This document shows, in pieces, positions 1-64,000 of a stretch of 64,000 nucleotides of DNA. This stretch comes from Pseudonocardiaceae bacterium (GTDB lineage Bacteria; Actinomycetota; Actinomycetes; Mycobacteriales; Pseudonocardiaceae), in NCBI GenBank assembly GCA_035948315.1, contig DASZJG010000010.1:24815-88814 (forward strand), read 5' to 3'. The notes beneath the pieces are model-generated. The model was not told the DNA's origin. It did no database searches and saw nothing but the letters and a program-made list of their open reading frames with translations. Positions within the stretch are counted from its first letter, which is position 1. The number at the start of each line of letters is the position of its first letter. The position numbers and the translations under genes were made by a program.

Positions 1-196
1 TGCCCGCGCCCGCGACCCAGTCGTCGCGGTAGCGGCCGGGCAGCACGACTCCGCAGTCGGTGGCGCCCGCCGCGATCAACCGATGGTGCAGCCCGGCCTC
101 GCGCAACGCTTCCGGCGCCTTCGCGGTGCCCGGCACCGCACTGCGTTCTGGCGGGCGCAGGCCGAGGTTGGTCGGCGCGGCTATGAGTCCGATCAC
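1..196 (-). CDS. Arginase/agmatinase-family protein, N-terminal part (runs off window start; not in ORF track)
   Basis: Manual translation from GTG at 196: VIGLIAAPTNLGLRPPERSAVPGTAKAPEALREAGLHHRL..., a typical arginase-family N-terminus (G..K.PEALR.AGL). Confidence 0.75.
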   Translation of the reverse strand, partial: MIGLIAAPTNLGLRPPERSAVPGTAKAPEALREAGLHHRLIAAGATDCGVVLPGRYRDDWVAGAG

Positions 197-292
197 GTGC
201 TCATCGTCCCGCATCGCGCCGGGGTTCCGCTTGTTCAGCACTGTCCGGCCCGCCTCCCGCTCCCCCGGCACGGCCTCGGTTACCGTGGTCCG

Positions 293-1918
293 ATGCAGCG
301 CGAGTCCGGCCAACTCGTCGGCGGGCCGGCGCGGCGCGGTGGGTCCATTCCGCGCGCGACCGGGTCCATGGCCATCGCCGGACTGGCCAGCAAGCTCACC
401 GGCTTCGCACGCAACCTGGTCATCGCCTGGGTACTCGGTCTGAGCGTCGCGGCGGACGCCTACAACGCGGCGAACACGCTGCCCAACCAGGTCTACGAAC
501 TGCTCGTCGGCGGTGTGCTCACCAGTGTGCTGGTGCCGGTGTTGGTTCGGGCGCACCACGACGACTCCGACGGCGGCGTCGCCTACACGCAGCGCCTGCT
601 GACCATGGCCACGGCCGTGCTGGTGTTGATCACCGTGCTCGCGGTGGCCGCCGCGCCAATGCTGACCGCGCTGGTCGTCGACGACTCCACTGGCCGCGCC
701 AATCCGGCGCTGACCACGGCCTTCGCCTACCTGCTACTGCCGCAGATCCTGTTCTACGGGATCTCCGCGCTGCTCACCGCCGTGCTCAACGCGCGACACG
801 TCTTCGGCGTCACGGTGTGGGCGCCGGTGTTGAACAACATCGTTCTGCTGCTCACCTTCGGGATCTACCCGCTGCTGCCCGGCCAGCTGACCCTCGACCC
901 GGTGCGGATGGACAACGCGCAGCTGCTCGTGCTCGGCATCGGCAGCACGCTCGGCGTGCTCATCCAGGCGTTCGTGCTGCTGCCCGCGCTGGCTCGCTCC
1001 GGTTTCCGGTTCCGGCCGCGCTGGGGCTGGGACCGGCGGTTCGCCGAGTTCGGCAGGCTGGCCGCGTGGACCATCGGCTACGCGCTGCTCGCGCAGGTCG
1101 GCGTCGTCGTGGTCACCAACATCGCCACCGCCAACGGCGGTCTGACCATCTACAACAACGTGTGGCTGCTGGTGCAACTGCCGTACGGGGTGATCGGCTT
1201 CGCGCTGATCACCGCGATTCTGCCCAGGATGAGCCGGGCCGCCGCGGAGGGTCGCGTGCTGGCCATCAAGGCCGACCTGTCGCTGGCCAGCAGACTGTGC
1301 GCGACCGCGATGCTGCCGATGAGCGCGCTGATGACCGTGCTCGGCCCCTCACTGGGCGTCGCGCTGTTCTCGCTCGGGCACAGCAGGGCGGACGCGGGCA
1401 AGGTCGGCATCGCGCTGGCCGTCGCCGCGTTCGGCGTGCTCCCCTACACGATCAGCCTGCTCCAGCTGCGCGTGTTCTACGCGATGAAGGACGCACGCAC
1501 GCCGACTCTGATCATGCTCGGCATGATGGTCGTGAAGGTAGCGCTGTCCCTACTCGCACCGCTCGTGCTCGCCCCCGGGGATGTCGTCTACGGCCTGACT
1601 TTCGCCAATTCCGCCGCGTTTCTGCTCGGTTGGCTCGCGGGCGAGGCGTGCCTGCGCGCGCGGTTGGGCCGGCTGGACGGCGGGCGCATCTCGGTCACCA
1701 TCGTCCGAGGGCTGCTCGCCGGCGTCGCCGCCGCGGCCGTCGCGCTGCTCGTCCGGCTGGTGCTGCCCGGAAATCCGCTCGGCGCCTGGGCGTCGCTGAT
1801 CTTCGGCGGCCTGCTCGGCACCCTGGCCGCCGCGCTGGTGCTGGCCTGGCTCCGCTCGCCCGAGCAGCAGGCCATCGCCCGCCGGTTCGGCCGCATCCTG
1901 ATGCGCCTGCACCGCTGA
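293..1918 (+). CDS. murJ: Lipid II flippase MurJ/MviN
   Basis: Motifs GSMAIAGLASKLTGFAR, ADAYNAANTLPNQVYELLVGGVLTSVLVP, RVFYAMKDARTP; many TM helices. Start at ATG 293 is preferred over the track's 83, which overlaps the arginase gene. Confidence 0.9.
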   Translation: MQRESGQLVGGPARRGGSIPRATGSMAIAGLASKLTGFARNLVIAWVLGLSVAADAYNAANTLPNQVYELLVGGVLTSVLVPVLVRAHHDDSDGGVAYTQRLLTMATAVLVLITVLAVAAAPMLTALVVDDSTGRANPALTTAFAYLLLPQILFYGISALLTAVLNARHVFGVTVWAPVLNNIVLLLTFGIYPLLPGQLTLDPVRMDNAQLLVLGIGSTLGVLIQAFVLLPALARSGFRFRPRWGWDRRFAEFGRLAAWTIGYALLAQVGVVVVTNIATANGGLTIYNNVWLLVQLPYGVIGFALITAILPRMSRAAAEGRVLAIKADLSLASRLCATAMLPMSALMTVLGPSLGVALFSLGHSRADAGKVGIALAVAAFGVLPYTISLLQLRVFYAMKDARTPTLIMLGMMVVKVALSLLAPLVLAPGDVVYGLTFANSAAFLLGWLAGEACLRARLGRLDGGRISVTIVRGLLAGVAAAAVALLVRLVLPGNPLGAWASLIFGGLLGTLAAALVLAWLRSPEQQAIARRFGRILMRLHR

Positions 1919-1921
1919 GCG

Positions 1922-2593
1922 CTACTTGACCCGCCTGCGCATCCGCGCCGTGGCAACGGCTCCGGCGCCGAAGATCAGCACGATCGTGGTCAGCGCCCAG
2001 CGCCGCTCGGTCACCACCTCCTGGCTCACCGGCGCCACCCGCAACGTCCCCGGACTGGTCGGCAACACCGCTGCCCGCCCGCTCTGGGTCGTCGTGGGCG
2101 GGCTGGTCGTCGAGGGCGGTGTTGTGGTGGGCGTGACGGTGGGGGTCGTGGGCGGGGTGAACACCGGTGGCGCCACGGCCGCGCGCAGCGCGACGCTGGC
2201 GGGCGCGGTGGGGGTGATCGGCGGTGGCGGTGGCGGGGTCGAGTGGGTGGGGGGTGGCGTGGTCGGTGGGGGCGGCGGCGGACTGGTCGGCGGCGGCGGC
2301 GGTGGCGGGTTGGAGGACGTGGGCGGCTCACCGTCGCCCAGGCTGATGCAGATGATCGGCGGGATCGGGCCGATCGGCAGCAGGCAGATCTTGAACATCG
2401 GCGCGATGACCTGCTCGGTTCCAGCCGAAACATGATCACCGGGCGCGGCGTTCGCGAGCGGTGCCGTGGCCAGGAACAGGATCGGCACGGCCGCCACGAC
2501 TCCGCCAATCCTGGCCAGGATTCGTCCGCTCCGGTTGGTCGATAACTCTGTTCGTCCAGTTTCGTGCGAATAAGTTCCCGACTTATTTCTCAC
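1922..2593 (-). CDS. Pro/Thr-rich secreted or membrane-anchored hypothetical protein
   Basis: Signal-like segment (VAAVPILFLATAPLANA), poly-Pro/PT tracts, C-terminal TM helix followed by RMRRRVK. Confidence 0.65.
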   Translation of the reverse strand: MRNKSGTYSHETGRTELSTNRSGRILARIGGVVAAVPILFLATAPLANAAPGDHVSAGTEQVIAPMFKICLLPIGPIPPIICISLGDGEPPTSSNPPPPPPPTSPPPPPPTTPPPTHSTPPPPPPITPTAPASVALRAAVAPPVFTPPTTPTVTPTTTPPSTTSPPTTTQSGRAAVLPTSPGTLRVAPVSQEVVTERRWALTTIVLIFGAGAVATARMRRRVK

Positions 2594-2888
2594 GTCGCCT
2601 CATTCTGCAGAGTTCATCGGATTGGCGGATAACGACCATACCGTATCTGGTGATCTAATCCTTCGCCAGAAGGGAGCGCGATGAGTATTTATCTGCTGTG
2701 GCTGCCGCGGCCGGTCTGATGATCACCATCCGCAGGTACGTCTCTTCAGGCGCACCGGCATGCCAGCGACGAAGCCGCCCGCTCCGGCTCCTACCGGGTG
2801 TCGGACAGCCTGGAAATTGGCGGTTTCCTATGGACAGTTCATTTGTGCCAGATAACCAATGATCTGTCCTTTGTGGCGCTGGACCAGC

Positions 2889-3725
2889 TCAGCCAGAACT
2901 GGGTTTGTGGTGACGGTCGAACTCGCGGGCGGCGGTGCGCTGGGTACGGACCGGCAGCAGTTTCTCCTTCTCGGCCGAATCCTCGTCGTTCAGGCCCAAC
3001 TGCACCGCTCTGCGGATCTGCTCCCGATTGTCCCGGACGACCGCGGCGAAGAAGTCGTCGATCCGCGGATCGCGCAACACCTCCAGCACGACCCGGAACG
3101 ACGTGTCCACAACGGAATGCACGATCTCCGCGTGGAAGGGCAGCAGCTTCAGCCTGCTCAACTGCCGGTCCTCGGACAGCTTCTCGCTGATGATCGCGCG
3201 CAGCTGCTCGCGGTTGTCGGTGAGCGAGCGGGCCAGGTTCTCCGGATAGTTGCCGGTTTCCAGCACCTTGACCACCTCGTCGAGCACGGCGACGGTGATC
3301 GGTTTCTTGATCCGGTGCACGAGCGGCTCGGCGAGGCGGTCGACCAGCCGGTTGAAGAACTGCTCGCCGATGGCCCGGTCGGCCGCCCGGCCGATCCGGA
3401 CGAGCAGCAGCACGACGGTGATGATGTGATGCGGGTACAGGGCCGGATGCGCGACCGGGATCATCGCGAAGACCTCGTACCAGTTGCGCGCCGGGAACGA
3501 GCGCACCCACCCCCGCTTGCGCCAGCGCCAGAGGAACTCGAAGAAGAAGATCGCGCTGATCGCGACATCGACCCAGAACAGCACCATGCCGACCGAGTAA
3601 CTCGGCGGGCTCAGCACCACGTCGCCCAGCACGCCGACGGAGATCAGCGCGAGCGCGAGCATGACGTAGTCGTCGGCGTGCACGTTGCCGGGCAGGATGC
3701 CGCTGTTCAGCTCGGCTTCGGCCAT
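2889..3725 (-). CDS. Ion-transport (voltage-sensor-like S1-S4) domain protein without a pore
   Basis: Four hydrophobic helices with VDVAISAIFFFEF, NWYEVFAMIP and VRIGRAADR, then a soluble helical C-terminus; no GYG filter. Confidence 0.7.
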   Translation of the reverse strand: MAEAELNSGILPGNVHADDYVMLALALISVGVLGDVVLSPPSYSVGMVLFWVDVAISAIFFFEFLWRWRKRGWVRSFPARNWYEVFAMIPVAHPALYPHHIITVVLLLVRIGRAADRAIGEQFFNRLVDRLAEPLVHRIKKPITVAVLDEVVKVLETGNYPENLARSLTDNREQLRAIISEKLSEDRQLSRLKLLPFHAEIVHSVVDTSFRVVLEVLRDPRIDDFFAAVVRDNREQIRRAVQLGLNDEDSAEKEKLLPVRTQRTAAREFDRHHKPSSG

Positions 3726-3763
3726 GCTGATCATCCTACGCCCGCGAGGCACGTTAGCGCTGG

Positions 3764-4414
3764 TCAGGCCGGGTTCGCGACGAAATTGACGGTGGTGTTG
3801 GTGAAACCCAGCGACTGCAACAGGCTGACCAGCATGGTCTTGGTGTTGCGTTCCGCGTCCGCGAGCAGCTCGCTCTTGCCGGCAGCGGCCTGGATCTGCT
3901 TCTGCGCCAGTTCGTAGAGCGCCTGCTGGGAGTTGGGATTGCCGGAGAAGAACTGGTTGATCCTGGTGAACAGGCCCTGTTGCTGTGCGTAGACATAGGA
4001 CTGGTGCACGTCCAGCGTGGCCCTGTCCAGCTGCGCGTGGCCCAGCGTGAGGGTCGCCGAGCGCCGGTCGGCGGAAACCTGCACGTCATTGCCCTTGAGT
4101 CGGCCGAAGTCCACGTAGGCGTTGTCGCTGCCGACACCGATGAACATCGTGTCGCTGCCCTCCAGGAAACCGGGCAGGATCGAGGAGTTCGTGGAGATGT
4201 CGACCACCACCTGGAAGGTGCCGCTGGCCGCCTCGTACCGGGACAGCTGCTGCACGGACTGGAGCAGCACCGGTCCCGACGTTTCCTGCGTGTTCTCCGC
4301 GAAGGGGTTGCGCAGCTGCGGAAACAGGTGGATCGCCGAGCCGACCAGAGCAACTCCGATCAGCAGGATCACCACGATCGCCACACCGAGGAGCCGGATC
4401 CGCCACTTGCCCAT
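3764..4414 (-). CDS. DUF4230-like membrane-anchored protein
   Basis: N-terminal TM helix; patterns VGSDNAYVDFG, LTLGHAQL and QKQIQAAAGKSELLADAERNTKTML typical of this family. Confidence 0.7.
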   Translation of the reverse strand: MGKWRIRLLGVAIVVILLIGVALVGSAIHLFPQLRNPFAENTQETSGPVLLQSVQQLSRYEAASGTFQVVVDISTNSSILPGFLEGSDTMFIGVGSDNAYVDFGRLKGNDVQVSADRRSATLTLGHAQLDRATLDVHQSYVYAQQQGLFTRINQFFSGNPNSQQALYELAQKQIQAAAGKSELLADAERNTKTMLVSLLQSLGFTNTTVNFVANPA

Positions 4415-4423
4415 GCCATAGGG

Positions 4424-4488
4424 ATACCCGGTCCGGCCCCACCGTCAACCTCCACCCCGCCGGTGTCCCTATACGGCCCAGCGGGTAC
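4424..4488. promoter_or_regulatory. Divergent pair of SigB/SigF-type promoters (putative)
   Basis: Minus strand GGTT-N17-GGGTAT just upstream of ATG 4414; plus strand GGTGT-N16-GGGTAC (4462-4488) upstream of ORF 4522. Confidence 0.4.
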
Positions 4489-4521
4489 ACAATCAGCGGC
4501 AGACGAGTTCAGGAGGCCACC

Positions 4522-4662
4522 ATGCGCAGGTCGATCTGGTTCTGGCTGCTCATCGCGGTATTGGTCGTCCTGGTGCTGGGCATCATGTTCGGCGGTTACC
4601 GAAAAGGCACTCCGGTCGGCGCGCCGACTCACCAGGACAGAGTTGCCGTCAGCGTGGTGTAG
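4522..4662 (+). CDS. 46-aa single-TM small protein (not in ORF track)
   Basis: AGGAGG at 4511-4516, ATG 4522; MRRSIWFWLLIAVLVVLVLGIMFGGYRKGTPVGAPTHQDRVAVSVV*. Confidence 0.7.
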   Translation: MRRSIWFWLLIAVLVVLVLGIMFGGYRKGTPVGAPTHQDRVAVSVV

Positions 4663-7600
4663 GTCGGCACGGTGGTCACGCTGCCCAGCGTGACCGTGGC
4701 ATCGACGCCGTCGGCGGCGATCGTGGCCGGGATCGGCCGACCGTTGTGCGTGACGCGCACTCGCGGACTTGTCGCGCCGGCCGGCAGTCGCAGGGCGAGT
4801 TCACCCACCCGGACCTGCCCGTACCGCACCTCGATCGAGCAGACCTGTTGCCGGCCAACGCGTTGCTGGCGGAACAGCCCCCAGCCGCCCGCTGCGGTGA
4901 AGGCGGCGGCGAAGTTCTCCGGGGTGATGCGCGGCGCGAAGGTCAGGCTGGCCCTGGGGCCGTGGCAGGAGAAACCGCACGCGGCGAGGAACACGCCGTA
5001 GCTCGCCATGGCCCTGGTGTAGTGCTCGCTGCACTCGATCTCGTTGTACGGGTTGCGCTTCGCGGGCGCGTAGCGGTTGTGCACCGCGTTGGTGACGATC
5101 AGGCCCTGGTCGACCAGGCCCTCGTAGATCATGTGCGCGGCGAGCTGGTACTCCTGCCCGGTCCACGACTCGTTGAAGTACATGGCTACCCCGGCGGGCG
5201 GATTTCCGTTGGCCTGCGCGGCACCGCCGTGCGGGAAGGTCGTCATGATCATGGCCGGTTCGCCTGCCATCGCATACCAGCGCCCGCCCGGAATCGCCGG
5301 GTTCGCCGCCCGGTACGCGGCCGGGTCGGTCACGTAGTTGTAGTGGAAGATGCTGGCCAGCGCGGTCGTGGCCTGTGCGGGGTCGAACACCCGGGGCAGG
5401 CCGAGCTGCCAGGCCGCGTTCTGGCCGAGCATCTGGTCGATGTCGCAGCCGACGTTCGAGTTCGGCGCGTCCGGCGCGCTCGGGTCGACGAGCTGGACGA
5501 AGTACTCGCCGTTCCACAGCGCGGTCGCGATCGAGTGCGCCCCGGACCGCGCGAGCGCGGTGCAGGTCTGCGCGAACGCGGTGTCGTTCATTTCCGTGGC
5601 CATCGCGGCCGCCGCGTGCAGCGCGGCGTCGTACATTCCGGTCAGCCAGGCGACCTCGCCGTACCAGGTGGCGTCCAGGGTGTTGGGCTGCGCGCCCTCC
5701 AGCGTGCCGTCGTGCCGGGTGTCGTGGCTGATCACCCAGTTGACCGCCTGCTTGATCCTGGGCCAGTTCGCGGTCAGAAAGGTGTCGTCGGGCGACATCT
5801 GGTGTTCGCGGTAGAAGCGCAGGATCGTGCCGCACTGGCCGTCGGTGGCCCAGCCCATGTCGGCCTCGGCGCGGTTGCCGATCTCGCCAGTGTCCGGATG
5901 GAATCCGATGCCGAGATCGACGCGCTGCCGGGTGTCCCGCTCCAGGCTCGGGAACAGCCGCGCGATGCCGTGCGCGTAACTCCACACGTGTTCGCAGGTG
6001 CCGGGTGCGCAGTCGACGCCCTCCCAGGCGTAGAAGCGGCCGTTGGACAACCGGAAGGCGACGTTGGTGGCCAGGCTGCCGGAGGTGTGCAGGGTCCGTT
6101 CGAGGAACCAGTGCGGCAGGGTCGAGTCGGTGTACCAGGTTCGCACCCACTCCCGGGTCGCGGCCTCCAGCCGGGGCAGTTGCGCGGCGAGATAGCCGAG
6201 CACGGCCTGCGCCGAGGCGAACCTGGTGGCGTAGTGCCGGCTCAGGTTGGCGATGTCGGTGAGGAAGCCGAGCGCGATCCGGTCCAGGTTCGGGAAGAAC
6301 CAGGCCAGCGCGAACCGAACGGTGTGGCTCTGTCCCGGCGCCAGCACGACCCGCGAGGTGACCGCGCCGGTGATCGTGCCGAGCCCGCCGTCGATGCTGA
6401 CCGGCCCCGGGCCGGACGTGGCGATCGCGGTCGGACTGCTCCAGTCCGCGATCGAGGGCCGCAGGGTGACCTGGGTGTCGTTGCCGAGCACCGCGACGGC
6501 GACCGTGCCGCCGTCGGTAAGCGTGCCGATCGGCGCGGGATTGACGGGCGCGTCGCTGAAGCTGATCGTGCTGACGTTGATGTGGCCCCAGCCGCCGGTC
6601 GCCGAGTCGACGATCTCGATGTGCGCGTCCTTGTTCTGGTAGCGGATCAGGTCGAGGTAGCGCAGGTGCATCGGCTCGGTGTTGTCGGCGGTCAGGCTGC
6701 CCACGACCGCGCCGTCGACGACCACGTTCAGGCAGGTCTGGCCGGGATTGTTGCCACCGCCCACCCACGCGGACACATACCGGCGGGAGACGGTGAACGT
6801 GCCGCTGGTGAGCGTGCCGACGTAGCTGTCGGCGAGGGTCGGATCGTTGTTGGCGGCGATGAAGTTGTGCGAGGTGACGAAGCGCGGCCCCTGCGCATTG
6901 AGGTTGCCGAAGCGCAGCATGTAGGCGGGCACCTGGGAGACCAGCACCGGTCCGGCGCCGAACGCCGTCCCGGTCACCGTCCAGCCGGCGTAGTCGGTCT
7001 GCTGCCACGTCTCGAACACGATGTCCGGCCGCGATGTGGTCACCGGCGCGTTGGCCGCGGTGAACTGCACGCCCTGGTAGTTCTGCGGTCCGGAGACGGT
7101 CTCGCTGGACAGCGTGGTCGGCTGCGCGGTCCTGGCGCGCATCGCGACGGGGTTCTCCGCCCACCCGGTCAACTCGGCGACGACCGGGGCGGCCGTGGTG
7201 TTGGTGAGCGTGTAGGCGAGCACGGTCACCGGCAGCGTCGAGTCGTCGGTCTCGCCGGGCACGAACGGCGGGAACGCGTCCAGGTGCACGGAGACCGGGC
7301 AGTTCGGGTCCTGGTAGTCGACCTGGCCGAGCGGGTACTGGCCGGTGAAGGCGACCTGCGCGAACCCGGTCGAGTCGACGGCGCGCGCGGAACTGTTGCT
7401 CTCGACGAAAATGGGAGCGGTCGAGGTCGTCGTCGGCGGCGAGGTGGTGGTTGTCGTACTCGGGGGCGGGGCGGTCGTGCTGGTTGCGGGCGGGGCGGTG
7501 GTCGTGGTCGGCGGGGTGGTCGAGGTGGGTGGGGCCTGGGTCAGGTTGGCGGTGCGGAGCACGAAACCGTTGCCGAACGGGGAGAACGGGATGTGCGGAT

Positions 7601-7970
7601 CGGCGTAGGCGGGGCCGTTGCAGTTCGCCCAGGGCGGCGCGGGCGCGTTGTCCACGTCCCAGTACCAGAGCTTGCCGTCCCCGCCCAGATAGACCTGTCC
7701 GCACGCGCCGCCGCCGACCGGCATGCCGATGTAGCGCAGCTCCGAACCGGTGTACGTGCTGGGATTCCCGCGCTGGTACAGGGCGGCGACGTCCGCCGAG
7801 CTGAGGCCCTTGTCCGGGTAACCGCCGGTCGCGCCGCCTGTGCCGGCGGCGAACGCGGTGCCCGGCCGGGCGGCGAACATCATGGCACCGGCAACCGTAC
7901 CCGACATGGTCAGGAATCGTCGTCGGTTCACCCAGCTGGATCTAGCGGGCTCGGCCTGCGCGTCCGTCAT
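4629..7970 (-). CDS. Tat-exported glycoside hydrolase family 116 (GBA2-like) with an inserted beta-sandwich module
   Basis: RRRFL Tat motif; GMPVGGGACGQVYLGGDG N-terminus; GTCEHVWSYA, YNEIECSEHYTRAMASY C-terminal catalytic region; AGGAGG RBS at 7975-7980. Confidence 0.85.
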   Translation of the reverse strand: MTDAQAEPARSSWVNRRRFLTMSGTVAGAMMFAARPGTAFAAGTGGATGGYPDKGLSSADVAALYQRGNPSTYTGSELRYIGMPVGGGACGQVYLGGDGKLWYWDVDNAPAPPWANCNGPAYADPHIPFSPFGNGFVLRTANLTQAPPTSTTPPTTTTAPPATSTTAPPPSTTTTTSPPTTTSTAPIFVESNSSARAVDSTGFAQVAFTGQYPLGQVDYQDPNCPVSVHLDAFPPFVPGETDDSTLPVTVLAYTLTNTTAAPVVAELTGWAENPVAMRARTAQPTTLSSETVSGPQNYQGVQFTAANAPVTTSRPDIVFETWQQTDYAGWTVTGTAFGAGPVLVSQVPAYMLRFGNLNAQGPRFVTSHNFIAANNDPTLADSYVGTLTSGTFTVSRRYVSAWVGGGNNPGQTCLNVVVDGAVVGSLTADNTEPMHLRYLDLIRYQNKDAHIEIVDSATGGWGHINVSTISFSDAPVNPAPIGTLTDGGTVAVAVLGNDTQVTLRPSIADWSSPTAIATSGPGPVSIDGGLGTITGAVTSRVVLAPGQSHTVRFALAWFFPNLDRIALGFLTDIANLSRHYATRFASAQAVLGYLAAQLPRLEAATREWVRTWYTDSTLPHWFLERTLHTSGSLATNVAFRLSNGRFYAWEGVDCAPGTCEHVWSYAHGIARLFPSLERDTRQRVDLGIGFHPDTGEIGNRAEADMGWATDGQCGTILRFYREHQMSPDDTFLTANWPRIKQAVNWVISHDTRHDGTLEGAQPNTLDATWYGEVAWLTGMYDAALHAAAAMATEMNDTAFAQTCTALARSGAHSIATALWNGEYFVQLVDPSAPDAPNSNVGCDIDQMLGQNAAWQLGLPRVFDPAQATTALASIFHYNYVTDPAAYRAANPAIPGGRWYAMAGEPAMIMTTFPHGGAAQANGNPPAGVAMYFNESWTGQEYQLAAHMIYEGLVDQGLIVTNAVHNRYAPAKRNPYNEIECSEHYTRAMASYGVFLAACGFSCHGPRASLTFAPRITPENFAAAFTAAGGWGLFRQQRVGRQQVCSIEVRYGQVRVGELALRLPAGATSPRVRVTHNGRPIPATIAADGVDATVTLGSVTTVPTYTTLTATLSW

Positions 7971-7982
7971 CACGCCTCCTGA

Positions 7983-8007
7983 GAAATCGATTTCTGAAAT
8001 CGATTTC
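7983..8007. promoter_or_regulatory. Tandem palindromic operator, LacI-family-like
   Basis: GAAATCGATTTC-T-GAAATCGATTTC: two perfect 12-bp palindromes immediately upstream of the GH116 RBS. Confidence 0.65.
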
Positions 8008-8133
8008 CAGGACGCTAGAGGCGCCGCCCCGCACTGTCAATGATTAACTCACTGAGTCTGATATGTGTTGATAACTACCACTGAACAGGCGCTTGTGGGT
8101 TTACCTGACGCTCGGCACGCGCCGGGGAACGGG

Positions 8134-8167
8134 GGCGCGGGTGGGCCCGATCATGCCCACCCGCGCC
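8134..8167 (-). terminator. Stem-loop downstream of the GH2 gene
   Basis: 13-bp perfect inverted repeat GGCGCGGGTGGGC / GCCCACCCGCGCC with an 8-nt loop. Confidence 0.55.
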
Positions 8168-8285
8168 GCGCGTACCGCCGTTCATGCTGCCCGTATCAGC
8201 CTCCCGGCGGCGGGTCCCGGTCACTGATCCCAGTGTAGGGCCATCTTGGGCTGCTGGAACGTGGCAGCGTATGCCGTCAACGGAC

Positions 8286-11156
8286 TCACTTGATGACGAC
8301 GTCGAAGCGGGCGACGTTGGAACCGAACACGCTCAGCACCGGCGTCGCGCCGTTCAGATCGGCCGAGTTGTAGGTGACGGTCAGGGTTTCCGACTCGCCC
8401 GGCCACAGCGTGATGTCGTTGTCGCTCCACAGCGCGGACGTCACCTGGTTGTCGCCGGACTGCTCGCCGCCGCTCGCCGTGCCGCGCCGCACGTCCGCCC
8501 GGAGGAAGAAGCCGACGGTCGGCTTGCTGGAGGTGTTGGTGATGGTCACCGTCGCCGCCGTGTCCGCACCGTCCGGACCGGGCGCGGCGGAGGCCGTCGC
8601 GGTCGCCGTCACGGTCGCCGCGGCGAGCGACTTCAACCCGGTCAGGTCCGCGTAGCTGGATTCGGTGCCCTGCGGCTGTCCGCTCGTCGCCGACCAGTCG
8701 ATCGTGTCCTTCTTCGTCGACTGCCAGTACACGTTGCGGTCGACCAGGTTGCCGTTCTGCTTGAGCAGCAGCTCGACGAAATACACGTTGCCACTGGTCG
8801 AACTCGGCGCCTTCGGCGTGATGACACCGGTCTTGACCTGCTGGCTGGACAAGGTGACATTGCCGACCGTCTGGTCGTCGAGCACCGAACCGGCGGTGTT
8901 GTACACCTTGGATTCGATGGACAGCCCGGACTGGCTCTGCCCGCTCACGCTGTCCAGGGTAACGGTGCCGTTGTCCTGCGCGAGCAACGCGTGCAGCGAC
9001 TGGTTGGCCTGCTTGGCGCCGAAGAAGCTGCCGGACTGGTCGCTGTCGGAGTTGTAGAGGTTCCAGAGCATCGACGGCCAGCCCTTGTTGGCCTGCCAGT
9101 AGATCGTGCCGGTCGAGGCCGACACGCCGCCCGAGGTGTTGTTCGAGTGGTCGACGAACGCCTCGAACTGCGCCCTGGTGCTCTCGTACTCCTGGATCTG
9201 CGCTTCCTCGACGTAGCTGTTCAGGCTGTTCCACGCGCCGTAGCGGTTGGTCAGCGCCTGGTCGAACAGGAACAGCGTGCCGAAGTTGTAGTTGCCGTGG
9301 CCGTTCTCGTAGTTCAGGTGGTACTGGTTGAAGCTCGGGTTGTTCCACAGGTTGTTCAGGTCCGAAGCGGACATGAAGCGGTTGAGCGAATCGATCGTCG
9401 GCACGGTGTCGCCCGCGCTCTCCTCGCTGTCCAGGCCCCACGAGCCACCGACGTTGGTGCGCGTGCTGTCACCGCTGTCGAAGTGCGAGGTGTCGTACCA
9501 GTAGTTGGGCGGCACGTAGTCGTACGGGCCTTCCTTCTGGCCGGAGGTGCCCAGGATCGGGCTGCTGTTGTACTCGGCGGAGGAGAGCAGAACCACGTCG
9601 AAGTCGTTGGCCTTCCACGTGTTCACCGCGGCCGACTCCTGCTTGGACCCGGGCGCGTTGTCGCTCCAGCCCATCGCGATGACGCTCGGGTGGTTGCGCT
9701 CGTTCTGGCCGATGGCGGTCGCCGCGTTGGTCATCACGGCCAGCGTCGCCGCGTTCGGACTGGAGTTCTCCCAGGCGTCACAGCAGGAAAACCCGGAGTC
9801 GATGAGGATGCCGGCCGCGTCCATCTGCTCGTAGAACTCGTCCGGCATGAAGTGACCCTCCAGGCGCAGGGTGTTCAGGCCGAGGTTCTTGATGATCGCG
9901 ACCTGGTTGGCGATGTCCGCCGACGAGTAGCGCAGGAACAGGTCCGGCTCCCAGCCGCCGCCACGGATCACGATCGGCTTGCCGTTGACCTGGAACTGCC
10001 GCACGCCGGCCGGCGCCTCGCTGGACTTGTCGATCATGCTGGAGGTGACGGTGCGGATGCCGAACGTCTCGTGCGTGCTGTTGCTGCTCGCGCTGCCCTG
10101 GGTCAGCGTGGTGTCCAGCGCGTAGAGCGGCTGGGCGCCCATCTGGTAAGGCCACCACACCTGTGGGTTGTTGATCGTCAGCGGCGCGAAACTCACCGTG
10201 GTGGTCTTGTTCGCGGCCACCGTGACCGACTGGTTCACCGTGATCGGCGAGCCTGCGCCGTTCGGCGGGGTCACCGTGGCATAGACCGTGCCGGTCTGGC
10301 TGCTGCCGCTGCCGTTGGTGACATTCACCTTCACGGTCAGAGCCGAACTGCTCAGGTTGCTCGCGTTGTTCTCCACGACGTGCGCGTTGCCGACCGACAG
10401 CGCGTTGTTGACCTGCAACTCGACCGGGAACTGGATGCCGGTGTTCTCGTCCGGCGGCACCTGGGTCCAGTCGACGTTGTCCACGGTCAGGTTCGAGGAG
10501 GGGTTGTTCGGGTAGACCTCGAACGCGATCGAGTTGGTGCCGGAGACGAGGTCGCTGCCGACGTTGAAGGTGTATTTGGTGTAGTCACCGGTGACCGTGG
10601 TCTTGGTGGACACCTCCTTGCCGTTGAGCCACACGTCGGCCGAGCCGACCACGCCGTTGACCACCAGGGTCGCGGACTGGCCCGCGGCGACGTTCGGGGT
10701 GAAGTCGGCGCGATACCACCACGGCACGTCGAACTGCGAGAGCGTGTTCGCGCCCGGCTTGGCCAGGTAGCCGAAGCAGGTCTTCATGTTGGTCGAGAAG
10801 TAGACGTTGGGGCAGGCGCCGTTCTGCAGCAACGCGGCGATCTCCGTGCCCGGCGCGCCGCTGTCGTCCGGTTTGACCGAGAGCCACTTCGACGTGTCGA
10901 AGCCGGCCTTGGAAATGGCCGCGCCGCCCTGGGTCGCGGTCGCGCTGGTCAGTACCTTCCACCCGGAACTGCCCACAGTGGACAGACCTCGGGTGGAGTT
11001 GGGCTGGGTCGAGGTCGCGACCGAGGCCGGGGCCGAACCGGTTGGCGCGGCAATGCTCGTCGAGGCCATCGCTGCCGGGACTCCGCTCAAGGCGGTGGCC
11101 ACCGCGAACGCGATGCCCGCGGCGAGTCCCAGCCGCGCTCGGCTGATGCGGATCAT
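8286..11156 (-). CDS. csxA: Secreted GH2 exo-beta-D-glucosaminidase (CsxA-like)
   Basis: Signal peptide from ATG 11156; PWWYR, VDNVDW, IRGGGWEPDLFLRY, LRLEGH, CCDAWE, EGPYDYVPPNYWY, SEESAG motifs of the CsxA subfamily. Confidence 0.85.
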   Translation of the reverse strand: MIRISRARLGLAAGIAFAVATALSGVPAAMASTSIAAPTGSAPASVATSTQPNSTRGLSTVGSSGWKVLTSATATQGGAAISKAGFDTSKWLSVKPDDSGAPGTEIAALLQNGACPNVYFSTNMKTCFGYLAKPGANTLSQFDVPWWYRADFTPNVAAGQSATLVVNGVVGSADVWLNGKEVSTKTTVTGDYTKYTFNVGSDLVSGTNSIAFEVYPNNPSSNLTVDNVDWTQVPPDENTGIQFPVELQVNNALSVGNAHVVENNASNLSSSALTVKVNVTNGSGSSQTGTVYATVTPPNGAGSPITVNQSVTVAANKTTTVSFAPLTINNPQVWWPYQMGAQPLYALDTTLTQGSASSNSTHETFGIRTVTSSMIDKSSEAPAGVRQFQVNGKPIVIRGGGWEPDLFLRYSSADIANQVAIIKNLGLNTLRLEGHFMPDEFYEQMDAAGILIDSGFSCCDAWENSSPNAATLAVMTNAATAIGQNERNHPSVIAMGWSDNAPGSKQESAAVNTWKANDFDVVLLSSAEYNSSPILGTSGQKEGPYDYVPPNYWYDTSHFDSGDSTRTNVGGSWGLDSEESAGDTVPTIDSLNRFMSASDLNNLWNNPSFNQYHLNYENGHGNYNFGTLFLFDQALTNRYGAWNSLNSYVEEAQIQEYESTRAQFEAFVDHSNNTSGGVSASTGTIYWQANKGWPSMLWNLYNSDSDQSGSFFGAKQANQSLHALLAQDNGTVTLDSVSGQSQSGLSIESKVYNTAGSVLDDQTVGNVTLSSQQVKTGVITPKAPSSTSGNVYFVELLLKQNGNLVDRNVYWQSTKKDTIDWSATSGQPQGTESSYADLTGLKSLAAATVTATATASAAPGPDGADTAATVTITNTSSKPTVGFFLRADVRRGTASGGEQSGDNQVTSALWSDNDITLWPGESETLTVTYNSADLNGATPVLSVFGSNVARFDVVIK

Positions 11157-11366
11157 CTGTTGCCACTTTCTGTGGTTGCCGAATAACGGGATTTGTGCGC
11201 GGCGAAGCAAGCCACGGCGAGAACACGCCGAGGCGATCGGGTCGCGAGTGGGAACGGGCCCGGCTCAGCCGGGGCGCGGCTCAGGCGTGCGCGTGCGAAT
11301 TCGCATGCGTGCTCCCCAGATCAGGAACAGGCAGCTGCGGCGCGGCGGGCATCCGCTGCTGGGCCG

Positions 11367-11430
11367 TTAGTTTGTAAAGTTCCCTACCTAAAAGCTCCCC
11401 CAGCTTGGCCCGGTCACCAGGGCATGTCAA
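11367..11430 (-). promoter_or_regulatory. csxA promoter with a ROK/CsnR-like operator (putative)
   Basis: Minus strand TTGACA (11430-11425)-N17-CAAGCT, followed by imperfect palindrome TTAGGTAGGGAA-C-TTTACAAACTAA (11391-11367). Confidence 0.5.
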
Positions 11431-11479
11431 GAGCCGAACGCGCTCGGCAACGATGGGCACGACGCCCCTCAGCTCGGAT

Positions 11480-11506
11480 GTTTGCCTTTTGGAGTGACGT
11501 GGGTCA
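11480..11506 (+). promoter_or_regulatory. SigB/SigF-type promoter (putative)
   Basis: GTTT-N17-GGGTCA upstream of the DUF2795-like gene. Confidence 0.4.
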
Positions 11507-11548
11507 CAATCCATTTTCGCTCGGGCGTTGGTCCCGAACCGAGGAGTG

Positions 11549-11767
11549 ATGATGACCGAGCTGGACAAACAGTCGCTGTGCTTCGTGCTCGCCGACCTGA
11601 CCTTTCCCGCGCAGCGCTGGGAAATCCTCACTCAGGCGGACCTGTACGGCGTCGATGCCGTGACCCGCGAGCGACTGCGCCTGCTCCCGACCAGAAGCAC
11701 GCCGTACCGCGACATGCAGGACATCATCGACGCGCTGGAAGCCGCGTCGACCGAAACCATGGCCTGA
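11549..11767 (+). CDS. DUF2795-like small protein
   Basis: GAGGAG RBS; LADLTFPAQRWEILTQA...LRLLP...YRDMQDI fits the DUF2795 pattern. Confidence 0.7.
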   Translation: MMTELDKQSLCFVLADLTFPAQRWEILTQADLYGVDAVTRERLRLLPTRSTPYRDMQDIIDALEAASTETMA

Positions 11768-11783
11768 GCCGAGCCGGAGCCAC

Positions 11784-12688
11784 TCAGCGGCGGCCAAGGC
11801 CGGCGTTCGATGCGCAGTACTCGGCGATGTCGGCATGCGTGGCGAACCAGACGCCGTCGGTGCCGGCCATCTCCTCGATCAACTCCCGCAGGATCACCAG
11901 CCGCGACCGGTGCCCGATGATGTGCGGGTGCATGGTCAGCTGGAACAGCCCGCCCTCGGCGAGCGCGGACCGGAACTCGTCCTGCCAGATGCCGAGCACG
12001 GAGCGCGGCGGCGTGTAGGGCCGAACGCCGTCGAACCGGGCCATCACGAAATACGGGGCGTCGTCGCGGATCCACTCGACCGGGATCTCCACCATGCCGG
12101 TGGCCTCGCCCTCGTGGATCAACTCGTACGGCTCGTCGTCGGCCATCAGCGACGAGTCGTAGGCCAGCCCGAGTTCGCGCGCGATGGCCAGGGTGTGGTG
12201 GGAGAAGTCCCAGGACGGCGTGCGCATGCCGACCGGTCGCGTGCCGGTGATCGACTCCAGCGTGTCCGCGGCGCGCAGCAGCAGCTCGCGCTCGTCGGCC
12301 GCGTCGAGCAGGGTGTTGCGCTCGTGGATCCAGCCGTGCAGCGCGACCTCGTGCCCGGCCTCCGCGTAGCCCCGCACCTCGGCCGGATGCAGCAGCGCGG
12401 ACACCGCGGGCACGTAGAACGACGCCGGGATGCCGAACTCGGCCAGCAGCCGCAGCACCCGCGGCGCGCCCGCCCGCGCGCCGTACTCGCCGATGGACAG
12501 CTCACCGGGGCTGGTGATGTTGTTGCGCAGCGGCAGCGTTTCGTGATCGGAGTCGAAGGACAGCGCGACCGCCACCCGCGCCCGCCCGGCCACGTCTCCG
12601 GCGCCAGCCGACGCCCCGCCCGCACCCGCTCAACGTGCCCTCGCCACACCGGCTCGGCCCACTGCCACGGCTCCTGCTCAACCGTCAT
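11784..12688 (-). pseudogene. Polysaccharide deacetylase (NodB/PuuE-like) with a 1-nt frameshift near 12581
   Basis: AGGAGGG RBS and ATG 12688 give MTVEQEPWQWAEPVWRGHVERVRAGRRLAPETWPGG; the catalytic domain (ARVAVALSFDSD, HGWIHE, GMRTPSW, FQLTMHPHIIG) continues in another frame. One extra G restores WPGGARVAVALSFD. Confidence 0.75.
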
Positions 12689-12791
12689 CCGGCGCCCTCC
12701 TGTTCACATCCTTGAAAAGCTCTCACATGCTCGATCACGTTCGGATTTCCTAAATTACCAGCTCAACGGCACCATGCTACGGCGAACGGAT

Positions 12792-12870
12792 CAGTCCGGA
12801 TTGGACTGGACAGCGCAGATCTGTTGACTGTCAACACCTTGTCAGCGTTGATAACCCCCCGTTAACGTTT
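12792..12870. promoter_or_regulatory. Cluster of palindromic sites in the divergent deacetylase/GH105 intergenic region
   Basis: CAGTCC-N5-GGACTG (12792-12808), TGTTGAC-T-GTCAACA (12822-12836), LacI-like TGTCAGCGTTGATA, CGTTAACG. Confidence 0.45.
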
Positions 12871-12913
12871 TTTCGCCCTTGACCCCCAACTCTTCCTGAA
12901 TCGGGGAAACCGC

Positions 12914-14038
12914 ATGCCCGCCGCTTCGCGGTACCGTCACCTCGCGCTGCTCGTCGCCGGACTCGCCGGCATCGGCCTGATCACCGCGCCCACAGCGCAG
13001 GCCGCCCCGTCCGCGACCCCGCCACCGAGCAGTTGCTCGATCGTCAACGACATGGTGTCCGCCGACGCCTACTGGGTCGCCAACGGCACCGACACCGCGC
13101 CGCCCGACTGGCAGAACTCGACCTTCCAGGTCGGCAACCTGGCCATGGTGCGCACCACCGGTGTCACCAACCACATCACCTTCCCCTGGGCCGCGGCCAA
13201 CAACTACCAGCTCCCCGCCGACCCGCCGGACCAGCCGTTCTTCGCCGACGACGAGGCAGCGGGCGAGGCGTACCTGGCCCTCTACTACTACCACCCGAAC
13301 CCGGCCAGCCTCCAGGCGCTGCGCGACCGCGTCGCCGGCGAGGACGCCGGCGTGGCCGCCGGCAACGACACGTACTGGAACTACGTCGACGCGCTGAACA
13401 TGGCCATGCCTTCGTTCGCGCAACTCGGTGTCATGGACAACAGTCAGGCCGACCTGGACACCATGCACACCTTGTTCGACTACGCGCGTCGTCACCTGTT
13501 CAACAACTGGACGGGCCTGTGGTACCGCGACGCGAGCGACGTCGGCACCGGCACCTTCTGGTCGCGCGGCAACGGTTGGGCCTTCGCGGCATTGGCCAAG
13601 GTGCTCAACCAACTGCCCGCCACCGATCCGCACCGCGCCGAATACCTCGCGGTGTACCAACGGATGGCGTTCACCCTGCTCGCATTGCAGCGCCGCGACG
13701 GGTTCTGGAACGTCGACCTGCTCAATCCGTTCGACCACCCCGGCCCGGAGACCAGCGGCACCTCGCTGTTCACCTACGGCATGGCCTGGGGCATCAACCA
13801 CGGCATCCTGCCGGCGAAGATCTTCCAACCCGCGGTCGAGCGCGCCTGGCAGGGCCTGACCACCAAGGCGCTGCAACCGGGCGGCCTGCTCGGCTACGTG
13901 CAGGGTCCGGCCAAGGGTCCGCGCGACGCACAGCCGGTCACCGCGACCGACACCGCGGCCTACGGCGTCGGCGCGTTCCTGTTGGCCGGCACGCAGATGG
14001 CCGTCCTGACCCCGGGCTGCCTGCCGTCCGCGAGCTGA
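12914..14038 (+). CDS. Secreted GH88/GH105 unsaturated glycuronyl hydrolase
   Basis: Signal peptide; FFADD, YVDALNMAMP, GLWYRD, FWSRGNGW, LQRRDGFW, ETSGTSLFTYG, YGVGAFLLAG. Confidence 0.85.
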   Translation: MPAASRYRHLALLVAGLAGIGLITAPTAQAAPSATPPPSSCSIVNDMVSADAYWVANGTDTAPPDWQNSTFQVGNLAMVRTTGVTNHITFPWAAANNYQLPADPPDQPFFADDEAAGEAYLALYYYHPNPASLQALRDRVAGEDAGVAAGNDTYWNYVDALNMAMPSFAQLGVMDNSQADLDTMHTLFDYARRHLFNNWTGLWYRDASDVGTGTFWSRGNGWAFAALAKVLNQLPATDPHRAEYLAVYQRMAFTLLALQRRDGFWNVDLLNPFDHPGPETSGTSLFTYGMAWGINHGILPAKIFQPAVERAWQGLTTKALQPGGLLGYVQGPAKGPRDAQPVTATDTAAYGVGAFLLAGTQMAVLTPGCLPSAS

Positions 14039-14069
14039 GCCCGCCCAACCATCCACAAAGGAACAAACC

Positions 14070-14963
14070 TTGACCAGACTCCGCTCCGGCGCGCTCGCCA
14101 TCGCGGCGGCGGCCGCGCTCACCGGATTCGCCGCCCCCTCGGCACTCGCCGCTCCGTCCATACCGGCGTTCCAGATCAACGGCTGGCACGTGATCGGCCA
14201 GACCTCCGAGCCGGACGCCATCGCGGGCGAGGGCGTCGCCACGGTCCGCGCGCCGGGCAAGCCCATGTGGATCGACTACACCGACGGCGCCACGATTCCC
14301 GCGTCCATCATCAACCAGGGCTGGGGCCACATCGGCGACCCCGACTCCTGGCGCGGCTACATCTTCGATCCCTACCAGCAACCCGCGAGCGTCACGCCGG
14401 TGACCAAGAAGATGTTCATGGTCACCACGCCCAGCGGCGCGCAGTACGAGTACGTGCACCAACTCTCCGACGACGAGATCGGCCCGAACGCGGCCGCGTT
14501 CGACACGGTCACGCCGGACGGCCAGTGGATGGTGTCCGCCGAACTCGCCCCGGTCACCCGTCTGCTGGTGTTCCCGACCCCGCTGATCAACAAGCAGACC
14601 GCGCCGACCGGCGGCGACATCAACGTGGCATCGCGCATTCTGCTCAACCACATGGTGCGCAACCTGCAGGGCTGCGACTTCGTCAACGCGACGCGGCTGA
14701 TCTGCGCGTCGGACGATTCCAACAATGACATCTATCCGACCAGCAAACCGTTGCTCCAGATCGATCTGAAACATCCGCTCAATGGCAAGGACGTCACCGC
14801 TAAGGTCACGTCGCTCGGCCAGATTCCGCTGGCCAGCGCGTGCACCGGCACGTACACGGTGGAGGGCGTTGACTACGACACGGTTACCGGCGACCTGCGG
14901 GTCGAGGTGGACGCGCCGAGCCCGTGCAACACCGACATCACCATCTACACGTTGCATCGCTGA
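14070..14963 (+). CDS. Secreted hypothetical protein (beta-rich)
   Basis: TTG start after AAGGAA; clear signal peptide; coding-type GC3 bias; no family recognised. Confidence 0.7.
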   Translation: MTRLRSGALAIAAAAALTGFAAPSALAAPSIPAFQINGWHVIGQTSEPDAIAGEGVATVRAPGKPMWIDYTDGATIPASIINQGWGHIGDPDSWRGYIFDPYQQPASVTPVTKKMFMVTTPSGAQYEYVHQLSDDEIGPNAAAFDTVTPDGQWMVSAELAPVTRLLVFPTPLINKQTAPTGGDINVASRILLNHMVRNLQGCDFVNATRLICASDDSNNDIYPTSKPLLQIDLKHPLNGKDVTAKVTSLGQIPLASACTGTYTVEGVDYDTVTGDLRVEVDAPSPCNTDITIYTLHR

Positions 14964-14975
14964 ACGTATTCTGTG

Positions 14976-15006
14976 AAAAGGTCGGTGGGAAACCACCGGC
15001 CTTTTT
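14976..15006. terminator. Bidirectional intrinsic terminator
   Basis: AAAAGGTCGGTGG-GAAA-CCACCGGCCTTTTT between convergent genes. Confidence 0.8.
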
Positions 15007-15018
15007 GCTTATTCGCCA

Positions 15019-15513
15019 CTAGAACGGCCAGCGTTCGCCGACGATCTTGGTGAGGAACTTCCCGTCGACGCCTGCCACGCGACCGGCCGGAATCCAGGCG
15101 AGCAGCACGAGCGGAAACAGGTCGAGTGGGTAGGTCCAGAAATATTGGTTGGTGTGGAACAACATCAGCCAGATCGGCAGAATGAGCAGCAACCCACCCA
15201 GCGCGGCGAGCCTGGTGGCGATACCGAACAACAGTCCGAGACCGACGGCCAATTCGGCGATCGTCAAGAATATCTGGAAACCGCCCCAGTTCGGCAACAC
15301 CAGATCCGTGTAGAACCAGCGGAGTGGTGCAATGCCGGTGCTCATGGTGCCCTGGTTCAGGATGGCGTGCGCGGTGTCCCGGTTGACCAGGTTGAAGCTG
15401 AGCCAGCCCCAGTCGTAGTTCGCTTTGTTGAACACCTTGGCGATCGCATTGCTCAGCCAGTTCAACCCGAAAAAGATACGCAGCGCCACGATGGCCTTCG
15501 ATGCATTGTTCAC
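15019..15513 (-). CDS. DoxX-family membrane protein
   Basis: ALRIFFGLNWL...K, AELAVGLGLLFGIATRLAALGG. Confidence 0.75.
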   Translation of the reverse strand: MNNASKAIVALRIFFGLNWLSNAIAKVFNKANYDWGWLSFNLVNRDTAHAILNQGTMSTGIAPLRWFYTDLVLPNWGGFQIFLTIAELAVGLGLLFGIATRLAALGGLLLILPIWLMLFHTNQYFWTYPLDLFPLVLLAWIPAGRVAGVDGKFLTKIVGERWPF

Positions 15514-15585
15514 GCGTTGAAAGTAGCGCCGTCAACGCGGAATCATCGGTCTCGTCAGGGAGCCGTAAGAGTTGTTGCCGTGCGA

Positions 15586-16017
15586 TCACGCCCGGAGTTT
15601 GCGCAGGATCCGGGCAAGGTGGGCCCGATCGGTCGCACTGAGGCGGTCGAACAGCCGCTCGGTCTCGGCACCCTGGGCCAACCGAATCGCCTGGCCGACC
15701 GCGATGCCGTGCTCGGTGACGGCGACGAGGGTGGCCCGCCGGTCCTGCGGGTCGGGCCGCCGTTCGACCAGTCCCTTGGCCTGGAGGTCGTCCACCACCT
15801 CGGTGGCCGATCGCGGTGCGACGCGCAGGTGCTCGGACAGTTCGGTCAACCGAATCGGACCACATCGGGTCACCACCCGCAGTGCCCTCGACTGCGATGG
15901 GGACACCTCCCAGTGCGCGAGCGATTCGACCGAGATCCGGCGCAACTGGTGCGCGACCGACCGGACGGCCTCGGCCAGGGAGTCGTCGCGGTCCTGGTTG
16001 TGCTGGTCCTCACTCAC
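15586..16017 (-). CDS. MarR-family regulator
   Basis: LTELSEHLRVAPRSATEVVDDL, LVERRPDPQDRRATLVAVT. Confidence 0.9.
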   Translation of the reverse strand: MSEDQHNQDRDDSLAEAVRSVAHQLRRISVESLAHWEVSPSQSRALRVVTRCGPIRLTELSEHLRVAPRSATEVVDDLQAKGLVERRPDPQDRRATLVAVTEHGIAVGQAIRLAQGAETERLFDRLSATDRAHLARILRKLRA

Positions 16018-16042
16018 CTGCTCAGGATACCAGCATCATTGT

Positions 16043-16068
16043 GGTAACCTCATCTTGAGGTAACCTCA
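16043..16068. promoter_or_regulatory. Putative MarR operator
   Basis: GGTAACCTCA direct repeat and ACCTCA-TCT-TGAGGT / GAGGTAACCTC inverted repeats between marR and the ABC gene. Confidence 0.55.
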
Positions 16069-16074
16069 GTACAT

Positions 16075-17937
16075 GTGCCGGCATCGCCGGGAACGGAGCA
16101 GATCTTGGTTTCATCCGAAGCGAATCGAGCTGAACAGACCGAACGCGAACCCAGGCGGCCCGGCCGGGGCCGCACGCCCAGAACCGTGACAGCAGCCGAG
16201 AAGGCCCAGGCCAAGGAGGTGTCCCTGCGCCGGATCGCCGGTCTGTTCACGTCCTACCGCTGGCCGCTGGGCATCGTCATGGTCACCATCGCGCTCTCGT
16301 CGGTGGTCGGCCTCGCCTCACCGTTCCTGCTGCGTGCGGTGATCGACACCGCCCTGCCGACCAGGAACGTCCGGCTGCTGGTGCTGCTGGTATCCGGCAT
16401 GGTCGCGGTCGCCGCGTTCACGTCCGCGCTGGGCGTCGTCCAGACCTGGCTGAGCACCAAGGTCGGCCAGCAGGTCATGCACAGCCTGCGCACCAGCGTG
16501 TTCGCCCACCTGCAACGGCAGTCGATCGCGTTCTTCACCCGGACACGCACCGGCGAGGTGCAGTCCAGGATCACCAACGACGTCGGCGGGATGGAATCGG
16601 TGGTGACGTCCACGGCGACCTCGATCGCCTCGAACCTGACCACCGCCGTCGCGACCGCCGTCGCCATGGTCGCGCTGTCCTGGCGGCTGTCGCTGATCTC
16701 GCTGGTGGTGATGCCGCCTGCCATCTACCTGACCCGCAAAGTCGCCAGGATGCGCCGCACCATCACCACCGAACAGCAGCGCGAACTGGCCAACCTCAAC
16801 GTCACCGTCGAGGAGGGGCTTTCCATCAACGGCGTGCAGTTGGCCAAGACGATGGGCACCGGTCCAGCGCTGGTCGAGCGCTTCACCCAGTCCTCCGCGA
16901 AGCTGATCGACCTGGAACTGCGCTCCCAACTGGCCGGGCGCTGGCGGATGGCCTCGATGAGCATCATCTTCGCCGCGATCCCGGCGATCATCTACCTCAG
17001 TGCCGGCCTGCCAATCACGGCCGGCGCGATGACCATCGGCACCCTGATCGCGTTCACCACCCTGCAGAACAGCCTGTTCCGGCCCCTGATGGGGTTGCTC
17101 AACACCGCGGTCTCGGTGATCAGCTCGCTGGCGCTGTTCGCACGGATCTTCGAGTACCTCGACCTCCCGGTGGAGATCGTCGACCCGGTCGACCCGGTGG
17201 CGATCGACCCGGAGCGGATCACGGGACACGTGCGGTTCGAGCAACTCGAGTTCACCTATCCCGGCGCGCAGCGACCTGCCGTCGCCGAGGTCTCGCTGGA
17301 CGTTCCGGCCGGCAGCACGCTCGCCCTGGTCGGCGAGACCGGGTCCGGCAAAACGACGCTGGCCTCGCTGGTCGCCCGCCTGTACGACCCCACCAGCGGT
17401 GCCGTCACCATCGACGGTATCGACATCCGCCGCATGCGACTTGCCGATCTCGCTGAGATCGTCGGCATGGTCAGCCAGGAGACCTACCTGCTGCACACCA
17501 CGGTCCGGGAGAACCTGCGCTACGCCAAGCCGACCGCGACCGACGCCGAGATCGAGGACGCGGCCCGCGCCGCACAGATCCACGACCTGATCAGCACCCT
17601 GCCCGACGGCTACGACACCATGGTCGGCTCGCGGGGACACCGCTTCTCCGGCGGCGAGAAGCAGCGCATCGCCATCGCCCGCACCCTGCTGCGCGACCCC
17701 CGGGTGCTCCTGCTGGACGAGGCCACCAGCGCACTGGACACCGAGACCGAACGCGCCGTGCAACAGGCATTCGACGCGCTCGCACACGGCAGGACCACCA
17801 TCACCATCGCGCACCGGCTCTCCACGGTTCGCGGCGCCGACCAGATCGCCGTGCTCGACCACGGCCACGTCATCGAACGCGGCAGCCACACCGCGCTGCT
17901 GGCCGACAACGGCCGCTATGCCGCACTCGCTGCCTGA
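16075..17937 (+). CDS. ABC exporter, fused TMD-NBD
   Basis: TMD followed by GETGSGKT, FSGGEKQR, LLLDEATSALD, IAHRLST; true start may be GTG near 16187. Confidence 0.9.
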   Translation: MPASPGTEQILVSSEANRAEQTEREPRRPGRGRTPRTVTAAEKAQAKEVSLRRIAGLFTSYRWPLGIVMVTIALSSVVGLASPFLLRAVIDTALPTRNVRLLVLLVSGMVAVAAFTSALGVVQTWLSTKVGQQVMHSLRTSVFAHLQRQSIAFFTRTRTGEVQSRITNDVGGMESVVTSTATSIASNLTTAVATAVAMVALSWRLSLISLVVMPPAIYLTRKVARMRRTITTEQQRELANLNVTVEEGLSINGVQLAKTMGTGPALVERFTQSSAKLIDLELRSQLAGRWRMASMSIIFAAIPAIIYLSAGLPITAGAMTIGTLIAFTTLQNSLFRPLMGLLNTAVSVISSLALFARIFEYLDLPVEIVDPVDPVAIDPERITGHVRFEQLEFTYPGAQRPAVAEVSLDVPAGSTLALVGETGSGKTTLASLVARLYDPTSGAVTIDGIDIRRMRLADLAEIVGMVSQETYLLHTTVRENLRYAKPTATDAEIEDAARAAQIHDLISTLPDGYDTMVGSRGHRFSGGEKQRIAIARTLLRDPRVLLLDEATSALDTETERAVQQAFDALAHGRTTITIAHRLSTVRGADQIAVLDHGHVIERGSHTALLADNGRYAALAA

Positions 17938-17958
17938 CCTGCGTAGGCGGACGCCCGG

Positions 17959-20900
17959 TCACTGCCGGCCAGGTGGCGGGAGCTGCGGCGGGGTCTCCGC
18001 GGGGTGGTCGACCAGGGCCTTGAGCGCGAGCTGGATCGCGGTGTCCAGCTGAGGATCGCGGCCGGCCGCGCGGTCCTGCGGAGTGCGTACCACCTCGATG
18101 TCCGGATCGACGCCGTGGTTCTCAATGCCCCAGCCCGGTCCCTTGAACCAGTGCGCATACCGCGGCTGGGTGACCATGGTGCCGTCGACGAGGTAGTAGC
18201 GCATGTCGATACCGATCGTGCCGCCCCAGGTCCGGACGCCGACCACGGGCGCGATGCCACGGGCCTTGATCGCGTTGGTGACGACGTCACCGTCGGAACC
18301 GGAGAACTCATCGGCCACCGCGACGATCGGACCCCTCGGCGAGTCCTTCGGATAGGTCTCCACCGTCCACCGATCCCTGGCCACGCCCCAGCCGCCCACG
18401 GTCCGGGCGAGTCGTTCGACCACGAGCTGAGACAGGTGACCGCCGCGGTTCTCCCGCACGTCGACGACCAGCGCCTCGTACCGGACCTCCAACCGCAGAT
18501 CGCGGTGCAGTTGCGCCCAGCCGTTGGCGATCATGTCCGGCACGTGCAGGTAACCGACCCGGCCCTGGCTGGTCTCGTGCACGTACTCGCGCATGCCCGC
18601 GATCCACGCGTGGTAGCGCAGCGCCGTCTCATCGGCCAACGGGGTGACCACGACCCGGCGCGGCGAGCCGCCCTGCTCAGGGGTGATGGTCAGCTCCACC
18701 GGTTTGCCGGCAGTGCCGGCCAACAACGGCGCGGGGCCGAGCTCACGGGACACGAGTTGACCGTCGACCGCGAGCACCGCGTCACCCTCGCGGACGCGGA
18801 CCCCGGCCGCGCGCAGCGGCGAGCGGGCCCTCGGGTCGGAACTCTCACCGGGCAGGATCCGGCTGATCCGCCACCGACCGTCGGAGTCGCGGTGCAGGTC
18901 GGCGCCGAGTTTGCCAACCTGACGACGGCCGGTGGACTTCGGCGCAGGCGGCGTCACATAGGCGTGTGAGGTGCCCAGTTCGCCCTGGATTTCCCAGAGG
19001 ACGTCGCGGAAGTCGTCGTCGGTGCCGACCCGTTCGACGATCGGCCGGTACCGGCGCAGTTCGCCCTGCCAGTCGACGCCATTCATGTCCGCGCGCCAGA
19101 AGTGATCGCGCATCAGCCTGCCGGCCTCGTCGAAGCCCTGCCGCCATTCCGCGGCCGGGTCAACGGTGACCGTGATGCGGTCCAGGTCGACCTCGACCCG
19201 CTCCGCCCCAGGGTCGTTGCCGTCCTCGTGACCGGTCTTGCGGCGTGCCGCGACGACATACAGTTCCTCGCCGTCGCGAACCACGACGCGACGGCCGTCG
19301 CCGGAGACGGTGGCCGCGTCGATCTCGGTCTCGACCCGCTCCACACGGTGCCGGGTCAGGTCGAACCGCTCCAGGCTCGGTTTCGGCCGGACGATCGCGT
19401 TGGGCAGGCCCTCCCCGACGACCCCGAACACCGGATGCACCAACCAGAACAGCGCGTCCTCGGCGGCCTGCAAATCGGTGTAGACAGCGGGGTCGACCGG
19501 GACGGCGACCAGCCGGTCACCGATGCCCACGGTGTCCACCACGGTCACGGTGCTCGCCTGGTCGTTGTCCTGGCCGGCCGTAGCGTGCCGGTCGTCCTGG
19601 TCATCGACCGGTGGGCGGCCGGCCGGCTGCGGGTCGAACGGGGACGGGGTGTCCGCGCTGAGTGGCACCAGGTACGGGCGGCAGCCGCGCGGGAAGGACA
19701 CGTCGAACACGTGCACGTCGTAGACCGGGTCGAAACTGCGCACGGACAGAAACGCCAGATATTTGCCGTCCTGGGTGAACACCGGGTCGGAGTCGGTGAA
19801 CCGCAGGTCGGTGACGTCGACGGGAACCAGATCGGTGAGCGCGGCGATCCTGATCTGGCGCAACGGGTTCGGACCAGGATGCGACCAGGCCAGCCAGCGG
19901 GAGTCCGGCGAGAACGTCGGGCCGGTCGGGTCGCCCTCGGCGGCCTTGGTGACTTCGCTGAGTTCGCCGGACTCGGTGTTGATCAGCAGCAGCCTGCTGT
20001 CGTGGCTGACCACGGCGAGGTGGACGCCATCCGGTGCGGCGACGAGTTCCAGCACCCGGCCGAGCTGGCCGACGCCGATCCGGCGGGGCGGGGCGCCGAT
20101 GTCGCTGCCATCGGCGGGCGCGATCTGGATGGCGTCCTCGCCGTCGGCGTCGGTGATCCAGGCGACGTTGCCGGATTCGCCGAGCACCACCGGGGTACGG
20201 GCGCGGACGCCCGGCTCCACGGCCAACGCGCGGGCGGGTCCATCGGCGTGGGTGAGCCAATGCACCGTGCCGCGCACCTCGACCGCGCTCGCCCGGCCGG
20301 TGTGGTCCGGCACCACCACGCCCAGGTTCTTGGCGGTCTCGATCGGATAGGGCTGCCGGCCGGCGGCGGGGCCGCCCAGGGTGATGTCGAGCTTGCGGGG
20401 TGCGGCCCCGACATCGCTGAGCAGCCACAGCTCCCCAGCTGACTCGTACACGATCCGGGTGCCGTCGCCTGTGGCGTGCCGGGCGTAGAAATCGACGCCG
20501 AGCTCCGCGCCGCTGTGCCGGCGCAGGTCGGTGCCGTCCGGCGCGGCCGAGTAGAGGGCGCCGACGCCCTCGTGGTCGGACAGGAACGCGATCCGCTCGC
20601 CGAGCCAGGCCGGCGACTCGATGTTCCCGTCAAGCTCGGCCAGGATGCGGGCGAACTCGCCGTGGCCGGTGGGGTCGAGCCAGAGCTTGCCGGCGGTGCC
20701 ACCGCGATAGCGTTTCCACCAGGCCGGTTCACGGGCCATCAAGGTCGAGCTCAGCAGGACAGCGCCGGTGCGGCCGATGGCGAGCTCGCCGACCGGCCCG
20801 TAGGCAAGTTGCTCGGCCGGGCCGCCGGTGGCTGGCAGCGCGTGCGCCCAGGTATGCCGGTTCGACGGTTGGCCCGCCGCGGTCTTGGCTATCACCGTGC

Positions 20901-21192
20901 CATCGGCGCGCCAGCCGAGCACGTCGGTGGTCAGGTCGCCCCAGTAGGTCAGCCGGGTGCTCGCTCCCCCATCGGCGGGTGCGACGTGTACCTCGGGTGA
21001 GACGTCGCGCCAGCTGGTCCAGGCGATACTGGTGCCGTCCGGGGAGAACCGGGGGCGACGTGCTGGCACCCGGTCGGCCGACAGCCGCCAGGCCCGACCG
21101 CCGGTCAGCGGGGCGAGCCACACGTCGTCCTCGGCGACGAAGGTGACGAGATCCTCGTGCAGATGCGGGAACCGTAGATAGCTGTCAGTCAC
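17959..21192 (-). CDS. Tricorn protease (peptidase S41) homolog
   Basis: YLRFPHLH...FVAEDDVW N-terminus, WKRYRGGTAG, PDZ-like region, GYLHVPDM, DVRENRGG, catalytic FSGSDGD, GVRTWGG. Confidence 0.9.
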   Translation of the reverse strand: MTDSYLRFPHLHEDLVTFVAEDDVWLAPLTGGRAWRLSADRVPARRPRFSPDGTSIAWTSWRDVSPEVHVAPADGGASTRLTYWGDLTTDVLGWRADGTVIAKTAAGQPSNRHTWAHALPATGGPAEQLAYGPVGELAIGRTGAVLLSSTLMAREPAWWKRYRGGTAGKLWLDPTGHGEFARILAELDGNIESPAWLGERIAFLSDHEGVGALYSAAPDGTDLRRHSGAELGVDFYARHATGDGTRIVYESAGELWLLSDVGAAPRKLDITLGGPAAGRQPYPIETAKNLGVVVPDHTGRASAVEVRGTVHWLTHADGPARALAVEPGVRARTPVVLGESGNVAWITDADGEDAIQIAPADGSDIGAPPRRIGVGQLGRVLELVAAPDGVHLAVVSHDSRLLLINTESGELSEVTKAAEGDPTGPTFSPDSRWLAWSHPGPNPLRQIRIAALTDLVPVDVTDLRFTDSDPVFTQDGKYLAFLSVRSFDPVYDVHVFDVSFPRGCRPYLVPLSADTPSPFDPQPAGRPPVDDQDDRHATAGQDNDQASTVTVVDTVGIGDRLVAVPVDPAVYTDLQAAEDALFWLVHPVFGVVGEGLPNAIVRPKPSLERFDLTRHRVERVETEIDAATVSGDGRRVVVRDGEELYVVAARRKTGHEDGNDPGAERVEVDLDRITVTVDPAAEWRQGFDEAGRLMRDHFWRADMNGVDWQGELRRYRPIVERVGTDDDFRDVLWEIQGELGTSHAYVTPPAPKSTGRRQVGKLGADLHRDSDGRWRISRILPGESSDPRARSPLRAAGVRVREGDAVLAVDGQLVSRELGPAPLLAGTAGKPVELTITPEQGGSPRRVVVTPLADETALRYHAWIAGMREYVHETSQGRVGYLHVPDMIANGWAQLHRDLRLEVRYEALVVDVRENRGGHLSQLVVERLARTVGGWGVARDRWTVETYPKDSPRGPIVAVADEFSGSDGDVVTNAIKARGIAPVVGVRTWGGTIGIDMRYYLVDGTMVTQPRYAHWFKGPGWGIENHGVDPDIEVVRTPQDRAAGRDPQLDTAIQLALKALVDHPAETPPQLPPPGRQ

Positions 21193-21245
21193 CAGACCGA
21201 CGCTAACCGCAGATGCCCCGTCGAGGTAGCGCTTTCGCTCAGGTC

Positions 21246-22949
21246 TCAGTTTCCGGTGTCGGGGGTGCGGGCCTCGCGGACCTTGGCGAGCAGGGCCTCT
21301 TCCAGCGACCGCGGATTGTCGAAGCCGAGCTGGCGATAGGAGTCCCACTCCGCGTGGAGCAGGCCGGGCCGCACCTCGACCTGCTCGCCGAACCAGAGCA
21401 CGTTCCAGGTGCTCGGATCGAACGCCGGCCAGGCCGCTCCCGGCTGCCCGGTACGGATGACCGCCGCGTAAAGCTCGCCCATCTCATTACTGGCCCGAGC
21501 GATTGTTTCGTGGTGGCGCCGAAGCTCCTCGCCGCTGACCCCTTCGAAGAACGGCCAGGCGGCCAGACCTCGCTCGGAGTGGTTGCGCCACAGAAACGGC
21601 ATGTCGCCCGTGTGAGTCGCGCGGAACTGGCCGTTCAGACCGGGTAGGTCGTAGGAGAACTGGAACACGCGCACGGGGATCTGCTGTGCGCTGAGGTTCT
21701 GGGCGATCGCGAGCGAGGGCAACTTGAAGTACTCGAAGGACATGATGTCCGACAGCAGCAGGCCCGGCTTGTGATCGGGGTACTGTCCGCGGTAGCGCTG
21801 GTAGAGCTGTTCGGCCTTGTTTGCGCCGAAGACCTGGCTGAGGACCGATTGGACGTCCGTTGCCGTGCCATCGCGCACGGTCGCCGTGTGGCCGCGGAAG
21901 AACTGCCATTCGTCTTTGGCGAACCCGATGACCACTTCCAGGTCGGCCTTCTCGATGCGATTCTCGGCCAGATGCAGGGCAGGCAGTGTGGGCACCCAAG
22001 CGCCGTCGACAACCGCGCCCTGGGGGCGCCACGCGACGTGGGCGTCGGCCGGGAAATAGCGGCCCAGCACGGACTGCGCGGCGAGCAGCCGATTGGCGCT
22101 GATGTCGTGCAGTTCGGTTGGGTCCTGAACGCCCAGCAGTTCGAGATACTTGTGTGCCACGAAGGCGGCTTCCTCGGGCTGCTGGGTGCCCCAGGGGTTG
22201 TACGGCGAGAAGGACTGCAGGATGGCGCGCCGGAAGTAGCGGTGCGCCGCCGGGTTGGTCAACAGGTGGGAGACCGCTGTGGCACCAGCAGATTCGCCGC
22301 CGACAGTGAGGTTGTCCGGGTCGCCACCGAACGCGGCGATGTTCTCATGCACCCACGTCAGTGCGGTGAACTGGTCCTGCACGCCCAGGTTGACGGCCTC
22401 GGGCAGACCGACGTCCAGGAGTCCGAAGTGGACCCAGCCGTGGGCGCCGAGGCGATAGTTGGGCCGGACGACGATCAACTCGGCCTCACGAGCCAGTGTG
22501 GCTGCCCGTTCGCGTTCGAATGATCCGGAGCTGACGATGTTCGCCCCGCCGTGGAAATACAGATATACGGGCAGGTCCTTCAGGCGTGCCGCGTCGGGAA
22601 CCCAGATGTCCAGGTACAGGCAGTCCTCGTCGGCGTCGTTGTGGCGGTATGCCTGGAACACCGACAGCGGACCGGCGATGACACCGGGCACGCCGGGATC
22701 GATCTCTCCGACGATGCGGCTGACCTCGCGCTGGTTGGCGTAGTTCAGCTGATGCGAGGCGTGTCCGGGCCGGGTCGCATCGCGCACGCCTGTCCAGGGT
22801 TCGACCGGCTGGGGTGCGCGGAAGCGCAGCTCCCCCACCGGCGGCCGGGCGAAGGGAACTCCGCGAAATACGGTGACGCCTTCTTCTCGTGTCCCGCGCA
22901 GCAATCCTTCGGCGACCACCGCGATGCCCTGAGGGTCCACGGAGTTCAC
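21246..22949 (-). CDS. Carboxylesterase type B
   Basis: FRGVPFARPPVGELRF, EDCLYLDIW, GGDPDNLTVGGESAG (Ser), AKDEW (Glu), ATHTGD (His). Confidence 0.9.
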   Translation of the reverse strand: MNSVDPQGIAVVAEGLLRGTREEGVTVFRGVPFARPPVGELRFRAPQPVEPWTGVRDATRPGHASHQLNYANQREVSRIVGEIDPGVPGVIAGPLSVFQAYRHNDADEDCLYLDIWVPDAARLKDLPVYLYFHGGANIVSSGSFERERAATLAREAELIVVRPNYRLGAHGWVHFGLLDVGLPEAVNLGVQDQFTALTWVHENIAAFGGDPDNLTVGGESAGATAVSHLLTNPAAHRYFRRAILQSFSPYNPWGTQQPEEAAFVAHKYLELLGVQDPTELHDISANRLLAAQSVLGRYFPADAHVAWRPQGAVVDGAWVPTLPALHLAENRIEKADLEVVIGFAKDEWQFFRGHTATVRDGTATDVQSVLSQVFGANKAEQLYQRYRGQYPDHKPGLLLSDIMSFEYFKLPSLAIAQNLSAQQIPVRVFQFSYDLPGLNGQFRATHTGDMPFLWRNHSERGLAAWPFFEGVSGEELRRHHETIARASNEMGELYAAVIRTGQPGAAWPAFDPSTWNVLWFGEQVEVRPGLLHAEWDSYRQLGFDNPRSLEEALLAKVREARTPDTGN

Positions 22950-23020
22950 GTGTGCGGCTCCTTTGAGGCTATAGGAGGGCGCAGCCGTTGCGCCGCGCCC
23001 TCCTGGTCAGCCGGGATCTG

Positions 23021-23485
23021 CTATGCGGTCGCGGGAGTGGCGGCCACCGCGGACGCGAAGTCCGGGTTGATGCCCAGCTGCGCGAGCATGACGCTCACAC
23101 CGACATAGCAGTTGAAATCCGAGATCTTGCCGTCGCGCACGTACCAGAAGTCGCCGGTCGGGATGTCGAGCTTCGCTCCTGTGGGCTGGACCGCCCCGAC
23201 GGGCGTCTGGAACGGCTTGGTGAACGTGCCCTGGATCGACAACTCGATCGCGACGACGTCCCCGAGGACGGTGACCTTGTGCAGCTCCCGGTGAATGTCG
23301 GGCGCGAACGCGGTCATCCAGGTCAGGACGTCACCAAGGTGCTCACCCCGGTACTCCTGGCCGTTGACCATGTCCCGGAAAACGCCGTCCTCGGTGAACA
23401 GGTCAACGAACGCCTGGACGTCCAGGACGTCACCCTCCGCGTAGTGGTACGCCTTGCGCACGACCTCTTCAACGCTGGTGGTCAT
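23021..23485 (-). CDS. SnoaL/NTF2-like protein
   Basis: AFVDLFTEDGVF, VLGDVVAIEL, DFWYVRDGKI. Confidence 0.8.
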   Translation of the reverse strand: MTTSVEEVVRKAYHYAEGDVLDVQAFVDLFTEDGVFRDMVNGQEYRGEHLGDVLTWMTAFAPDIHRELHKVTVLGDVVAIELSIQGTFTKPFQTPVGAVQPTGAKLDIPTGDFWYVRDGKISDFNCYVGVSVMLAQLGINPDFASAVAATPATA

Positions 23486-23712
23486 TGCGAACTCCTCGTA
23501 TAGAAATCACATGATTGCTTTGCTGACGGTTCGGGTCGACAAGGCGCTTGGCGCCGAAGCCCATGCGTGGCACGGTCCGCCCGCGACGGAGATCGTCCCC
23601 GTCGCGCTCGCGTCTGGTGCCATCATGCCCTCCGATCCGTGCCTGTTCAACCCAGTTACTTGATGATTCAACTCGATGTGAGGCGACGTCCAAGTCGCCC
23701 ACCGGCGGCTGT

Positions 23713-24252
23713 TCAGCCGTTGAGCAGAGCCTCGACGCCCAGCTCGATCTTGATCTTGTCGCCGACCACGGCGGCGGGGATGTTCGGGCCGACGCCGAAG
23801 TCGGAGCGCTTGATCTCGGTGCTGGCGGAAACGCCGAGCACCTTGCCGTGCGGGCTGTCGGCGAAGCCGCCCAACTCGCCGGTCAGGGTGACGGGCTTGG
23901 TCACGCCGTGCAGCGTCAGATCGCCGTCGATCTCGACGTCTTCACCGTCGATGCGCACCGCGGTCGACGTGAACGCGAGCTGGTCGTGCTCTTCGACGTT
24001 CAGGAAATCGGCGGAGCGGACGTGGCCGTCGCGCTGCTCGTTGTTGGTGTCGACGCTGTCGGCCTTGATCGTCGCGGTCACCGAAGATTGCGCGGGGTCC
24101 TCGTGCGTGACGATCGTGCCGGACACGGCGTTGAAGCGACCGCGAACCTTGGACACGCTGAAGTGTCGAGCGATGAAAGCGACGTCCGAGTGCACCGGGT
24201 CGATGGTCCAGGTGCCGACGATGTACCCGGGGATGCGGGTTGCGGTAGTCAT
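23713..24252 (-). CDS. YceI-family protein
   Basis: WTIDPVHS, SKVRGRF, SVDTNNEQRDGHVRSADFL, GDLTLHGVTKPV; GGAGG RBS. Confidence 0.9.
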   Translation of the reverse strand: MTTATRIPGYIVGTWTIDPVHSDVAFIARHFSVSKVRGRFNAVSGTIVTHEDPAQSSVTATIKADSVDTNNEQRDGHVRSADFLNVEEHDQLAFTSTAVRIDGEDVEIDGDLTLHGVTKPVTLTGELGGFADSPHGKVLGVSASTEIKRSDFGVGPNIPAAVVGDKIKIELGVEALLNG

Positions 24253-24277
24253 CTTGCCGTCCTCCACGAGCGGTTTA

Positions 24278-24320
24278 GTTGAATGTTCAAGTCACAGTAC
24301 ATCAGACTTGACGGTTCAAC
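24278..24320. promoter_or_regulatory. Paired operators upstream of yceI
   Basis: GTTGAATGTTCAAG (24278) and CTTGACGGTTCAAC (24307); related site CTTGATGATTCAAC at 23659. Confidence 0.5.
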
Positions 24321-24411
24321 AACTGGCCTGGTGAAGCTACGGCGGACCTATCGCGGTTTCCAGGGTGACGGGTGCCTGACAAGGGACTCGCGCACGCCGA
24401 GGGCGGCATGC

Positions 24412-24651
24412 CTACGCGGGCCGGTCCTCGATGCCGATTCGCGGGAACGGGGTGGTGGAGAAGACGACCTCCATCGGGACCTCGAAGTACTCGGCGATGC
24501 GCAGTGCCAGATAGAGGCTGGCGCTGTACTCGCCGCGTTCGAGGTAGCCGACGGTCTGGTAGTGCACGCCGAGCGCCTCCGCGAGTTGGCGGCGGCTGAT
24601 GCCCCGCTCGGCCCGCAGCATGGCGATGCGGTTGTGCACCGTCTCGGTCAT
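24412..24651 (-). CDS. XRE-family HTH regulator
   Basis: NRIAMLRAERGISRRQLAEALGVHYQTVGYLERGEYSASL. Confidence 0.9.
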   Translation of the reverse strand: MTETVHNRIAMLRAERGISRRQLAEALGVHYQTVGYLERGEYSASLYLALRIAEYFEVPMEVVFSTTPFPRIGIEDRPA

Positions 24652-24658
24652 CCGTGCC

Positions 24659-25474
24659 TCACCCAACTCGCTGTATCGCCTTTCCCGTGCCGCGCCGGGT
24701 CATCCGCCGCAGCACTACGGGGGCCAGGACAAGCCCGAGGATCGCCCAGGCGCCGAGCACGGCGAAGGTTTCCCAGTCCCGCCACGAGTGCCCGATCTCC
24801 GCGATCATTGCCGAATCGGGCAGCAGCGCGGAGCGCATCCCCAGACCCAGCCAGTACATGGGGAACACCTGCGCGATCCACTGCACCCACTCGGGCAGCA
24901 CGGTGATCGGGACCAGGATGCCGGAGATCCCCGTCAGCACCAGGATCGGGATGGCGATGACGGCGGACACCCGAGCGTTGGGGAACAGCGAGCCGAGCAC
25001 GGCGCCGATGGGCAGGGTGGCGAGCAGCCCCAGCACGGTCACCAGTACGAACGTGAGCCAACCGCCGACGCCGGGCAGAGCCAGGTCATGGAACAGCAGC
25101 AGCGCGTACACCAGCATGATGGCGACGTTGGCCAGCGCGAATCCCGAGGCGACCAAGGTCTTTCCGGTCAGGTAGGCCGGCATGCCGTTGGGCAGTGCCT
25201 TGGCCCGCAGCAGTGTGCCGTCATCCCGGTCGGCGGCCAGCGTCTGGGTCATCAGGACCAGGCCGCCGGAGCACAGACCGGAGCCGAGCACGCTGGTCAG
25301 GATCACCGCTCCCAGGGGTACGGTGCTGCCACCCAGCGGCGCTGACCGCAGGAACGCGATCACGACCATGAAGACCACCGTCGGGAGGAAGTGCTGGACG
25401 AGTTCCGACGGCATGACGAAGATGTGCCGCAACTCGATACGGCCGCGGGCCAGCCCGAGCCTGATCCCGTTCAT
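24659..25474 (-). CDS. ABC-2 type permease
   Basis: Six TM helices; DRDDGTLLRAKALP, LPEWVQWIAQVFPMYW. Confidence 0.85.
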   Translation of the reverse strand: MNGIRLGLARGRIELRHIFVMPSELVQHFLPTVVFMVVIAFLRSAPLGGSTVPLGAVILTSVLGSGLCSGGLVLMTQTLAADRDDGTLLRAKALPNGMPAYLTGKTLVASGFALANVAIMLVYALLLFHDLALPGVGGWLTFVLVTVLGLLATLPIGAVLGSLFPNARVSAVIAIPILVLTGISGILVPITVLPEWVQWIAQVFPMYWLGLGMRSALLPDSAMIAEIGHSWRDWETFAVLGAWAILGLVLAPVVLRRMTRRGTGKAIQRVG

Positions 25475-26370
25475 CGGGTCACCTCCTGGAACTGGCGCAG
25501 AGCCGCATCGCCCGCGCCGGACTCGAAGTCCCGCACCAACGCCATGTAGGTGTCCTCCAGGCTGGCCTGACGGACCTCGACGTCGGCGATCTCCTCGCCG
25601 TACTGGGCGAAAAGCTCCCGCACGAACGTCGTCGAGTCGGTGCTGGAATGCACGAACCGCTCACCGTTGCGGGCCCACCGCACCTCGGCGGCGGCGTCCA
25701 CCCGGCGCGACAGGGCATCGGCGGAGCCGTCGGCGATCACCGTGCCGCCGGCCAGGATCACGATCCGGTCGGCGAGCTTCTCGGCCTCGTCGAGGTCGTG
25801 GGTGGTGAGCAGGATGGTGGTGTCCTCGAAGTCGGACAGCTCGTGCACGAAGTCGTGGAAATCGCGCCGCGACTCGGGATCGAAGCCTGCGGTCGGCTCG
25901 TCAAGGAACAGCAACTCGGGCCGGCCGACGATACCGACGGCAACGTCCAGCCTGCGTCGCTGCCCGCCGGACAGCATGCTGATCCGATGGTCGGCGTGCG
26001 CGGCCAGGCCGACCCGTTCGATCAGATCGTCGGCAGGCCACGGCGTGCGGTACGGCCGGTAGTACGTGGCAAGGTGCGCCAGCAGCTCGCGCACCCGCCA
26101 GTGGCGGTGGTCGCGCCAGGACTGGAGCACGATGCCCAGCCTGGCGCGCCACCTCTCATCGCCGCGCGCCGGGTCCACACCCAGCACGCTGACCTCGCCG
26201 GCCGAGCGCTTCCTGAATCCCTCCAGGATCTCGATCGTCGTGGTCTTGCCCGCCCCGTTCGGTCCGAGCAGGGCGAGCACCTCCCCCCGGGTGGCCTGGA
26301 ACGTGACCCCGGTCAGCACATCGGCCGAGCCGTAGCGCATCCACAAGTCACGAACGTCAAACACGCTCAT
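25471..26370 (-). CDS. ABC transporter ATP-binding protein
   Basis: GPNGAGKTT, LSGGQRRR, LFLDEPT; start MSVFDV at 26370. Confidence 0.9.
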   Translation of the reverse strand: MSVFDVRDLWMRYGSADVLTGVTFQATRGEVLALLGPNGAGKTTTIEILEGFRKRSAGEVSVLGVDPARGDERWRARLGIVLQSWRDHRHWRVRELLAHLATYYRPYRTPWPADDLIERVGLAAHADHRISMLSGGQRRRLDVAVGIVGRPELLFLDEPTAGFDPESRRDFHDFVHELSDFEDTTILLTTHDLDEAEKLADRIVILAGGTVIADGSADALSRRVDAAAEVRWARNGERFVHSSTDSTTFVRELFAQYGEEIADVEVRQASLEDTYMALVRDFESGAGDAALRQFQEVTR

Positions 26371-26618
26371 GAGCCCCTCCCCCTGTCTAATGTCACGGAC
26401 AGAATGTAGCAGATGTACTACATATCGAGGAAGAGGTACGACGAGCCGGCGGAAGGAGTTCCACGTTGTCGGCACTGTGACTCAATTCGCCCGACGGTTC
26501 GCGCGCCGCATCAAGTCGGGTGGGCGGGTGCCCGGCAGGATGGAGGCAGGACAGCTCCACCACATGCGGGGTGCGGGTGGCCTTGCTACGGTCCGCCGCG
26601 CACACGAGAAGGGACGAC

Positions 26619-27548
26619 ATGACCCATCCGTCCTGGTCAGGGACCTATCTAGAGCATCTCAGGAAATTCGTGGTCGTCGCCGAGGAACTGAACTTCTCCC
26701 AGGCCGCGCGCAAGCTGCACATCGCCGCATCCCCGCTCAGCCAGCGCATCAAGGACCTCGAACACGAACTGAAACAGCAGCTGTTCGAGCGCAGCACCCA
26801 CCGCGTCTCGCTCACGCCGGCGGGTGCTGCCCTGCTCCCGCTCGCCCGCGACGTGCTGGAGCGCTTCAACGCGATCCCGTGGAAGGTCCGCGAGGCCAGC
26901 ACCGGCCGGCGTGCCCCGCTGCTGCTCGGCATGCCGGCGGGCGTGCATCCGCTGCTCCGCGAGCGCGTGATCGCGCTGTCCGAGTCGGTCGAGGACCGCT
27001 ACGACCTCCAACGCTGGCCGGGCGTGTCGGCCGACCTCGTCGCCGCCGTCATCGACGGCCGACTGGCCCTCACACTGGCCCGCATGCCCATCACCGATCC
27101 GGCACTGGAGGTTCTCCCGGTGATGACCGAACGCCTCGGCGCGGCCGTCCCGGCCGACCAGTTCGAGGGGGTCGAGGACATCGCGCTCACGCAGCTCACC
27201 GAGCTGTCCTACCTGCCCCCGCCCGGCGACGGCAACACCACCTATTTCACCGAACTCGATTCCCGGTTGGACACCGCCGGAATCAAAAAACGAATTCGGT
27301 TGAACACCACCGACTACGCCGGAATAACCGAACTTATCTCCAGCGGAATAGCATTCTCGCTCACCATGCTCGACCCGCGCAGCCCCATGCACCGCTACGC
27401 CATGGACAACGTGGCCGTGCTCCCCGTCACAGAACTCGACGCGGCCCTCGTCACCGCTTTGACCTGGCGAAAAGACCGTGCTACCGGCGACATCCACGAG
27501 CTGGTCACCGCCGCAAGGACGATCTTCACCGCACCCATCACGGTATGA
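26619..27548 (+). CDS. LysR-family regulator
   Basis: HLRKFVVVAEELNFSQAARKLHIAASPLSQRIKDLE...LFERSTHRVSLTPAG. Confidence 0.9.
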   Translation: MTHPSWSGTYLEHLRKFVVVAEELNFSQAARKLHIAASPLSQRIKDLEHELKQQLFERSTHRVSLTPAGAALLPLARDVLERFNAIPWKVREASTGRRAPLLLGMPAGVHPLLRERVIALSESVEDRYDLQRWPGVSADLVAAVIDGRLALTLARMPITDPALEVLPVMTERLGAAVPADQFEGVEDIALTQLTELSYLPPPGDGNTTYFTELDSRLDTAGIKKRIRLNTTDYAGITELISSGIAFSLTMLDPRSPMHRYAMDNVAVLPVTELDAALVTALTWRKDRATGDIHELVTAARTIFTAPITV

Positions 27549-27645
27549 CCGCCGCGGTCACACCATTGTCCTTTTCTTGATCGTTCCCTTTTTTCTCGCC
27601 CATTACTAACGTCGTTGGTGAAGGCACGAGGGAAAGAGGGAAACA

Positions 27646-28812
27646 ATGACGCAGCCCACACCAGCGACAGCGACCGGCCCGCTCGCCGGCATCAGGGTGA
27701 TCGACCTCTCCACGGTCGTGATGGGTCCGTACGCCGCCCAGATCATGGGCGACCTCGGCGCCGACGTGGTCAAGATCGAGTCGCCGTCGGACACCGTCCG
27801 GGTCGGCCAGTACCGCAACACGCCGGGCATGACCCCGCTGAACCTGACCGTCAACCGCAACAAGCGCAGCGTCGCCCTCAATCTCAAGGACGAAGCCCAC
27901 CGCGAGCAGGCCCTCGCCCTGATCGACACCGCGGACGTGCTGATCACCAACATGCGCCCGGCCGCGCTCGACCGCCTCGGCCTGAGCTACGACGACATCA
28001 AGGCCCGCAACCCCAAGCTCGTCTACGCGCACGCCCAGGGCTTCCGCAGCGACTCCGCGCAGAAGGGGAACGCCGCCTACGACGAGACCGTGCAGGCCGC
28101 GTCCGGCCTGGTCGACATAGCGAACCGGGCGCTCGGCAAGCCGGTGTACCTGCCGACCATCCTCGGCGACAAGGTGTCCTCGCTGACCATCGCCTACTCG
28201 GTGCTGGCCGCCCTGCTGCACCAGCAGCGGACCGGCGAAGGCCAGTACATCGAGATCCCGATGACCGACACGCTGATCGCGTTCAACCTGGTCGAGCACC
28301 TCTCCGGCCACGTATACGAGCCGCCGCGGGGTCACACCGGGTTCCCACTGTCGATGTTGGAGGGTCACCGCGCTGTGCCCACAAAGGACGGTCTGGCCTG
28401 CGTGATCCCCTACAACCCGGAGAACTTCCGCGACTTCTTCGCCGCCGCGGGCCGCCCCGACCTGGTCCAGGACCCGCGCGTCAACGGCAAGTCGATCGCC
28501 ACCGAGGACACCGACGCCCTGTCCCTGCTCATCGAGGAATGCGCGCCGGCCCTCAGCACGGCCGAATGGACCGAGGTCTGCGCCAAGCACAGCATTCCGA
28601 TGGCCCCCGTGCTCGAACTCGACAAGGCGGGCGAGGACCCCTACATCCGCGAAGGCCACCTGCTCGACGTCGTCGACCACCCCTCCGAGGGCCAGATCCG
28701 CTCGATCGGCATCCCGGTCCGCTTCTCCGCGACGCCCGCCTCGATCCGCCGCCAGGCTCCGCTGCCGGGCGCCGACACCGAAGCCGTCCTCGCCGAACTG
28801 AACCGGAGCTGA
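27646..28812 (+). CDS. Class III CoA-transferase (CaiB/BaiF)
   Basis: PLAGIRVIDLSTVVMGP, GADVVKIES, NRNKRSVALNLK, NMRPAALDRLGL. Confidence 0.9.
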   Translation: MTQPTPATATGPLAGIRVIDLSTVVMGPYAAQIMGDLGADVVKIESPSDTVRVGQYRNTPGMTPLNLTVNRNKRSVALNLKDEAHREQALALIDTADVLITNMRPAALDRLGLSYDDIKARNPKLVYAHAQGFRSDSAQKGNAAYDETVQAASGLVDIANRALGKPVYLPTILGDKVSSLTIAYSVLAALLHQQRTGEGQYIEIPMTDTLIAFNLVEHLSGHVYEPPRGHTGFPLSMLEGHRAVPTKDGLACVIPYNPENFRDFFAAAGRPDLVQDPRVNGKSIATEDTDALSLLIEECAPALSTAEWTEVCAKHSIPMAPVLELDKAGEDPYIREGHLLDVVDHPSEGQIRSIGIPVRFSATPASIRRQAPLPGADTEAVLAELNRS

Positions 28813-28814
28813 CC

Positions 28815-29561
28815 ATGCAACCCACCGAAGTGCTCACCCACGTCACCACCCCGCTGGTCAACCCAGCGTTCGCGCCGGTCGTCCCGAGGTTCACCGACCG
28901 CGAGTACCTCAACATCGTCTACCGCACCGACCCCGAGGCGCTGCGCGCCGTCGTCCCCGAACCGCTGAAGATCGACGAGCCGCTGGTCCGGTTCGAGGTC
29001 ATGCGGATGGGCGACGTGAGCGGCTACGGCCCCTACACCGAGTCCGGCCAGGCGATCCCGGTCACCTTCGACGGCGAGCGCGGCGAGTACCTGCACGCGA
29101 TGTACCTGGACAACTTCCCGGCGACGGCCTCCGGCCGCGAGGTCAGCGCCTACCCGAAGACCATCGGCGCGCCCAGGCTCTACGTCGACAACGGCGCCCT
29201 GGTCGGCACCCTCGACCACGGCTCGATCAGGGTTGCCACCGCGACCATGGGCTACAAGTACCACCAGCTCGACCACTCCGAGGCCCGCGCGCAGATCACC
29301 GTGCCGACCTTCATGCTCAAGATCACGCCCGGCTACGACGGCATGCCGCGCATCGCCGAGTTGGTCCGCACCGAGATCACCGACGTGGTCATCAAACAAG
29401 CGTGGACCGGCCCCGCCCGCCTGCAACTCTTCGAGCACGTGCTGGCTCCGCTGGCCGACCTCCCGGTCCGCGAGATCGTCTCCGCCAGCCACATCCTCAC
29501 CGACCTGACCCTGGCCCCCGTCACGCCGGTCCACGACTACCTGAACGGAGCCCGGTCATGA
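28815..29561 (+). CDS. adc: Acetoacetate decarboxylase-family protein
   Basis: RFTDREYLNIVYRTDPEAL, YTESGQAIPV, GREVSAYPK (Schiff-base Lys), ATATMGYK. Confidence 0.85.
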   Translation: MQPTEVLTHVTTPLVNPAFAPVVPRFTDREYLNIVYRTDPEALRAVVPEPLKIDEPLVRFEVMRMGDVSGYGPYTESGQAIPVTFDGERGEYLHAMYLDNFPATASGREVSAYPKTIGAPRLYVDNGALVGTLDHGSIRVATATMGYKYHQLDHSEARAQITVPTFMLKITPGYDGMPRIAELVRTEITDVVIKQAWTGPARLQLFEHVLAPLADLPVREIVSASHILTDLTLAPVTPVHDYLNGARS

Positions 29562-30490
29562 CCAACGTCAACAACGCGGCCGTCATCGGCGCCGGCACCA
29601 TCGGCCTGTCCTGGGCCGCACTGTTCGCCGGCCACGGCCTCACCGTCACGATCAGCGATCCTCGCCCCGACCTGGCCGACGCCGTCGCCGAAGCGCTCGC
29701 CGAGTTCACCCCGCACCTGGCCCAGCAGGGCCTCGACGTGACCGGCCTGGCCGACCGCGTGCACATCACCGCCGACCTTGCCGAAGCCGTCCGCGACGCC
29801 GACATCGTCCAGGAGAACGGCCCGGAGAACCTCGAGTTCAAAAAGGACCTCTTCGCCCGATTGGCCGAGCTCGCGCCTGCCAACGCGCTGCTGCTCAGCT
29901 CGTCATCGGCCATCCCCTCGACCGCCTTCGCGGGCGATGCCGCCGACCGCACCCTGATCGGCCACCCCTTCAACCCGCCGCACGTGATCCCGCTGGTCGA
30001 AGTCGTCCCCAACACCCACACCAGCGAAGACTCGATCACGCGAGCCGTCGAGTTCTACCGCTCCGTCGGCCGGGTCCCGGTCGTGGAGCGCAAGGAGATC
30101 CCCGGCTTCGTCGGCAACCGGCTGCAGAACGCGCTCAGTCGCGAAGCCATCTACCTGGTCGAGCAGGGCGTGGTCTCGCCCGCCGATCTCGACACCGTGA
30201 TGACCAACTCGCTCGGCCTGCGCTGGGCGACCGTCGGCCCGTTCCTCGGCTCACACCTCGGTGGCGGCAAGGGCGGCTACCGGCACATGGCCGAGCACAT
30301 CGGCTCCGGCATGAAGCAGATGTGGGCGGGCCTCGGCCAGCCCTCGCAGGACCCGGAATCAACGGAACAACTGATCGAAGCAGTGGAGAACGCTTACGGC
30401 ACAACCACGTACGCCGAACTAGCCGACGCGCGCGACCGCAAGCAGATCGCCATCCTGTCCGCTCTGGACAGTGTCAAGGAGGAGAACTGA
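29558..30490 (+). CDS. 3-hydroxyacyl-CoA dehydrogenase-family protein
   Basis: VIGAGTIG, VQENGPENLEFK, SSSSA, GHPFNPPH, GFVGNRLQ; ATGA coupling with adc. Confidence 0.9.
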   Translation: MTNVNNAAVIGAGTIGLSWAALFAGHGLTVTISDPRPDLADAVAEALAEFTPHLAQQGLDVTGLADRVHITADLAEAVRDADIVQENGPENLEFKKDLFARLAELAPANALLLSSSSAIPSTAFAGDAADRTLIGHPFNPPHVIPLVEVVPNTHTSEDSITRAVEFYRSVGRVPVVERKEIPGFVGNRLQNALSREAIYLVEQGVVSPADLDTVMTNSLGLRWATVGPFLGSHLGGGKGGYRHMAEHIGSGMKQMWAGLGQPSQDPESTEQLIEAVENAYGTTTYAELADARDRKQIAILSALDSVKEEN

Positions 30491-31680
30491 TGACCGCGCC
30501 CGTCGACTTCACAGAGTCAGATTTCTATGGTTACGAAAGCCTCTTGTCCGAGGAAGAGCACAAGCTGCTGCTCCGCGCCCGCGACTTCATGACCACCGAA
30601 GTCAAGCCGATCGTCAACGAATACTGGGCCAAGGGCGAATTCCCACGCGAACTGATCGGCAAGTTCCGCGAACTCGGCCTGGCCGGCGTCGCCTATGAGG
30701 GCTACGGAGACCCGCTTCCCGCCGCCAGCAACCTGCTCATCGGCACGCTGGCCATGGAGTACAGCCGCACCGACCCGTCGGTCGCCACGTTCTTCGGCGT
30801 GCACAGCGGCCTGGCCATGTACAGCATCTACGCCGGTGGCGACCAGGAGCAGCGCGACCGCTGGCTGCCCGCCATGGCCGCGATGGACAAGATCGGCGCC
30901 TTCGCCATGACCGAACCCCTCGGCGGCTCCGATGTCGCGGGCGGCATGCGCACCACCGCCAAGCGAGATGGTGACCACTGGATCCTCAACGGTGCCAAGA
31001 AGTGGATCGGCAACGCGACCTTCGCCGACCTCGTGGTCGTCTGGGCGCGCGACGTGGACGACAACGACGTCAAGGGTTTCGTCGTCGAGAAGGGCGCGCC
31101 CGGTTTCGAGCCGGTGAAGATCGAGAACAAGATCGCCTTCCGGATCGTCGAGAACGCCGAGATCACCCTCACCGACGTGCGCGTGCCCGAGTCGAACCGC
31201 TTGCAGCGCATCAACTCCTTCCGCGACGTGGCCGAGATCCTGCGCGCCACCCGAGGCGGCGTGGCCTGGCAGGCGCTCGGCGTGATGATCGGCGCCTACG
31301 AACTCGCCCTCGACTATGCCAAGCAGCGCAAGCAGTTCGGCAGGCCGATCGCCCGGTTCCAGCTCGTGCAGGACCTGCTGGTGCGCAGCCTCGGCAACAT
31401 CACGGCCAGTTGGGGCATGCTCGTCCAGCTTGCGAGGCTCCAGGACGCCGGCATCTTCCGCGACGAGCACTCGTCGCTGGCCAAGGCTTTCGTGACCGCA
31501 CGCATGCGCGAGGTGGTCGCCTGGTGCCGGGAGATCTTCGGCGGCAACGGCATCCTGCTCGACTACGACATCGCCCGATTCTTCGCGGACGCGGAAGCCA
31601 TCTACTCCTTCGAAGGCACCCGCGAGATGAACACGCTGATCGTCGGCAAGTCGATCACCGGAGAGAGCGCCTTCGTCTGA
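30490..31680 (+). CDS. Acyl-CoA dehydrogenase (glutaryl-CoA DH-like)
   Basis: FAMTEPLGGSD, WILNGAKKWIGN, RKQFGRPIARFQLVQ, IFGGNG, YSFEGT. Confidence 0.9.
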   Translation: MTAPVDFTESDFYGYESLLSEEEHKLLLRARDFMTTEVKPIVNEYWAKGEFPRELIGKFRELGLAGVAYEGYGDPLPAASNLLIGTLAMEYSRTDPSVATFFGVHSGLAMYSIYAGGDQEQRDRWLPAMAAMDKIGAFAMTEPLGGSDVAGGMRTTAKRDGDHWILNGAKKWIGNATFADLVVVWARDVDDNDVKGFVVEKGAPGFEPVKIENKIAFRIVENAEITLTDVRVPESNRLQRINSFRDVAEILRATRGGVAWQALGVMIGAYELALDYAKQRKQFGRPIARFQLVQDLLVRSLGNITASWGMLVQLARLQDAGIFRDEHSSLAKAFVTARMREVVAWCREIFGGNGILLDYDIARFFADAEAIYSFEGTREMNTLIVGKSITGESAFV

Positions 31681-31696
31681 GCCAGTCCCCGAACGT

Positions 31697-31731
31697 CAAC
31701 GAGCGCTGGATCGCTGATCCAGCGCTCGTTG
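31697..31731. terminator. Strong hairpin terminator
   Basis: 16-bp perfect inverted repeat CAACGAGCGCTGGATC-GCT-GATCCAGCGCTCGTTG. Confidence 0.75.
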
Positions 31732-31983
31732 CCCGTCTCAGCGACGACTTGCCGACAGGCCCAGGCGAAAACGACCGGCCAGGTCGTCAGCCAACGCGTC
31801 CGCGCCCCGCGACCCCGGCGCAGTTCGGCGTCCCAGAGCTCGTCCCGCGCCAGCCGATTGGCGAAGGCGCGAACATGGTCACCGTCGCCCCAGGTGGCGC
31901 GGGCGCGGTCCGGGTCGGCGAACCGGGTGCCGAGCGCCTCTCGACGGAATTCCTTGGTCGGCAAGAGAAACACCGCCTGGAAC

Positions 31984-33012
31984 TCAGGGCAGCAGCAGGT
32001 TGACGTCGCCGAACTCGTGCCAGAGATAGCCCGCCTCGATCGCCGCCGCGTAGCAGCGGCCGAGCAGGTCGGCGGGCGCGATGGCGGCGAGCATGTCCAG
32101 GTGCGACGCCTTGGGTTCGTGGAACCCGGTGAGCAGACCGTCCACGACCCGAACCCCTCGATCGGGCGTGATGATCAGTTCGGTCCAGTCGGACCGCGCG
32201 TGCGCGATGCCCGATTCGTCGGTTGCCGATTCCAGTGCGCGGACCGCGGTCGTGCCGACGCCGATGATCCGCCCGCCGGCCTGTTTCGCCTGGTTGACGA
32301 CGCGCGCGGTGACCTCGGAGACGCTGAACCACTCCGGGTAGGGCCGCTCGTGCGCCTCGGGCGACGCGACACCCGTGTGCAGCAGGATCGGCACCACCAG
32401 CACGCCGGCCGCGACCAGCCGGGTGACCACCTCGGCGGTGAACGGGCGCGCCGCGCTGGGCATCTCCGCGCTGCCGGGGATCCGCGCGAACACGGTCTGG
32501 TAGTAGGAGATCGGCCACGGCTCGCGGACGTAGCCGTAGCGGATCGGCCTGCCCTGCGCGGCGAGCAGTCGCGGCACCGAGTGGTGGCTGCCGGGGTCGA
32601 TGTCGGCGACCCACAGCCGCTCCCGCGAGTACCGCTCCAACAGCGTCAGCGCGCCCCCGCCGAGCAGCGCGAACCGCTCCCCCGGCGCGCCGCCCGCGTA
32701 CGGCTTGGTGGCCTTGTCGGTGTTGCCGCGCAGCTCGATCAGCCAGCGGCCGTCCCGCTGCTCGGTGGAGAAGTGCGCGGTCAGTGGACGCGCCGCGATC
32801 GGCACGGCGGCGGGCAGGGTGCCGGAGGTGTTGACCACCAGCACGTCGCCGGGCCGCAGCAGGTCGGGCAGCTCGGTGAACCGGTGGTGGCTCACCTCGC
32901 CGGCGCCTGCCGCGCCGACCAGCAGCCGAACGCCGTCCCGGCGCTGGCCACGTGCCTCGGGCGGCTCGTGCGCCTCCAGGTTCTTGGGCAGGTTGAACTC
33001 CAGGACACTCAT
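31984..33012 (-). CDS. queA: QueA-family SAM:tRNA ribosyltransferase-isomerase-like protein
   Basis: GDVLVVNTSGTLPA, YQTVFA...GSAEMPSAARPFT, LHTGV, VGTTAVRALES, LLTGFHEP, YLWHEFGD. Confidence 0.85.
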   Translation of the reverse strand: MSVLEFNLPKNLEAHEPPEARGQRRDGVRLLVGAAGAGEVSHHRFTELPDLLRPGDVLVVNTSGTLPAAVPIAARPLTAHFSTEQRDGRWLIELRGNTDKATKPYAGGAPGERFALLGGGALTLLERYSRERLWVADIDPGSHHSVPRLLAAQGRPIRYGYVREPWPISYYQTVFARIPGSAEMPSAARPFTAEVVTRLVAAGVLVVPILLHTGVASPEAHERPYPEWFSVSEVTARVVNQAKQAGGRIIGVGTTAVRALESATDESGIAHARSDWTELIITPDRGVRVVDGLLTGFHEPKASHLDMLAAIAPADLLGRCYAAAIEAGYLWHEFGDVNLLLP

Positions 33013-33377
33013 CGCGGTTCCCCCTCGGCTTCGCTGAAGACCATGACCTCGGCGCCCGCCGGGCCGCCGACCTCGAAGCCGTAGTGGCCGCGCGGATAGC
33101 GGTGCGGCCCCATCCGCACCTCGGCGCCGGCCCGCCAGCCCGCGAACATGCGGTCGACGTCCTCGGCCCGGCCGACCTGGAACGCGGCCGGCCCGGCGCG
33201 GGCGACCGGCGCGGACACGAGTTCGACGTAGGCGCTGCCGGCGGCGAGCACGACGCCGCGCTCACCGTCCCGGTCCCATCCGTCGACAATGGACAGTTCA
33301 AGACGCTTGGTGTAGTAGCGGATGGCCGCGTCGACGTCGGCGACCTCGAACGGCAGCCAGAGCGCGTGCGGGGCCAT
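33009..33377 (-). CDS. VOC/glyoxalase-family protein
   Basis: VADVDAAIRYY, YVELV, YPRGHYGFEVGGPAG; translationally coupled to queA. Confidence 0.75.
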   Translation of the reverse strand: MAPHALWLPFEVADVDAAIRYYTKRLELSIVDGWDRDGERGVVLAAGSAYVELVSAPVARAGPAAFQVGRAEDVDRMFAGWRAGAEVRMGPHRYPRGHYGFEVGGPAGAEVMVFSEAEGEPR

Positions 33378-34066
33378 CAGCCCGCCCCCTGGGCAACATC
33401 GGCGAGCCGGATCCGGCCGGACGCCGGGCGTGCGTCGAGCAGTCGTAGGAAGGCCGGGACCACGGTCTCCGGCAGCGGGCGATCGCTGATGTCCTCGCCG
33501 GGGAAAGCCTCCTGGTGCATGCGGGTGCGCAGGTCACCGGGGTCGACGGTCCAGATCCGGACCAGTTCCTCCTCGGCGCCGAGCACCCGGCCGAACGCCT
33601 CGACCGCGGCCTTGGCCGAGCCGTACCCGCCCCAGCCCTCGTACGCCTCGACCGCCGCGTCCGAGCTGACGTTGACCAGGGCGCCGCCGGTGGAACGCAG
33701 TAGCGGCAGGGCGCGCTGGGCGAGCGCGAGCGGGGCGAGCACGTTCACCTCGTAGACCTCGCGCAGCGCATCCAGCGGATAGTCGGCGAGCATCGGCTGC
33801 GGGCTCGGGCCGAGCACGCCCGCGTTGTTGACCAGCAGGTCCAGCCTGCCCAGCTCGCACGCGGTGTCCACCAGGTCGGCCCGGTGCACCCGGTCGGTGA
33901 CGTCACCGGGCAGCGCCACGACGTAGCCCGGCAGCCGGGCCGTCGCCTCGGCGAGCGTGGCCCGGTCGCGGCCGTCGATGACCAGCTGCCAGCCCGCCTT
34001 GGACAGCCCTTCGGCCAGGGCCAGGCCGAGTCCTCGGGAGCCGCCGGTGATGATCGCGACAGACAT
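33377..34066 (-). CDS. Short-chain dehydrogenase/reductase
   Basis: TGGSRGLG, LLVNNAG, NVSS, YGSAK. Confidence 0.9.
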   Translation of the reverse strand: MSVAIITGGSRGLGLALAEGLSKAGWQLVIDGRDRATLAEATARLPGYVVALPGDVTDRVHRADLVDTACELGRLDLLVNNAGVLGPSPQPMLADYPLDALREVYEVNVLAPLALAQRALPLLRSTGGALVNVSSDAAVEAYEGWGGYGSAKAAVEAFGRVLGAEEELVRIWTVDPGDLRTRMHQEAFPGEDISDRPLPETVVPAFLRLLDARPASGRIRLADVAQGAG

Positions 34067-34219
34067 GTGCCACACCTCCAGGTGATGGTGATCCGATGGG
34101 TCCGACGGTAGGTTCGCCGCGGCGCGCCGCCATCGGGCGCGGGACCGCGATGGCCTCGGTCTTTGGTCCTAGGTCGGCCGTCCGATGTCGAATCGCGCCG
34201 GACTGGGTACCGTGCGGGT

Positions 34220-35389
34220 ATGGCGGCCGCGGATGGGATCGAGGCGGGCTCGCCGGCCGCCAACGGCCGGCCTGCCGCGTCGTTGCGCGAGGTCAGCGCG
34301 GCGGTCCTGGCGGTCACCGCGCACCTGACCGTGCGCGAGGTGTTGCAGACGATCCTCACCTCGGCCCGCAGCCTGCTCAACGCTCGCTACGCGGCGCTGG
34401 GCGTGCCGGACGACAACGGCTCGTTCGGCGAGTTCCTCGCCGATGGCATCCCTGATGAACAGTGGGCCGCGATCGGCCCGGTACCGCGCCAGCACGGGCT
34501 GCTCGGTGTGCTGCTGCGCGACCCGAACCCGGTGCGGCTGGCCGACATCAGGCAGCATCCGCAGTTCGGCTGGTGGCCCTCGGCCCATCCGGTGCTGACC
34601 GACTTCCTCGGCATGCCGATCACCGACGGCGAGGAGATCCTCGGCGAACTGTTCCTGGCCAACAAGTGCGAGCCGGGCGGCTTCACCGAGGCGGACGAGG
34701 AACTGCTGAAGTTGCTCGCCGGGCACGCGGCCATCGCACTGGTCAACGCGCGGCTCTACGAGCGCAGCCGCGAACTGTCCATTGTGGAAGAACGCAATCG
34801 GATAGCCCGCGAGCTGCACGATTCGGTGGCGCAGAAGCTGTTCAGCCTCCGGCTGACCGCGGAGTCCGCGACCACTCTCCTGGCGAGCGATCAGGCAAGG
34901 GCGGCAACGGAACTGGCGAACCTCAGCGAGCTTGCCGGCGAGGTCGCCGACGAGCTGCGCGCCATCGTGGTCGGCCTGCGCCCGGTCGATCTGGCCGGCG
35001 ACGGGCTGCACATCGCGCTGCGCAAGCAGATCGACCTGCTGGACCGGGTGCACGACGCGCAGGTGCGGCTGCGCACCGACGAATCGGCGTGCGGCCTGAC
35101 CGCCGCGCGGCAGGAAGCCGCCTACCGGATCGCGCAGGAGGCCATGCACAACGCGCTGCGGCACGCGGACGCGAAGCAGATCGACATCTCGCTGCGCGAG
35201 GAGGGCGACCTGGTCGTGCTGGAGGTCGCCGACGACGGGCAGGGGTTCGACGTGTCGCGCGGGGAACAGAGCGCGCACCGGCTGGGCATCGGCTCCATGC
35301 GCGAGCGGGCTCGCTCGGTCGGCGGCCGGTTGACCGTCTCCTCCGCGCCGGGGCGCGGCACCACGGTCCGGTTGGAGATGCCGTCATGA
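34220..35389 (+). CDS. GAF-domain sensor histidine kinase (HisKA_3)
   Basis: GAF domain; ERNRIARELHDSVAQ; EAMHNALRHA; DDGQGF; GIGSMRERA. Confidence 0.9.
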   Translation: MAAADGIEAGSPAANGRPAASLREVSAAVLAVTAHLTVREVLQTILTSARSLLNARYAALGVPDDNGSFGEFLADGIPDEQWAAIGPVPRQHGLLGVLLRDPNPVRLADIRQHPQFGWWPSAHPVLTDFLGMPITDGEEILGELFLANKCEPGGFTEADEELLKLLAGHAAIALVNARLYERSRELSIVEERNRIARELHDSVAQKLFSLRLTAESATTLLASDQARAATELANLSELAGEVADELRAIVVGLRPVDLAGDGLHIALRKQIDLLDRVHDAQVRLRTDESACGLTAARQEAAYRIAQEAMHNALRHADAKQIDISLREEGDLVVLEVADDGQGFDVSRGEQSAHRLGIGSMRERARSVGGRLTVSSAPGRGTTVRLEMPS

Positions 35390-36027
35390 CCGAGCCCGCA
35401 GCGAAGATCCGGGTGCTCGTGGTCGACGACCATCCGGTCGTACGCCAGGGCCTGCGCACCTTCCTGGACCTGCAACCGGACCTGGCCGTGGTCGGCGAGG
35501 CCGAGGACGGCAAGGGCTGCGTCGAACAGGCCGACTTGCTGTGCCCGGACGTGATCCTGCTCGACCTGCGCATGCCCGGTTCGGACGGCCTCGACGCGCT
35601 GCGCGAGCTGCGGCAGCGGCACAATCCCGCGCGGGTGCTGGTGGTCACCAGCTTCACCGAGCCGACCGCGGTGCTGCCCGCGGTGCGCGCCGGCGCGCAG
35701 GGCTTCGTCTACAAGGACGTGCACCCGAGCGGCCTTGCCGCGGCCATCCGCGCGGTGCACGCCGGACACGTGCTGCTCAGCCCGGACGTGGCCGCGCTGC
35801 TCACCGACGGCGACGCCCGGCCCTCGGCTGTCGCGTTGACGGTACGCGAACGCGAAGTCCTCGCCGAACTGGCCAACGGCCGGTCCAACCGCGAGATCGC
35901 GCGGCTTTTCGCGGTGTCGGAGAAGACGGTCAAGACACACGTCAGCGCGATCCTGGCCAAACTCGGTGTGCAGGACCGCACTCAGGCCGCGTTGCGCGCC
36001 GTCCGCACCGGACTCGTTGATCCGTAA
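35386..36027 (+). CDS. LuxR/NarL response regulator
   Basis: RVLVVDDH, DVILLDLRMP, LTVREREVL...GRSNREIA...SEKTVKTH. Confidence 0.9.
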   Translation: MTEPAAKIRVLVVDDHPVVRQGLRTFLDLQPDLAVVGEAEDGKGCVEQADLLCPDVILLDLRMPGSDGLDALRELRQRHNPARVLVVTSFTEPTAVLPAVRAGAQGFVYKDVHPSGLAAAIRAVHAGHVLLSPDVAALLTDGDARPSAVALTVREREVLAELANGRSNREIARLFAVSEKTVKTHVSAILAKLGVQDRTQAALRAVRTGLVDP

Positions 36028-36067
36028 CGCTTGCACCTCACCCGACGTGAGGATGCACAGTCGTGGC

Positions 36068-36490
36068 ATGAGCAAACCGATCCACGATCACCTGGACATC
36101 GCCGAGCAGCGCTGGGGCGGCACGCCCCAGTGGCAGCAGGTGCGCGAACGCACCGCGACCTACGACGAGAACGACTGGCGGGCCTTTCGCGAGGAGATCT
36201 CCGCGACCCACCTGAAGGTGCTGGCGGCCATGCGCGCCGGCATTCCGCCGACCGATCCGGCCGTCATGGACCTCGCCGAGGAGCACCGGGCGCACGTGTC
36301 GCGCTGGCAGTACGACTGCGACCACGAGACCCACCGCAAGCTCGCCGAGATCTACCTGACCGACAACCGGATGGCGCGCGGCTACGAGGACATGGCGCCC
36401 GGCCTGACGCGGTACCTGCACGACGCGATGGTCGCCAACTACGACCGCTGGCTGGCCGACTCGGCCGCGGCAGGCTTCTGGGTCAGCTGA
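36068..36490 (+). CDS. Stand-alone TipAS antibiotic-recognition domain protein
   Basis: EQRWGGTPQWQQ, AEEHRAHVSRWQYDC, LAEIYLTD.R...Y...PGLTRYLHDAM match the TipA C-terminal domain; no MerR HTH. Confidence 0.8.
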   Translation: MSKPIHDHLDIAEQRWGGTPQWQQVRERTATYDENDWRAFREEISATHLKVLAAMRAGIPPTDPAVMDLAEEHRAHVSRWQYDCDHETHRKLAEIYLTDNRMARGYEDMAPGLTRYLHDAMVANYDRWLADSAAAGFWVS

Positions 36491-37529
36491 GCGCGCGGAC
36501 CAGGTCCAGGGCTCGGCCGAGGGTGGTCAGGCGGGCGTCGAGGGTGTCGCCGGAGGGGTAGAACCGGACGGTGTCCACGCCGGCGTCCCGCCAGACGCGC
36601 AGGCGCCGGGCGACCATCGGCTCGGTGCCGATCAGCGTGGTGCCGAGCACCATCTCGTCGGTCACCAGGCCGGCGGCGCCGTCGCGGTCGCCCGCCTGCC
36701 AGCGTTCGCGGATCTCGGCGGCTACCTCGGCCCAGCCCTGCCGGCTGTACGCGCGGTTGTAGTAGTTGGTGCTGGCCGAACCCATGCCGCCGATGCTGAA
36801 CGCGAGTTCGTACTTCCGCCCGGCGACCATGGTGCGCAACTCGTCCTCGTCCCGCGCGAACGCGACCTCGGCGCCCTGGCAGATGTCCAGCTCGGCGCGG
36901 GTTCGGCCGGACGCGGCAAGGCCGGCGTCGAGGTGCGCGAAGTAGGCGTCGGCCGCGCCCTCCGGCACGAAACTGGTGCCCAGCCAGCCGTCCGCGAGTT
37001 CGCCGGTCAACCGCAGCATCGCGGGCGAGAGCGAGGCGTGGTAGATCGGGATCGGGTGGTCGGCGCGGATCGAGGTGCGCATCGGCACGGCTTCGCCGCC
37101 GGGCAGCGGAATCGTGAACTCCGCGCCCTGGTAGCTGATCTTGCCCTCGCCCGCGACGACCTGGCGGATGATCTCGGTGGTCTCCCGCATCCGAGCCTTC
37201 GGCCGCGCGAACGGCACGCCGTGCAGGCCCTCGATCACCTGCGGCCCGGACGCGCCGAGACCGAGCAGAAACCGGCCGCCGGACATGTTCGACAGCGTGA
37301 TCGCGGTCTGCGCGATGGCGACCGGCGTGCGCGTACCGAGCTGGATGATGCCGGAGCCGAGCAGCAGCCGCTCGGTGCGCGCGGCGAGATAGCCGATCGC
37401 CGACGGCGCGTCCGCGCCCCACGCCTCCGCCACCCAGCAGACGTCCATGCCGAGCTTTTCCGCGCCGACCACGAAATCAACGGTCCGCGCCCAGTCGCCG
37501 GACGCCTCGACGGTCGTCGCGGTGCGCAT
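36483..37529 (-). CDS. LLM-class F420-dependent oxidoreductase
   Basis: WVAEAWGADA, LGSGIIQLGTRTP, GRFLLGLGASGPQVIEGLHG, GELADGW. Confidence 0.9.
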   Translation of the reverse strand: MRTATTVEASGDWARTVDFVVGAEKLGMDVCWVAEAWGADAPSAIGYLAARTERLLLGSGIIQLGTRTPVAIAQTAITLSNMSGGRFLLGLGASGPQVIEGLHGVPFARPKARMRETTEIIRQVVAGEGKISYQGAEFTIPLPGGEAVPMRTSIRADHPIPIYHASLSPAMLRLTGELADGWLGTSFVPEGAADAYFAHLDAGLAASGRTRAELDICQGAEVAFARDEDELRTMVAGRKYELAFSIGGMGSASTNYYNRAYSRQGWAEVAAEIRERWQAGDRDGAAGLVTDEMVLGTTLIGTEPMVARRLRVWRDAGVDTVRFYPSGDTLDARLTTLGRALDLVRALS

Positions 37530-38038
37530 CAGGACTGCTCGACCGTGGTCTTGATCTGGCCCAGTGTGTTGGTGATGGCCTTCTCGAACTCGCGCAGCCG
37601 GACGAAGACGATCTTCTGTTCCTTGTCCGGCATCTGGTCGATGGCGAAGGACAGGCCGGAACGGCCCGGACCGAGCTGCATCCACTGGGTCAGTTCGGTG
37701 CCGCCGTCCTTGGGCCGCAGGCTGAACCGCCAGGTCGCGCTCGGGTCCGCCGCGTCACCGACGGCCCAGGCGAGCACCTCGGGTTCCGCGCATTCGATGA
37801 TGTGCGATGGCGTCGACCACTCGCCGAGCGCCTGGTGCCGGCTGTAGCCGACGAACGTGGCGCCCACGCTCGGCCCGGTCGCGCCGTCCTGCCATTCGAC
37901 CCGCTGGAGTTCCTCGCTCATGGTCGGCATCAGCTCGACATCGGCCACGATCCGCCAGACCGCGCTCGGGTCGGCGTCGATCCAGGTCTGCGCCTGCACG
38001 GTTGGCTTGTCCGCGTAGCGAGCGCCCGTCCACTCCAT
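37529..38038 (-). CDS. SRPBCC/polyketide-cyclase-like protein
   Basis: MEWTGARYADKPTV, GATFVGYSRH, PSATWRFSL. Confidence 0.8.
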   Translation of the reverse strand: MEWTGARYADKPTVQAQTWIDADPSAVWRIVADVELMPTMSEELQRVEWQDGATGPSVGATFVGYSRHQALGEWSTPSHIIECAEPEVLAWAVGDAADPSATWRFSLRPKDGGTELTQWMQLGPGRSGLSFAIDQMPDKEQKIVFVRLREFEKAITNTLGQIKTTVEQS

Positions 38039-38070
38039 GACCACGAGAGTTGCGTAGATAGACTGACTTG

Positions 38071-38571
38071 TCAAGCAAGCTTGAACCGCTTGATGACGTC
38101 CGGTCGGTCGACCAGCTTCGGCGGGAAACCGGGGCCGAGTCGAGGCTCGGTGTTGTCCGCGGTCAAGGGTTCGCCGCACTCGGCGCAGACGACCTCGGCA
38201 TGCGTGTCGTGGCCGCACGACTCGTGCCGGACCACGATCGGTGCGCCCTCCTCGCCGGCCAGCCACCGGTCGCCCCACCGCGACATGGCGGCCAGCACGC
38301 CGAAGAAATCGCGCCCCTTCTCGGTCAGCACGTAGTCGTAGCGCACCGGCTCCTGCTGGTAGGGCTGCTTGTCCAGCAACCCCTCGTCGACCAGCCTGCG
38401 CAGCCGGTCCGCCAGCGTGTTCCGCGCGATGCCCAACGACTGCTGGAACTCGTCGAACCGGCGAATGCCGTAGAAGCACTCGCGCAGCACCAGCGGCGTC
38501 CACCAGTCACCCAGCAGATCCATGGTGCGCGCGATCGAACAGGGCCACCTGGCAAACGAAGACCGCCGCAT
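38071..38571 (-). CDS. HxlR-family regulator
   Basis: CSIARTMDLLGDWWTPLVLRE, RRFDEFQQSLGIARNTL. Confidence 0.9.
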   Translation of the reverse strand: MRRSSFARWPCSIARTMDLLGDWWTPLVLRECFYGIRRFDEFQQSLGIARNTLADRLRRLVDEGLLDKQPYQQEPVRYDYVLTEKGRDFFGVLAAMSRWGDRWLAGEEGAPIVVRHESCGHDTHAEVVCAECGEPLTADNTEPRLGPGFPPKLVDRPDVIKRFKLA

Positions 38572-38612
38572 GCCCGCGAGCATACGGCGGTCTCAACATG
38601 AAACCCAGCAGC

Positions 38613-38696
38613 TCAGCCTGCGCTGACCTCCGCCAGGAAGGTGCCGATCGCCTCGGCGCCGCGCTTCGGGTTGCCGTGCACGAACACCACCGTCAT
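38613..38696 (-). pseudogene. 27-aa remnant of an alpha/beta hydrolase (internal deletion)
   Basis: GAGGAG RBS and ATGA overlap with the marR stop; MTVVFVHGNP joined directly to KRGAEAIGTFLAEVSAG*. Confidence 0.6.
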
Positions 38697-39136
38697 TGCT
38701 CACTCCTCGGCTCAAGCGTGTCGGCGAGCAGGCGCACCGCGTCCAGCACGTGGTCGACCTGCGCGCCCTCCCAGTCGGTCACCGCTTCGCAGAGCTGCTC
38801 GGCCCTGGTCTCGCGTTCCTGGGCCAGTCTGGCCTCGCCCTCGGCGGAGATCCGGATCAGCGCGGCGCGGCCGTCCGCGTCGTCGATGCGCCGCTCCACC
38901 AGCCCAGCCCGCACCAGATCCGCCACCTGGCGGCTGATCGCGGACTGGGTCAGTCCGACCTTGGCGGCCAGGTCCGCGACCCGCATCTCGCCGTGGCCGG
39001 AGAGCATCTGGAGGGTGCCCAGCACGGACAGCGAGGTCTTGGCGTTGCGCATGGCGAAACGGCCCAGCGCCCGGTGCAGCCGCATGACCTCCTCGGCGAG
39101 CGCCCGCACCGAGGGCGTCGGTTCGAATCGCCCCAC
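38693..39136 (-). CDS. MarR-family regulator
   Basis: RVADLAAKVGLTQSAISRQVADLVRAGLVERRIDDADGRA. Confidence 0.85.
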   Translation of the reverse strand: MGRFEPTPSVRALAEEVMRLHRALGRFAMRNAKTSLSVLGTLQMLSGHGEMRVADLAAKVGLTQSAISRQVADLVRAGLVERRIDDADGRAALIRISAEGEARLAQERETRAEQLCEAVTDWEGAQVDHVLDAVRLLADTLEPRSEQ

Positions 39137-39201
39137 CTGGTTGAGCCTATCCCGGAAAGAAATCGGACTCCGGTGGCAACGCGACCGAAGCGGGCGTCGT
39201 C

Positions 39202-39756
39202 TTGACAGACGTGTTCAACCGAAACGGTGCCAAGCAGCTGGACGCGGGCTTCGAACAGTTCGTCGCCCAGCGGTCGGCAGCGCTGCTGCGCACGGCGTTC
39301 CTGCTGATCAGCGACCGCAACGAGGCCGAAGACCTGCTGCAGACCGCGTTGCTGCGCACCGCGCTCAAGTGGCGCGCGGTGCACGGCGCGCCGGACGCGT
39401 ACGTCCGCAAGGTGCTGGTCAACCTGGCCAGAGACCGCTGGCGACAACGGCAACGGCACCCGGCCGAACACCTGATGGACGACCTGCCGCCGGCACTGAC
39501 GGTCCATCACGACCACGCGGACACCGTCGTCGATCAACAGTTGTTGGCCGCCGGCCTTGCCACGCTGTCCCAGCGGCAGCGCGAAGTGTTGGCACTGCGC
39601 TTCTTCGAGGACCTCTCGGTCGCGGACACCGCCGCGATCATGGGCGCGTCGGAGGGCACCGTGAAGTCCTACACCAGCAGGGCGCTGCAACAACTCCGCC
39701 AGTTCCTCGGTGGCCGCGCGACAGACGATCCCACGGAGGCACAGCATGTCCACTGA
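39202..39756 (+). CDS. ECF RNA polymerase sigma factor (SigE-like)
   Basis: AEDLLQTAL, LSQRQREVLALRFFEDLSVADTAAIMG...GTVKS. Confidence 0.9.
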   Translation: MTDVFNRNGAKQLDAGFEQFVAQRSAALLRTAFLLISDRNEAEDLLQTALLRTALKWRAVHGAPDAYVRKVLVNLARDRWRQRQRHPAEHLMDDLPPALTVHHDHADTVVDQQLLAAGLATLSQRQREVLALRFFEDLSVADTAAIMGASEGTVKSYTSRALQQLRQFLGGRATDDPTEAQHVH

Positions 39757-40618
39757 ACCCACTCCCGGCGAGGAGTCCGGCCTGGTGGCCGAGCTGCGCG
39801 CGGGCATACCCGAACTGGCCCCGCCACCGACCCTGCTGCCCGATCTGCGCCGGCGCTACGCCCGCCGAATCGCCCTGCGCCGTACCGGTTTCGCGGCGAT
39901 GCCGGTCGCTCTGGTGGTCGCGGTCGGCGTCGCCGCGGCGCTCGTCCCGCACGGGCCGGCATCCGTCGCGCCGCAGCTCCAGTCCGTACAGGACGCGGCC
40001 GACGTCGCCGCACAGGTGAGCAAGGCGATCACCGGCGCGAACCAGGACGTCCTTGAGGAGTCCTTCGCCATGACCGTCACGCCGATGGGCTCTCCGGTGC
40101 CCGCCGGTCACCACGGCACGGTCAAGATCTGGCTGTCGATGCGAACCGGCCAACTGCACAGCACCGCCTACCTCGACGGGCAGGAGATCTTCGATTCCGG
40201 CCTGTCGAACTCGGGGCAGTTCACGGTGGTGGATCCGCCGCACAACACGTACCTGACCTTCCCCAACCCGGGCCAGCATCCCGAACTGCCGCACGGCACG
40301 TTCACCGGGGACGAGATCCGCTCGGCCATGAAGAGCGGAAAGCTCGCGATCACCGCGCGGGACCAGCAGATCGACGGCCAGTCCACCATCGAACTGACCG
40401 GCACGCTGGTGCCCAAGGACGAGCAAGGCACCACGAGTCCTGACGCGGTGCCGCAACGGTTCTGGGTGAACACGACGACCTACCTGCCGGTTCGGATGGC
40501 AACGCAGGTCAGCGGCGCCTGGGGCAACGACGTCGACTACAGCTGGCTGCCGCCCACCGCCGACAACGAGGCACTGCTGACGGTCACGGTGCCCGCCGGA
40601 GCCACGCAGCGCCGGTGA
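39746..40618 (+). CDS. Putative anti-sigma or membrane partner of the ECF sigma
   Basis: Overlaps the sigma stop; short cytoplasmic N-terminus, one TM helix, beta-rich extracytoplasmic domain. Confidence 0.65.
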   Translation: MSTEPTPGEESGLVAELRAGIPELAPPPTLLPDLRRRYARRIALRRTGFAAMPVALVVAVGVAAALVPHGPASVAPQLQSVQDAADVAAQVSKAITGANQDVLEESFAMTVTPMGSPVPAGHHGTVKIWLSMRTGQLHSTAYLDGQEIFDSGLSNSGQFTVVDPPHNTYLTFPNPGQHPELPHGTFTGDEIRSAMKSGKLAITARDQQIDGQSTIELTGTLVPKDEQGTTSPDAVPQRFWVNTTTYLPVRMATQVSGAWGNDVDYSWLPPTADNEALLTVTVPAGATQRR

Positions 40619-40665
40619 ATGAGGATCGGGTCCGGCCTTCCTGGGGGAGGGCCGGACCCGACTGC

Positions 40666-41523
40666 TCAGCTCAGCTGCGCGAACTCGTCGTCGGTCAGCT
40701 CCACCTCGGCCGCCGCGATGTTGTCCTCCAGGTGGGCAACGGTCGACGTGCCGGGAATCGGCAGCATCACCGGCGAGCGGCGCAGCAGCCACGCCAGCGC
40801 GACCTGCGAGGGCGTCGCGCCCTTGGCGGCGGCGAAGGTCTGCACCGGGCTCCCCTCGGTCGCAAGCATGCCGACCGCCAGCGGGTTCCACGGGATGAAC
40901 GCGATGTCGTTGGCGGCACAGTGATCGAGCACGTCCTCGGCCTTGCGGTCGGCGAAGTTGTACTGGTTCTGGACGGACACGATGTCGGCGACCGTGCGCG
41001 CCTGCTCGATCTGCTCCACGCTGACCTCGGACAGCCCGATGTGCGCGATCTTGCCCTCGCCCTGCATGGCCTTGAGTTCGCCGACCTGATCGGCCAGCGG
41101 CACCGTCGGGTCGACCCGGTGCAGCTGCATCAACGCGATCTGCTCGACGCCGAGCTGCCGCAGGCCGATTTCCACCTGTTGACGCAGGTATTCCGGCCGG
41201 CCGAGCGGAACCCAGCTCTGCCGGCTCGGCCGGGTGAACCCGACCTTGGTCGCGATGACCAGGTCGTCCGGGTAGGGGTGCAGCGCCTTGCGGATCAGCT
41301 CGTGCGACACGAACGGGCCGTAGGCGTCCGCGGTGTCGATGAAGTCGACGCCCAGTTCGACCGCCCTGCGCAGCACCCGCACCGCCTCGTCCGGATCGGC
41401 CGGGTCGCCCCAGATGCCGGGACCGGTGATGCGCATCGCGCCGAAACCGAGCCTGGTCACCGGCAGGCTCCCACCGAGGCGGAACTGGCCGGACGCCTTG
41501 GCCGGCTGGCTGGTGGTTGTCAT
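40666..41523 (-). CDS. Aldo/keto reductase
   Basis: RLGFGAMR, FIDTADAYG, IATKVG, QLHRVDP, GLSEV, VQNQYN, PIPGTS. Confidence 0.9.
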   Translation of the reverse strand: MTTTSQPAKASGQFRLGGSLPVTRLGFGAMRITGPGIWGDPADPDEAVRVLRRAVELGVDFIDTADAYGPFVSHELIRKALHPYPDDLVIATKVGFTRPSRQSWVPLGRPEYLRQQVEIGLRQLGVEQIALMQLHRVDPTVPLADQVGELKAMQGEGKIAHIGLSEVSVEQIEQARTVADIVSVQNQYNFADRKAEDVLDHCAANDIAFIPWNPLAVGMLATEGSPVQTFAAAKGATPSQVALAWLLRRSPVMLPIPGTSTVAHLEDNIAAAEVELTDDEFAQLS

Positions 41524-41616
41524 GATCGGGTTCTCTCCTCAGGTTGTTCGTTTCTCGCGCCTACCTCGGCATGATCGGCGATCTCGCCGCGCGGGGCATC
41601 CTGCACCGTGCCCAAG

Positions 41617-41934
41617 TCACGGCGCTGACGCCGATCCCCAGCGCGACAGTGCGTCCAGCACCGGGCGCAACCGTTCGCCGCGCTCGGTGAGGTGGTACTC
41701 GAACCGTTTCGGCCGCTCGCAGTACGGCCGCCGCTCGATCACGCCCTCGGCCACGAGCTTGCGCAGCCGGTCAGCCAGGACGTCCCTCGGCGCGCCGGTG
41801 AACCGGACGATCTGGTCGAAGCGGTGCACGCCGTAGCCCAGTTCGCGGACGACCAGCAACGACCACCGCTCGCCCACCACGTCCAGCGCCGCGGCCGCCG
41901 GACAGATCCGGGTCCCGTTCGGCGCCAGCCGCAT
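41617..41934 (-). CDS. HxlR-family regulator
   Basis: CPAAAALDVVGERWSLLVVREL, RFDQI, EYHLTERG. Confidence 0.85.
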   Translation of the reverse strand: MRLAPNGTRICPAAAALDVVGERWSLLVVRELGYGVHRFDQIVRFTGAPRDVLADRLRKLVAEGVIERRPYCERPKRFEYHLTERGERLRPVLDALSRWGSASAP

Positions 41935-42103
41935 CCCGCCCGTCCGAGCAGCCACCGGGCACCACCTCCGTCACACCGACGTCTCACCAGCTGGAGCAAG
42001 TTGGATTTCCCAACCTACTATCTGCTAGCCTCGCGCAGCGAGTAGGAAAACACAACCCACTGCCACAACCCACTGTCGCGAGTCCGAACAGCGAGGTAGC
42101 GCC

Positions 42104-43546
42104 ATGCCCAACTCCGAACCGACGACCATCTCCGTCGGCAACGCCCCTGTGGCACCTCCGCCACCGGCCGCCCTCCGGTCGGGCGCGCTGCTCGTGCTCG
42201 CACTCGGCAGCCTCGGCGTGTTCGTCGTGTTCCTGGACACGACGATCGTCAACATCGCCTTCCCCACCATCAGCCGCGGCTTCCAGACCACGACCAGCGG
42301 GCTCGCGTGGGTGCTCAACGCGTACAGCCTGGTGTTCGCGGCCATGCTGATCCCGGCGGGCCGGCTCGCCGACCGGTACGGCCGCAAGCGGATGTTCCTG
42401 GCCGGACTGGTCGGCTTCGCGGTGCTGAGCGCCCTGTGCGGGATCGCGCCGAACACCGGTGTCCTGGTCGCCGGGCGGGCGTTGCAGGCCGTGTTCGCCG
42501 CGCTGGTCGTGCCGACGTCGCTCGCGCTGATCCTGCCCGAGTTCCCGCCCGCACGGCGACACGTCGCGGTCGGCACCTGGGGCACCATGGGCGCCGCGGC
42601 GGCCGCGCTCGGTCCGACCCTGGGCGCGCTGCTCACCGAGTACGCGTCATGGCGCTGGGTGTTCCTGGTCAACGTCCCGATCTGCGCGGTGCTGATCGTG
42701 CTCGGCCTGCGCGCGCTCACCGAGTCGCGCGACACCGACGCCGCCGGCCTGCCCGATCCGCTCGGCACCCTGTTGATCGCCGGCATTCCGGCGCTGCTCA
42801 GCTTCGCCATCATCGAAGGCCCCGACTGGGGCTGGGGCGACGCCCGGGTGGTCGCCGCGTTCGTGCTCGCCGGATTGCTGCTGCCCGCGTTCGTGGTGCG
42901 GTCGCTGCGCGCCGCGCGGCCGGTGATGAACCTGAAGCTGTTCTCGGACAGGCAGTTCAGCCTGGTCAGCATCGCGAACCTGCTGTTCAGCACGGCGTTC
43001 TACGGCATGCTGCTCGGCAACGTGATCTTCCTGCAGACCGTCTGGCACTACCCGGTCCTGCGCGCCGCGCTCGCGGCCCTGCCGACGCCACTCGTGGTGA
43101 CGGCCGTGTCGCGGGCGGCCGCGACACTGGCCAGCCGGATCGGCTATCGCACGGTCATGCTCGCGGGCGGTATCTGCTGGGCTGCGGGTTCGGCCGCGCT
43201 GGCGCTGGCCATCGGCTCGACGCCGCACTGGCTGACCGCGTGGCTGCCCTGGGCGATCCTGCTCGGTCTCGGCATCGGCCTGACCCTGCCCGTGCAGGCA
43301 GGCGCCGCGGTGCAGAACCTGCCACCGGGCGAGTACGGCGTCGGGTCCGCGATCAACTCGAGCTTCCGCCAACTCGGCGCGGTGCTGGGCATCAGCATCT
43401 TCGTCGCGGTGCTCGGCCGCGGCGGCCTGGCCGGCTTCCACGACACCTGGTGGGTGTTCGCCGCACTCGGCCTGGCCTCCGGTCTCGTCGTACAACTCGC
43501 CCGGGTCGGCGCGAAAAAGGCTGAGATCCCAGTCACCGCAACGTGA
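42104..43546 (+). CDS. MFS efflux transporter (DHA2, 14-TM type)
   Basis: LDTTIVNIAFP, GRLADRYGRKR, SWRWVFLVNVP. Confidence 0.9.
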   Translation: MPNSEPTTISVGNAPVAPPPPAALRSGALLVLALGSLGVFVVFLDTTIVNIAFPTISRGFQTTTSGLAWVLNAYSLVFAAMLIPAGRLADRYGRKRMFLAGLVGFAVLSALCGIAPNTGVLVAGRALQAVFAALVVPTSLALILPEFPPARRHVAVGTWGTMGAAAAALGPTLGALLTEYASWRWVFLVNVPICAVLIVLGLRALTESRDTDAAGLPDPLGTLLIAGIPALLSFAIIEGPDWGWGDARVVAAFVLAGLLLPAFVVRSLRAARPVMNLKLFSDRQFSLVSIANLLFSTAFYGMLLGNVIFLQTVWHYPVLRAALAALPTPLVVTAVSRAAATLASRIGYRTVMLAGGICWAAGSAALALAIGSTPHWLTAWLPWAILLGLGIGLTLPVQAGAAVQNLPPGEYGVGSAINSSFRQLGAVLGISIFVAVLGRGGLAGFHDTWWVFAALGLASGLVVQLARVGAKKAEIPVTAT

Positions 43547-43647
43547 ACCGTGTGTCGACTGGCGGGACGGATGGGTTGCTGGTCAACTGTTGCGGGGGCG
43601 ACGCGGAGTCGGGAACCGGGTCGCGAGGCAACAGGGAGGAACCGGGG

Positions 43648-43824
43648 ATGGCTGTCAAGCTGACGCATCGAGCAATCGGTCAGCAACTGCGCTTTGCCAA
43701 TCAGGCCACCGCTGACCATTACCTTGAGGCGATCGGTAGCGACGCGGACAACTGGGAGGTCACTCCCATCTCCGGCGAGCCGACCGGGGTCATCCCCGAC
43801 CAGCGCGACACCCCGCCCGTCTAG
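43648..43824 (+). CDS. 58-aa hypothetical protein
   Basis: GGGAGGA RBS 7 nt before ATG 43648; MAVKLTHRAIGQQLRFANQATADHYLEAIGSDADNWEV... Confidence 0.55.
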   Translation: MAVKLTHRAIGQQLRFANQATADHYLEAIGSDADNWEVTPISGEPTGVIPDQRDTPPV

Positions 43825-43859
43825 TCCACAGTAGACGCGCACGACACCGCACGGCGATT

Positions 43860-43885
43860 GTTTGCCCCGTGTTCGGCACGGGTAC
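43860..43885 (+). promoter_or_regulatory. SigB/SigF-type promoter (putative)
   Basis: GTTT-N16-GGGTAC upstream of the 43938 gene. Confidence 0.55.
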
Positions 43886-43937
43886 CCGGCCATTGGCTTC
43901 ACCTTCTCACCCTTCTTCGCGAAGTGAGGTGGCAAAC

Positions 43938-44576
43938 ATGGCCGGGGTTGCCGACTACGGCGTTCACCGGGCTCGGTTGCGCACACAGGGCCTGCCACGC
44001 AGTCGTGGTGCGGTCAACGGACTCCTGCTGATCCTGCTCGGCGCGTGGGGCGGCATCGTGCCGTTCATCGGGCCGAGGATCGGCCTCAGCTACACCGCCG
44101 ACGCGGCATGGACGTTCACCTGGGCCAAGTTCTGGCTCGAAGTCCTGCCGGGCGCGGCGGTCCTCATCGGCGGCCTTGGCCTGATGAGCACGGCGGCCCG
44201 CGCGGGTGGCGTGCTGTGGGGCTGGCTGGCCACGTTGGGCGGCGCGTGGTTCGTCGTCGGCCTGACCGTGAGTCAGTTGTGGACCGGCGGCAAGGGCGAA
44301 TTCGCTGCTCCGACCGCGAGCACCGTCGCCGGCCGGACCATCGAGGAGATCGTCTTCTTCTACGGCCTCGGCGCGGTCATCCTGTTCCTCGCCGGCGTCG
44401 CGCTCGGCCGGTTCACCGTCCGGCCTCGCCACGACGCGGCGGTGCAGCCGATGACCGTCGAGTCCTCGACACCCGAGGCGCACGAGGAGACCGAGAAGGT
44501 CGACTCCTCGGCCGACTCCTCGGCCGCCGAGCAGACCACGGTGCTGCCCAAGCACCAGACGGACCAACCGGACTAA
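43938..44576 (+). CDS. Actinobacterial multi-TM membrane protein
   Basis: RSRGAVNGLLLILLGAWGGIVPFIGP, four TM helices, acidic tail; GAGGT RBS. Confidence 0.75.
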   Translation: MAGVADYGVHRARLRTQGLPRSRGAVNGLLLILLGAWGGIVPFIGPRIGLSYTADAAWTFTWAKFWLEVLPGAAVLIGGLGLMSTAARAGGVLWGWLATLGGAWFVVGLTVSQLWTGGKGEFAAPTASTVAGRTIEEIVFFYGLGAVILFLAGVALGRFTVRPRHDAAVQPMTVESSTPEAHEETEKVDSSADSSAAEQTTVLPKHQTDQPD

Positions 44577-44592
44577 CCCGCGGGAGAGGCAG

Positions 44593-44629
44593 GGCTGGTG
44601 GTCGGATCTGTTCCGGCCACCAGCCTTTT
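44593..44629 (+). terminator. Intrinsic terminator
   Basis: GGCTGGTGGTCGGA-N5-TCCGGCCACCAGCC-TTTT. Confidence 0.75.
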
Positions 44630-44648
44630 CGCACGGCTGGTTCGACGC

Positions 44649-45260
44649 TCAGGGCACCCGCCGGTCCACGATGAGCCCGATCAGGCGCGGGAACAGGTCG
44701 TCCGGGACGCCGTCGGGGTCCATCCCGGTTTCCAGGGCGAGGCCGTTGGAGATGGCCAGCATGGCGACGGCGAGGTCGGCCGCGCTCATCGGCAGTTCGA
44801 CGCCGCGTGCCTCGGCGATGCGCTCGATGGCCCTGGCCACGGCGGCACGGCCGGCCCTGCGCCGGTCGGCGAGAGCGGCCTGGAGGGTGGGGTCGCGGCG
44901 GGCGAGGCCGCAGTACTCGAACAGCAGGTGCTGCCAGCCGAGGTCGGCATGTATGGCGTCGACGAGGCTGGCGCCGAGATCGTGCACGGCGTCGTTGACG
45001 TCGTCGGCCGCGTCGAACGCGACCAGCGCGTTGTGCAGACGTTGCAGCACATGCTCTTCCATCAACGCGAGGACCAGATCGTCCTTGCTGTCGAAGTTGG
45101 AGTAGACCGCGCCCTTGGTGAGTCCGGCCGCGTGCGCGATGTCGCTGACCGAGGAGGACGCGATGCCGCGCGCGGCGAACACCTCGGCTGCCGCGTCGAG
45201 CACCCGGCGACGGGTTTCCGAGCGCAGCGGCCGAGTTCTGGTACCTCGGGTGCCAGCCAC
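44649..45260 (-). CDS. TetR-family regulator
   Basis: TRRRVLDAAAEVFAARG...IAHAAGLTKGAVYSNFDSKDDL; real start is GTG 45260 within the track's 532-aa ORF. Confidence 0.85.
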   Translation of the reverse strand: MAGTRGTRTRPLRSETRRRVLDAAAEVFAARGIASSSVSDIAHAAGLTKGAVYSNFDSKDDLVLALMEEHVLQRLHNALVAFDAADDVNDAVHDLGASLVDAIHADLGWQHLLFEYCGLARRDPTLQAALADRRRAGRAAVARAIERIAEARGVELPMSAADLAVAMLAISNGLALETGMDPDGVPDDLFPRLIGLIVDRRVP

Positions 45261-45283
45261 GAACGCAACGGTAGCAACATTCG

Positions 45284-45387
45284 ATACCGGGCGGAATCCA
45301 AATGTTCGGCCGGGTGAAGTCCGGACGTGACCCTTGACACAGCGCCCCACAACCCGATACTGATGAGTATCCAATACCGACGGGTAT
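45284..45387. promoter_or_regulatory. Three ATAC-N6-GTAT-type operators and TTGACA in the TetR/lipase divergent region
   Basis: GATACTGATGAGTATC (45356), ATACCGACGGGTAT (45374), ATACCGGGCGGAAT (45284); TTGACA at 45334. Confidence 0.6.
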
Positions 45388-45407
45388 CGAGAAACAAAGG
45401 AGTTCTC

Positions 45408-46286
45408 ATGCGCCGTAGGCTCATCCGGACCGTGCTCGCGCTCGCCCTTGCCGTTGGCGGAATCGCCGTCGGGGGCACGGCGAGCGCGGCTACCGCGGCT
45501 GGTGGGTACGACAACCCGTCCTGCCAACCCTCGGCCGCGCATCCGTCGCCCGTCGTGCTGCTGCACGGCCTCGGCGGCAACGGACCGGGCAATGTCGGCC
45601 CGATCGCCCTGCAACTCGCGGCGGCGGGCTACTGCACGTTCGACCTGACCTATGGCGAGGAGGCACCCGGCATTCCGGTCGGCGGCCTCGTCGACGTCGA
45701 TCAGTCCGCCCAACAGATCAAGGCGTTCATCGAACAGGTCCGCGCCGAGACAGGTGCGGCCAAAGTGGACATCATCGGGCACTCCGAGGGTGGTTTCCAG
45801 TCGCTCTACGTGCCCAAGGAACTGGGCATCGCGAGCGAGGTCGACAAGGTGGTCGCGCTCGCGCCGCCGACGCACGGCACCACGTTCGCCGGGCTGGTCA
45901 GCGTCGCGAACACGTTGCAACTGCGGCAACTCGTCGATCAGGTGCTCAAGCAGTTCGGCTGCGCGGCGTGCGACGAACTGATCACCGGCGGGTCCGGCGT
46001 GGTCAAGCTGGACACCGGGCCGATCGCCCAGCCCGGCATCGACTACACGGTGATCGCCTCGCGCAGCGATGAACTGGTCACCCCGCACCAGTCGGCGACG
46101 ACCGCGGAGACCGCGTTCATCGACGAGCCCGGCGTCACCAACGAGTACGTGCAGGACGCGTGCCCGTTCGACCCGGTCGGCCACATCGGACTCGCCTACG
46201 ACCTCGATGTGGAGAACATGATCGCCAACGCGCTCGATCCGGCGCATGCCGGGCCGGTCACGTGCAGCTTCGGGCCGCCTTTCTGA
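45408..46286 (+). CDS. Secreted lipase/esterase (lipase class 2-like)
   Basis: AAGGAG RBS, signal peptide, PVVLLHG, KVDIIGHSEG nucleophile elbow, VGHIGL. Confidence 0.85.
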   Translation: MRRRLIRTVLALALAVGGIAVGGTASAATAAGGYDNPSCQPSAAHPSPVVLLHGLGGNGPGNVGPIALQLAAAGYCTFDLTYGEEAPGIPVGGLVDVDQSAQQIKAFIEQVRAETGAAKVDIIGHSEGGFQSLYVPKELGIASEVDKVVALAPPTHGTTFAGLVSVANTLQLRQLVDQVLKQFGCAACDELITGGSGVVKLDTGPIAQPGIDYTVIASRSDELVTPHQSATTAETAFIDEPGVTNEYVQDACPFDPVGHIGLAYDLDVENMIANALDPAHAGPVTCSFGPPF

Positions 46287-46314
46287 CGAACGCCCGACGA
46301 GCGCGGGGCCGGTG

Positions 46315-46659
46315 TCAGCCGGCCCCGCGCGGCGCGTACATGATCAGTCCGACGCCGACCAGGCACACCACCGCGCCGATGATGTCGAAGCGGTCCGGCC
46401 GGTAACCGTCCACGACCATGCCCCAGACGAGCGACCCTGCCACGAAGATTCCGCCGTATGCGGCGAGAATCCGGCCGAACTGGCTGCTCGGCTGCAACGT
46501 GGCCACGAAACCGTAGGCGCCCAGGGCCAGCACGCCACCGGTCAGCCACAGCCAGCCCCGGTGTTCGCGCACCCCCTGCCACACCAGCCAGGCCCCGCCG
46601 ATCTCGAACAGGGCGGCGACGACGAACAGCAGCACGGAACGCAGGGGCAGCAACGTCAC
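46315..46659 (-). CDS. ynfA: YnfA/UPF0060-family small membrane protein
   Basis: [34 protein letters not shown]. Confidence 0.85.
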
Positions 46660-47879
46660 TCCGAGATCTCGGTGGGTTTGGCCAGGTCCAGTGCGCGGAT
46701 GCGGGGCGCGGCCAGCGCGACGAAACCGGTGAGCAGCGGGAACACGATCAGCGCGATGGACAGGCTGGAATGGCCGGCGACCAGGCCGATCAGCGGTGGG
46801 CCGACCATGAAGCCGATCCAGCCGACCGCGGACACCGTGGCCACCGCGGTGCCGGCGGCCATATCGGGCTGGTTGCCGGCGGCACTGAACACCATCGGAA
46901 TGATGGACGCCAACCCAACACCGAACAACCCGAACCCGATGATGCCGGCGACCGGGTTGCCGATGACGAGCGCGGTGCCGATGCCGACGGTGGCGATGGC
47001 CGCGCAGACGCTGATCACCTGGCGCGGGCTGTACCGGCGCAGCAGCCGGGCGCCCAGCAGCCGCACCGTGACCATCATCAGGGTGAACGCGGTGTAGGCA
47101 AGGCCGGCGACGGCGGGCTGCGCGTGCAGGGTGTCGCGCATGTACACGGCGGACCAGTTGCCGGTGCCGCCCTCGGTGAGCAGGCCGGCGAACGCGATGG
47201 TGCCGAGGATCACCAGCGTCGCGCTCGGCCTGCGCCGCCGTCGGGCGGTGTGGTGGTGGTGGTGTTCGTGCACCGGGTCGTCGAGCATGCGCCCGATCAG
47301 GACCAGCGCGATGATCACGGTCACCACGCCGAGCGCGAGCAGCTGCCAGGTCAACGTGACGCCGAGCGCGACGGCGGCCACGCCGATGCCGGAGCCGACC
47401 AGCGAGCCGATGCTCCAGCTGCCGTGCATCTTGCCCATGATCGGCCTGCCGAGCTCCCGTTCGACATTGATGGCCTGCGTGTTCATCGCGACGTCGAGCC
47501 CGCCCGCGAACAGCCCCCAGACGGCCAGCGCGGCGAACAGCTCAGCGATCGAACCGGACAGTCCCACCAGGATCCCGGCGAGGCAGTAGCCGATCGCGCC
47601 CACCCGGACGACGCTGCGGCTGCCGAACCGGGCCAGGATCACGCCGGCCAGCAGGGTCGCGGTGACCGAGCCGACCGACTCGCCGAGCAGCGCGATGCCG
47701 AGCTGGCCGTCGCCGATGTTCAGTGCGGCCTTGACCTGCGGCACGTGCGCCGTCCACGAGGCGAACAGGATGCCGTGGATGACGAACACGACGTTCACCG
47801 CGAGCCGGGCTCGTCGCGCCGCCACTATGTCCACAGTGGACTTGTACGGCCTTGGCAGCACGCGTTCCCCCTCAGCCAT
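46656..47879 (-). CDS. MFS transporter
   Basis: [20 protein letters not shown]...[11 protein letters not shown], 12 TM helices. Confidence 0.85.
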
Positions 47880-48630
47880 AACGGACCTCGATGCCGAGGC
47901 CGGTCAGGGCCGCGTGAGTCGAATCGGGCAGTTGGTCGTCGGTCACCAGCACGTCGACCTTGGTCAGCGGCGCGATCACGGCCATCGTCGTCCTGGTGAA
48001 CTTGGTGGAGTCCGCGGCCAGCACGACCCGGGTGGCCACGTCGATCGCGGCGGCCTTGATGGCCGCGTCGGCCAGGCTGATGGCGGTCAGACCGGCCGAA
48101 ATGGACACTCCGCAGCAGGTGATGACCGCGGTGTCGAACCGCAGCGCGCGCACGGTCACCTCGGCGAGCGGTCCGGTCGCGGTCAGCTCGACCGGACGCA
48201 ACTCGCCGCCGGGGAGGATCACCCTGGTCGGCGGCGCGTCGGCGAGCACGTCGGCGGCCCGCAGCGAGAGCGGCAGCACGGTCAGCGGGCGCCCGGCGAT
48301 CGCTCTGGCCACCGCGAGGCCGGTGGTGCCGCTGTCCAGCAGGACGACCTCGCCGTCGTCGACCAGCTCGCCGACGACCTTGGCTATCCGCTCCTTCTCC
48401 GCGCCTGCCTGCACCTCGCGCACCGGGAACGGCAGTTCGTCGCCCTGGCCGAGCAGGCTCACCGCGCCGCCCCGCACCCGGCGCAGCACGCCCAGCGGGG
48501 CCAGTTCCTCCAGGTCGCGGCGGATGGTGACCTCGGACGTGCCGAGCGCGTCGGCCAGCTCGGTGACGCTGACCCGGCCGAGGTTTCGAACATGATCAAT
48601 GATCGATTGATGCCGTTCCGAAAGGCTCAC
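47872..48630 (-). CDS. DeoR/GlpR-family regulator
   Basis: ERHQSII...VSVTELA...SEVTIRRDL, LLDSGTT. Confidence 0.9.
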   Translation of the reverse strand: MSLSERHQSIIDHVRNLGRVSVTELADALGTSEVTIRRDLEELAPLGVLRRVRGGAVSLLGQGDELPFPVREVQAGAEKERIAKVVGELVDDGEVVLLDSGTTGLAVARAIAGRPLTVLPLSLRAADVLADAPPTRVILPGGELRPVELTATGPLAEVTVRALRFDTAVITCCGVSISAGLTAISLADAAIKAAAIDVATRVVLAADSTKFTRTTMAVIAPLTKVDVLVTDDQLPDSTHAALTGLGIEVRYG

Positions 48631-48783
48631 CTGACCATATCAACACGTCGGATGTTCAACAAGCAAGCTACGCGCGTACGGAACGGTTCCGTGCCTCATA
48701 GCGCCGACCCCGATCCACCCCCGAAACCGGACCGTGCAGAATGCTCAGCCGAACCAGCCACCGGTTGCGTCGGGGAGAAGCTC

Positions 48784-49974
48784 ATGACGGCTCGGGTGAT
48801 GATCATCGGTGCGGGTATCGGCGGGAGTGCGACCGCCCTCGCGCTGCACAAGGCAGGGTTCGAGGTCGCCGTCTACGAGGCACATCCGGAAACCGGCGAG
48901 GACATCGGCGCCTTCCTCACCCTGGCCAGCAACGGAATGCAGGCGCTGGGCCAGATCGACGCGGCGGCCCCGGTCGCCGAGGTCGGCTTCGCGCTGACCT
49001 CGATCACGGTGTTGGCCGAGGACGGCGCGGTGCTCAGCAACGCCCCGCTCGGCGCGCACGAGGATCCGCTGACCCGGTTCCGCTGCCTGCGCAGGGCCCA
49101 ACTCGGCGCCGCGCTGCGCGCCGAGGTCGGCAAGCGCGGCATCCCGATCACCCACGGCGCCCGCCTCGCCTCGGCGACCGAGGACGCCGCCGGCGTCACC
49201 ATCACCTTCCGGGACGGCGAAACCGCGCGTGGCGACGTGGTGATCGGCGCCGACGGCCTGAACTCCACTCTGCGCAGCCTGATCGACCCCGACTCGCCCG
49301 CGCCGCGCTACGCCGGACAGCGCGTGTTCTACGGCTACACCAAGGACATCAAGCCCAAGTGCGAGCCAGAGGAGATCACCATGATCCCCGGCAGCACGGC
49401 GGCGTTCGGCTTCGCGGTGTCGCCGATCGGCGAAACCTACTGGTTCGCCCGCGTGCCGAACGAAAAACCGCTGCGTGCCACGGAAATGGCGGCGACCACG
49501 TCGGCCCAGTGGCGCGACCTGCTCGTCCCCCTCCTGCGCGCCGACAACACGCCCGCCGGCGACATCGTCGCGGCCACCAAACAGGAACTGCTCGTCACCA
49601 ACGCCCGCGACCTGCCGGACCTCGGCACCTGGCGCACGGCTCGGATGCTGGTCATCGGCGACGCCGCGCACGCCGCCTCCCCGGCGACCGGCCAGGGCGC
49701 GTCCATGGCCATCGAGGACGCCGTCGTACTGGCCAAGGCGTTACGCGACACCGAAACCGTCGAGGCCGGATTCGCCTTGTACGAGCAGGTTCGCCGGCCG
49801 CGCGTCGCCAAGAACATCGCCAACAGCGCGCGGATGACCGTGAGCCGGATGCCCGACCGTGAACAGCGCGCGATCGACAACGAGGTCATCCGCCAACGCC
49901 AGCTCCAGCCCTCGCCCCGGTTGGCCGACGACGACCTGTCCCGCCAGATCGACTGGCAGACGGCGCTCGCCTGA
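48784..49974 (+). CDS. FAD-dependent monooxygenase (class A)
   Basis: IIGAGIGG, VIGADGLNS, IGDAAHAASPATGQGASMAIEDA. Confidence 0.9.
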   Translation: MTARVMIIGAGIGGSATALALHKAGFEVAVYEAHPETGEDIGAFLTLASNGMQALGQIDAAAPVAEVGFALTSITVLAEDGAVLSNAPLGAHEDPLTRFRCLRRAQLGAALRAEVGKRGIPITHGARLASATEDAAGVTITFRDGETARGDVVIGADGLNSTLRSLIDPDSPAPRYAGQRVFYGYTKDIKPKCEPEEITMIPGSTAAFGFAVSPIGETYWFARVPNEKPLRATEMAATTSAQWRDLLVPLLRADNTPAGDIVAATKQELLVTNARDLPDLGTWRTARMLVIGDAAHAASPATGQGASMAIEDAVVLAKALRDTETVEAGFALYEQVRRPRVAKNIANSARMTVSRMPDREQRAIDNEVIRQRQLQPSPRLADDDLSRQIDWQTALA

Positions 49975-50002
49975 CGCCCTACGGTCGTTGACAATCCCGG
50001 CT

Positions 50003-50212
50003 GGGTGGAGTGCCCCTTGCCCGCCCTCGTCGTCACGGATCCGCACGCGGTGGTGTGCCGTGCCCGGTGCCCCGTCACCTGTGCGCCGTGCTGGGCTGCC
50101 CTGTCACTGGGAGTCGAACCCAACGCTGCCCGCCGCGTTCCATCGAGGTGGGCCGATTTCCCCGTCGACCCTCGGGTTGTGCACGCCTCCGCGACGACTA
50201 CCTGCTCCACCC
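50003..50212 (-). ncRNA. Candidate structured ncRNA or 3' RNA element associated with the DIP1984-family gene
   Basis: Nested long-range stems GGGTGGAG/CTCCACCC and GTCGTCGCGG/CCGTGACGAC; T-loop hairpin CGTTGGG-TTCGACT-CCCAGTG (50125-50105); extra hairpin CGAGG..CCTCG; clustered GCAC repeats. Confidence 0.6.
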
Positions 50213-50216
50213 GTTC

Positions 50217-50684
50217 TCAGTCCAGCAGTTCGATCTCCCAGTTGGCCTGCTGGATGCGCACGTCGAGTTCGCGCAGCTCGCGCGCCAACTCGTCGGCCTG
50301 CTGGCGCAGCGCGGCGACCGGGAGGGCGGCCAGCATCTTCAGCTCCGAGCGGAGCTGGCGGCCACCGTACTCGTTGCGGCCCGCGGCCGCGTCGGCCGCC
50401 GCGGTGATCACCGAGTGCCGGGTGCGCAGCACGTCGCGCCGCGCCAGGGCGTCGGTGACCGTGCCGTCCGCGCCGATGTGCGCGGCCGCGTTGGTGCGGT
50501 TGATGCGGCGGATCAGGTCTTCCAGCTCAACGAGCACCTCGCCCGCTTGGTCCAACAGCACGCGGGCGTCCTCGGAGGGCTCCTCACCCTCCTGGTAGCG
50601 CGCGTTGGCGACGATCCGGGACCGCAACTGCTCGACCCGGCGCGTGGCGTCGGCCCGCAGCGCCAAAGCCTCGGCAACCTTCAT
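50217..50684 (-). CDS. DIP1984-family (coiled-coil) protein
   Basis: MKVAEALALRAD...RIVANARYQEGEEPSEDA...LIRRINRTN...TDALARRD...LRELDVRIQQANW; start overlaps the ABC stop (ATGA). Confidence 0.85.
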   Translation of the reverse strand: MKVAEALALRADATRRVEQLRSRIVANARYQEGEEPSEDARVLLDQAGEVLVELEDLIRRINRTNAAAHIGADGTVTDALARRDVLRTRHSVITAAADAAAGRNEYGGRQLRSELKMLAALPVAALRQQADELARELRELDVRIQQANWEIELLD

Positions 50685-53600
50685 GTTCGCACCCCCGTAC
50701 CTGATCCGGATCGGCCAAGTATGGGACCTCCGCCGGATTCGGCCAACCGGTTTTCGCCGTTGCCGCCGACCAGTTCGAACGCCCGCCACATGGAGGCGTA
50801 TTTTCCTTCGATGACAAGGAGTTCGTCGTGCGTGCCGGACTCGGCGATCTGGCCCTTGTCGAGTACGACGATCCGGTCGGCGGTCTTCGCGGTCTGCAAC
50901 CGGTGCGCGATCACGATCGTGGTCCGGTTGTGCGACAACCGCTGCATGGCCCCGGCCACATGCGCCTCGGTCACCAGGTCCAGATTGGACGTTGCCTCGT
51001 CGAGCAACAGCACGGTCGGGTCGACGAGTTCGGCTCGGGCGAGCGCGATCAGCTGGCGTTGACCGGCCGAGAGCGAACGGCCGCGTTCGGCCATGGCGTG
51101 CAGGTAGCCGCCGGGCAGGCCGGCGATGAACTCGTGCGCGCCGACCGCGCGGGCCGCCGCCTCCACCTCGGCATCGCTGGCATCAGGACGACCGTAGGCG
51201 ATGTTGTCGCGAACGCTGCCGGAGAACAGGAAACCCTCCTGCGGCACGTAGCCGAGTTGTCGGCGGAACTCGTGCAGGTCGAGCGCGCGCAGGTCGTGCC
51301 CGTCCAGTCGGACGCTGCCGGCATCCGGATCGTAGAAGCGCGCGAGCAGCTTCATCACGGTCGACTTGCCGGCTCCGGTCTCGCCGACGATCGCGACGGT
51401 CTCCCCCGGCGCGATACGCAGGTCGATGCCGCGCAACGCCTCCGGCAGTTTGGCCGGTGTCGCGTCCGCGTTGCGGGGAAGGCGGGCATCGGCCGGGCCG
51501 AGACGTTGGGGGCCGCGGGCCGGCCAACTCGTGACGGCGGGATAGGAGAAGCGGACCGCGTCCAGGACGAGTTCGCCGCGGGTCGCGTCGATGTGTCGCG
51601 GCCGTTCCGGTTGCGGGGTGAGGGTGTCCAACCGCATCAGCTGCGCGATCCGGCTGACCGAGACGCGGGTCTGCTGCCAGGCGTCGAATACCTGCGACAG
51701 CTGCTGGATCGGCGCGAAGAACATGTCGATGTAGAGCATGAACGCGATGAGCGCACCGGTGGTGAGCTGACCGGTCGCGATCAGGCCGGCACCGACGCCG
51801 AGCACGATCGCGTCGGCCCCCGCCGACAGGAACTGGACGAAGGGAAAGTAGACCGCGACGAGTCGCTGGGCGGCCACTCGGGACGCGAGGTAGTCGCGGC
51901 CGAGCCGGTGGAAGCGTTGCCTGGTCAGCGGTTCGTGGGTGAACGCCTGGGACTCGCGGACGCCGGAGAGGCTTTCCTGGAAGTCGGCGTTGACGATGGC
52001 GATGCGCTCCCTGGCGAGGTCGTAGAGGCGCGCGGCCCTGCGTCGGAAGATCACCGTGCCGATGGCCAGCGGCACGACGACGGTCAGCGTCCACAGGCCG
52101 AGTTCGGGGTTGATCAGCACGATGGCGACGCCGACACCGACGAAGGTGACCAGCGAGACGAGCGCGGAGAGCAGCCCGTTCTCGATCAGCGACTCGAACT
52201 GGTCGACGTCGGTGGTCATCCTGGTCATGATCCGGCCGGCCATCTCGCGCTCGTAGTAGTCGAGCGAAAGGCGTTGCAGCTGGGCCCAGATCCGCACGCG
52301 CAGCGACAGCATGATCCGCTCGGCCGCGCGTCCGGTGACGAAGGTTTCGCCGATCTGATCGACCAGGTCGGCTAGCGTGACCACGAGGAACAGGCCGGAC
52401 GCGAGGAACAGCACGGTCTGCGAGCCCGCGGTGACCCCATTGTCCACACCGGACTTGACCAGGATCGGCCCGGCCAGGCCGGCGAGCGCGTCGATGACGA
52501 CCAGGATCAGGCCGATCAGCAGCGGCCGGCGGAACTCGCGCAGGATGGTCAGCAGCCGGAAACCCTTGTCGTGCCGGGATTCCTTGGCCACGTCGACGTC
52601 GGGGAAGTCGCGGACCGGTGGCAGCGCGGCGACTCTGGCCAGCAGTTCGGGGGTGGGCGCGAGGTTGAGTCGCCAGCCGCCGCCCGCGCTGCCGCCGAGG
52701 CCGGGACCGATGCTGACCGCGCCGACCTGGCGTGCCGCGCCGTTGGCGGCCGGGGTCTCGGCCAACGCGGCGGACCAGGCGGAATCGGTCTTGGTCAGGG
52801 TGGCGAGGGTTTCGATGCGGTCGCCGACCTTGGCGGCGACGTCCTCCTCCAGTCCGGACAGCAGTGTCCGGTACATGGCGCTGCGTTCGACGAGTTCGGC
52901 GTGCGTGCCCTGTTCGACGACGCGGCCCCCGTCGAGGACGACGATCCGGTCGGCGAGGTGCAGCGTGGAGCGGCGGTGCGCGATCAGCAGGGTGGTGCGG
53001 TCGGCGAGGACGCCGCGCAGCGCGTCGTGCACGGCCTCCTCGATCGTGGCGTCGATGGCGCTGGTCGCGTCGTCCAGGATGAGGATGCGCGGATCGGTGA
53101 GGATGGCGCGGGCCAGCGCGATGCGTTGGCGTTGGCCGCCGGAGAGGGTCAGGCCGCGCTCGCCGACCATGGTGTCGTAGCCATCGGGCAGCGCCATGAT
53201 GAACTCGTGCGCCGCTGCCGTGCGGGCCGCTGCCTCGATCTCGGCGTCGGTCGCGTCGGGCCTGCCGTAGGCGATGTTCTCGCGAACCGTTTCGGAGAAC
53301 AGGAAACTGTCCTCGAACGCGACGCCGACCTGGCGCCGCAACGACGTCAGCGTGACCGTGCGCAGGTCGTGCCCGTCGACGAGCACCGCGCCGGAATCCG
53401 GGTCGTTGAACCGGGAGACGAGCATGGCCACGGTGGATTTCCCGCTGCCGCTCGGGCCGACGATCGCGACCCGCTCCCCCGCCGCGATGTGCAGGTCGAA
53501 GCCGTCGAGCACGGGGTGGTCGGCGTCGTAGCCGAACCGGACGTCGGCGAAGGTGATCTCACCGCGGATCTCGGGCAGTTCCTCGGCTTCGTCGGCGTCG

Positions 53601-54577
53601 GCGATGGCGGGCCGCAGGTCGAGCAGTTGGAAGATCCGTTCGACGCCGGCCCGCGCCTGCTGAGCGATCGTGAGCACACCGGCGAGTTGGCGGGCCGGCG
53701 CGACGAACTGGGCGACGTAGGTGGAGAACGCGAGGAACGTGCCTAGGGTGATCTCGTGGCGCAGCGCGAGCCAACCGCCGAAGGCGAGGATGGCGACCTG
53801 GCCGATGGCCGGGACGGCCTCCAGCAGCGGCTGATAGCGGGACTGGAGCCGGACCGCGCGCATCCGCGACCCGAACAGGGATTTCGCCGCGGCGACGATC
53901 CGGCCGAGTTCGCGTTCCTCCTGCCCGAACGCCTTCACCACGCGCACGCCGTTGACGTCCTCGTCGACGATCTGCGCGACGTCGCCCTCGCGCTGCTGCC
54001 CGTCCCAGGTGGCCGGGAAGACGCGCCAGCGCATCCGGTAGGAGACCGCGACCAGCACGGGCGCGACGACCAGGCTGACCAGCGCCAACAGCGGCGAGAG
54101 GTAGAACATCACGCCGAGCGAGAGCAGCATCAGCAGCAGGTTGCCGCTCATGATCGGGAAGAAGTTGAGCAGGCCCTGGACCAGCGTGGAGTCGGAGTTG
54201 GCGCGGGCGACGAGTTGCCCGGTGGACATCCGGTCGAGGTTGGCGAGGTCCATGGTCTGCAGGTGGTCGTGCATCTCGTTGCGCAGGTCGTACTGCACTT
54301 CGAGGCCGACCCGACCGCCCCGGTACCGGCGCAGGTAGGTGAAGCCGAAGCTGGCCACGGCGACCGCGACGAGCAGCAGCAGCCACGGCCACAGCGGCGA
54401 GTCGCGCTGGACGACGACGCCGTCCACGATCTGCCGGGCGATCAGCGGAACAAGGGTCTGGCAGGCGCTGCCGAGCAGGGCTCCGGTGAGCGCGAGCAGC
54501 ACGTTGCGTCGGTGTTTGAGCAGGTAGCCGGCGAGGCGACGGAGCCAGCCGGGGGTGCGTGTTTCGGCGTCCGTCAT
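50681..54577 (-). CDS. Full-length (TMD-NBD)x2 multidrug-type ABC exporter
   Basis: Two TMDs; GPSGSGKS/LSGGQRQR and GETGAGKS/LSAGQRQL NBDs. Confidence 0.9.
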   Translation of the reverse strand: MTDAETRTPGWLRRLAGYLLKHRRNVLLALTGALLGSACQTLVPLIARQIVDGVVVQRDSPLWPWLLLLVAVAVASFGFTYLRRYRGGRVGLEVQYDLRNEMHDHLQTMDLANLDRMSTGQLVARANSDSTLVQGLLNFFPIMSGNLLLMLLSLGVMFYLSPLLALVSLVVAPVLVAVSYRMRWRVFPATWDGQQREGDVAQIVDEDVNGVRVVKAFGQEERELGRIVAAAKSLFGSRMRAVRLQSRYQPLLEAVPAIGQVAILAFGGWLALRHEITLGTFLAFSTYVAQFVAPARQLAGVLTIAQQARAGVERIFQLLDLRPAIADADEAEELPEIRGEITFADVRFGYDADHPVLDGFDLHIAAGERVAIVGPSGSGKSTVAMLVSRFNDPDSGAVLVDGHDLRTVTLTSLRRQVGVAFEDSFLFSETVRENIAYGRPDATDAEIEAAARTAAAHEFIMALPDGYDTMVGERGLTLSGGQRQRIALARAILTDPRILILDDATSAIDATIEEAVHDALRGVLADRTTLLIAHRRSTLHLADRIVVLDGGRVVEQGTHAELVERSAMYRTLLSGLEEDVAAKVGDRIETLATLTKTDSAWSAALAETPAANGAARQVGAVSIGPGLGGSAGGGWRLNLAPTPELLARVAALPPVRDFPDVDVAKESRHDKGFRLLTILREFRRPLLIGLILVVIDALAGLAGPILVKSGVDNGVTAGSQTVLFLASGLFLVVTLADLVDQIGETFVTGRAAERIMLSLRVRIWAQLQRLSLDYYEREMAGRIMTRMTTDVDQFESLIENGLLSALVSLVTFVGVGVAIVLINPELGLWTLTVVVPLAIGTVIFRRRAARLYDLARERIAIVNADFQESLSGVRESQAFTHEPLTRQRFHRLGRDYLASRVAAQRLVAVYFPFVQFLSAGADAIVLGVGAGLIATGQLTTGALIAFMLYIDMFFAPIQQLSQVFDAWQQTRVSVSRIAQLMRLDTLTPQPERPRHIDATRGELVLDAVRFSYPAVTSWPARGPQRLGPADARLPRNADATPAKLPEALRGIDLRIAPGETVAIVGETGAGKSTVMKLLARFYDPDAGSVRLDGHDLRALDLHEFRRQLGYVPQEGFLFSGSVRDNIAYGRPDASDAEVEAAARAVGAHEFIAGLPGGYLHAMAERGRSLSAGQRQLIALARAELVDPTVLLLDEATSNLDLVTEAHVAGAMQRLSHNRTTIVIAHRLQTAKTADRIVVLDKGQIAESGTHDELLVIEGKYASMWRAFELVGGNGENRLAESGGGPILGRSGSGTGVRT

Positions 54578-55023
54578 CGGCCGCCGCCACGGCGCCGGGT
54601 GGCCATCCGTTCCTCGGCGACCTCCTCGATGGCCGCGCCGAGCCACACCAGCGACTCAAGCAGTTGCTCCCCGTCCGGAGTGCGCGTCTGTAGTTCGGTG
54701 AGTCTTTCGATCATGGCTGTCTCCACGTTGTCCAGTAGGGCGCGACCGGCGTCGGTCAGCCGCAGTGCGGCGGCACGCTGGTCGCCCGCGACCTCGGAGC
54801 GCGCGATCAGGCCACGTTGGCTGAGCGACTCGACGGCGGCGCTCACGGCGGGTTTGCCGAGCGCGAGCCGCTCCGCGACCCGGGAGGCGCGTTCGTCGCC
54901 GCCGGCGATCGCGGACAGCACCCGGTAGTGCGCCAGGCTCAGCTCGCCGGACACCCGCTCCAGAATTCGGGCAGCGCGGGCCAGGGCGCGCACGGCGTCA
55001 ACGGCTCTCGTTCGATCGGTCAC
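54574..55023 (-). CDS. MarR-family regulator
   Basis: LSLAHYRVL, ERLALGKPAVSAAVESL, GDQRAAALRLTDAG; coupled to the ABC gene. Confidence 0.85.
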   Translation of the reverse strand: MTDRTRAVDAVRALARAARILERVSGELSLAHYRVLSAIAGGDERASRVAERLALGKPAVSAAVESLSQRGLIARSEVAGDQRAAALRLTDAGRALLDNVETAMIERLTELQTRTPDGEQLLESLVWLGAAIEEVAEERMATRRRGGGR

Positions 55024-55039
55024 CCACCCAGGATAGCAA

Positions 55040-55062
55040 AGTGGTTCGCTTATCGAACTACT
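55040..55062. promoter_or_regulatory. Putative MarR operator
   Basis: AGTGGTTCG-CTTAT-CGAACTACT inverted repeat (8 of 9 matches), 17 nt upstream of the marR start. Confidence 0.5.
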
Positions 55063-55189
55063 TCATGCGTTGGCTCGGTCCATCGAGCGGTTGGATAAGC
55101 TGCCGGCCGAGCGCCCCGAACGTGACGCCACAGGCGACGGTTACCGTGGGACGGATAATCCCACTGAGCAACGAGGCTGGTGAAGCACG

Positions 55190-56047
55190 ATGGCGGGGGC
55201 CGGGCCGCGGCCGAAGGTCACGAGGCGTCGCGAGGTGAGCCACACCAGCGCGCGTTCGGTGCTGATGACGGTACTCGGCGAATACGCGCTGCCCCGGCAG
55301 GTTCCGGTGTGGACCTCCACCTTGGTCGATGTGCTGGGCATCTTCGAGATCGAGGAGAAGTCCGCCCGCCAGGCGCTGTCCAGGGCCGCGGGCGAGGGCT
55401 GGCTGCGGTCCGAACGCATCGGCCGCCGGGTGCGCTGGTCGCTGACCGCGCCCGGCCGCAGGCTGCTCACCGAGGGCGCCGAGCGGATCTACGCCTTCGG
55501 CCGGGACCCGATCGACTGGGACGGGCAGTGGCTGATGCTGCTGGTCTCGGTGCCGGAATCCCAGCGTGAGCTGCGGCATCGGGTCCGCACCCAACTCACC
55601 TGGGCCGGCTTCGGCTCGCCCGCGCCCGGGGTGTGGGTCTGCCCGAACACCGGCCGGCAGGCCGAGGCGGACCGGATCGTCGCGGACCTGAAGGTCGGCT
55701 CGCCGGTGATGTCGTTCATCGCCTCCTACGGTGCGATCGGCGACGTGGGCGAGATGGTCTCGCGCGCCTGGGACCTGCGCGAACTCGAGGAACACTACGA
55801 GGCGTTCATCGACGAGTTCACCGGCCTCTCGCCGTCCTCCGGCCAGGACGTGTTGCAGGCGCAGACGCAACTGGTGCACGAGTGGCGCCGGTTCCCGTTC
55901 CTCGACCCCGGCCTGCCCCTGCCGCTGCTGCCGGCGAACTGGAGCGGCGCGCAGGCCGCCGAACTGTTCCACCGCAAGCACGCCGAGTGGCGCATCGGCG
56001 CGCAGCGCCACTGGGACGACCTGGTCCGCGCCGAACAGGCCGCCTGA
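55190..56047 (+). CDS. PaaX-family transcriptional regulator
   Basis: SARSVLMTVLGEY, EKSARQALSR, WDGQWL, LTWAGFG, WRRFPFLDPGLP..LLP.NW.G. Confidence 0.9.
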   Translation: MAGAGPRPKVTRRREVSHTSARSVLMTVLGEYALPRQVPVWTSTLVDVLGIFEIEEKSARQALSRAAGEGWLRSERIGRRVRWSLTAPGRRLLTEGAERIYAFGRDPIDWDGQWLMLLVSVPESQRELRHRVRTQLTWAGFGSPAPGVWVCPNTGRQAEADRIVADLKVGSPVMSFIASYGAIGDVGEMVSRAWDLRELEEHYEAFIDEFTGLSPSSGQDVLQAQTQLVHEWRRFPFLDPGLPLPLLPANWSGAQAAELFHRKHAEWRIGAQRHWDDLVRAEQAA

Positions 56048-56053
56048 ACCCGG

Positions 56054-57058
56054 TTACCGCTGGTGCAGCCGCCACATCGCGATGGCCAGGTGCAACCGAA
56101 GGCGCCCCTGCGGGTCCCGGATCGACCAGCCGAGCACGTGCTCCACGTGCCCGAGCCGTTCCTGCAACGTCGAGTGGTGCACGCGCAGCGTGGTAGCGGC
56201 CGTGCGCAGGCTGGGACTGGTGGCAACCGCGACCAGCGTGGCGAGCACCCACGGCGCGTCGGTTTTGGCCCGCTCGATCGCGTGCACGTCCGGGACGGGG
56301 TCGGTGTCCGGCCCGATCACGTCGGCCAGCACGGCCAGCCCGCCGAGCTGGTCGGCGTGCACGATCCGGGGCCCGGGATCCTGTGCGGTCTCGGCAGCGG
56401 TGAACCGCAGCGCGGTCCGCGCGCCCGACCACGACACCGGCAGGTCCACCACGTCCCCGATCGGCCCGATCCCCGCACGCCGGTCCGTCGACCGGCGTTT
56501 GCCCGGCCAACTCGCCCCGTCAGCCGACTCGACCCGACCGACCTCATTGATCAGGGCAACGGCTCTGACCTGCGCGTTCTCCGCGATGCCAAGCCTGTGG
56601 GCGATGGCCAGCCTGGTCTGTGCGGCCACGGCCGCGTCGAACAGGACCTCGACCGAGGCCGGATCCTCCAGCGCCTTCGAACGTCCCCTGGTCCGCTCCA
56701 GCACGGCCCGCGCGGCAGCGGCCGCCCGCTCCAGCACCATCGCGTCCACCGGCCCGGCTGGCCCGCCGCGTTCCAGCCACAGCACCGGCGGCCCGTCCTG
56801 CACCAGCGGCGCGCTCGGCCAGTCCGGATCGGGCAGGCCGATGTCGCCGCGGACCCGGCCGTGCACGTCGATCCGCACCTGCACCCGGCGTTGTTCGTCG
56901 ACGAGCCGCGCGGCGCAGCCGGCCAGCACGGCCGCGCCGCGCACGATCGGTTCGAGCCCGGCCCGGCCTTCGACGAGCCGATCGAAGTAGGCGATCACCT
57001 TGACCGCGGCGCCGGCATCAGGATCGACTCGCGCCAGCCGCCCGACGAGTTCCTGCAT
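56054..57058 (-). CDS. PucR/CdaR-like C-terminal HTH regulator
   Basis: MQELVGRLARVDPDA..AVKVIAYFD, SLRTAATTLRVHHSTLQERL. Confidence 0.8.
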   Translation of the reverse strand: MQELVGRLARVDPDAGAAVKVIAYFDRLVEGRAGLEPIVRGAAVLAGCAARLVDEQRRVQVRIDVHGRVRGDIGLPDPDWPSAPLVQDGPPVLWLERGGPAGPVDAMVLERAAAAARAVLERTRGRSKALEDPASVEVLFDAAVAAQTRLAIAHRLGIAENAQVRAVALINEVGRVESADGASWPGKRRSTDRRAGIGPIGDVVDLPVSWSGARTALRFTAAETAQDPGPRIVHADQLGGLAVLADVIGPDTDPVPDVHAIERAKTDAPWVLATLVAVATSPSLRTAATTLRVHHSTLQERLGHVEHVLGWSIRDPQGRLRLHLAIAMWRLHQR

Positions 57059-57100
57059 GACGCCATCGTCCTCTTCCGTACGCGCCCGCGCCCGGTCCGA

Positions 57101-58105
57101 TCAGTCGGCCAGGATTCGGCGCAGCCACGCCCTCGGCGCCTGGCCCGCGGCCTGGGACACGGCGGCCTGCGGCACGATCCCGCTGAACCCGTGAAATCCG
57201 CCCGGCCACACGTGCAGTTCGGCGATGCCGCCCGCCCGCCAGATCCGCGAGGCGTACTCGACGGCCTCGTCCCGGAACGTCTCCGCCGACCCCACGTCGA
57301 TGAACGCGGGCGGCAACCCGGACAGATCCGTCGCCCGAGCCGGCGCCGCGTACGGCGACACATCGTCCCCGCCCTGCGCATCGCCGAGCAAGGCCGACCA
57401 GCCGAACTGGTTGGCCGTCTGGTCCCACAGTCCCACACCGGCCATCTGCCGCGCGGAGTACGTGTCGTTGCGGTCGTCCAGCATCGGACACAGGAGCAGC
57501 TGGCCGAGCAGCGCCGGGCCGCCCCGGTCCTTGGCCAGCAACGCGGTCGCCGCGGTCAGGCCGCCACCCGCGCTGCCGCCCGCGATCACCACGCGCGCCG
57601 GGTCGACACCCAGTTCCTCGGCGTGCTCGACCGTCCACAACAGACCCGCGTAGCAGTCGTCGACCGGCGCCGGATGCGGATGTTCGGGCGCCAGCCGGTA
57701 CTCGACCGACACGACCGCGACACCCAATTCTTCCGCGACACCAAGGAAATTCGCCAATCCCGTGAACCGGTCGCCCACGACCATGCCGCCGCCGTGCACG
57801 AAGTAGATCACGCCGACGGGCGGCGGCGCGTTGTTCGGTCGGCAGATCAGCAATGTGATGTCGGGCGCGCCATCCGGTCCGGACACCTCGCGCTCGGACA
57901 CGGTGAACGCGCCATCGCGCGTCAGGTCGGCGTCGGGGTCGAGCAGGAAGTCCGCCATCTCGTCGCGCAGCGCACGGGCCGTCGCGACGGCGTCGCCACC
58001 CCGCGCCAGCATGCGACCGATGTCCGGCATCTTCTCGCCTGCGATCGCGATGGCCGCGGCCAACTCGGGGTCGAACGGGGGCGGAGGGCCGATCACGTCG
58101 GTCAT
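57101..58105 (-). CDS. HSL-family alpha/beta hydrolase (esterase), copy A
   Basis: VHGGG, VEYRLAPEHP, GGSAGG, ETFRDE, GGFHGF. Confidence 0.9.
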   Translation of the reverse strand: MTDVIGPPPPFDPELAAAIAIAGEKMPDIGRMLARGGDAVATARALRDEMADFLLDPDADLTRDGAFTVSEREVSGPDGAPDITLLICRPNNAPPPVGVIYFVHGGGMVVGDRFTGLANFLGVAEELGVAVVSVEYRLAPEHPHPAPVDDCYAGLLWTVEHAEELGVDPARVVIAGGSAGGGLTAATALLAKDRGGPALLGQLLLCPMLDDRNDTYSARQMAGVGLWDQTANQFGWSALLGDAQGGDDVSPYAAPARATDLSGLPPAFIDVGSAETFRDEAVEYASRIWRAGGIAELHVWPGGFHGFSGIVPQAAVSQAAGQAPRAWLRRILAD

Positions 58106-58125
58106 GACAGCATCCTTCCCTGTGC

Positions 58126-59139
58126 TCAGGCGCCGATGATCCGACGCAGCCATGGCGCGACCGCCGCCTTCGCGGTCTGCGAGATCGCGGCCTGCCCCGC
58201 CAACAGCACGAACCCGTGGAACCCGCCCGGCCACACATGTAGTTCGGCGATGCCGCCCGCCCGCCAGATCCGCGAGGCATAGTCGACCGCCTCGTCCCGG
58301 AACGTCTCCGCCGACCCCACGTCGATGAAAGCCGGCGGCAACCCGGACAGATCCGTCGCCCGAGCCGGCGCCGCATACGGCGACACGTCGTCGCCGCCCT
58401 GCGCGTCGCCGAGCAACGCCGACCAGCCGACCTGGTTGAAGCTGATATCCCACACGCCAAGCCCGGCCATCTGACGCGCGGAGTACGTGTCGTTGCGGTC
58501 GTCCAGCATCGGGCACAGCAACAGTTGGCCGACCAGCGCCGGACCGCCCCGATCGCGGGCCAACAAGGCCGTCGCGGCGGCGAGGCCACCGCCCGCGCTC
58601 GCGCCCGACACCACCAGCCGGTTCGGGTCGACGCCCAACTCGTCCGCGTGCTCGACCGTCCACAACAGACCCGCGTAGCAGTCCTCGACCGGTGCGGGAT
58701 GCGGATGGTCCGGCGCCAGCCGGTATTCCACCGAGATCACCGCGAGGCCGAGTTCCGCGGCCACCTCCAGCACGTCGGCCATGCCCTGGCCCCGGTTGGT
58801 ACCCATGATCATGCCGCCGCCGTGGATGAAATACAGCGCGGGCACCGCGACCGTCGCCGAGGCCGGGCGGCAGATCAGCAGCGGGACCTCCGGCGCGCCC
58901 GCCGGGCCGGGCACCGTCCGCTCGATCACGTCGAACGTGCCGCCCAGGCTGATCTCGTCATCGGTCAGGTCCGGCAACTCGGCTCGGGCAGCGCGGAACA
59001 TCGGCAGCATCTCGGCGGTGAACGTCGCCGGCATGCGCTCCCTGATCACGTCCAGCGCGGCGGCCAGTTCCGGGTCGAAGGGCACCGGCGGGCCGATCCG
59101 CACCGCATCCGATTCTGGGCTGGGCACCGTGGTCGTCAT
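58126..59139 (-). CDS. HSL-family alpha/beta hydrolase (esterase), copy B
   Basis: IHGGG, VEYRLAPDHP, GASAGG, ETFRDE, GGFHGF. Confidence 0.9.
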   Translation of the reverse strand: MTTTVPSPESDAVRIGPPVPFDPELAAALDVIRERMPATFTAEMLPMFRAARAELPDLTDDEISLGGTFDVIERTVPGPAGAPEVPLLICRPASATVAVPALYFIHGGGMIMGTNRGQGMADVLEVAAELGLAVISVEYRLAPDHPHPAPVEDCYAGLLWTVEHADELGVDPNRLVVSGASAGGGLAAATALLARDRGGPALVGQLLLCPMLDDRNDTYSARQMAGLGVWDISFNQVGWSALLGDAQGGDDVSPYAAPARATDLSGLPPAFIDVGSAETFRDEAVDYASRIWRAGGIAELHVWPGGFHGFVLLAGQAAISQTAKAAVAPWLRRIIGA

Positions 59140-59192
59140 CTGCCCATCTTCTGGCGGGAAGTCCCGCCGCGCATCGCGCCAGTCGGCGGGAA

Positions 59193-60206
59193 TCACCCGC
59201 CAACTGGCGGTTCAGCCGCGTGCTCCCGTTCCCCGCGCTCCGCAACGGGTTCGGCCTGCTCAGCGTGTTCTTCGCCGGGCTCGGCCTGCTCGGCTTCCGG
59301 TTCCGGTTCGTCCGCGCTCTCGGCATCCTCGGCGTCGGCATCAGCTTCGGCCGAGTCCGGCTTCGGCGCGTCGTCGACCGGTTCGACCGGGTCAACCGGC
59401 ATCGGCCTGCGTTGCAGCAGCACGAACCAGATGATGCCGATCACCGTCAGCACGGCGGCCACGAAGAAGTTCAGTCGCAGGCCCAGGAAGTACTGCGAGT
59501 AGTCCACCCGCAGCGACTCCTCGAAGATCCGGAACGCCGAGTAGCCGGTCACGTAGAGCGCGAACAGGCCCTGCGGCCGGATGTTGCGGTGATGGCCCAG
59601 CCACACCAGGAACGCGGCGAGCGCGACATCCCAGATCAGCTCGTAGAGGAAGGTCGGGTGGAACGTGGCGTTCTCCAGGTAACCCGGCGGCCGGTACTGC
59701 GGATCGATCTGCAACGCCCACGGCAGCGAGGTCGGACCACCGAACAGTTCCTGGTTGAAGTAGTTGCCCACCCGGCCGATGGCCTGCGCGACCAGGATCG
59801 CCGGGGCCACCGCGTCCATGAACCTGCCGACCGAGGCCCCGGTCCGCCGCACCCGCCAGATGCCGACCACCGCGGCGAGCGCGACCCCGCCCCAGATGCC
59901 CAGGCCGCCCTGCCAGACCGCGAACACGCCCCACCAGTGCGGCGGGATCTCGGCGGGCGTGGTGATGTCGAAGTAGATCCGACCGCCGATGATGCCGGCC
60001 GGCACGCCCCACAGCGCGACCTCGTCCACCAGGTCGACCGAGCCGCCCAGCGCCCGCCAGCGGCGACGCGCGATGTAGATCGCCAACGCGATCCCGACCA
60101 CGTACATCAGGCCGTAGAAGCGGATGTACAGCGGCCCGAGATAGAAGCCGTTGATCGACGGGCTCGGGATGCTCGCGTGCGGCAGCAGCAGGCTCTGGGC
60201 AATCAC
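59193..60206 (-). CDS. lgt: Prolipoprotein diacylglyceryl transferase
   Basis: LGPLYIRFYGL, GIIGGRIY, WQGGLGIWG, QAIGRVGNYFNQELFG, HPTFLYE; acidic C-terminal tail. Confidence 0.9.
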   Translation of the reverse strand: MIAQSLLLPHASIPSPSINGFYLGPLYIRFYGLMYVVGIALAIYIARRRWRALGGSVDLVDEVALWGVPAGIIGGRIYFDITTPAEIPPHWWGVFAVWQGGLGIWGGVALAAVVGIWRVRRTGASVGRFMDAVAPAILVAQAIGRVGNYFNQELFGGPTSLPWALQIDPQYRPPGYLENATFHPTFLYELIWDVALAAFLVWLGHHRNIRPQGLFALYVTGYSAFRIFEESLRVDYSQYFLGLRLNFFVAAVLTVIGIIWFVLLQRRPMPVDPVEPVDDAPKPDSAEADADAEDAESADEPEPEAEQAEPGEEHAEQAEPVAERGEREHAAEPPVGG

Positions 60207-60380
60207 CCGGTGCACGATAGTCGGGGGCCGGGGGTCAGGTGCTGACCAGGGGCGAACGAGCAGGTCTCAATCCGGAACCGGGCGGGTGGACCGGAGGTGA
60301 CCGAGCCGCGATGTGGGAAAGTCATAGGTTTCCTGTCCAGCCATGAGGTGGATCGGAGCCCGAGGGGTTACAACTGAGGG

Positions 60381-60923
60381 ATGGTGACGCGCCGAGCGCG
60401 GACGCGGCTGCCGGAAACCGGCGGCGGCTGCTGGCTGCACCCGGCCGTCGACGTCCGGTACTCGCCGATCTCCGGCCGTGGCCTGTTCACCAGCGAGAAC
60501 ATCGTGGCCGGCGTCGTGGTCGCCACTCTGGCCGGCCGGCTGGTCGACAGCGCGGAACTACACCGGCTGCTGCGGGTCGCGTTGCGCGAACACCGGTACC
60601 TGGACGCCGTCAACATCGACGACGACGTGCACCTGATCCTGCCGGCCGACGCGCCGATCCACTACGGCAACCACAGCTGTGACCCGAGCATCTGGCACGC
60701 GGGCGCCTACACCCTCGTCGCCCGCCGCGACCTCACGCCGGACACCGAACTGACCGTCGACTATGCGACGCAGACCGCGGAACCGGAATTCCGGATGCCC
60801 TGCAACTGCGGCGCGCCGGACTGCCGTGGCGTGGTCACCGGCGGCGACTGGCAACGGCCGGGCTGGGCGCTGCGCTACCGAGGCCACGTGGTGCCCGCGG
60901 TCGCGACGCGATTGGGCAGCTGA
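60381..60923 (+). CDS. SET-domain protein with post-SET cysteines
   Basis: SPISGRGLF, NHSCDPS, ARRDL...ELTVDYA, CNCGAPDCRG. Confidence 0.9.
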   Translation: MVTRRARTRLPETGGGCWLHPAVDVRYSPISGRGLFTSENIVAGVVVATLAGRLVDSAELHRLLRVALREHRYLDAVNIDDDVHLILPADAPIHYGNHSCDPSIWHAGAYTLVARRDLTPDTELTVDYATQTAEPEFRMPCNCGAPDCRGVVTGGDWQRPGWALRYRGHVVPAVATRLGS

Positions 60924-60998
60924 ACGGCCGTTCGCCAAACCGGGCCGCTGCTCGGCCGTAGGGAACCCGATCGGGTGACGACGCGTTGATCGGGCGGG

Positions 60999-62003
60999 AT
61001 GAGGTGGGCGGCGGAGCGGATCGCGGCGGTCGGGGAGCTGACCGCGGTGCACACGGTGGCGTCCGGGTTCGGCATGACCTGGGCGGTCGGCATGGTGCGC
61101 AGCAAGGACGACATCGGCACTGCGGTGTTTCGCCGGGACGGCGACGGTTGGCGGCAGGTGTCGGCGCCGGACATCGGGCACGTGCGCCGCGCGGTGATCG
61201 CCTCCGCCGCGGACGTGTGGACGGTCGGGCTGGGGCGTTGCCTGCACTGGGACGGTCGGCGCTGGCACGAGGTGCCGATGCCGAACCGGCGCGACGAGCG
61301 CACCGTCCTCGCCGAGTTCACCGCGTTCGGCCCGGACGCCGTGTACTGCGTCGGCCAGGCGACCCGGCTCAATGATCCGTGGCTCGCCAGGGGCGTGGTC
61401 CGCCGCTGGGACGGCGCGCGCTGGAGCGAGTTGGCGATGCCGGACATCGGTCGGTACTGGGGTCTGTTCGGGGTGGACGGAACGTCCTCCGAGGACATCT
61501 GGGCGGTCGGCACGGACGCCGAGCAGCCGGTGATCCTGCACTGGGACGGCCGCGACTGGACGCGGATGCCGATCCCGCCGACCGGACCGGGCTGGGGCCA
61601 GTTGACGGACGTGGTCGCGCTGGCCCCGCACGACGTGTGGGCGACGGGCGGGCTGAACACCCGGCCCGGAACACGCGCGTTACGGCGTTCGGCGCGGGCG
61701 TTGGCGATGCACTGGGACGGGCGGCACTGGACGTTGGCGCGCCCGCCCGCCGATTCGGTCCGGGTCGACCAGTTGATCAGCGGCGACGGGCAGATCTGGG
61801 CGTTGGGCCGAACCGGGCAGGACACGGACATCGAGTCGTACCTGGGCCGGTGGGACGGGTCGCGGTGGCATTCGGTGCGCGCGCCGGACTCGTTTGTGCT
61901 GCACGGCGGCACCGCGCTGCCGGACGGCTCGGGCATGCTCGTGGTCGGGCACAGCATGCTCGGCTCGGCACGGTCGCCGCTGGTCGCGGCGTATCACTGG
62001 TAG
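60999..62003 (+). CDS. WDG-repeat (beta-propeller-like) hypothetical protein
   Basis: Five repeats of (H/R)WDG-x-x-W preceded by D(V/I)W(A/T)VG-like strands. Confidence 0.7.
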   Translation: MRWAAERIAAVGELTAVHTVASGFGMTWAVGMVRSKDDIGTAVFRRDGDGWRQVSAPDIGHVRRAVIASAADVWTVGLGRCLHWDGRRWHEVPMPNRRDERTVLAEFTAFGPDAVYCVGQATRLNDPWLARGVVRRWDGARWSELAMPDIGRYWGLFGVDGTSSEDIWAVGTDAEQPVILHWDGRDWTRMPIPPTGPGWGQLTDVVALAPHDVWATGGLNTRPGTRALRRSARALAMHWDGRHWTLARPPADSVRVDQLISGDGQIWALGRTGQDTDIESYLGRWDGSRWHSVRAPDSFVLHGGTALPDGSGMLVVGHSMLGSARSPLVAAYHW

Positions 62004-62905
62004 TCGAGCAACGCGGTAGCGCCAACGGCGACGGCTCGCTCGCCCAGCACGGAACGCCGGATGGCGACCGGTTCGTCGGACAGCAGCGGCTGCGCCCGCA
62101 ACGCCGCGAGCAGCGGCTTTTCCAGCAGTGGCCACGCGCGGAGCACGCCGCCGCCGAGGATGGCCAGATCGACGCCGAGCAGGCCGCCCGCCTGGGCGAT
62201 CGCGCTGCCGAGATACTGGCCGGCCCGTTCGAAGACCTCGACAGCGACCGGGTCGCCGCGCAGCGCCGCGTCGGCGACCGCGCCCGCGTCGGGCACGACG
62301 AGTCCGCTTGCATGGGCATATCGCCTGGTCAGCGACGTGCCGGAGGCGTACGCCTCAAGGTGGCCGGTGCGACCGCAGGAGCAGGGCTCGGGCCCGAAGT
62401 CGCCGACGTGGCCGATCTCACCGGCGCCGGTCGGCCCGCCGTGCAGCAGTCGGCCGTCGACGTAGAGGGCGCCGCCGACGCCGGTGCCGATGGTGACCGC
62501 GAGCGCGTGCCGTGGCCGGCCAGCCTCGGCCAGTTCGCCCAGGAGGAAGGCGTTCACGTCGTTGTCGGCACGCACCGGCACACCGCCCAGCCGCACTGAG
62601 AGGTCCGCGTTGATCGCGGTGCCGGCCCAGCCGTCGAAGGCGTTGCCGGTGTTGACGACCACTCCGTCCGCCGGGTCGATCACCCCGGCCGCGCCGACGC
62701 CGACCCCGACCAGTTCGCCATCGACCCGGCCGGTCAGCGCGCGCACCAGGGCCGCCGATGTGTCCAGAATGGACGCACCGCCGGCCTTGGCCGGGGTCGG
62801 CGCGGTCGCGGTGGCGAGCACGGTCGGATCGTGTTCGGCGCACAGCACGGCCAGGATCTTGGTACCGCCGATGTCGACACCGGCACGGAATTTCCGTTCG
62901 GTCAC
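61994..62905 (-). CDS. ROK-family sugar kinase
   Basis: GVDIGGTKI, DNDVNA, TIGTGVGG, AGEIGH, CSCGRTGHLEAYASG. Confidence 0.9.
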   Translation of the reverse strand: MTERKFRAGVDIGGTKILAVLCAEHDPTVLATATAPTPAKAGGASILDTSAALVRALTGRVDGELVGVGVGAAGVIDPADGVVVNTGNAFDGWAGTAINADLSVRLGGVPVRADNDVNAFLLGELAEAGRPRHALAVTIGTGVGGALYVDGRLLHGGPTGAGEIGHVGDFGPEPCSCGRTGHLEAYASGTSLTRRYAHASGLVVPDAGAVADAALRGDPVAVEVFERAGQYLGSAIAQAGGLLGVDLAILGGGVLRAWPLLEKPLLAALRAQPLLSDEPVAIRRSVLGERAVAVGATALLDYQ

Positions 62906-64000
62906 GCGGCGAGCCGTTTCCTCCGCCGCTCACGCTGCTGCGCCGGGTCGGGCACGGGCGAGGACAGCAGCAGCGACGCGGTGTACGGGTGCTTCGGGGT
63001 GCGCAGCACCTCACCGGTCGGTCCCTGCTCGACGATCTGACCGGCGCGCATGACGGCAACGCGGTCGCACAGACTGTCCACAACGGCCAGATCGTGGCTG
63101 ATGAACAGGCAGCCGAACCCGTACCGTTCGTGCAGGTTGACCAGCACGTCGAGCACGGCCGCCTGCACGGACACGTCGAGCGCGCTGGTCGGCTCGTCGG
63201 CGATCAGCAGGTCGGGGCCCAGCACGAGCGCGCGGGCCAGGCTGACCCGTTGCCGCTGTCCGCCCGACAGTTCGTGGCCGTAGCGGGACAGCAGCGACTC
63301 GGGCAGTTCGACCGCGTCGAGCAGTTCGGACACCTTGGCCAGGCGGTCCCGACGACTCGCCGACGTGTGCACCACCAGTGGTTCGGCGATCGTCTGGGCG
63401 ACGGTCATCCTCGGGTCGAGCGAGGAGGCCGGGTCCTGGAAGACCGCGCCGATCCGGCGCCGGATCGCCTTGGCCGAGCGACCGGTACGACGCGGGAGCG
63501 GACCGCCGAACAGGCTGATCTGGCCGGATTTCGGGCTGACCAGGCCGAGCGCGCAGTTGCCGATGGTGGTCTTGCCCGAGCCGGATTCGCCGACCAGGCC
63601 GAGGATCTCCCCCGCGCCGACCGACAGCGACACCGAGTCGACGGCGCGTTTGCTGCCGCCGTAGTCGACGACCAGGTCGGTCATGGCGAGAACCGGTTGG
63701 TCGACGGGTTCGACTGCGGCTTCGTGCTCGTGTTCGCCGAGATGCGGGACGGCGGCCAGCAGCGTGCTGGTGTAGTCGGCGCTCGGCGACTCGAACAGCG
63801 TCGCGGTCTTCGCTTCTTCGACGACACGACCGGCGCGCATGACGAGCACCCGATCGGCGATGTCCGCGACCACACCCATGTTGTGCGTGATCAGCAGCGT
63901 CGCCGTGCCCTCGGTGTCGCGGATGTCGCGCAGCAGGTCGAGGATCTGCTGCTGCACGGTGACATCGAGCGCGGTGGTGGGCTCGTCGGCGATGATCAGT
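62902..64000 (-). CDS. Dipeptide/oligopeptide ABC ATPase with two NBDs (5' part outside window)
   Basis: First NBD Walker B IIADEPTTALD at the window edge; second NBD GESGSGKT, LSGGQRQR, PKHPYT. Confidence 0.9.
   Translation of the reverse strand, partial: LIIADEPTTALDVTVQQQILDLLRDIRDTEGTATLLITHNMGVVADIADRVLVMRAGRVVEEAKTATLFESPSADYTSTLLAAVPHLGEHEHEAAVEPVDQPVLAMTDLVVDYGGSKRAVDSVSLSVGAGEILGLVGESGSGKTTIGNCALGLVSPKSGQISLFGGPLPRRTGRSAKAIRRRIGAVFQDPASSLDPRMTVAQTIAEPLVVHTSASRRDRLAKVSELLDAVELPESLLSRYGHELSGGQRQRVSLARALVLGPDLLIADEPTSALDVSVQAAVLDVLVNLHERYGFGCLFISHDLAVVDSLCDRVAVMRAGQIVEQGPTGEVLRTPKHPYTASLLLSSPVPDPAQQRERRRKRLAA

What the first reader, a model, noticed from the sequence alone, without database searches (positions are those of the whole stretch)
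50003..50684. DIP1984-family gene followed by a ~210-nt structured RNA with a tRNA-like T-loop and GCAC repeats: candidate protein-ncRNA system
Seen in sequence: on the minus strand, 4 nt after the stop, the intergenic region folds into nested long-range stems. P1 is GGGTGGAG (50212-50205)/CTCCACCC (50010-50003), 8 bp. P2 is GTCGTCGCGG (50198-50189)/CCGTGACGAC (50038-50029), 10 bp with one G-U. Inside are a CGAGG/CCTCG + GTCGA/TCGGC hairpin and a 7-bp stem with the canonical T-loop TTCGACT (50125-50105), flanked on both sides by GGGCAGC. GCAC occurs five times within ~45 nt (about 50092-50055). This is far more ordered than a terminator and is not a full tRNA. Established: DIP1984-family proteins are small coiled-coil proteins of unknown function, and T-loop modules stabilise tRNA-mimic RNAs (Y RNA/YrlA, tmRNA, T-box). 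Inference: the protein may bind or process this co-transcribed RNA, with the GCAC array as a multimeric binding site.
Basis: partly seen in the sequence, partly recalled or inferred. Interest (0 to 1): 0.82.

Follow-up and report, generated by a model that had tools for sequence, protein, structure and literature searches.

The report
New folded RNA partnering DIP1984 gene
Directly behind a small gene of unknown function (DIP1984/DUF6847) lies a real, about 205-base, intricately folded RNA that matches no catalogued RNA family and follows this gene almost wherever it occurs, pointing to an undescribed protein-RNA partnership.

Summary
On this sequence alone the fold is no more stable than shuffled sequence (z +1.25). 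Comparison with relatives settles it.

- **Linkage.** A ~205-nt block starts 0-25 nt after the DIP1984 stop, on the same strand. It is present in 80/80 testable actinobacterial loci and 76/76 testable metagenomic loci (protein identity down to 41%, G+C down to 44%). Weak matches sit in the same place on Acinetobacter, Psychrobacter and Enterococcus plasmids.
- **Exclusivity.** In 401 Actinomycetota genomes, all 8 RNA hits lie directly 3' of a DUF6847 gene.
- **Structure.** 42 of 46 pairs show compensatory changes; 92.8% of cells are paired against 34-43% in slid controls.
- **Anatomy.** Three nested helices, a 5' pseudoknot, a loop-to-distal pseudoknot (GGGC/GCCC) and an optional tRNA-type T-arm. 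Also eight 7-nt units, each with an invariant A (the "GCAC repeats"), and invariant GGUA and GAGGGYGGG...GGGG segments.
- **Exclusions.** No Rfam 15 match, no tRNA, no coding signal, no conserved neighbouring gene, no paper found.

Best reading: a self-contained, patchily distributed gene-plus-RNA cassette forming a ribonucleoprotein, with the 7-nt array as the likely protein platform.

The parts
50217..50684 (-). DIP1984/DUF6847 protein gene: 155 aa, stop TGA at 50217-50219. Its ATG overlaps the stop of the upstream ABC-transporter ORF (ATGA).
   Evidence: Pfam PF20935 E 9.9e-51. NCBIfam NF038048 E 8e-53. PDB 3kdq E 9.8e-26. AF2 model pLDDT 90 with four helices; Foldseek TM 0.91 to 3kdq and nothing else significant.
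50003..50211 (-). The whole structured RNA element. RNA position p corresponds to window coordinate 50212 - p.
   Evidence: Covariance model R1 scores 184.3 bits, E 1.9e-43. It is the only hit in the window and in the genome. There is no Rfam match.
50205..50211 (-). P1, 5' strand (RNA 1-7); pairs with 50004-50010.
   Evidence: All 7 pairs have compensatory changes; all four Watson-Crick types occur.
50004..50010 (-). P1, 3' strand (RNA 202-208).
50199..50202 (-). Invariant GGUA (RNA 10-13) in the P1/P2 junction.
   Evidence: At least 95% conserved in 82 diverse copies. In some Microbacterium loci its UAG is the stop codon of the gene.
50188..50198 (-). P2, 5' strand (RNA 14-24); pairs with 50029-50039.
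   Evidence: All 11 pairs have compensatory changes.
50029..50039 (-). P2, 3' strand (RNA 173-183).
50179..50183 (-). P3, 5' strand UGCAC (RNA 29-33); pairs with 50042-50046. It is preceded by the near-invariant GCG.
   Evidence: 99.8% of cells paired. The outer pair is AU 43, GC 17, UA 15, CG 2.
50042..50046 (-). P3, 3' strand GUGCG (RNA 166-170).
50150..50176 (-). 5' pseudoknot domain. PK1: CCCG (RNA 36-39) with CGGG (48-51). Hairpin P5: RNA 41-47 with 56-62.
   Evidence: P5: 6 of 6 counted pairs compensatory, 93.7% paired. PK1: two invariant C-G pairs, and outer pairs that covary (CG 23, AU 15, GC 7) with 77% paired.
50123..50138 (-). Hairpin P6 (RNA 74-77 with 86-89) with loop GGCGGGCA. 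Loop GGGC (RNA 81-84, window 50128-50131) pairs with GCCC at 50093-50096 (PK2).
   Evidence: P6: 4 of 4 pairs compensatory, 98% paired. PK2: 98.7% paired; one pair is GC 63, AU 13. Both are among the top mutual-information pairs.
50108..50122 (-). tRNA-type T-arm: stem RNA 90-93 with 101-104, loop UUCGACU at 50112-50118.
   Evidence: GGGUUCGAnUCCC is present in 53 of 80 first loci. The stem covaries. It is absent in Microbacterium, L082 and L096, and replaced in L097. ARAGORN finds no tRNA.
50051..50107 (-). Array of eight 7-nt units (consensus nnGCAcn). Invariant adenines lie at window 50104, 50097, 50089, 50082, 50075, 50068, 50061 and 50054. The array is followed by invariant ACC at 50049-50051. 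PK2's 3' strand (50093-50096) lies inside the array.
   Evidence: The adenines are at least 95-97% conserved. The spacing 7,8,7,7,7,7,7 occurs in 41 of 82 diverse copies. TRF finds period 7, 4.9 copies, at 50058-50091. The candidate helices here (P8, GGUG/CACC) show no convincing covariation.
50013..50028 (-). Invariant G-rich segment GAGGGCGGGCAAGGGG (RNA 184-199) between P2 and P1.
   Evidence: 13 of 16 positions are at least 95% conserved in 82 diverse copies. In a divergent variant (L116, L117) it directly abuts the GCAGGUG segment.

Best explanation
Window 50003-50211 (minus strand) encodes a member of an uncatalogued family of ~190-220-nt structured non-coding RNAs. The RNA is made as the 3' part of the DIP1984/DUF6847 transcript, or is processed from it. 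Gene and RNA together form a self-contained two-part cassette.

**Shown**
- The fold: closing helix P1, long helix P2, helix P3, an H-type pseudoknot domain, a hairpin whose loop pairs with a distal GCCC, and an optional T-arm.
- The strand, the non-coding nature, the near-obligatory adjacency to the gene across phyla, the lack of any other conserved neighbour, and the patchy presence/absence between close relatives.

**Inferred**
- The RNA and the protein form a ribonucleoprotein.
- The folded part is a scaffold. It presents a roughly 55-nt stretch of eight 7-nt units (nnGCAcn, each with an invariant A), plus invariant GGUA and G-rich segments, to several copies of the arginine-rich four-helix protein. 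This resembles the way TRAP or HutP read evenly spaced triplets.
- The 5' strand of P1 begins 0-25 nt after the stop codon (inside it in some Microbacterium loci). A terminating ribosome and the folded, protein-bound RNA should therefore exclude each other, which would allow feedback on the gene's own expression.
- The cellular role is unknown. The accessory, plasmid-borne, horizontally scattered distribution fits a mobile module such as a toxin-antitoxin-like, defence or stress ribonucleoprotein.
For: **Linkage**
- RNA present on the gene's strand right after the stop in 80/80 testable genome loci, at 128-219 bits.
- Present in 76/76 testable metagenome loci, with protein identity 78 to 41% and G+C 44-75%.
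- Weak hits in the same place in 3 of 3 plasmid loci from Acinetobacter, Psychrobacter and Enterococcus.
- In 401 Actinomycetota genomes, the 8 RNA hits are all 10-80 nt 3' of a PF20935 gene. Two further DIP1984 genomes carry a divergent version of the RNA.

**Structure**
- 92.8% of cells paired against 34-43% for slid partners.
- 42 of 46 pairs compensatory; 777 compensatory cells against 66-109 in controls; 0 of 500 shuffles reach the observed values (likewise).
- The top 16 APC-corrected mutual-information pairs are all Watson-Crick pairs of the proposed helices.
- G-U far outnumbers A-C in the pairs, which fixes the strand.

**Non-coding**
- No 3-nt periodicity, and lengths fall in all classes modulo 3.

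**Cassette autonomy**
- No neighbour family is shared by more than 13 of 80 loci.
- The next gene downstream is convergent in 33 loci and co-directional in 39.
- Strong hairpins are enriched just after the RNA (40% against 22% in controls, p 6e-5).

**Co-loss**
- G001 lost the gene together with the 5' 130 nt of the RNA.
- G004 has an empty site.

**7-nt array and invariant adenines**
-.

**Protein**
- 21 Arg, many of them invariant.
- The fold matches only 3kdq.
Against: - No direct evidence of transcription, RNA ends, processing or protein binding.
- The protein is acidic overall (pI 5.4). It has no recognised RNA-binding fold, and Foldseek gives only 3kdq.
- Obligatory adjacency is also expected for a purely cis-acting 3'-UTR element.
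- The autocorrelation of conservation at lag 7 is weak (0.10). The periodicity rests on the invariant adenines rather than on whole units.
- One DIP1984 locus (G148) has a longer fused ORF and no detectable RNA.
- The window's own copy has no recognisable terminator or promoter.
Confidence: 0.6

Rival explanations
1. A purely cis-acting 3'-UTR element of the DIP1984 mRNA. In this reading the ornate fold blocks 3'-to-5' exonucleases, or senses a small ligand or ion. It thereby sets mRNA stability or termination and never binds the DIP1984 protein.
For: - It is always on the same transcript side and strand, starting 0-25 nt after the stop.
- It is followed by terminator-like hairpins.
- In the Enterococcus copy the 3' strand of P1 is shared with an intrinsic terminator stem, a switch-like layout.
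- About 37 near-invariant unpaired nucleotides and two pseudoknots resemble ligand-binding aptamers.
Against: - A stability element does not need about 37 invariant nucleotides, two pseudoknots and a periodic array conserved from Actinomycetota to 44% G+C organisms.
- Known riboswitches sit 5' of what they control.
- The terminator overlap is not seen in the actinobacterial copies.
- It does not explain why only this one gene family carries the element.
Confidence: 0.2
2. An RNA-protein toxin-antitoxin or anti-phage defence pair (type III-like). One partner neutralises the other, and the cassette persists as a selfish or defensive mobile module. This is a special case of the ribonucleoprotein reading, with a defined role.
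For: - It is a two-component cassette with no other conserved neighbour.
- It is present in only 12 of 401 Actinomycetota genomes and 3 of 7 genomes of the genus.
- Occupancy at one chromosomal site is polymorphic: full, remnant or empty.
- It is carried on hundreds of small Acinetobacter plasmids and on Enterococcus and Psychrobacter plasmids.
Against: - No PADLOC hit.
- The RNA is downstream rather than upstream of the gene, and it is not a tandem array of ~36-nt units.
- The protein shows no nuclease-like fold.
- The protein is unusually conserved for a defence gene: 58-77% identity across actinobacterial families.
Confidence: 0.15
3. A non-functional feature: chance complementarity in G+C-rich intergenic DNA, a bidirectional terminator, a tRNA-gene remnant or attachment site, a MITE, or an unannotated small ORF.
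For: - The single-sequence fold is no better than shuffles (z +1.25).
- The T-arm sequence is identical in type to tRNA T-arms.
Against: - Massive covariation.
- Conservation across about 160 loci.
- Single copy per genome.
- No own-genome tRNA matches beyond the generic 11-nt T-loop, and ARAGORN finds nothing.
- No codon periodicity.
Confidence: 0.01

Closest known systems
Bacterial Y RNAs (YrlA type) with Ro60/Rsr
   Same: - A structured non-coding RNA encoded next to the gene of its protein partner.
- It contains a tRNA-type T-arm.
- Its distribution among bacteria is accessory and patchy.
   Different: - No match to any Rfam Y RNA or YrlA model, even at E <= 10.
- The genome's only TROVE (Ro60-like) gene is on another contig.
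- The partner here is a 155-aa four-helix protein, not a Ro60 ring.
- The T-arm is dispensable in many members.
- The rest of the architecture is unrelated.
RNA targets with evenly spaced short units read by oligomeric proteins: TRAP (11 G/UAG triplets) and HutP (NAG triplets; hutP lies directly upstream of its RNA target)
   Same: - A run of evenly spaced, short, conserved units in a stretch without covarying helices.
- As with hutP, the protein gene lies immediately 5' of the RNA.
   Different: - The period is 7 nt with GCAc units.
- The array is embedded in a large pseudoknotted scaffold.
- There is no regulated downstream gene.
- The protein fold is unrelated.
- Binding has not been shown.
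Type III toxin-antitoxin systems (ToxIN, CptIN)
   Same: - A protein-plus-RNA two-gene cassette.
- It is plasmid-borne and patchily distributed.
   Different: - The RNA lies 3' of the gene.
- It is one complex fold, not tandem ~36-nt repeats.
- No PADLOC hit.
- No ToxN-like fold.
Orphan ornate bacterial RNAs found by comparative genomics (raiA motif, OLE, ROOL/GOLLD, and HEARO, later shown to be the RNA partner of the neighbouring IscB gene)
   Same: - About 200 nt, with several pseudoknots and dozens of invariant nucleotides.
- Recognised only by covariation.
- HEARO is a precedent for an RNA next to a protein gene turning out to be that protein's partner.
   Different: - No sequence or structure match to any of them in Rfam 15.
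- The associated gene family is different.
DIP1984 family / Pfam DUF6847 (crystal structure 3KDQ, Corynebacterium diphtheriae), often mis-annotated 'septicolysin'
   Same: The window's protein is a clear member.
   Different: - Nothing is published on its function in the library searched.
- The cytolysin label is only a name transfer.
- No public description of an associated RNA was found.

Membership tests
Any Rfam 15 family | Covariance-model match at or near the gathering score | tested here: not met
   No hit in the window at gathering thresholds. Only two 16-bit chance hits at E <= 10 on 49800-50400. Nothing on homologous loci L109, L117 or L121-L123 apart from an unrelated T-box.
tRNA / tmRNA | Cloverleaf or tmRNA architecture recognised by ARAGORN | tested here: not met
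   No genes found in the window.
tRNA / tmRNA | T-arm: 5-bp stem with loop UUCRANY | tested here: met
   GGGUUCGACUCCC at 50109-50121. The stem covaries in relatives. The arm is absent in 25 of 81 distinct diverse copies.
tRNA remnant / integrase attachment site | Extended identity to the 3' part of a tRNA gene of the genome | tested here: not met
   The best matches to the 59 tRNA/tmRNA genes ARAGORN predicts in the own genome are 11-13 nt of generic T-loop.
Y RNA / YrlA with Ro60 | Encoded beside an rsr (TROVE) gene | tested here: not met
   The only TROVE hit is on contig C3; the window is on C10.
Y RNA / YrlA with Ro60 | Match to the Rfam Y RNA or YrlA models | tested here: not met
Riboswitch / cis-regulatory leader | Lies 5' of the gene(s) it controls, with a consistent downstream gene set | tested here: not met
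   It lies 3' of DIP1984. In the window the next gene is convergent. Across 72 loci the next gene is convergent in 33 and co-directional in 39, with no conserved family.
Type III toxin-antitoxin | Tandem direct repeats of about 34-36 nt upstream of a ToxN-like endoribonuclease gene | tested here: not met
   TRF finds only a weak period-7/14 array. No PADLOC hit. The fold matches only 3kdq.
Periodic protein-binding RNA arrays (TRAP/HutP type) | Six or more short conserved units at constant spacing in an unpaired stretch | tested here: met
   Eight units with invariant A, spaced 7,8,7,7,7,7,7 nt.
Periodic protein-binding RNA arrays (TRAP/HutP type) | Binding by a ring or oligomer of the cognate protein | not testable with these tools
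   Needs biochemistry. The PDB entry 3kdq holds 4 chains, which says nothing about RNA binding.
MITE / repeat family | Multiple dispersed copies in a genome | tested here: not met
   One copy in the 8-Mb genome by BLAST and by covariance model.
DIP1984 family (protein) | Score above the curated cut-offs of PF20935 and NF038048, and the 3kdq fold | tested here: met
   171.8 bits against a cut-off of 27. 178.6 bits against a cut-off of 70. TM 0.91 to 3kdq.

The most novel reading that the evidence does not exclude
DIP1984/DUF6847 proteins and the RNA encoded directly behind them are the two halves of a widespread, previously unrecognised bacterial ribonucleoprotein. An oligomer of a small four-helix protein reads an array of GCAc units with a 7-nt period, displayed by a doubly pseudoknotted scaffold that often carries a T-arm. 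The cassette moves horizontally, including on plasmids, as an autonomous module with a role in toxin-antitoxin-like, defence or RNA-stress biology.
Probability: 0.5. Interest if true: 0.9.

Novelty: categorically new. Interest (0 to 1): 0.82.

Why it matters
- **The gene family.** DUF6847/DIP1984 has had a crystal structure since 2009 and no function. On Acinetobacter plasmids it is mislabelled as a cytolysin.
- **A concrete hypothesis.** The gene is almost always followed by one specific, highly ordered RNA. That gives the family its first testable functional hypothesis: the protein works on or with this RNA.
- **A new RNA class.** Few large bacterial RNA classes of this complexity are known. 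This one has strong covariation, two pseudoknots, about 37 near-invariant nucleotides and an unusual 7-nt array.
- **Easy to study.** The cassette is small (about 700 bp) and self-contained, so it can be moved into laboratory strains for pull-downs, structure determination and phenotype tests.
- **Annotation.** The "intergenic" 200-850 nt behind these genes should stop being treated as empty.

Tried and rejected
1. **Thermodynamic significance of the single sequence.** Rejected: z +1.25 on the RNA strand and -0.05 on the other strand.
2. **tRNA remnant or attachment site.** Rejected: there are no tRNA genes in the window, and no own-genome tRNA shares more than the generic T-loop.
3. **Repeat or MITE.** Rejected: single copy.
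4. **Hidden ORF or C-terminal extension.** Rejected: no codon periodicity, and indels of all lengths.
5. **Known RNA family.** Rejected: Rfam at gathering thresholds and at permissive E-values.
6. **Candidate helix P8 (RNA 126-129 with 140-143) and a GGUG/CACC pairing.** Not supported: few or no compensatory changes and many mismatches.
Not conserved.
8. **A conserved neighbour gene that could hint at function.** None found.
9. **Leader of a downstream gene.** Rejected: the orientation of the next gene is random.
10. **Defence and phage libraries.** No PADLOC and no PHROGs hit. Only 5 phage-collection records hold a homologue.
11. **Fold comparison for a functional hint.** Only 3kdq is significant. 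A 79-column match to the seryl-tRNA synthetase coiled-coil arm (E 1.6) is not significant.
12. **Promoter and terminator consensus scans in the window.** Nothing found.
14. **Literature.** No paper mentions DIP1984, DUF6847, PF20935 or NF038048. The two papers that hit on 3KDQ appear unrelated to this protein family, and no paper combines septicolysin with sRNA.
Full report
**What is in the window**

On the minus strand, 50217-50684 encodes a 155-aa protein. It is a clear member of the DIP1984/DUF6847 family:
- Pfam PF20935, E 9.9e-51.
- NCBIfam NF038048, E 8e-53.
- Homologue of the unannotated crystal structure 3KDQ.

Its ATG overlaps the stop of a long ABC-transporter ORF upstream (ATGA). 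A FAD-dependent monooxygenase gene converges from the other side and ends at 49974. The 242-nt gap between the two genes holds the flagged element.

**Is it more than chance?**

Not on this sequence alone:
- The RNA-strand fold is -97.6 kcal/mol, weaker than the mean of dinucleotide shuffles (z +1.25). The opposite strand gives z -0.05.
- Rfam 15 gives nothing at gathering thresholds for the whole window. It gives only two 16-bit chance hits at E <= 10.
- ARAGORN finds no tRNA or tmRNA.
- The block is single-copy in the 8-Mb genome, a Pseudonocardiaceae metagenome-assembled genome.
- No tRNA of that genome shares more than the generic T-loop with it.

**Comparative evidence**

Within the genus:
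- G003 and G002 have the gene plus the block at 83-84% nucleotide identity.
- G001 has a GNAT acetyltransferase gene in place of DIP1984. It keeps only the 3' ~80 nt of the block.
- G004 has an empty site between the same flanking genes.

Across Actinomycetota:
- A scan of one genome per species returned 80 DIP1984 loci. They come from Nocardia, Mycobacterium, Streptomyces, Microbacterium, Kineococcus, Actinoplanes and others.
- The ~205 nt directly after the stop are 72-81% identical to the window's block in most of these loci. In Microbacterium and a few other divergent loci BLAST matches mainly the 3' part.

With a covariance model built from 79 distinct copies:
- It hits every one of the 80 loci that has downstream sequence. 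There is one hit per locus, always on the gene's strand, at 128-219 bits.
- In an even sample of 401 Actinomycetota genomes the model hits 8 genomes. Each hit lies 10-80 nt 3' of a PF20935 gene.
- Of the 4 other genomes with the gene, two carry a divergent version of the RNA, one has a fused longer ORF without it, and one is a remote partial homologue.
- A metagenome scan with a broader protein alignment gave 80 more loci, with protein identity 78 to 41% and G+C 44-75%. All 76 with enough downstream DNA have the RNA.

Outside Actinomycetota:
- On plasmids of Acinetobacter baumannii (where the gene is called "septicolysin"), Psychrobacter and Enterococcus faecium, the best model hit is again directly behind the gene on its strand.
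- These hits are weak (12-22 bits). They do show the P2 and P3 helices and the GGCG and ACCA landmarks.

**The fold**

RNA position p corresponds to window coordinate 50212 - p. An unbiased mutual-information scan ranks as its top 16 column pairs only Watson-Crick pairs of the helices below.

| Measure | Diverse alignment A5 | Slid-partner controls |
|---|---|---|
| Cells paired | 92.8% | 34-43% |
| Pairs with compensatory changes | 42 of 46 | 17-22 |
| Compensatory cells | 777 | 66-109 |
| Shuffles reaching the observed values | 0 of 500 | - |

The actinobacterial alignment A2 behaves the same way.

Supported elements:
- P1: RNA 1-7 with 202-208.
- P2: RNA 14-24 with 173-183.
- P3: RNA 29-33 with 166-170.
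- Hairpin P5: RNA 41-47 with 56-62. Its loop CGGG pairs with the upstream CCCG (PK1).
- Hairpin P6: RNA 74-77 with 86-89. Its loop GGGC pairs with GCCC at 116-119 (PK2, covarying to GAGC/GCUC).
- A 5-bp stem capped by UUCGAnU, a tRNA-type T-arm.

Other points:
- The T-arm is missing in Microbacterium and some other lineages, so it is peripheral.
- G-U pairs greatly outnumber A-C, which fixes the RNA strand as that of the gene.
- There is no 3-nt periodicity, and lengths fall in all classes modulo 3, so the block is not coding.
- Two candidate helices in the 3' half (P8 and GGUG/CACC) are not supported.

**The GCAC repeats**

About 37 positions are at least 95% conserved in 82 diverse copies. 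Among them are adenines at RNA 108, 115, 123, 130, 144, 151 and 158. A137 is nearly as conserved.
- The spacing is 7,8,7,7,7,7,7 nt in half of all copies.
- The unit consensus is nnGCAcn.
- Tandem Repeats Finder sees a weak period-7 array at 50058-50091.
- This stretch has no covarying helix apart from the PK2 strand.

Also invariant are GGUA (RNA 10-13) and GAGGGYGGG-N3-GGGG (RNA 184-199), on the two sides of the P1/P2 junction. In a divergent variant these two segments are directly adjacent, which suggests one local motif.

**Context**
- No other gene family is conserved around the cassette. The largest neighbour clusters are genus-level synteny, 13 of 80 loci at most.
- The next gene downstream is convergent about as often as co-directional, 33 against 39. 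The RNA is therefore not a leader.
- Strong hairpins are enriched right after the RNA (40% against 22% in controls, p 6e-5). This fits a transcript that ends there.
- P1 starts 0-25 nt after the stop in most loci. In several Microbacterium loci the stop codon is the UAG of the invariant GGUAG.

**The protein**
- AlphaFold gives a confident four-helix model (pLDDT 90). It matches only 3KDQ in the PDB (TM 0.91). Nothing else is significant.
- It has many invariant arginines but is acidic overall.
- There are no PADLOC or PHROGs hits.
- The genome's single Ro60-like gene is on another contig.

**Interpretation**

Shown:
- A new structured RNA family, obligatorily paired with DIP1984 genes.
- Gene and RNA form an autonomous, patchily distributed and partly plasmid-borne cassette.
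- Gene and RNA are lost together.

Inferred:
- Protein and RNA form a ribonucleoprotein, with the 7-nt array as the protein platform (confidence about 0.6 for the partnership, less for the platform).
- Translation termination and RNA folding compete at the stop/P1 boundary.

The rivals are a purely cis-acting 3'-UTR element (0.2) and a toxin-antitoxin or defence role (0.15). The second is a special case of the partnership rather than an alternative to it.

**Earlier notes and limits**
- Earlier notes of this scan report the same gene-RNA pairing in other genomes.
- I re-derived the pairing independently before reading them.
- Their remark on 7-nt periodicity made me check the spacing of the invariant adenines, which holds here.
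- Their phage and archaeal claims were not verified here.

No paper in the searchable library mentions the family's function or an associated RNA. Subscription journals are not covered, so prior description cannot be fully excluded.

Noticed in passing
L025:3226-3369 (genome G001, same genus): A GNAT acetyltransferase gene (233 aa) sits exactly where DIP1984 sits in the window. It is followed by a remnant of the RNA: only the 3' ~80 nt, equal to window 50004-50082, scoring 38 bits with R1. Gene and 5' RNA were lost together.
   Followed up: partly
L130:347-537 (genome G004, same genus): An empty site. The same ABC-transporter and FAD-monooxygenase genes are separated by about 190 nt of unrelated sequence, with no DIP1984, no RNA and no GNAT. 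The locus is a presence/absence hot spot within the genus.
   Followed up: partly
L115, L116, L117 (genomes G265, G431, G229): A divergent variant of the RNA. It has an extra outer helix (GGCAGGUGGC/GCCGCCUGCC). The GCAGGUG and GAGGGAGGGAACGGGG segments are directly adjacent instead of being separated by the P2 domain, and there is no T-arm.
   Followed up: partly
L122:2100-2160 (Enterococcus faecium plasmid pK75-1-A): The 3' strand of P1 (CCUCUGUUUA) is also the 5' strand of a classical intrinsic terminator (stem plus U9). P1 and the terminator are therefore mutually exclusive in this copy. This was not seen in the actinobacterial copies.
   Followed up: no
L122:1098-1328 (minus strand): A T-box leader match (86.8 bits, just under the gathering score of 93) upstream of the neighbouring peptide ABC-transporter gene. 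It is unrelated to the finding.
   Followed up: no
L069, L070, L072, L074, L105, about 30-90 nt after the RNA (Microbacterium): A second conserved non-coding block (GGCACGCCUCGGAC-GGAAUGUC-GGAGGGGGUUCGUACCGUGUGAGUAUGCG) follows the RNA in several Microbacterium loci. Its nature is unknown.
   Followed up: no
own genome, contig C95:114593-115453 (outside the window): ARAGORN predicts a tight array of nine tRNA genes (Tyr, Pro, Thr, Gln, Gln, Leu, Ser, Ile, Ser) within about 860 nt. This is typical of a prophage or mobile tRNA island.
   Followed up: no
window 50681-54646 (minus strand): One uninterrupted 1321-aa ORF holds two complete ABC exporter halves (permease plus ATPase, twice). Its stop overlaps the DIP1984 start codon (ATGA), which suggests co-transcription or translational coupling in this genome.
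   Followed up: no
window 48668-48734: Relatives G003 and G001 carry about 1.3 kb of extra sequence here, between the DeoR-type regulator and the FAD monooxygenase. This sequence is absent from the window.
   Followed up: no
own genome, contig C3:23655-23837: A TROVE-domain (Ro60-like) gene is present elsewhere in the genome (62 bits). It is not linked to the DIP1984 cassette.
   Followed up: no
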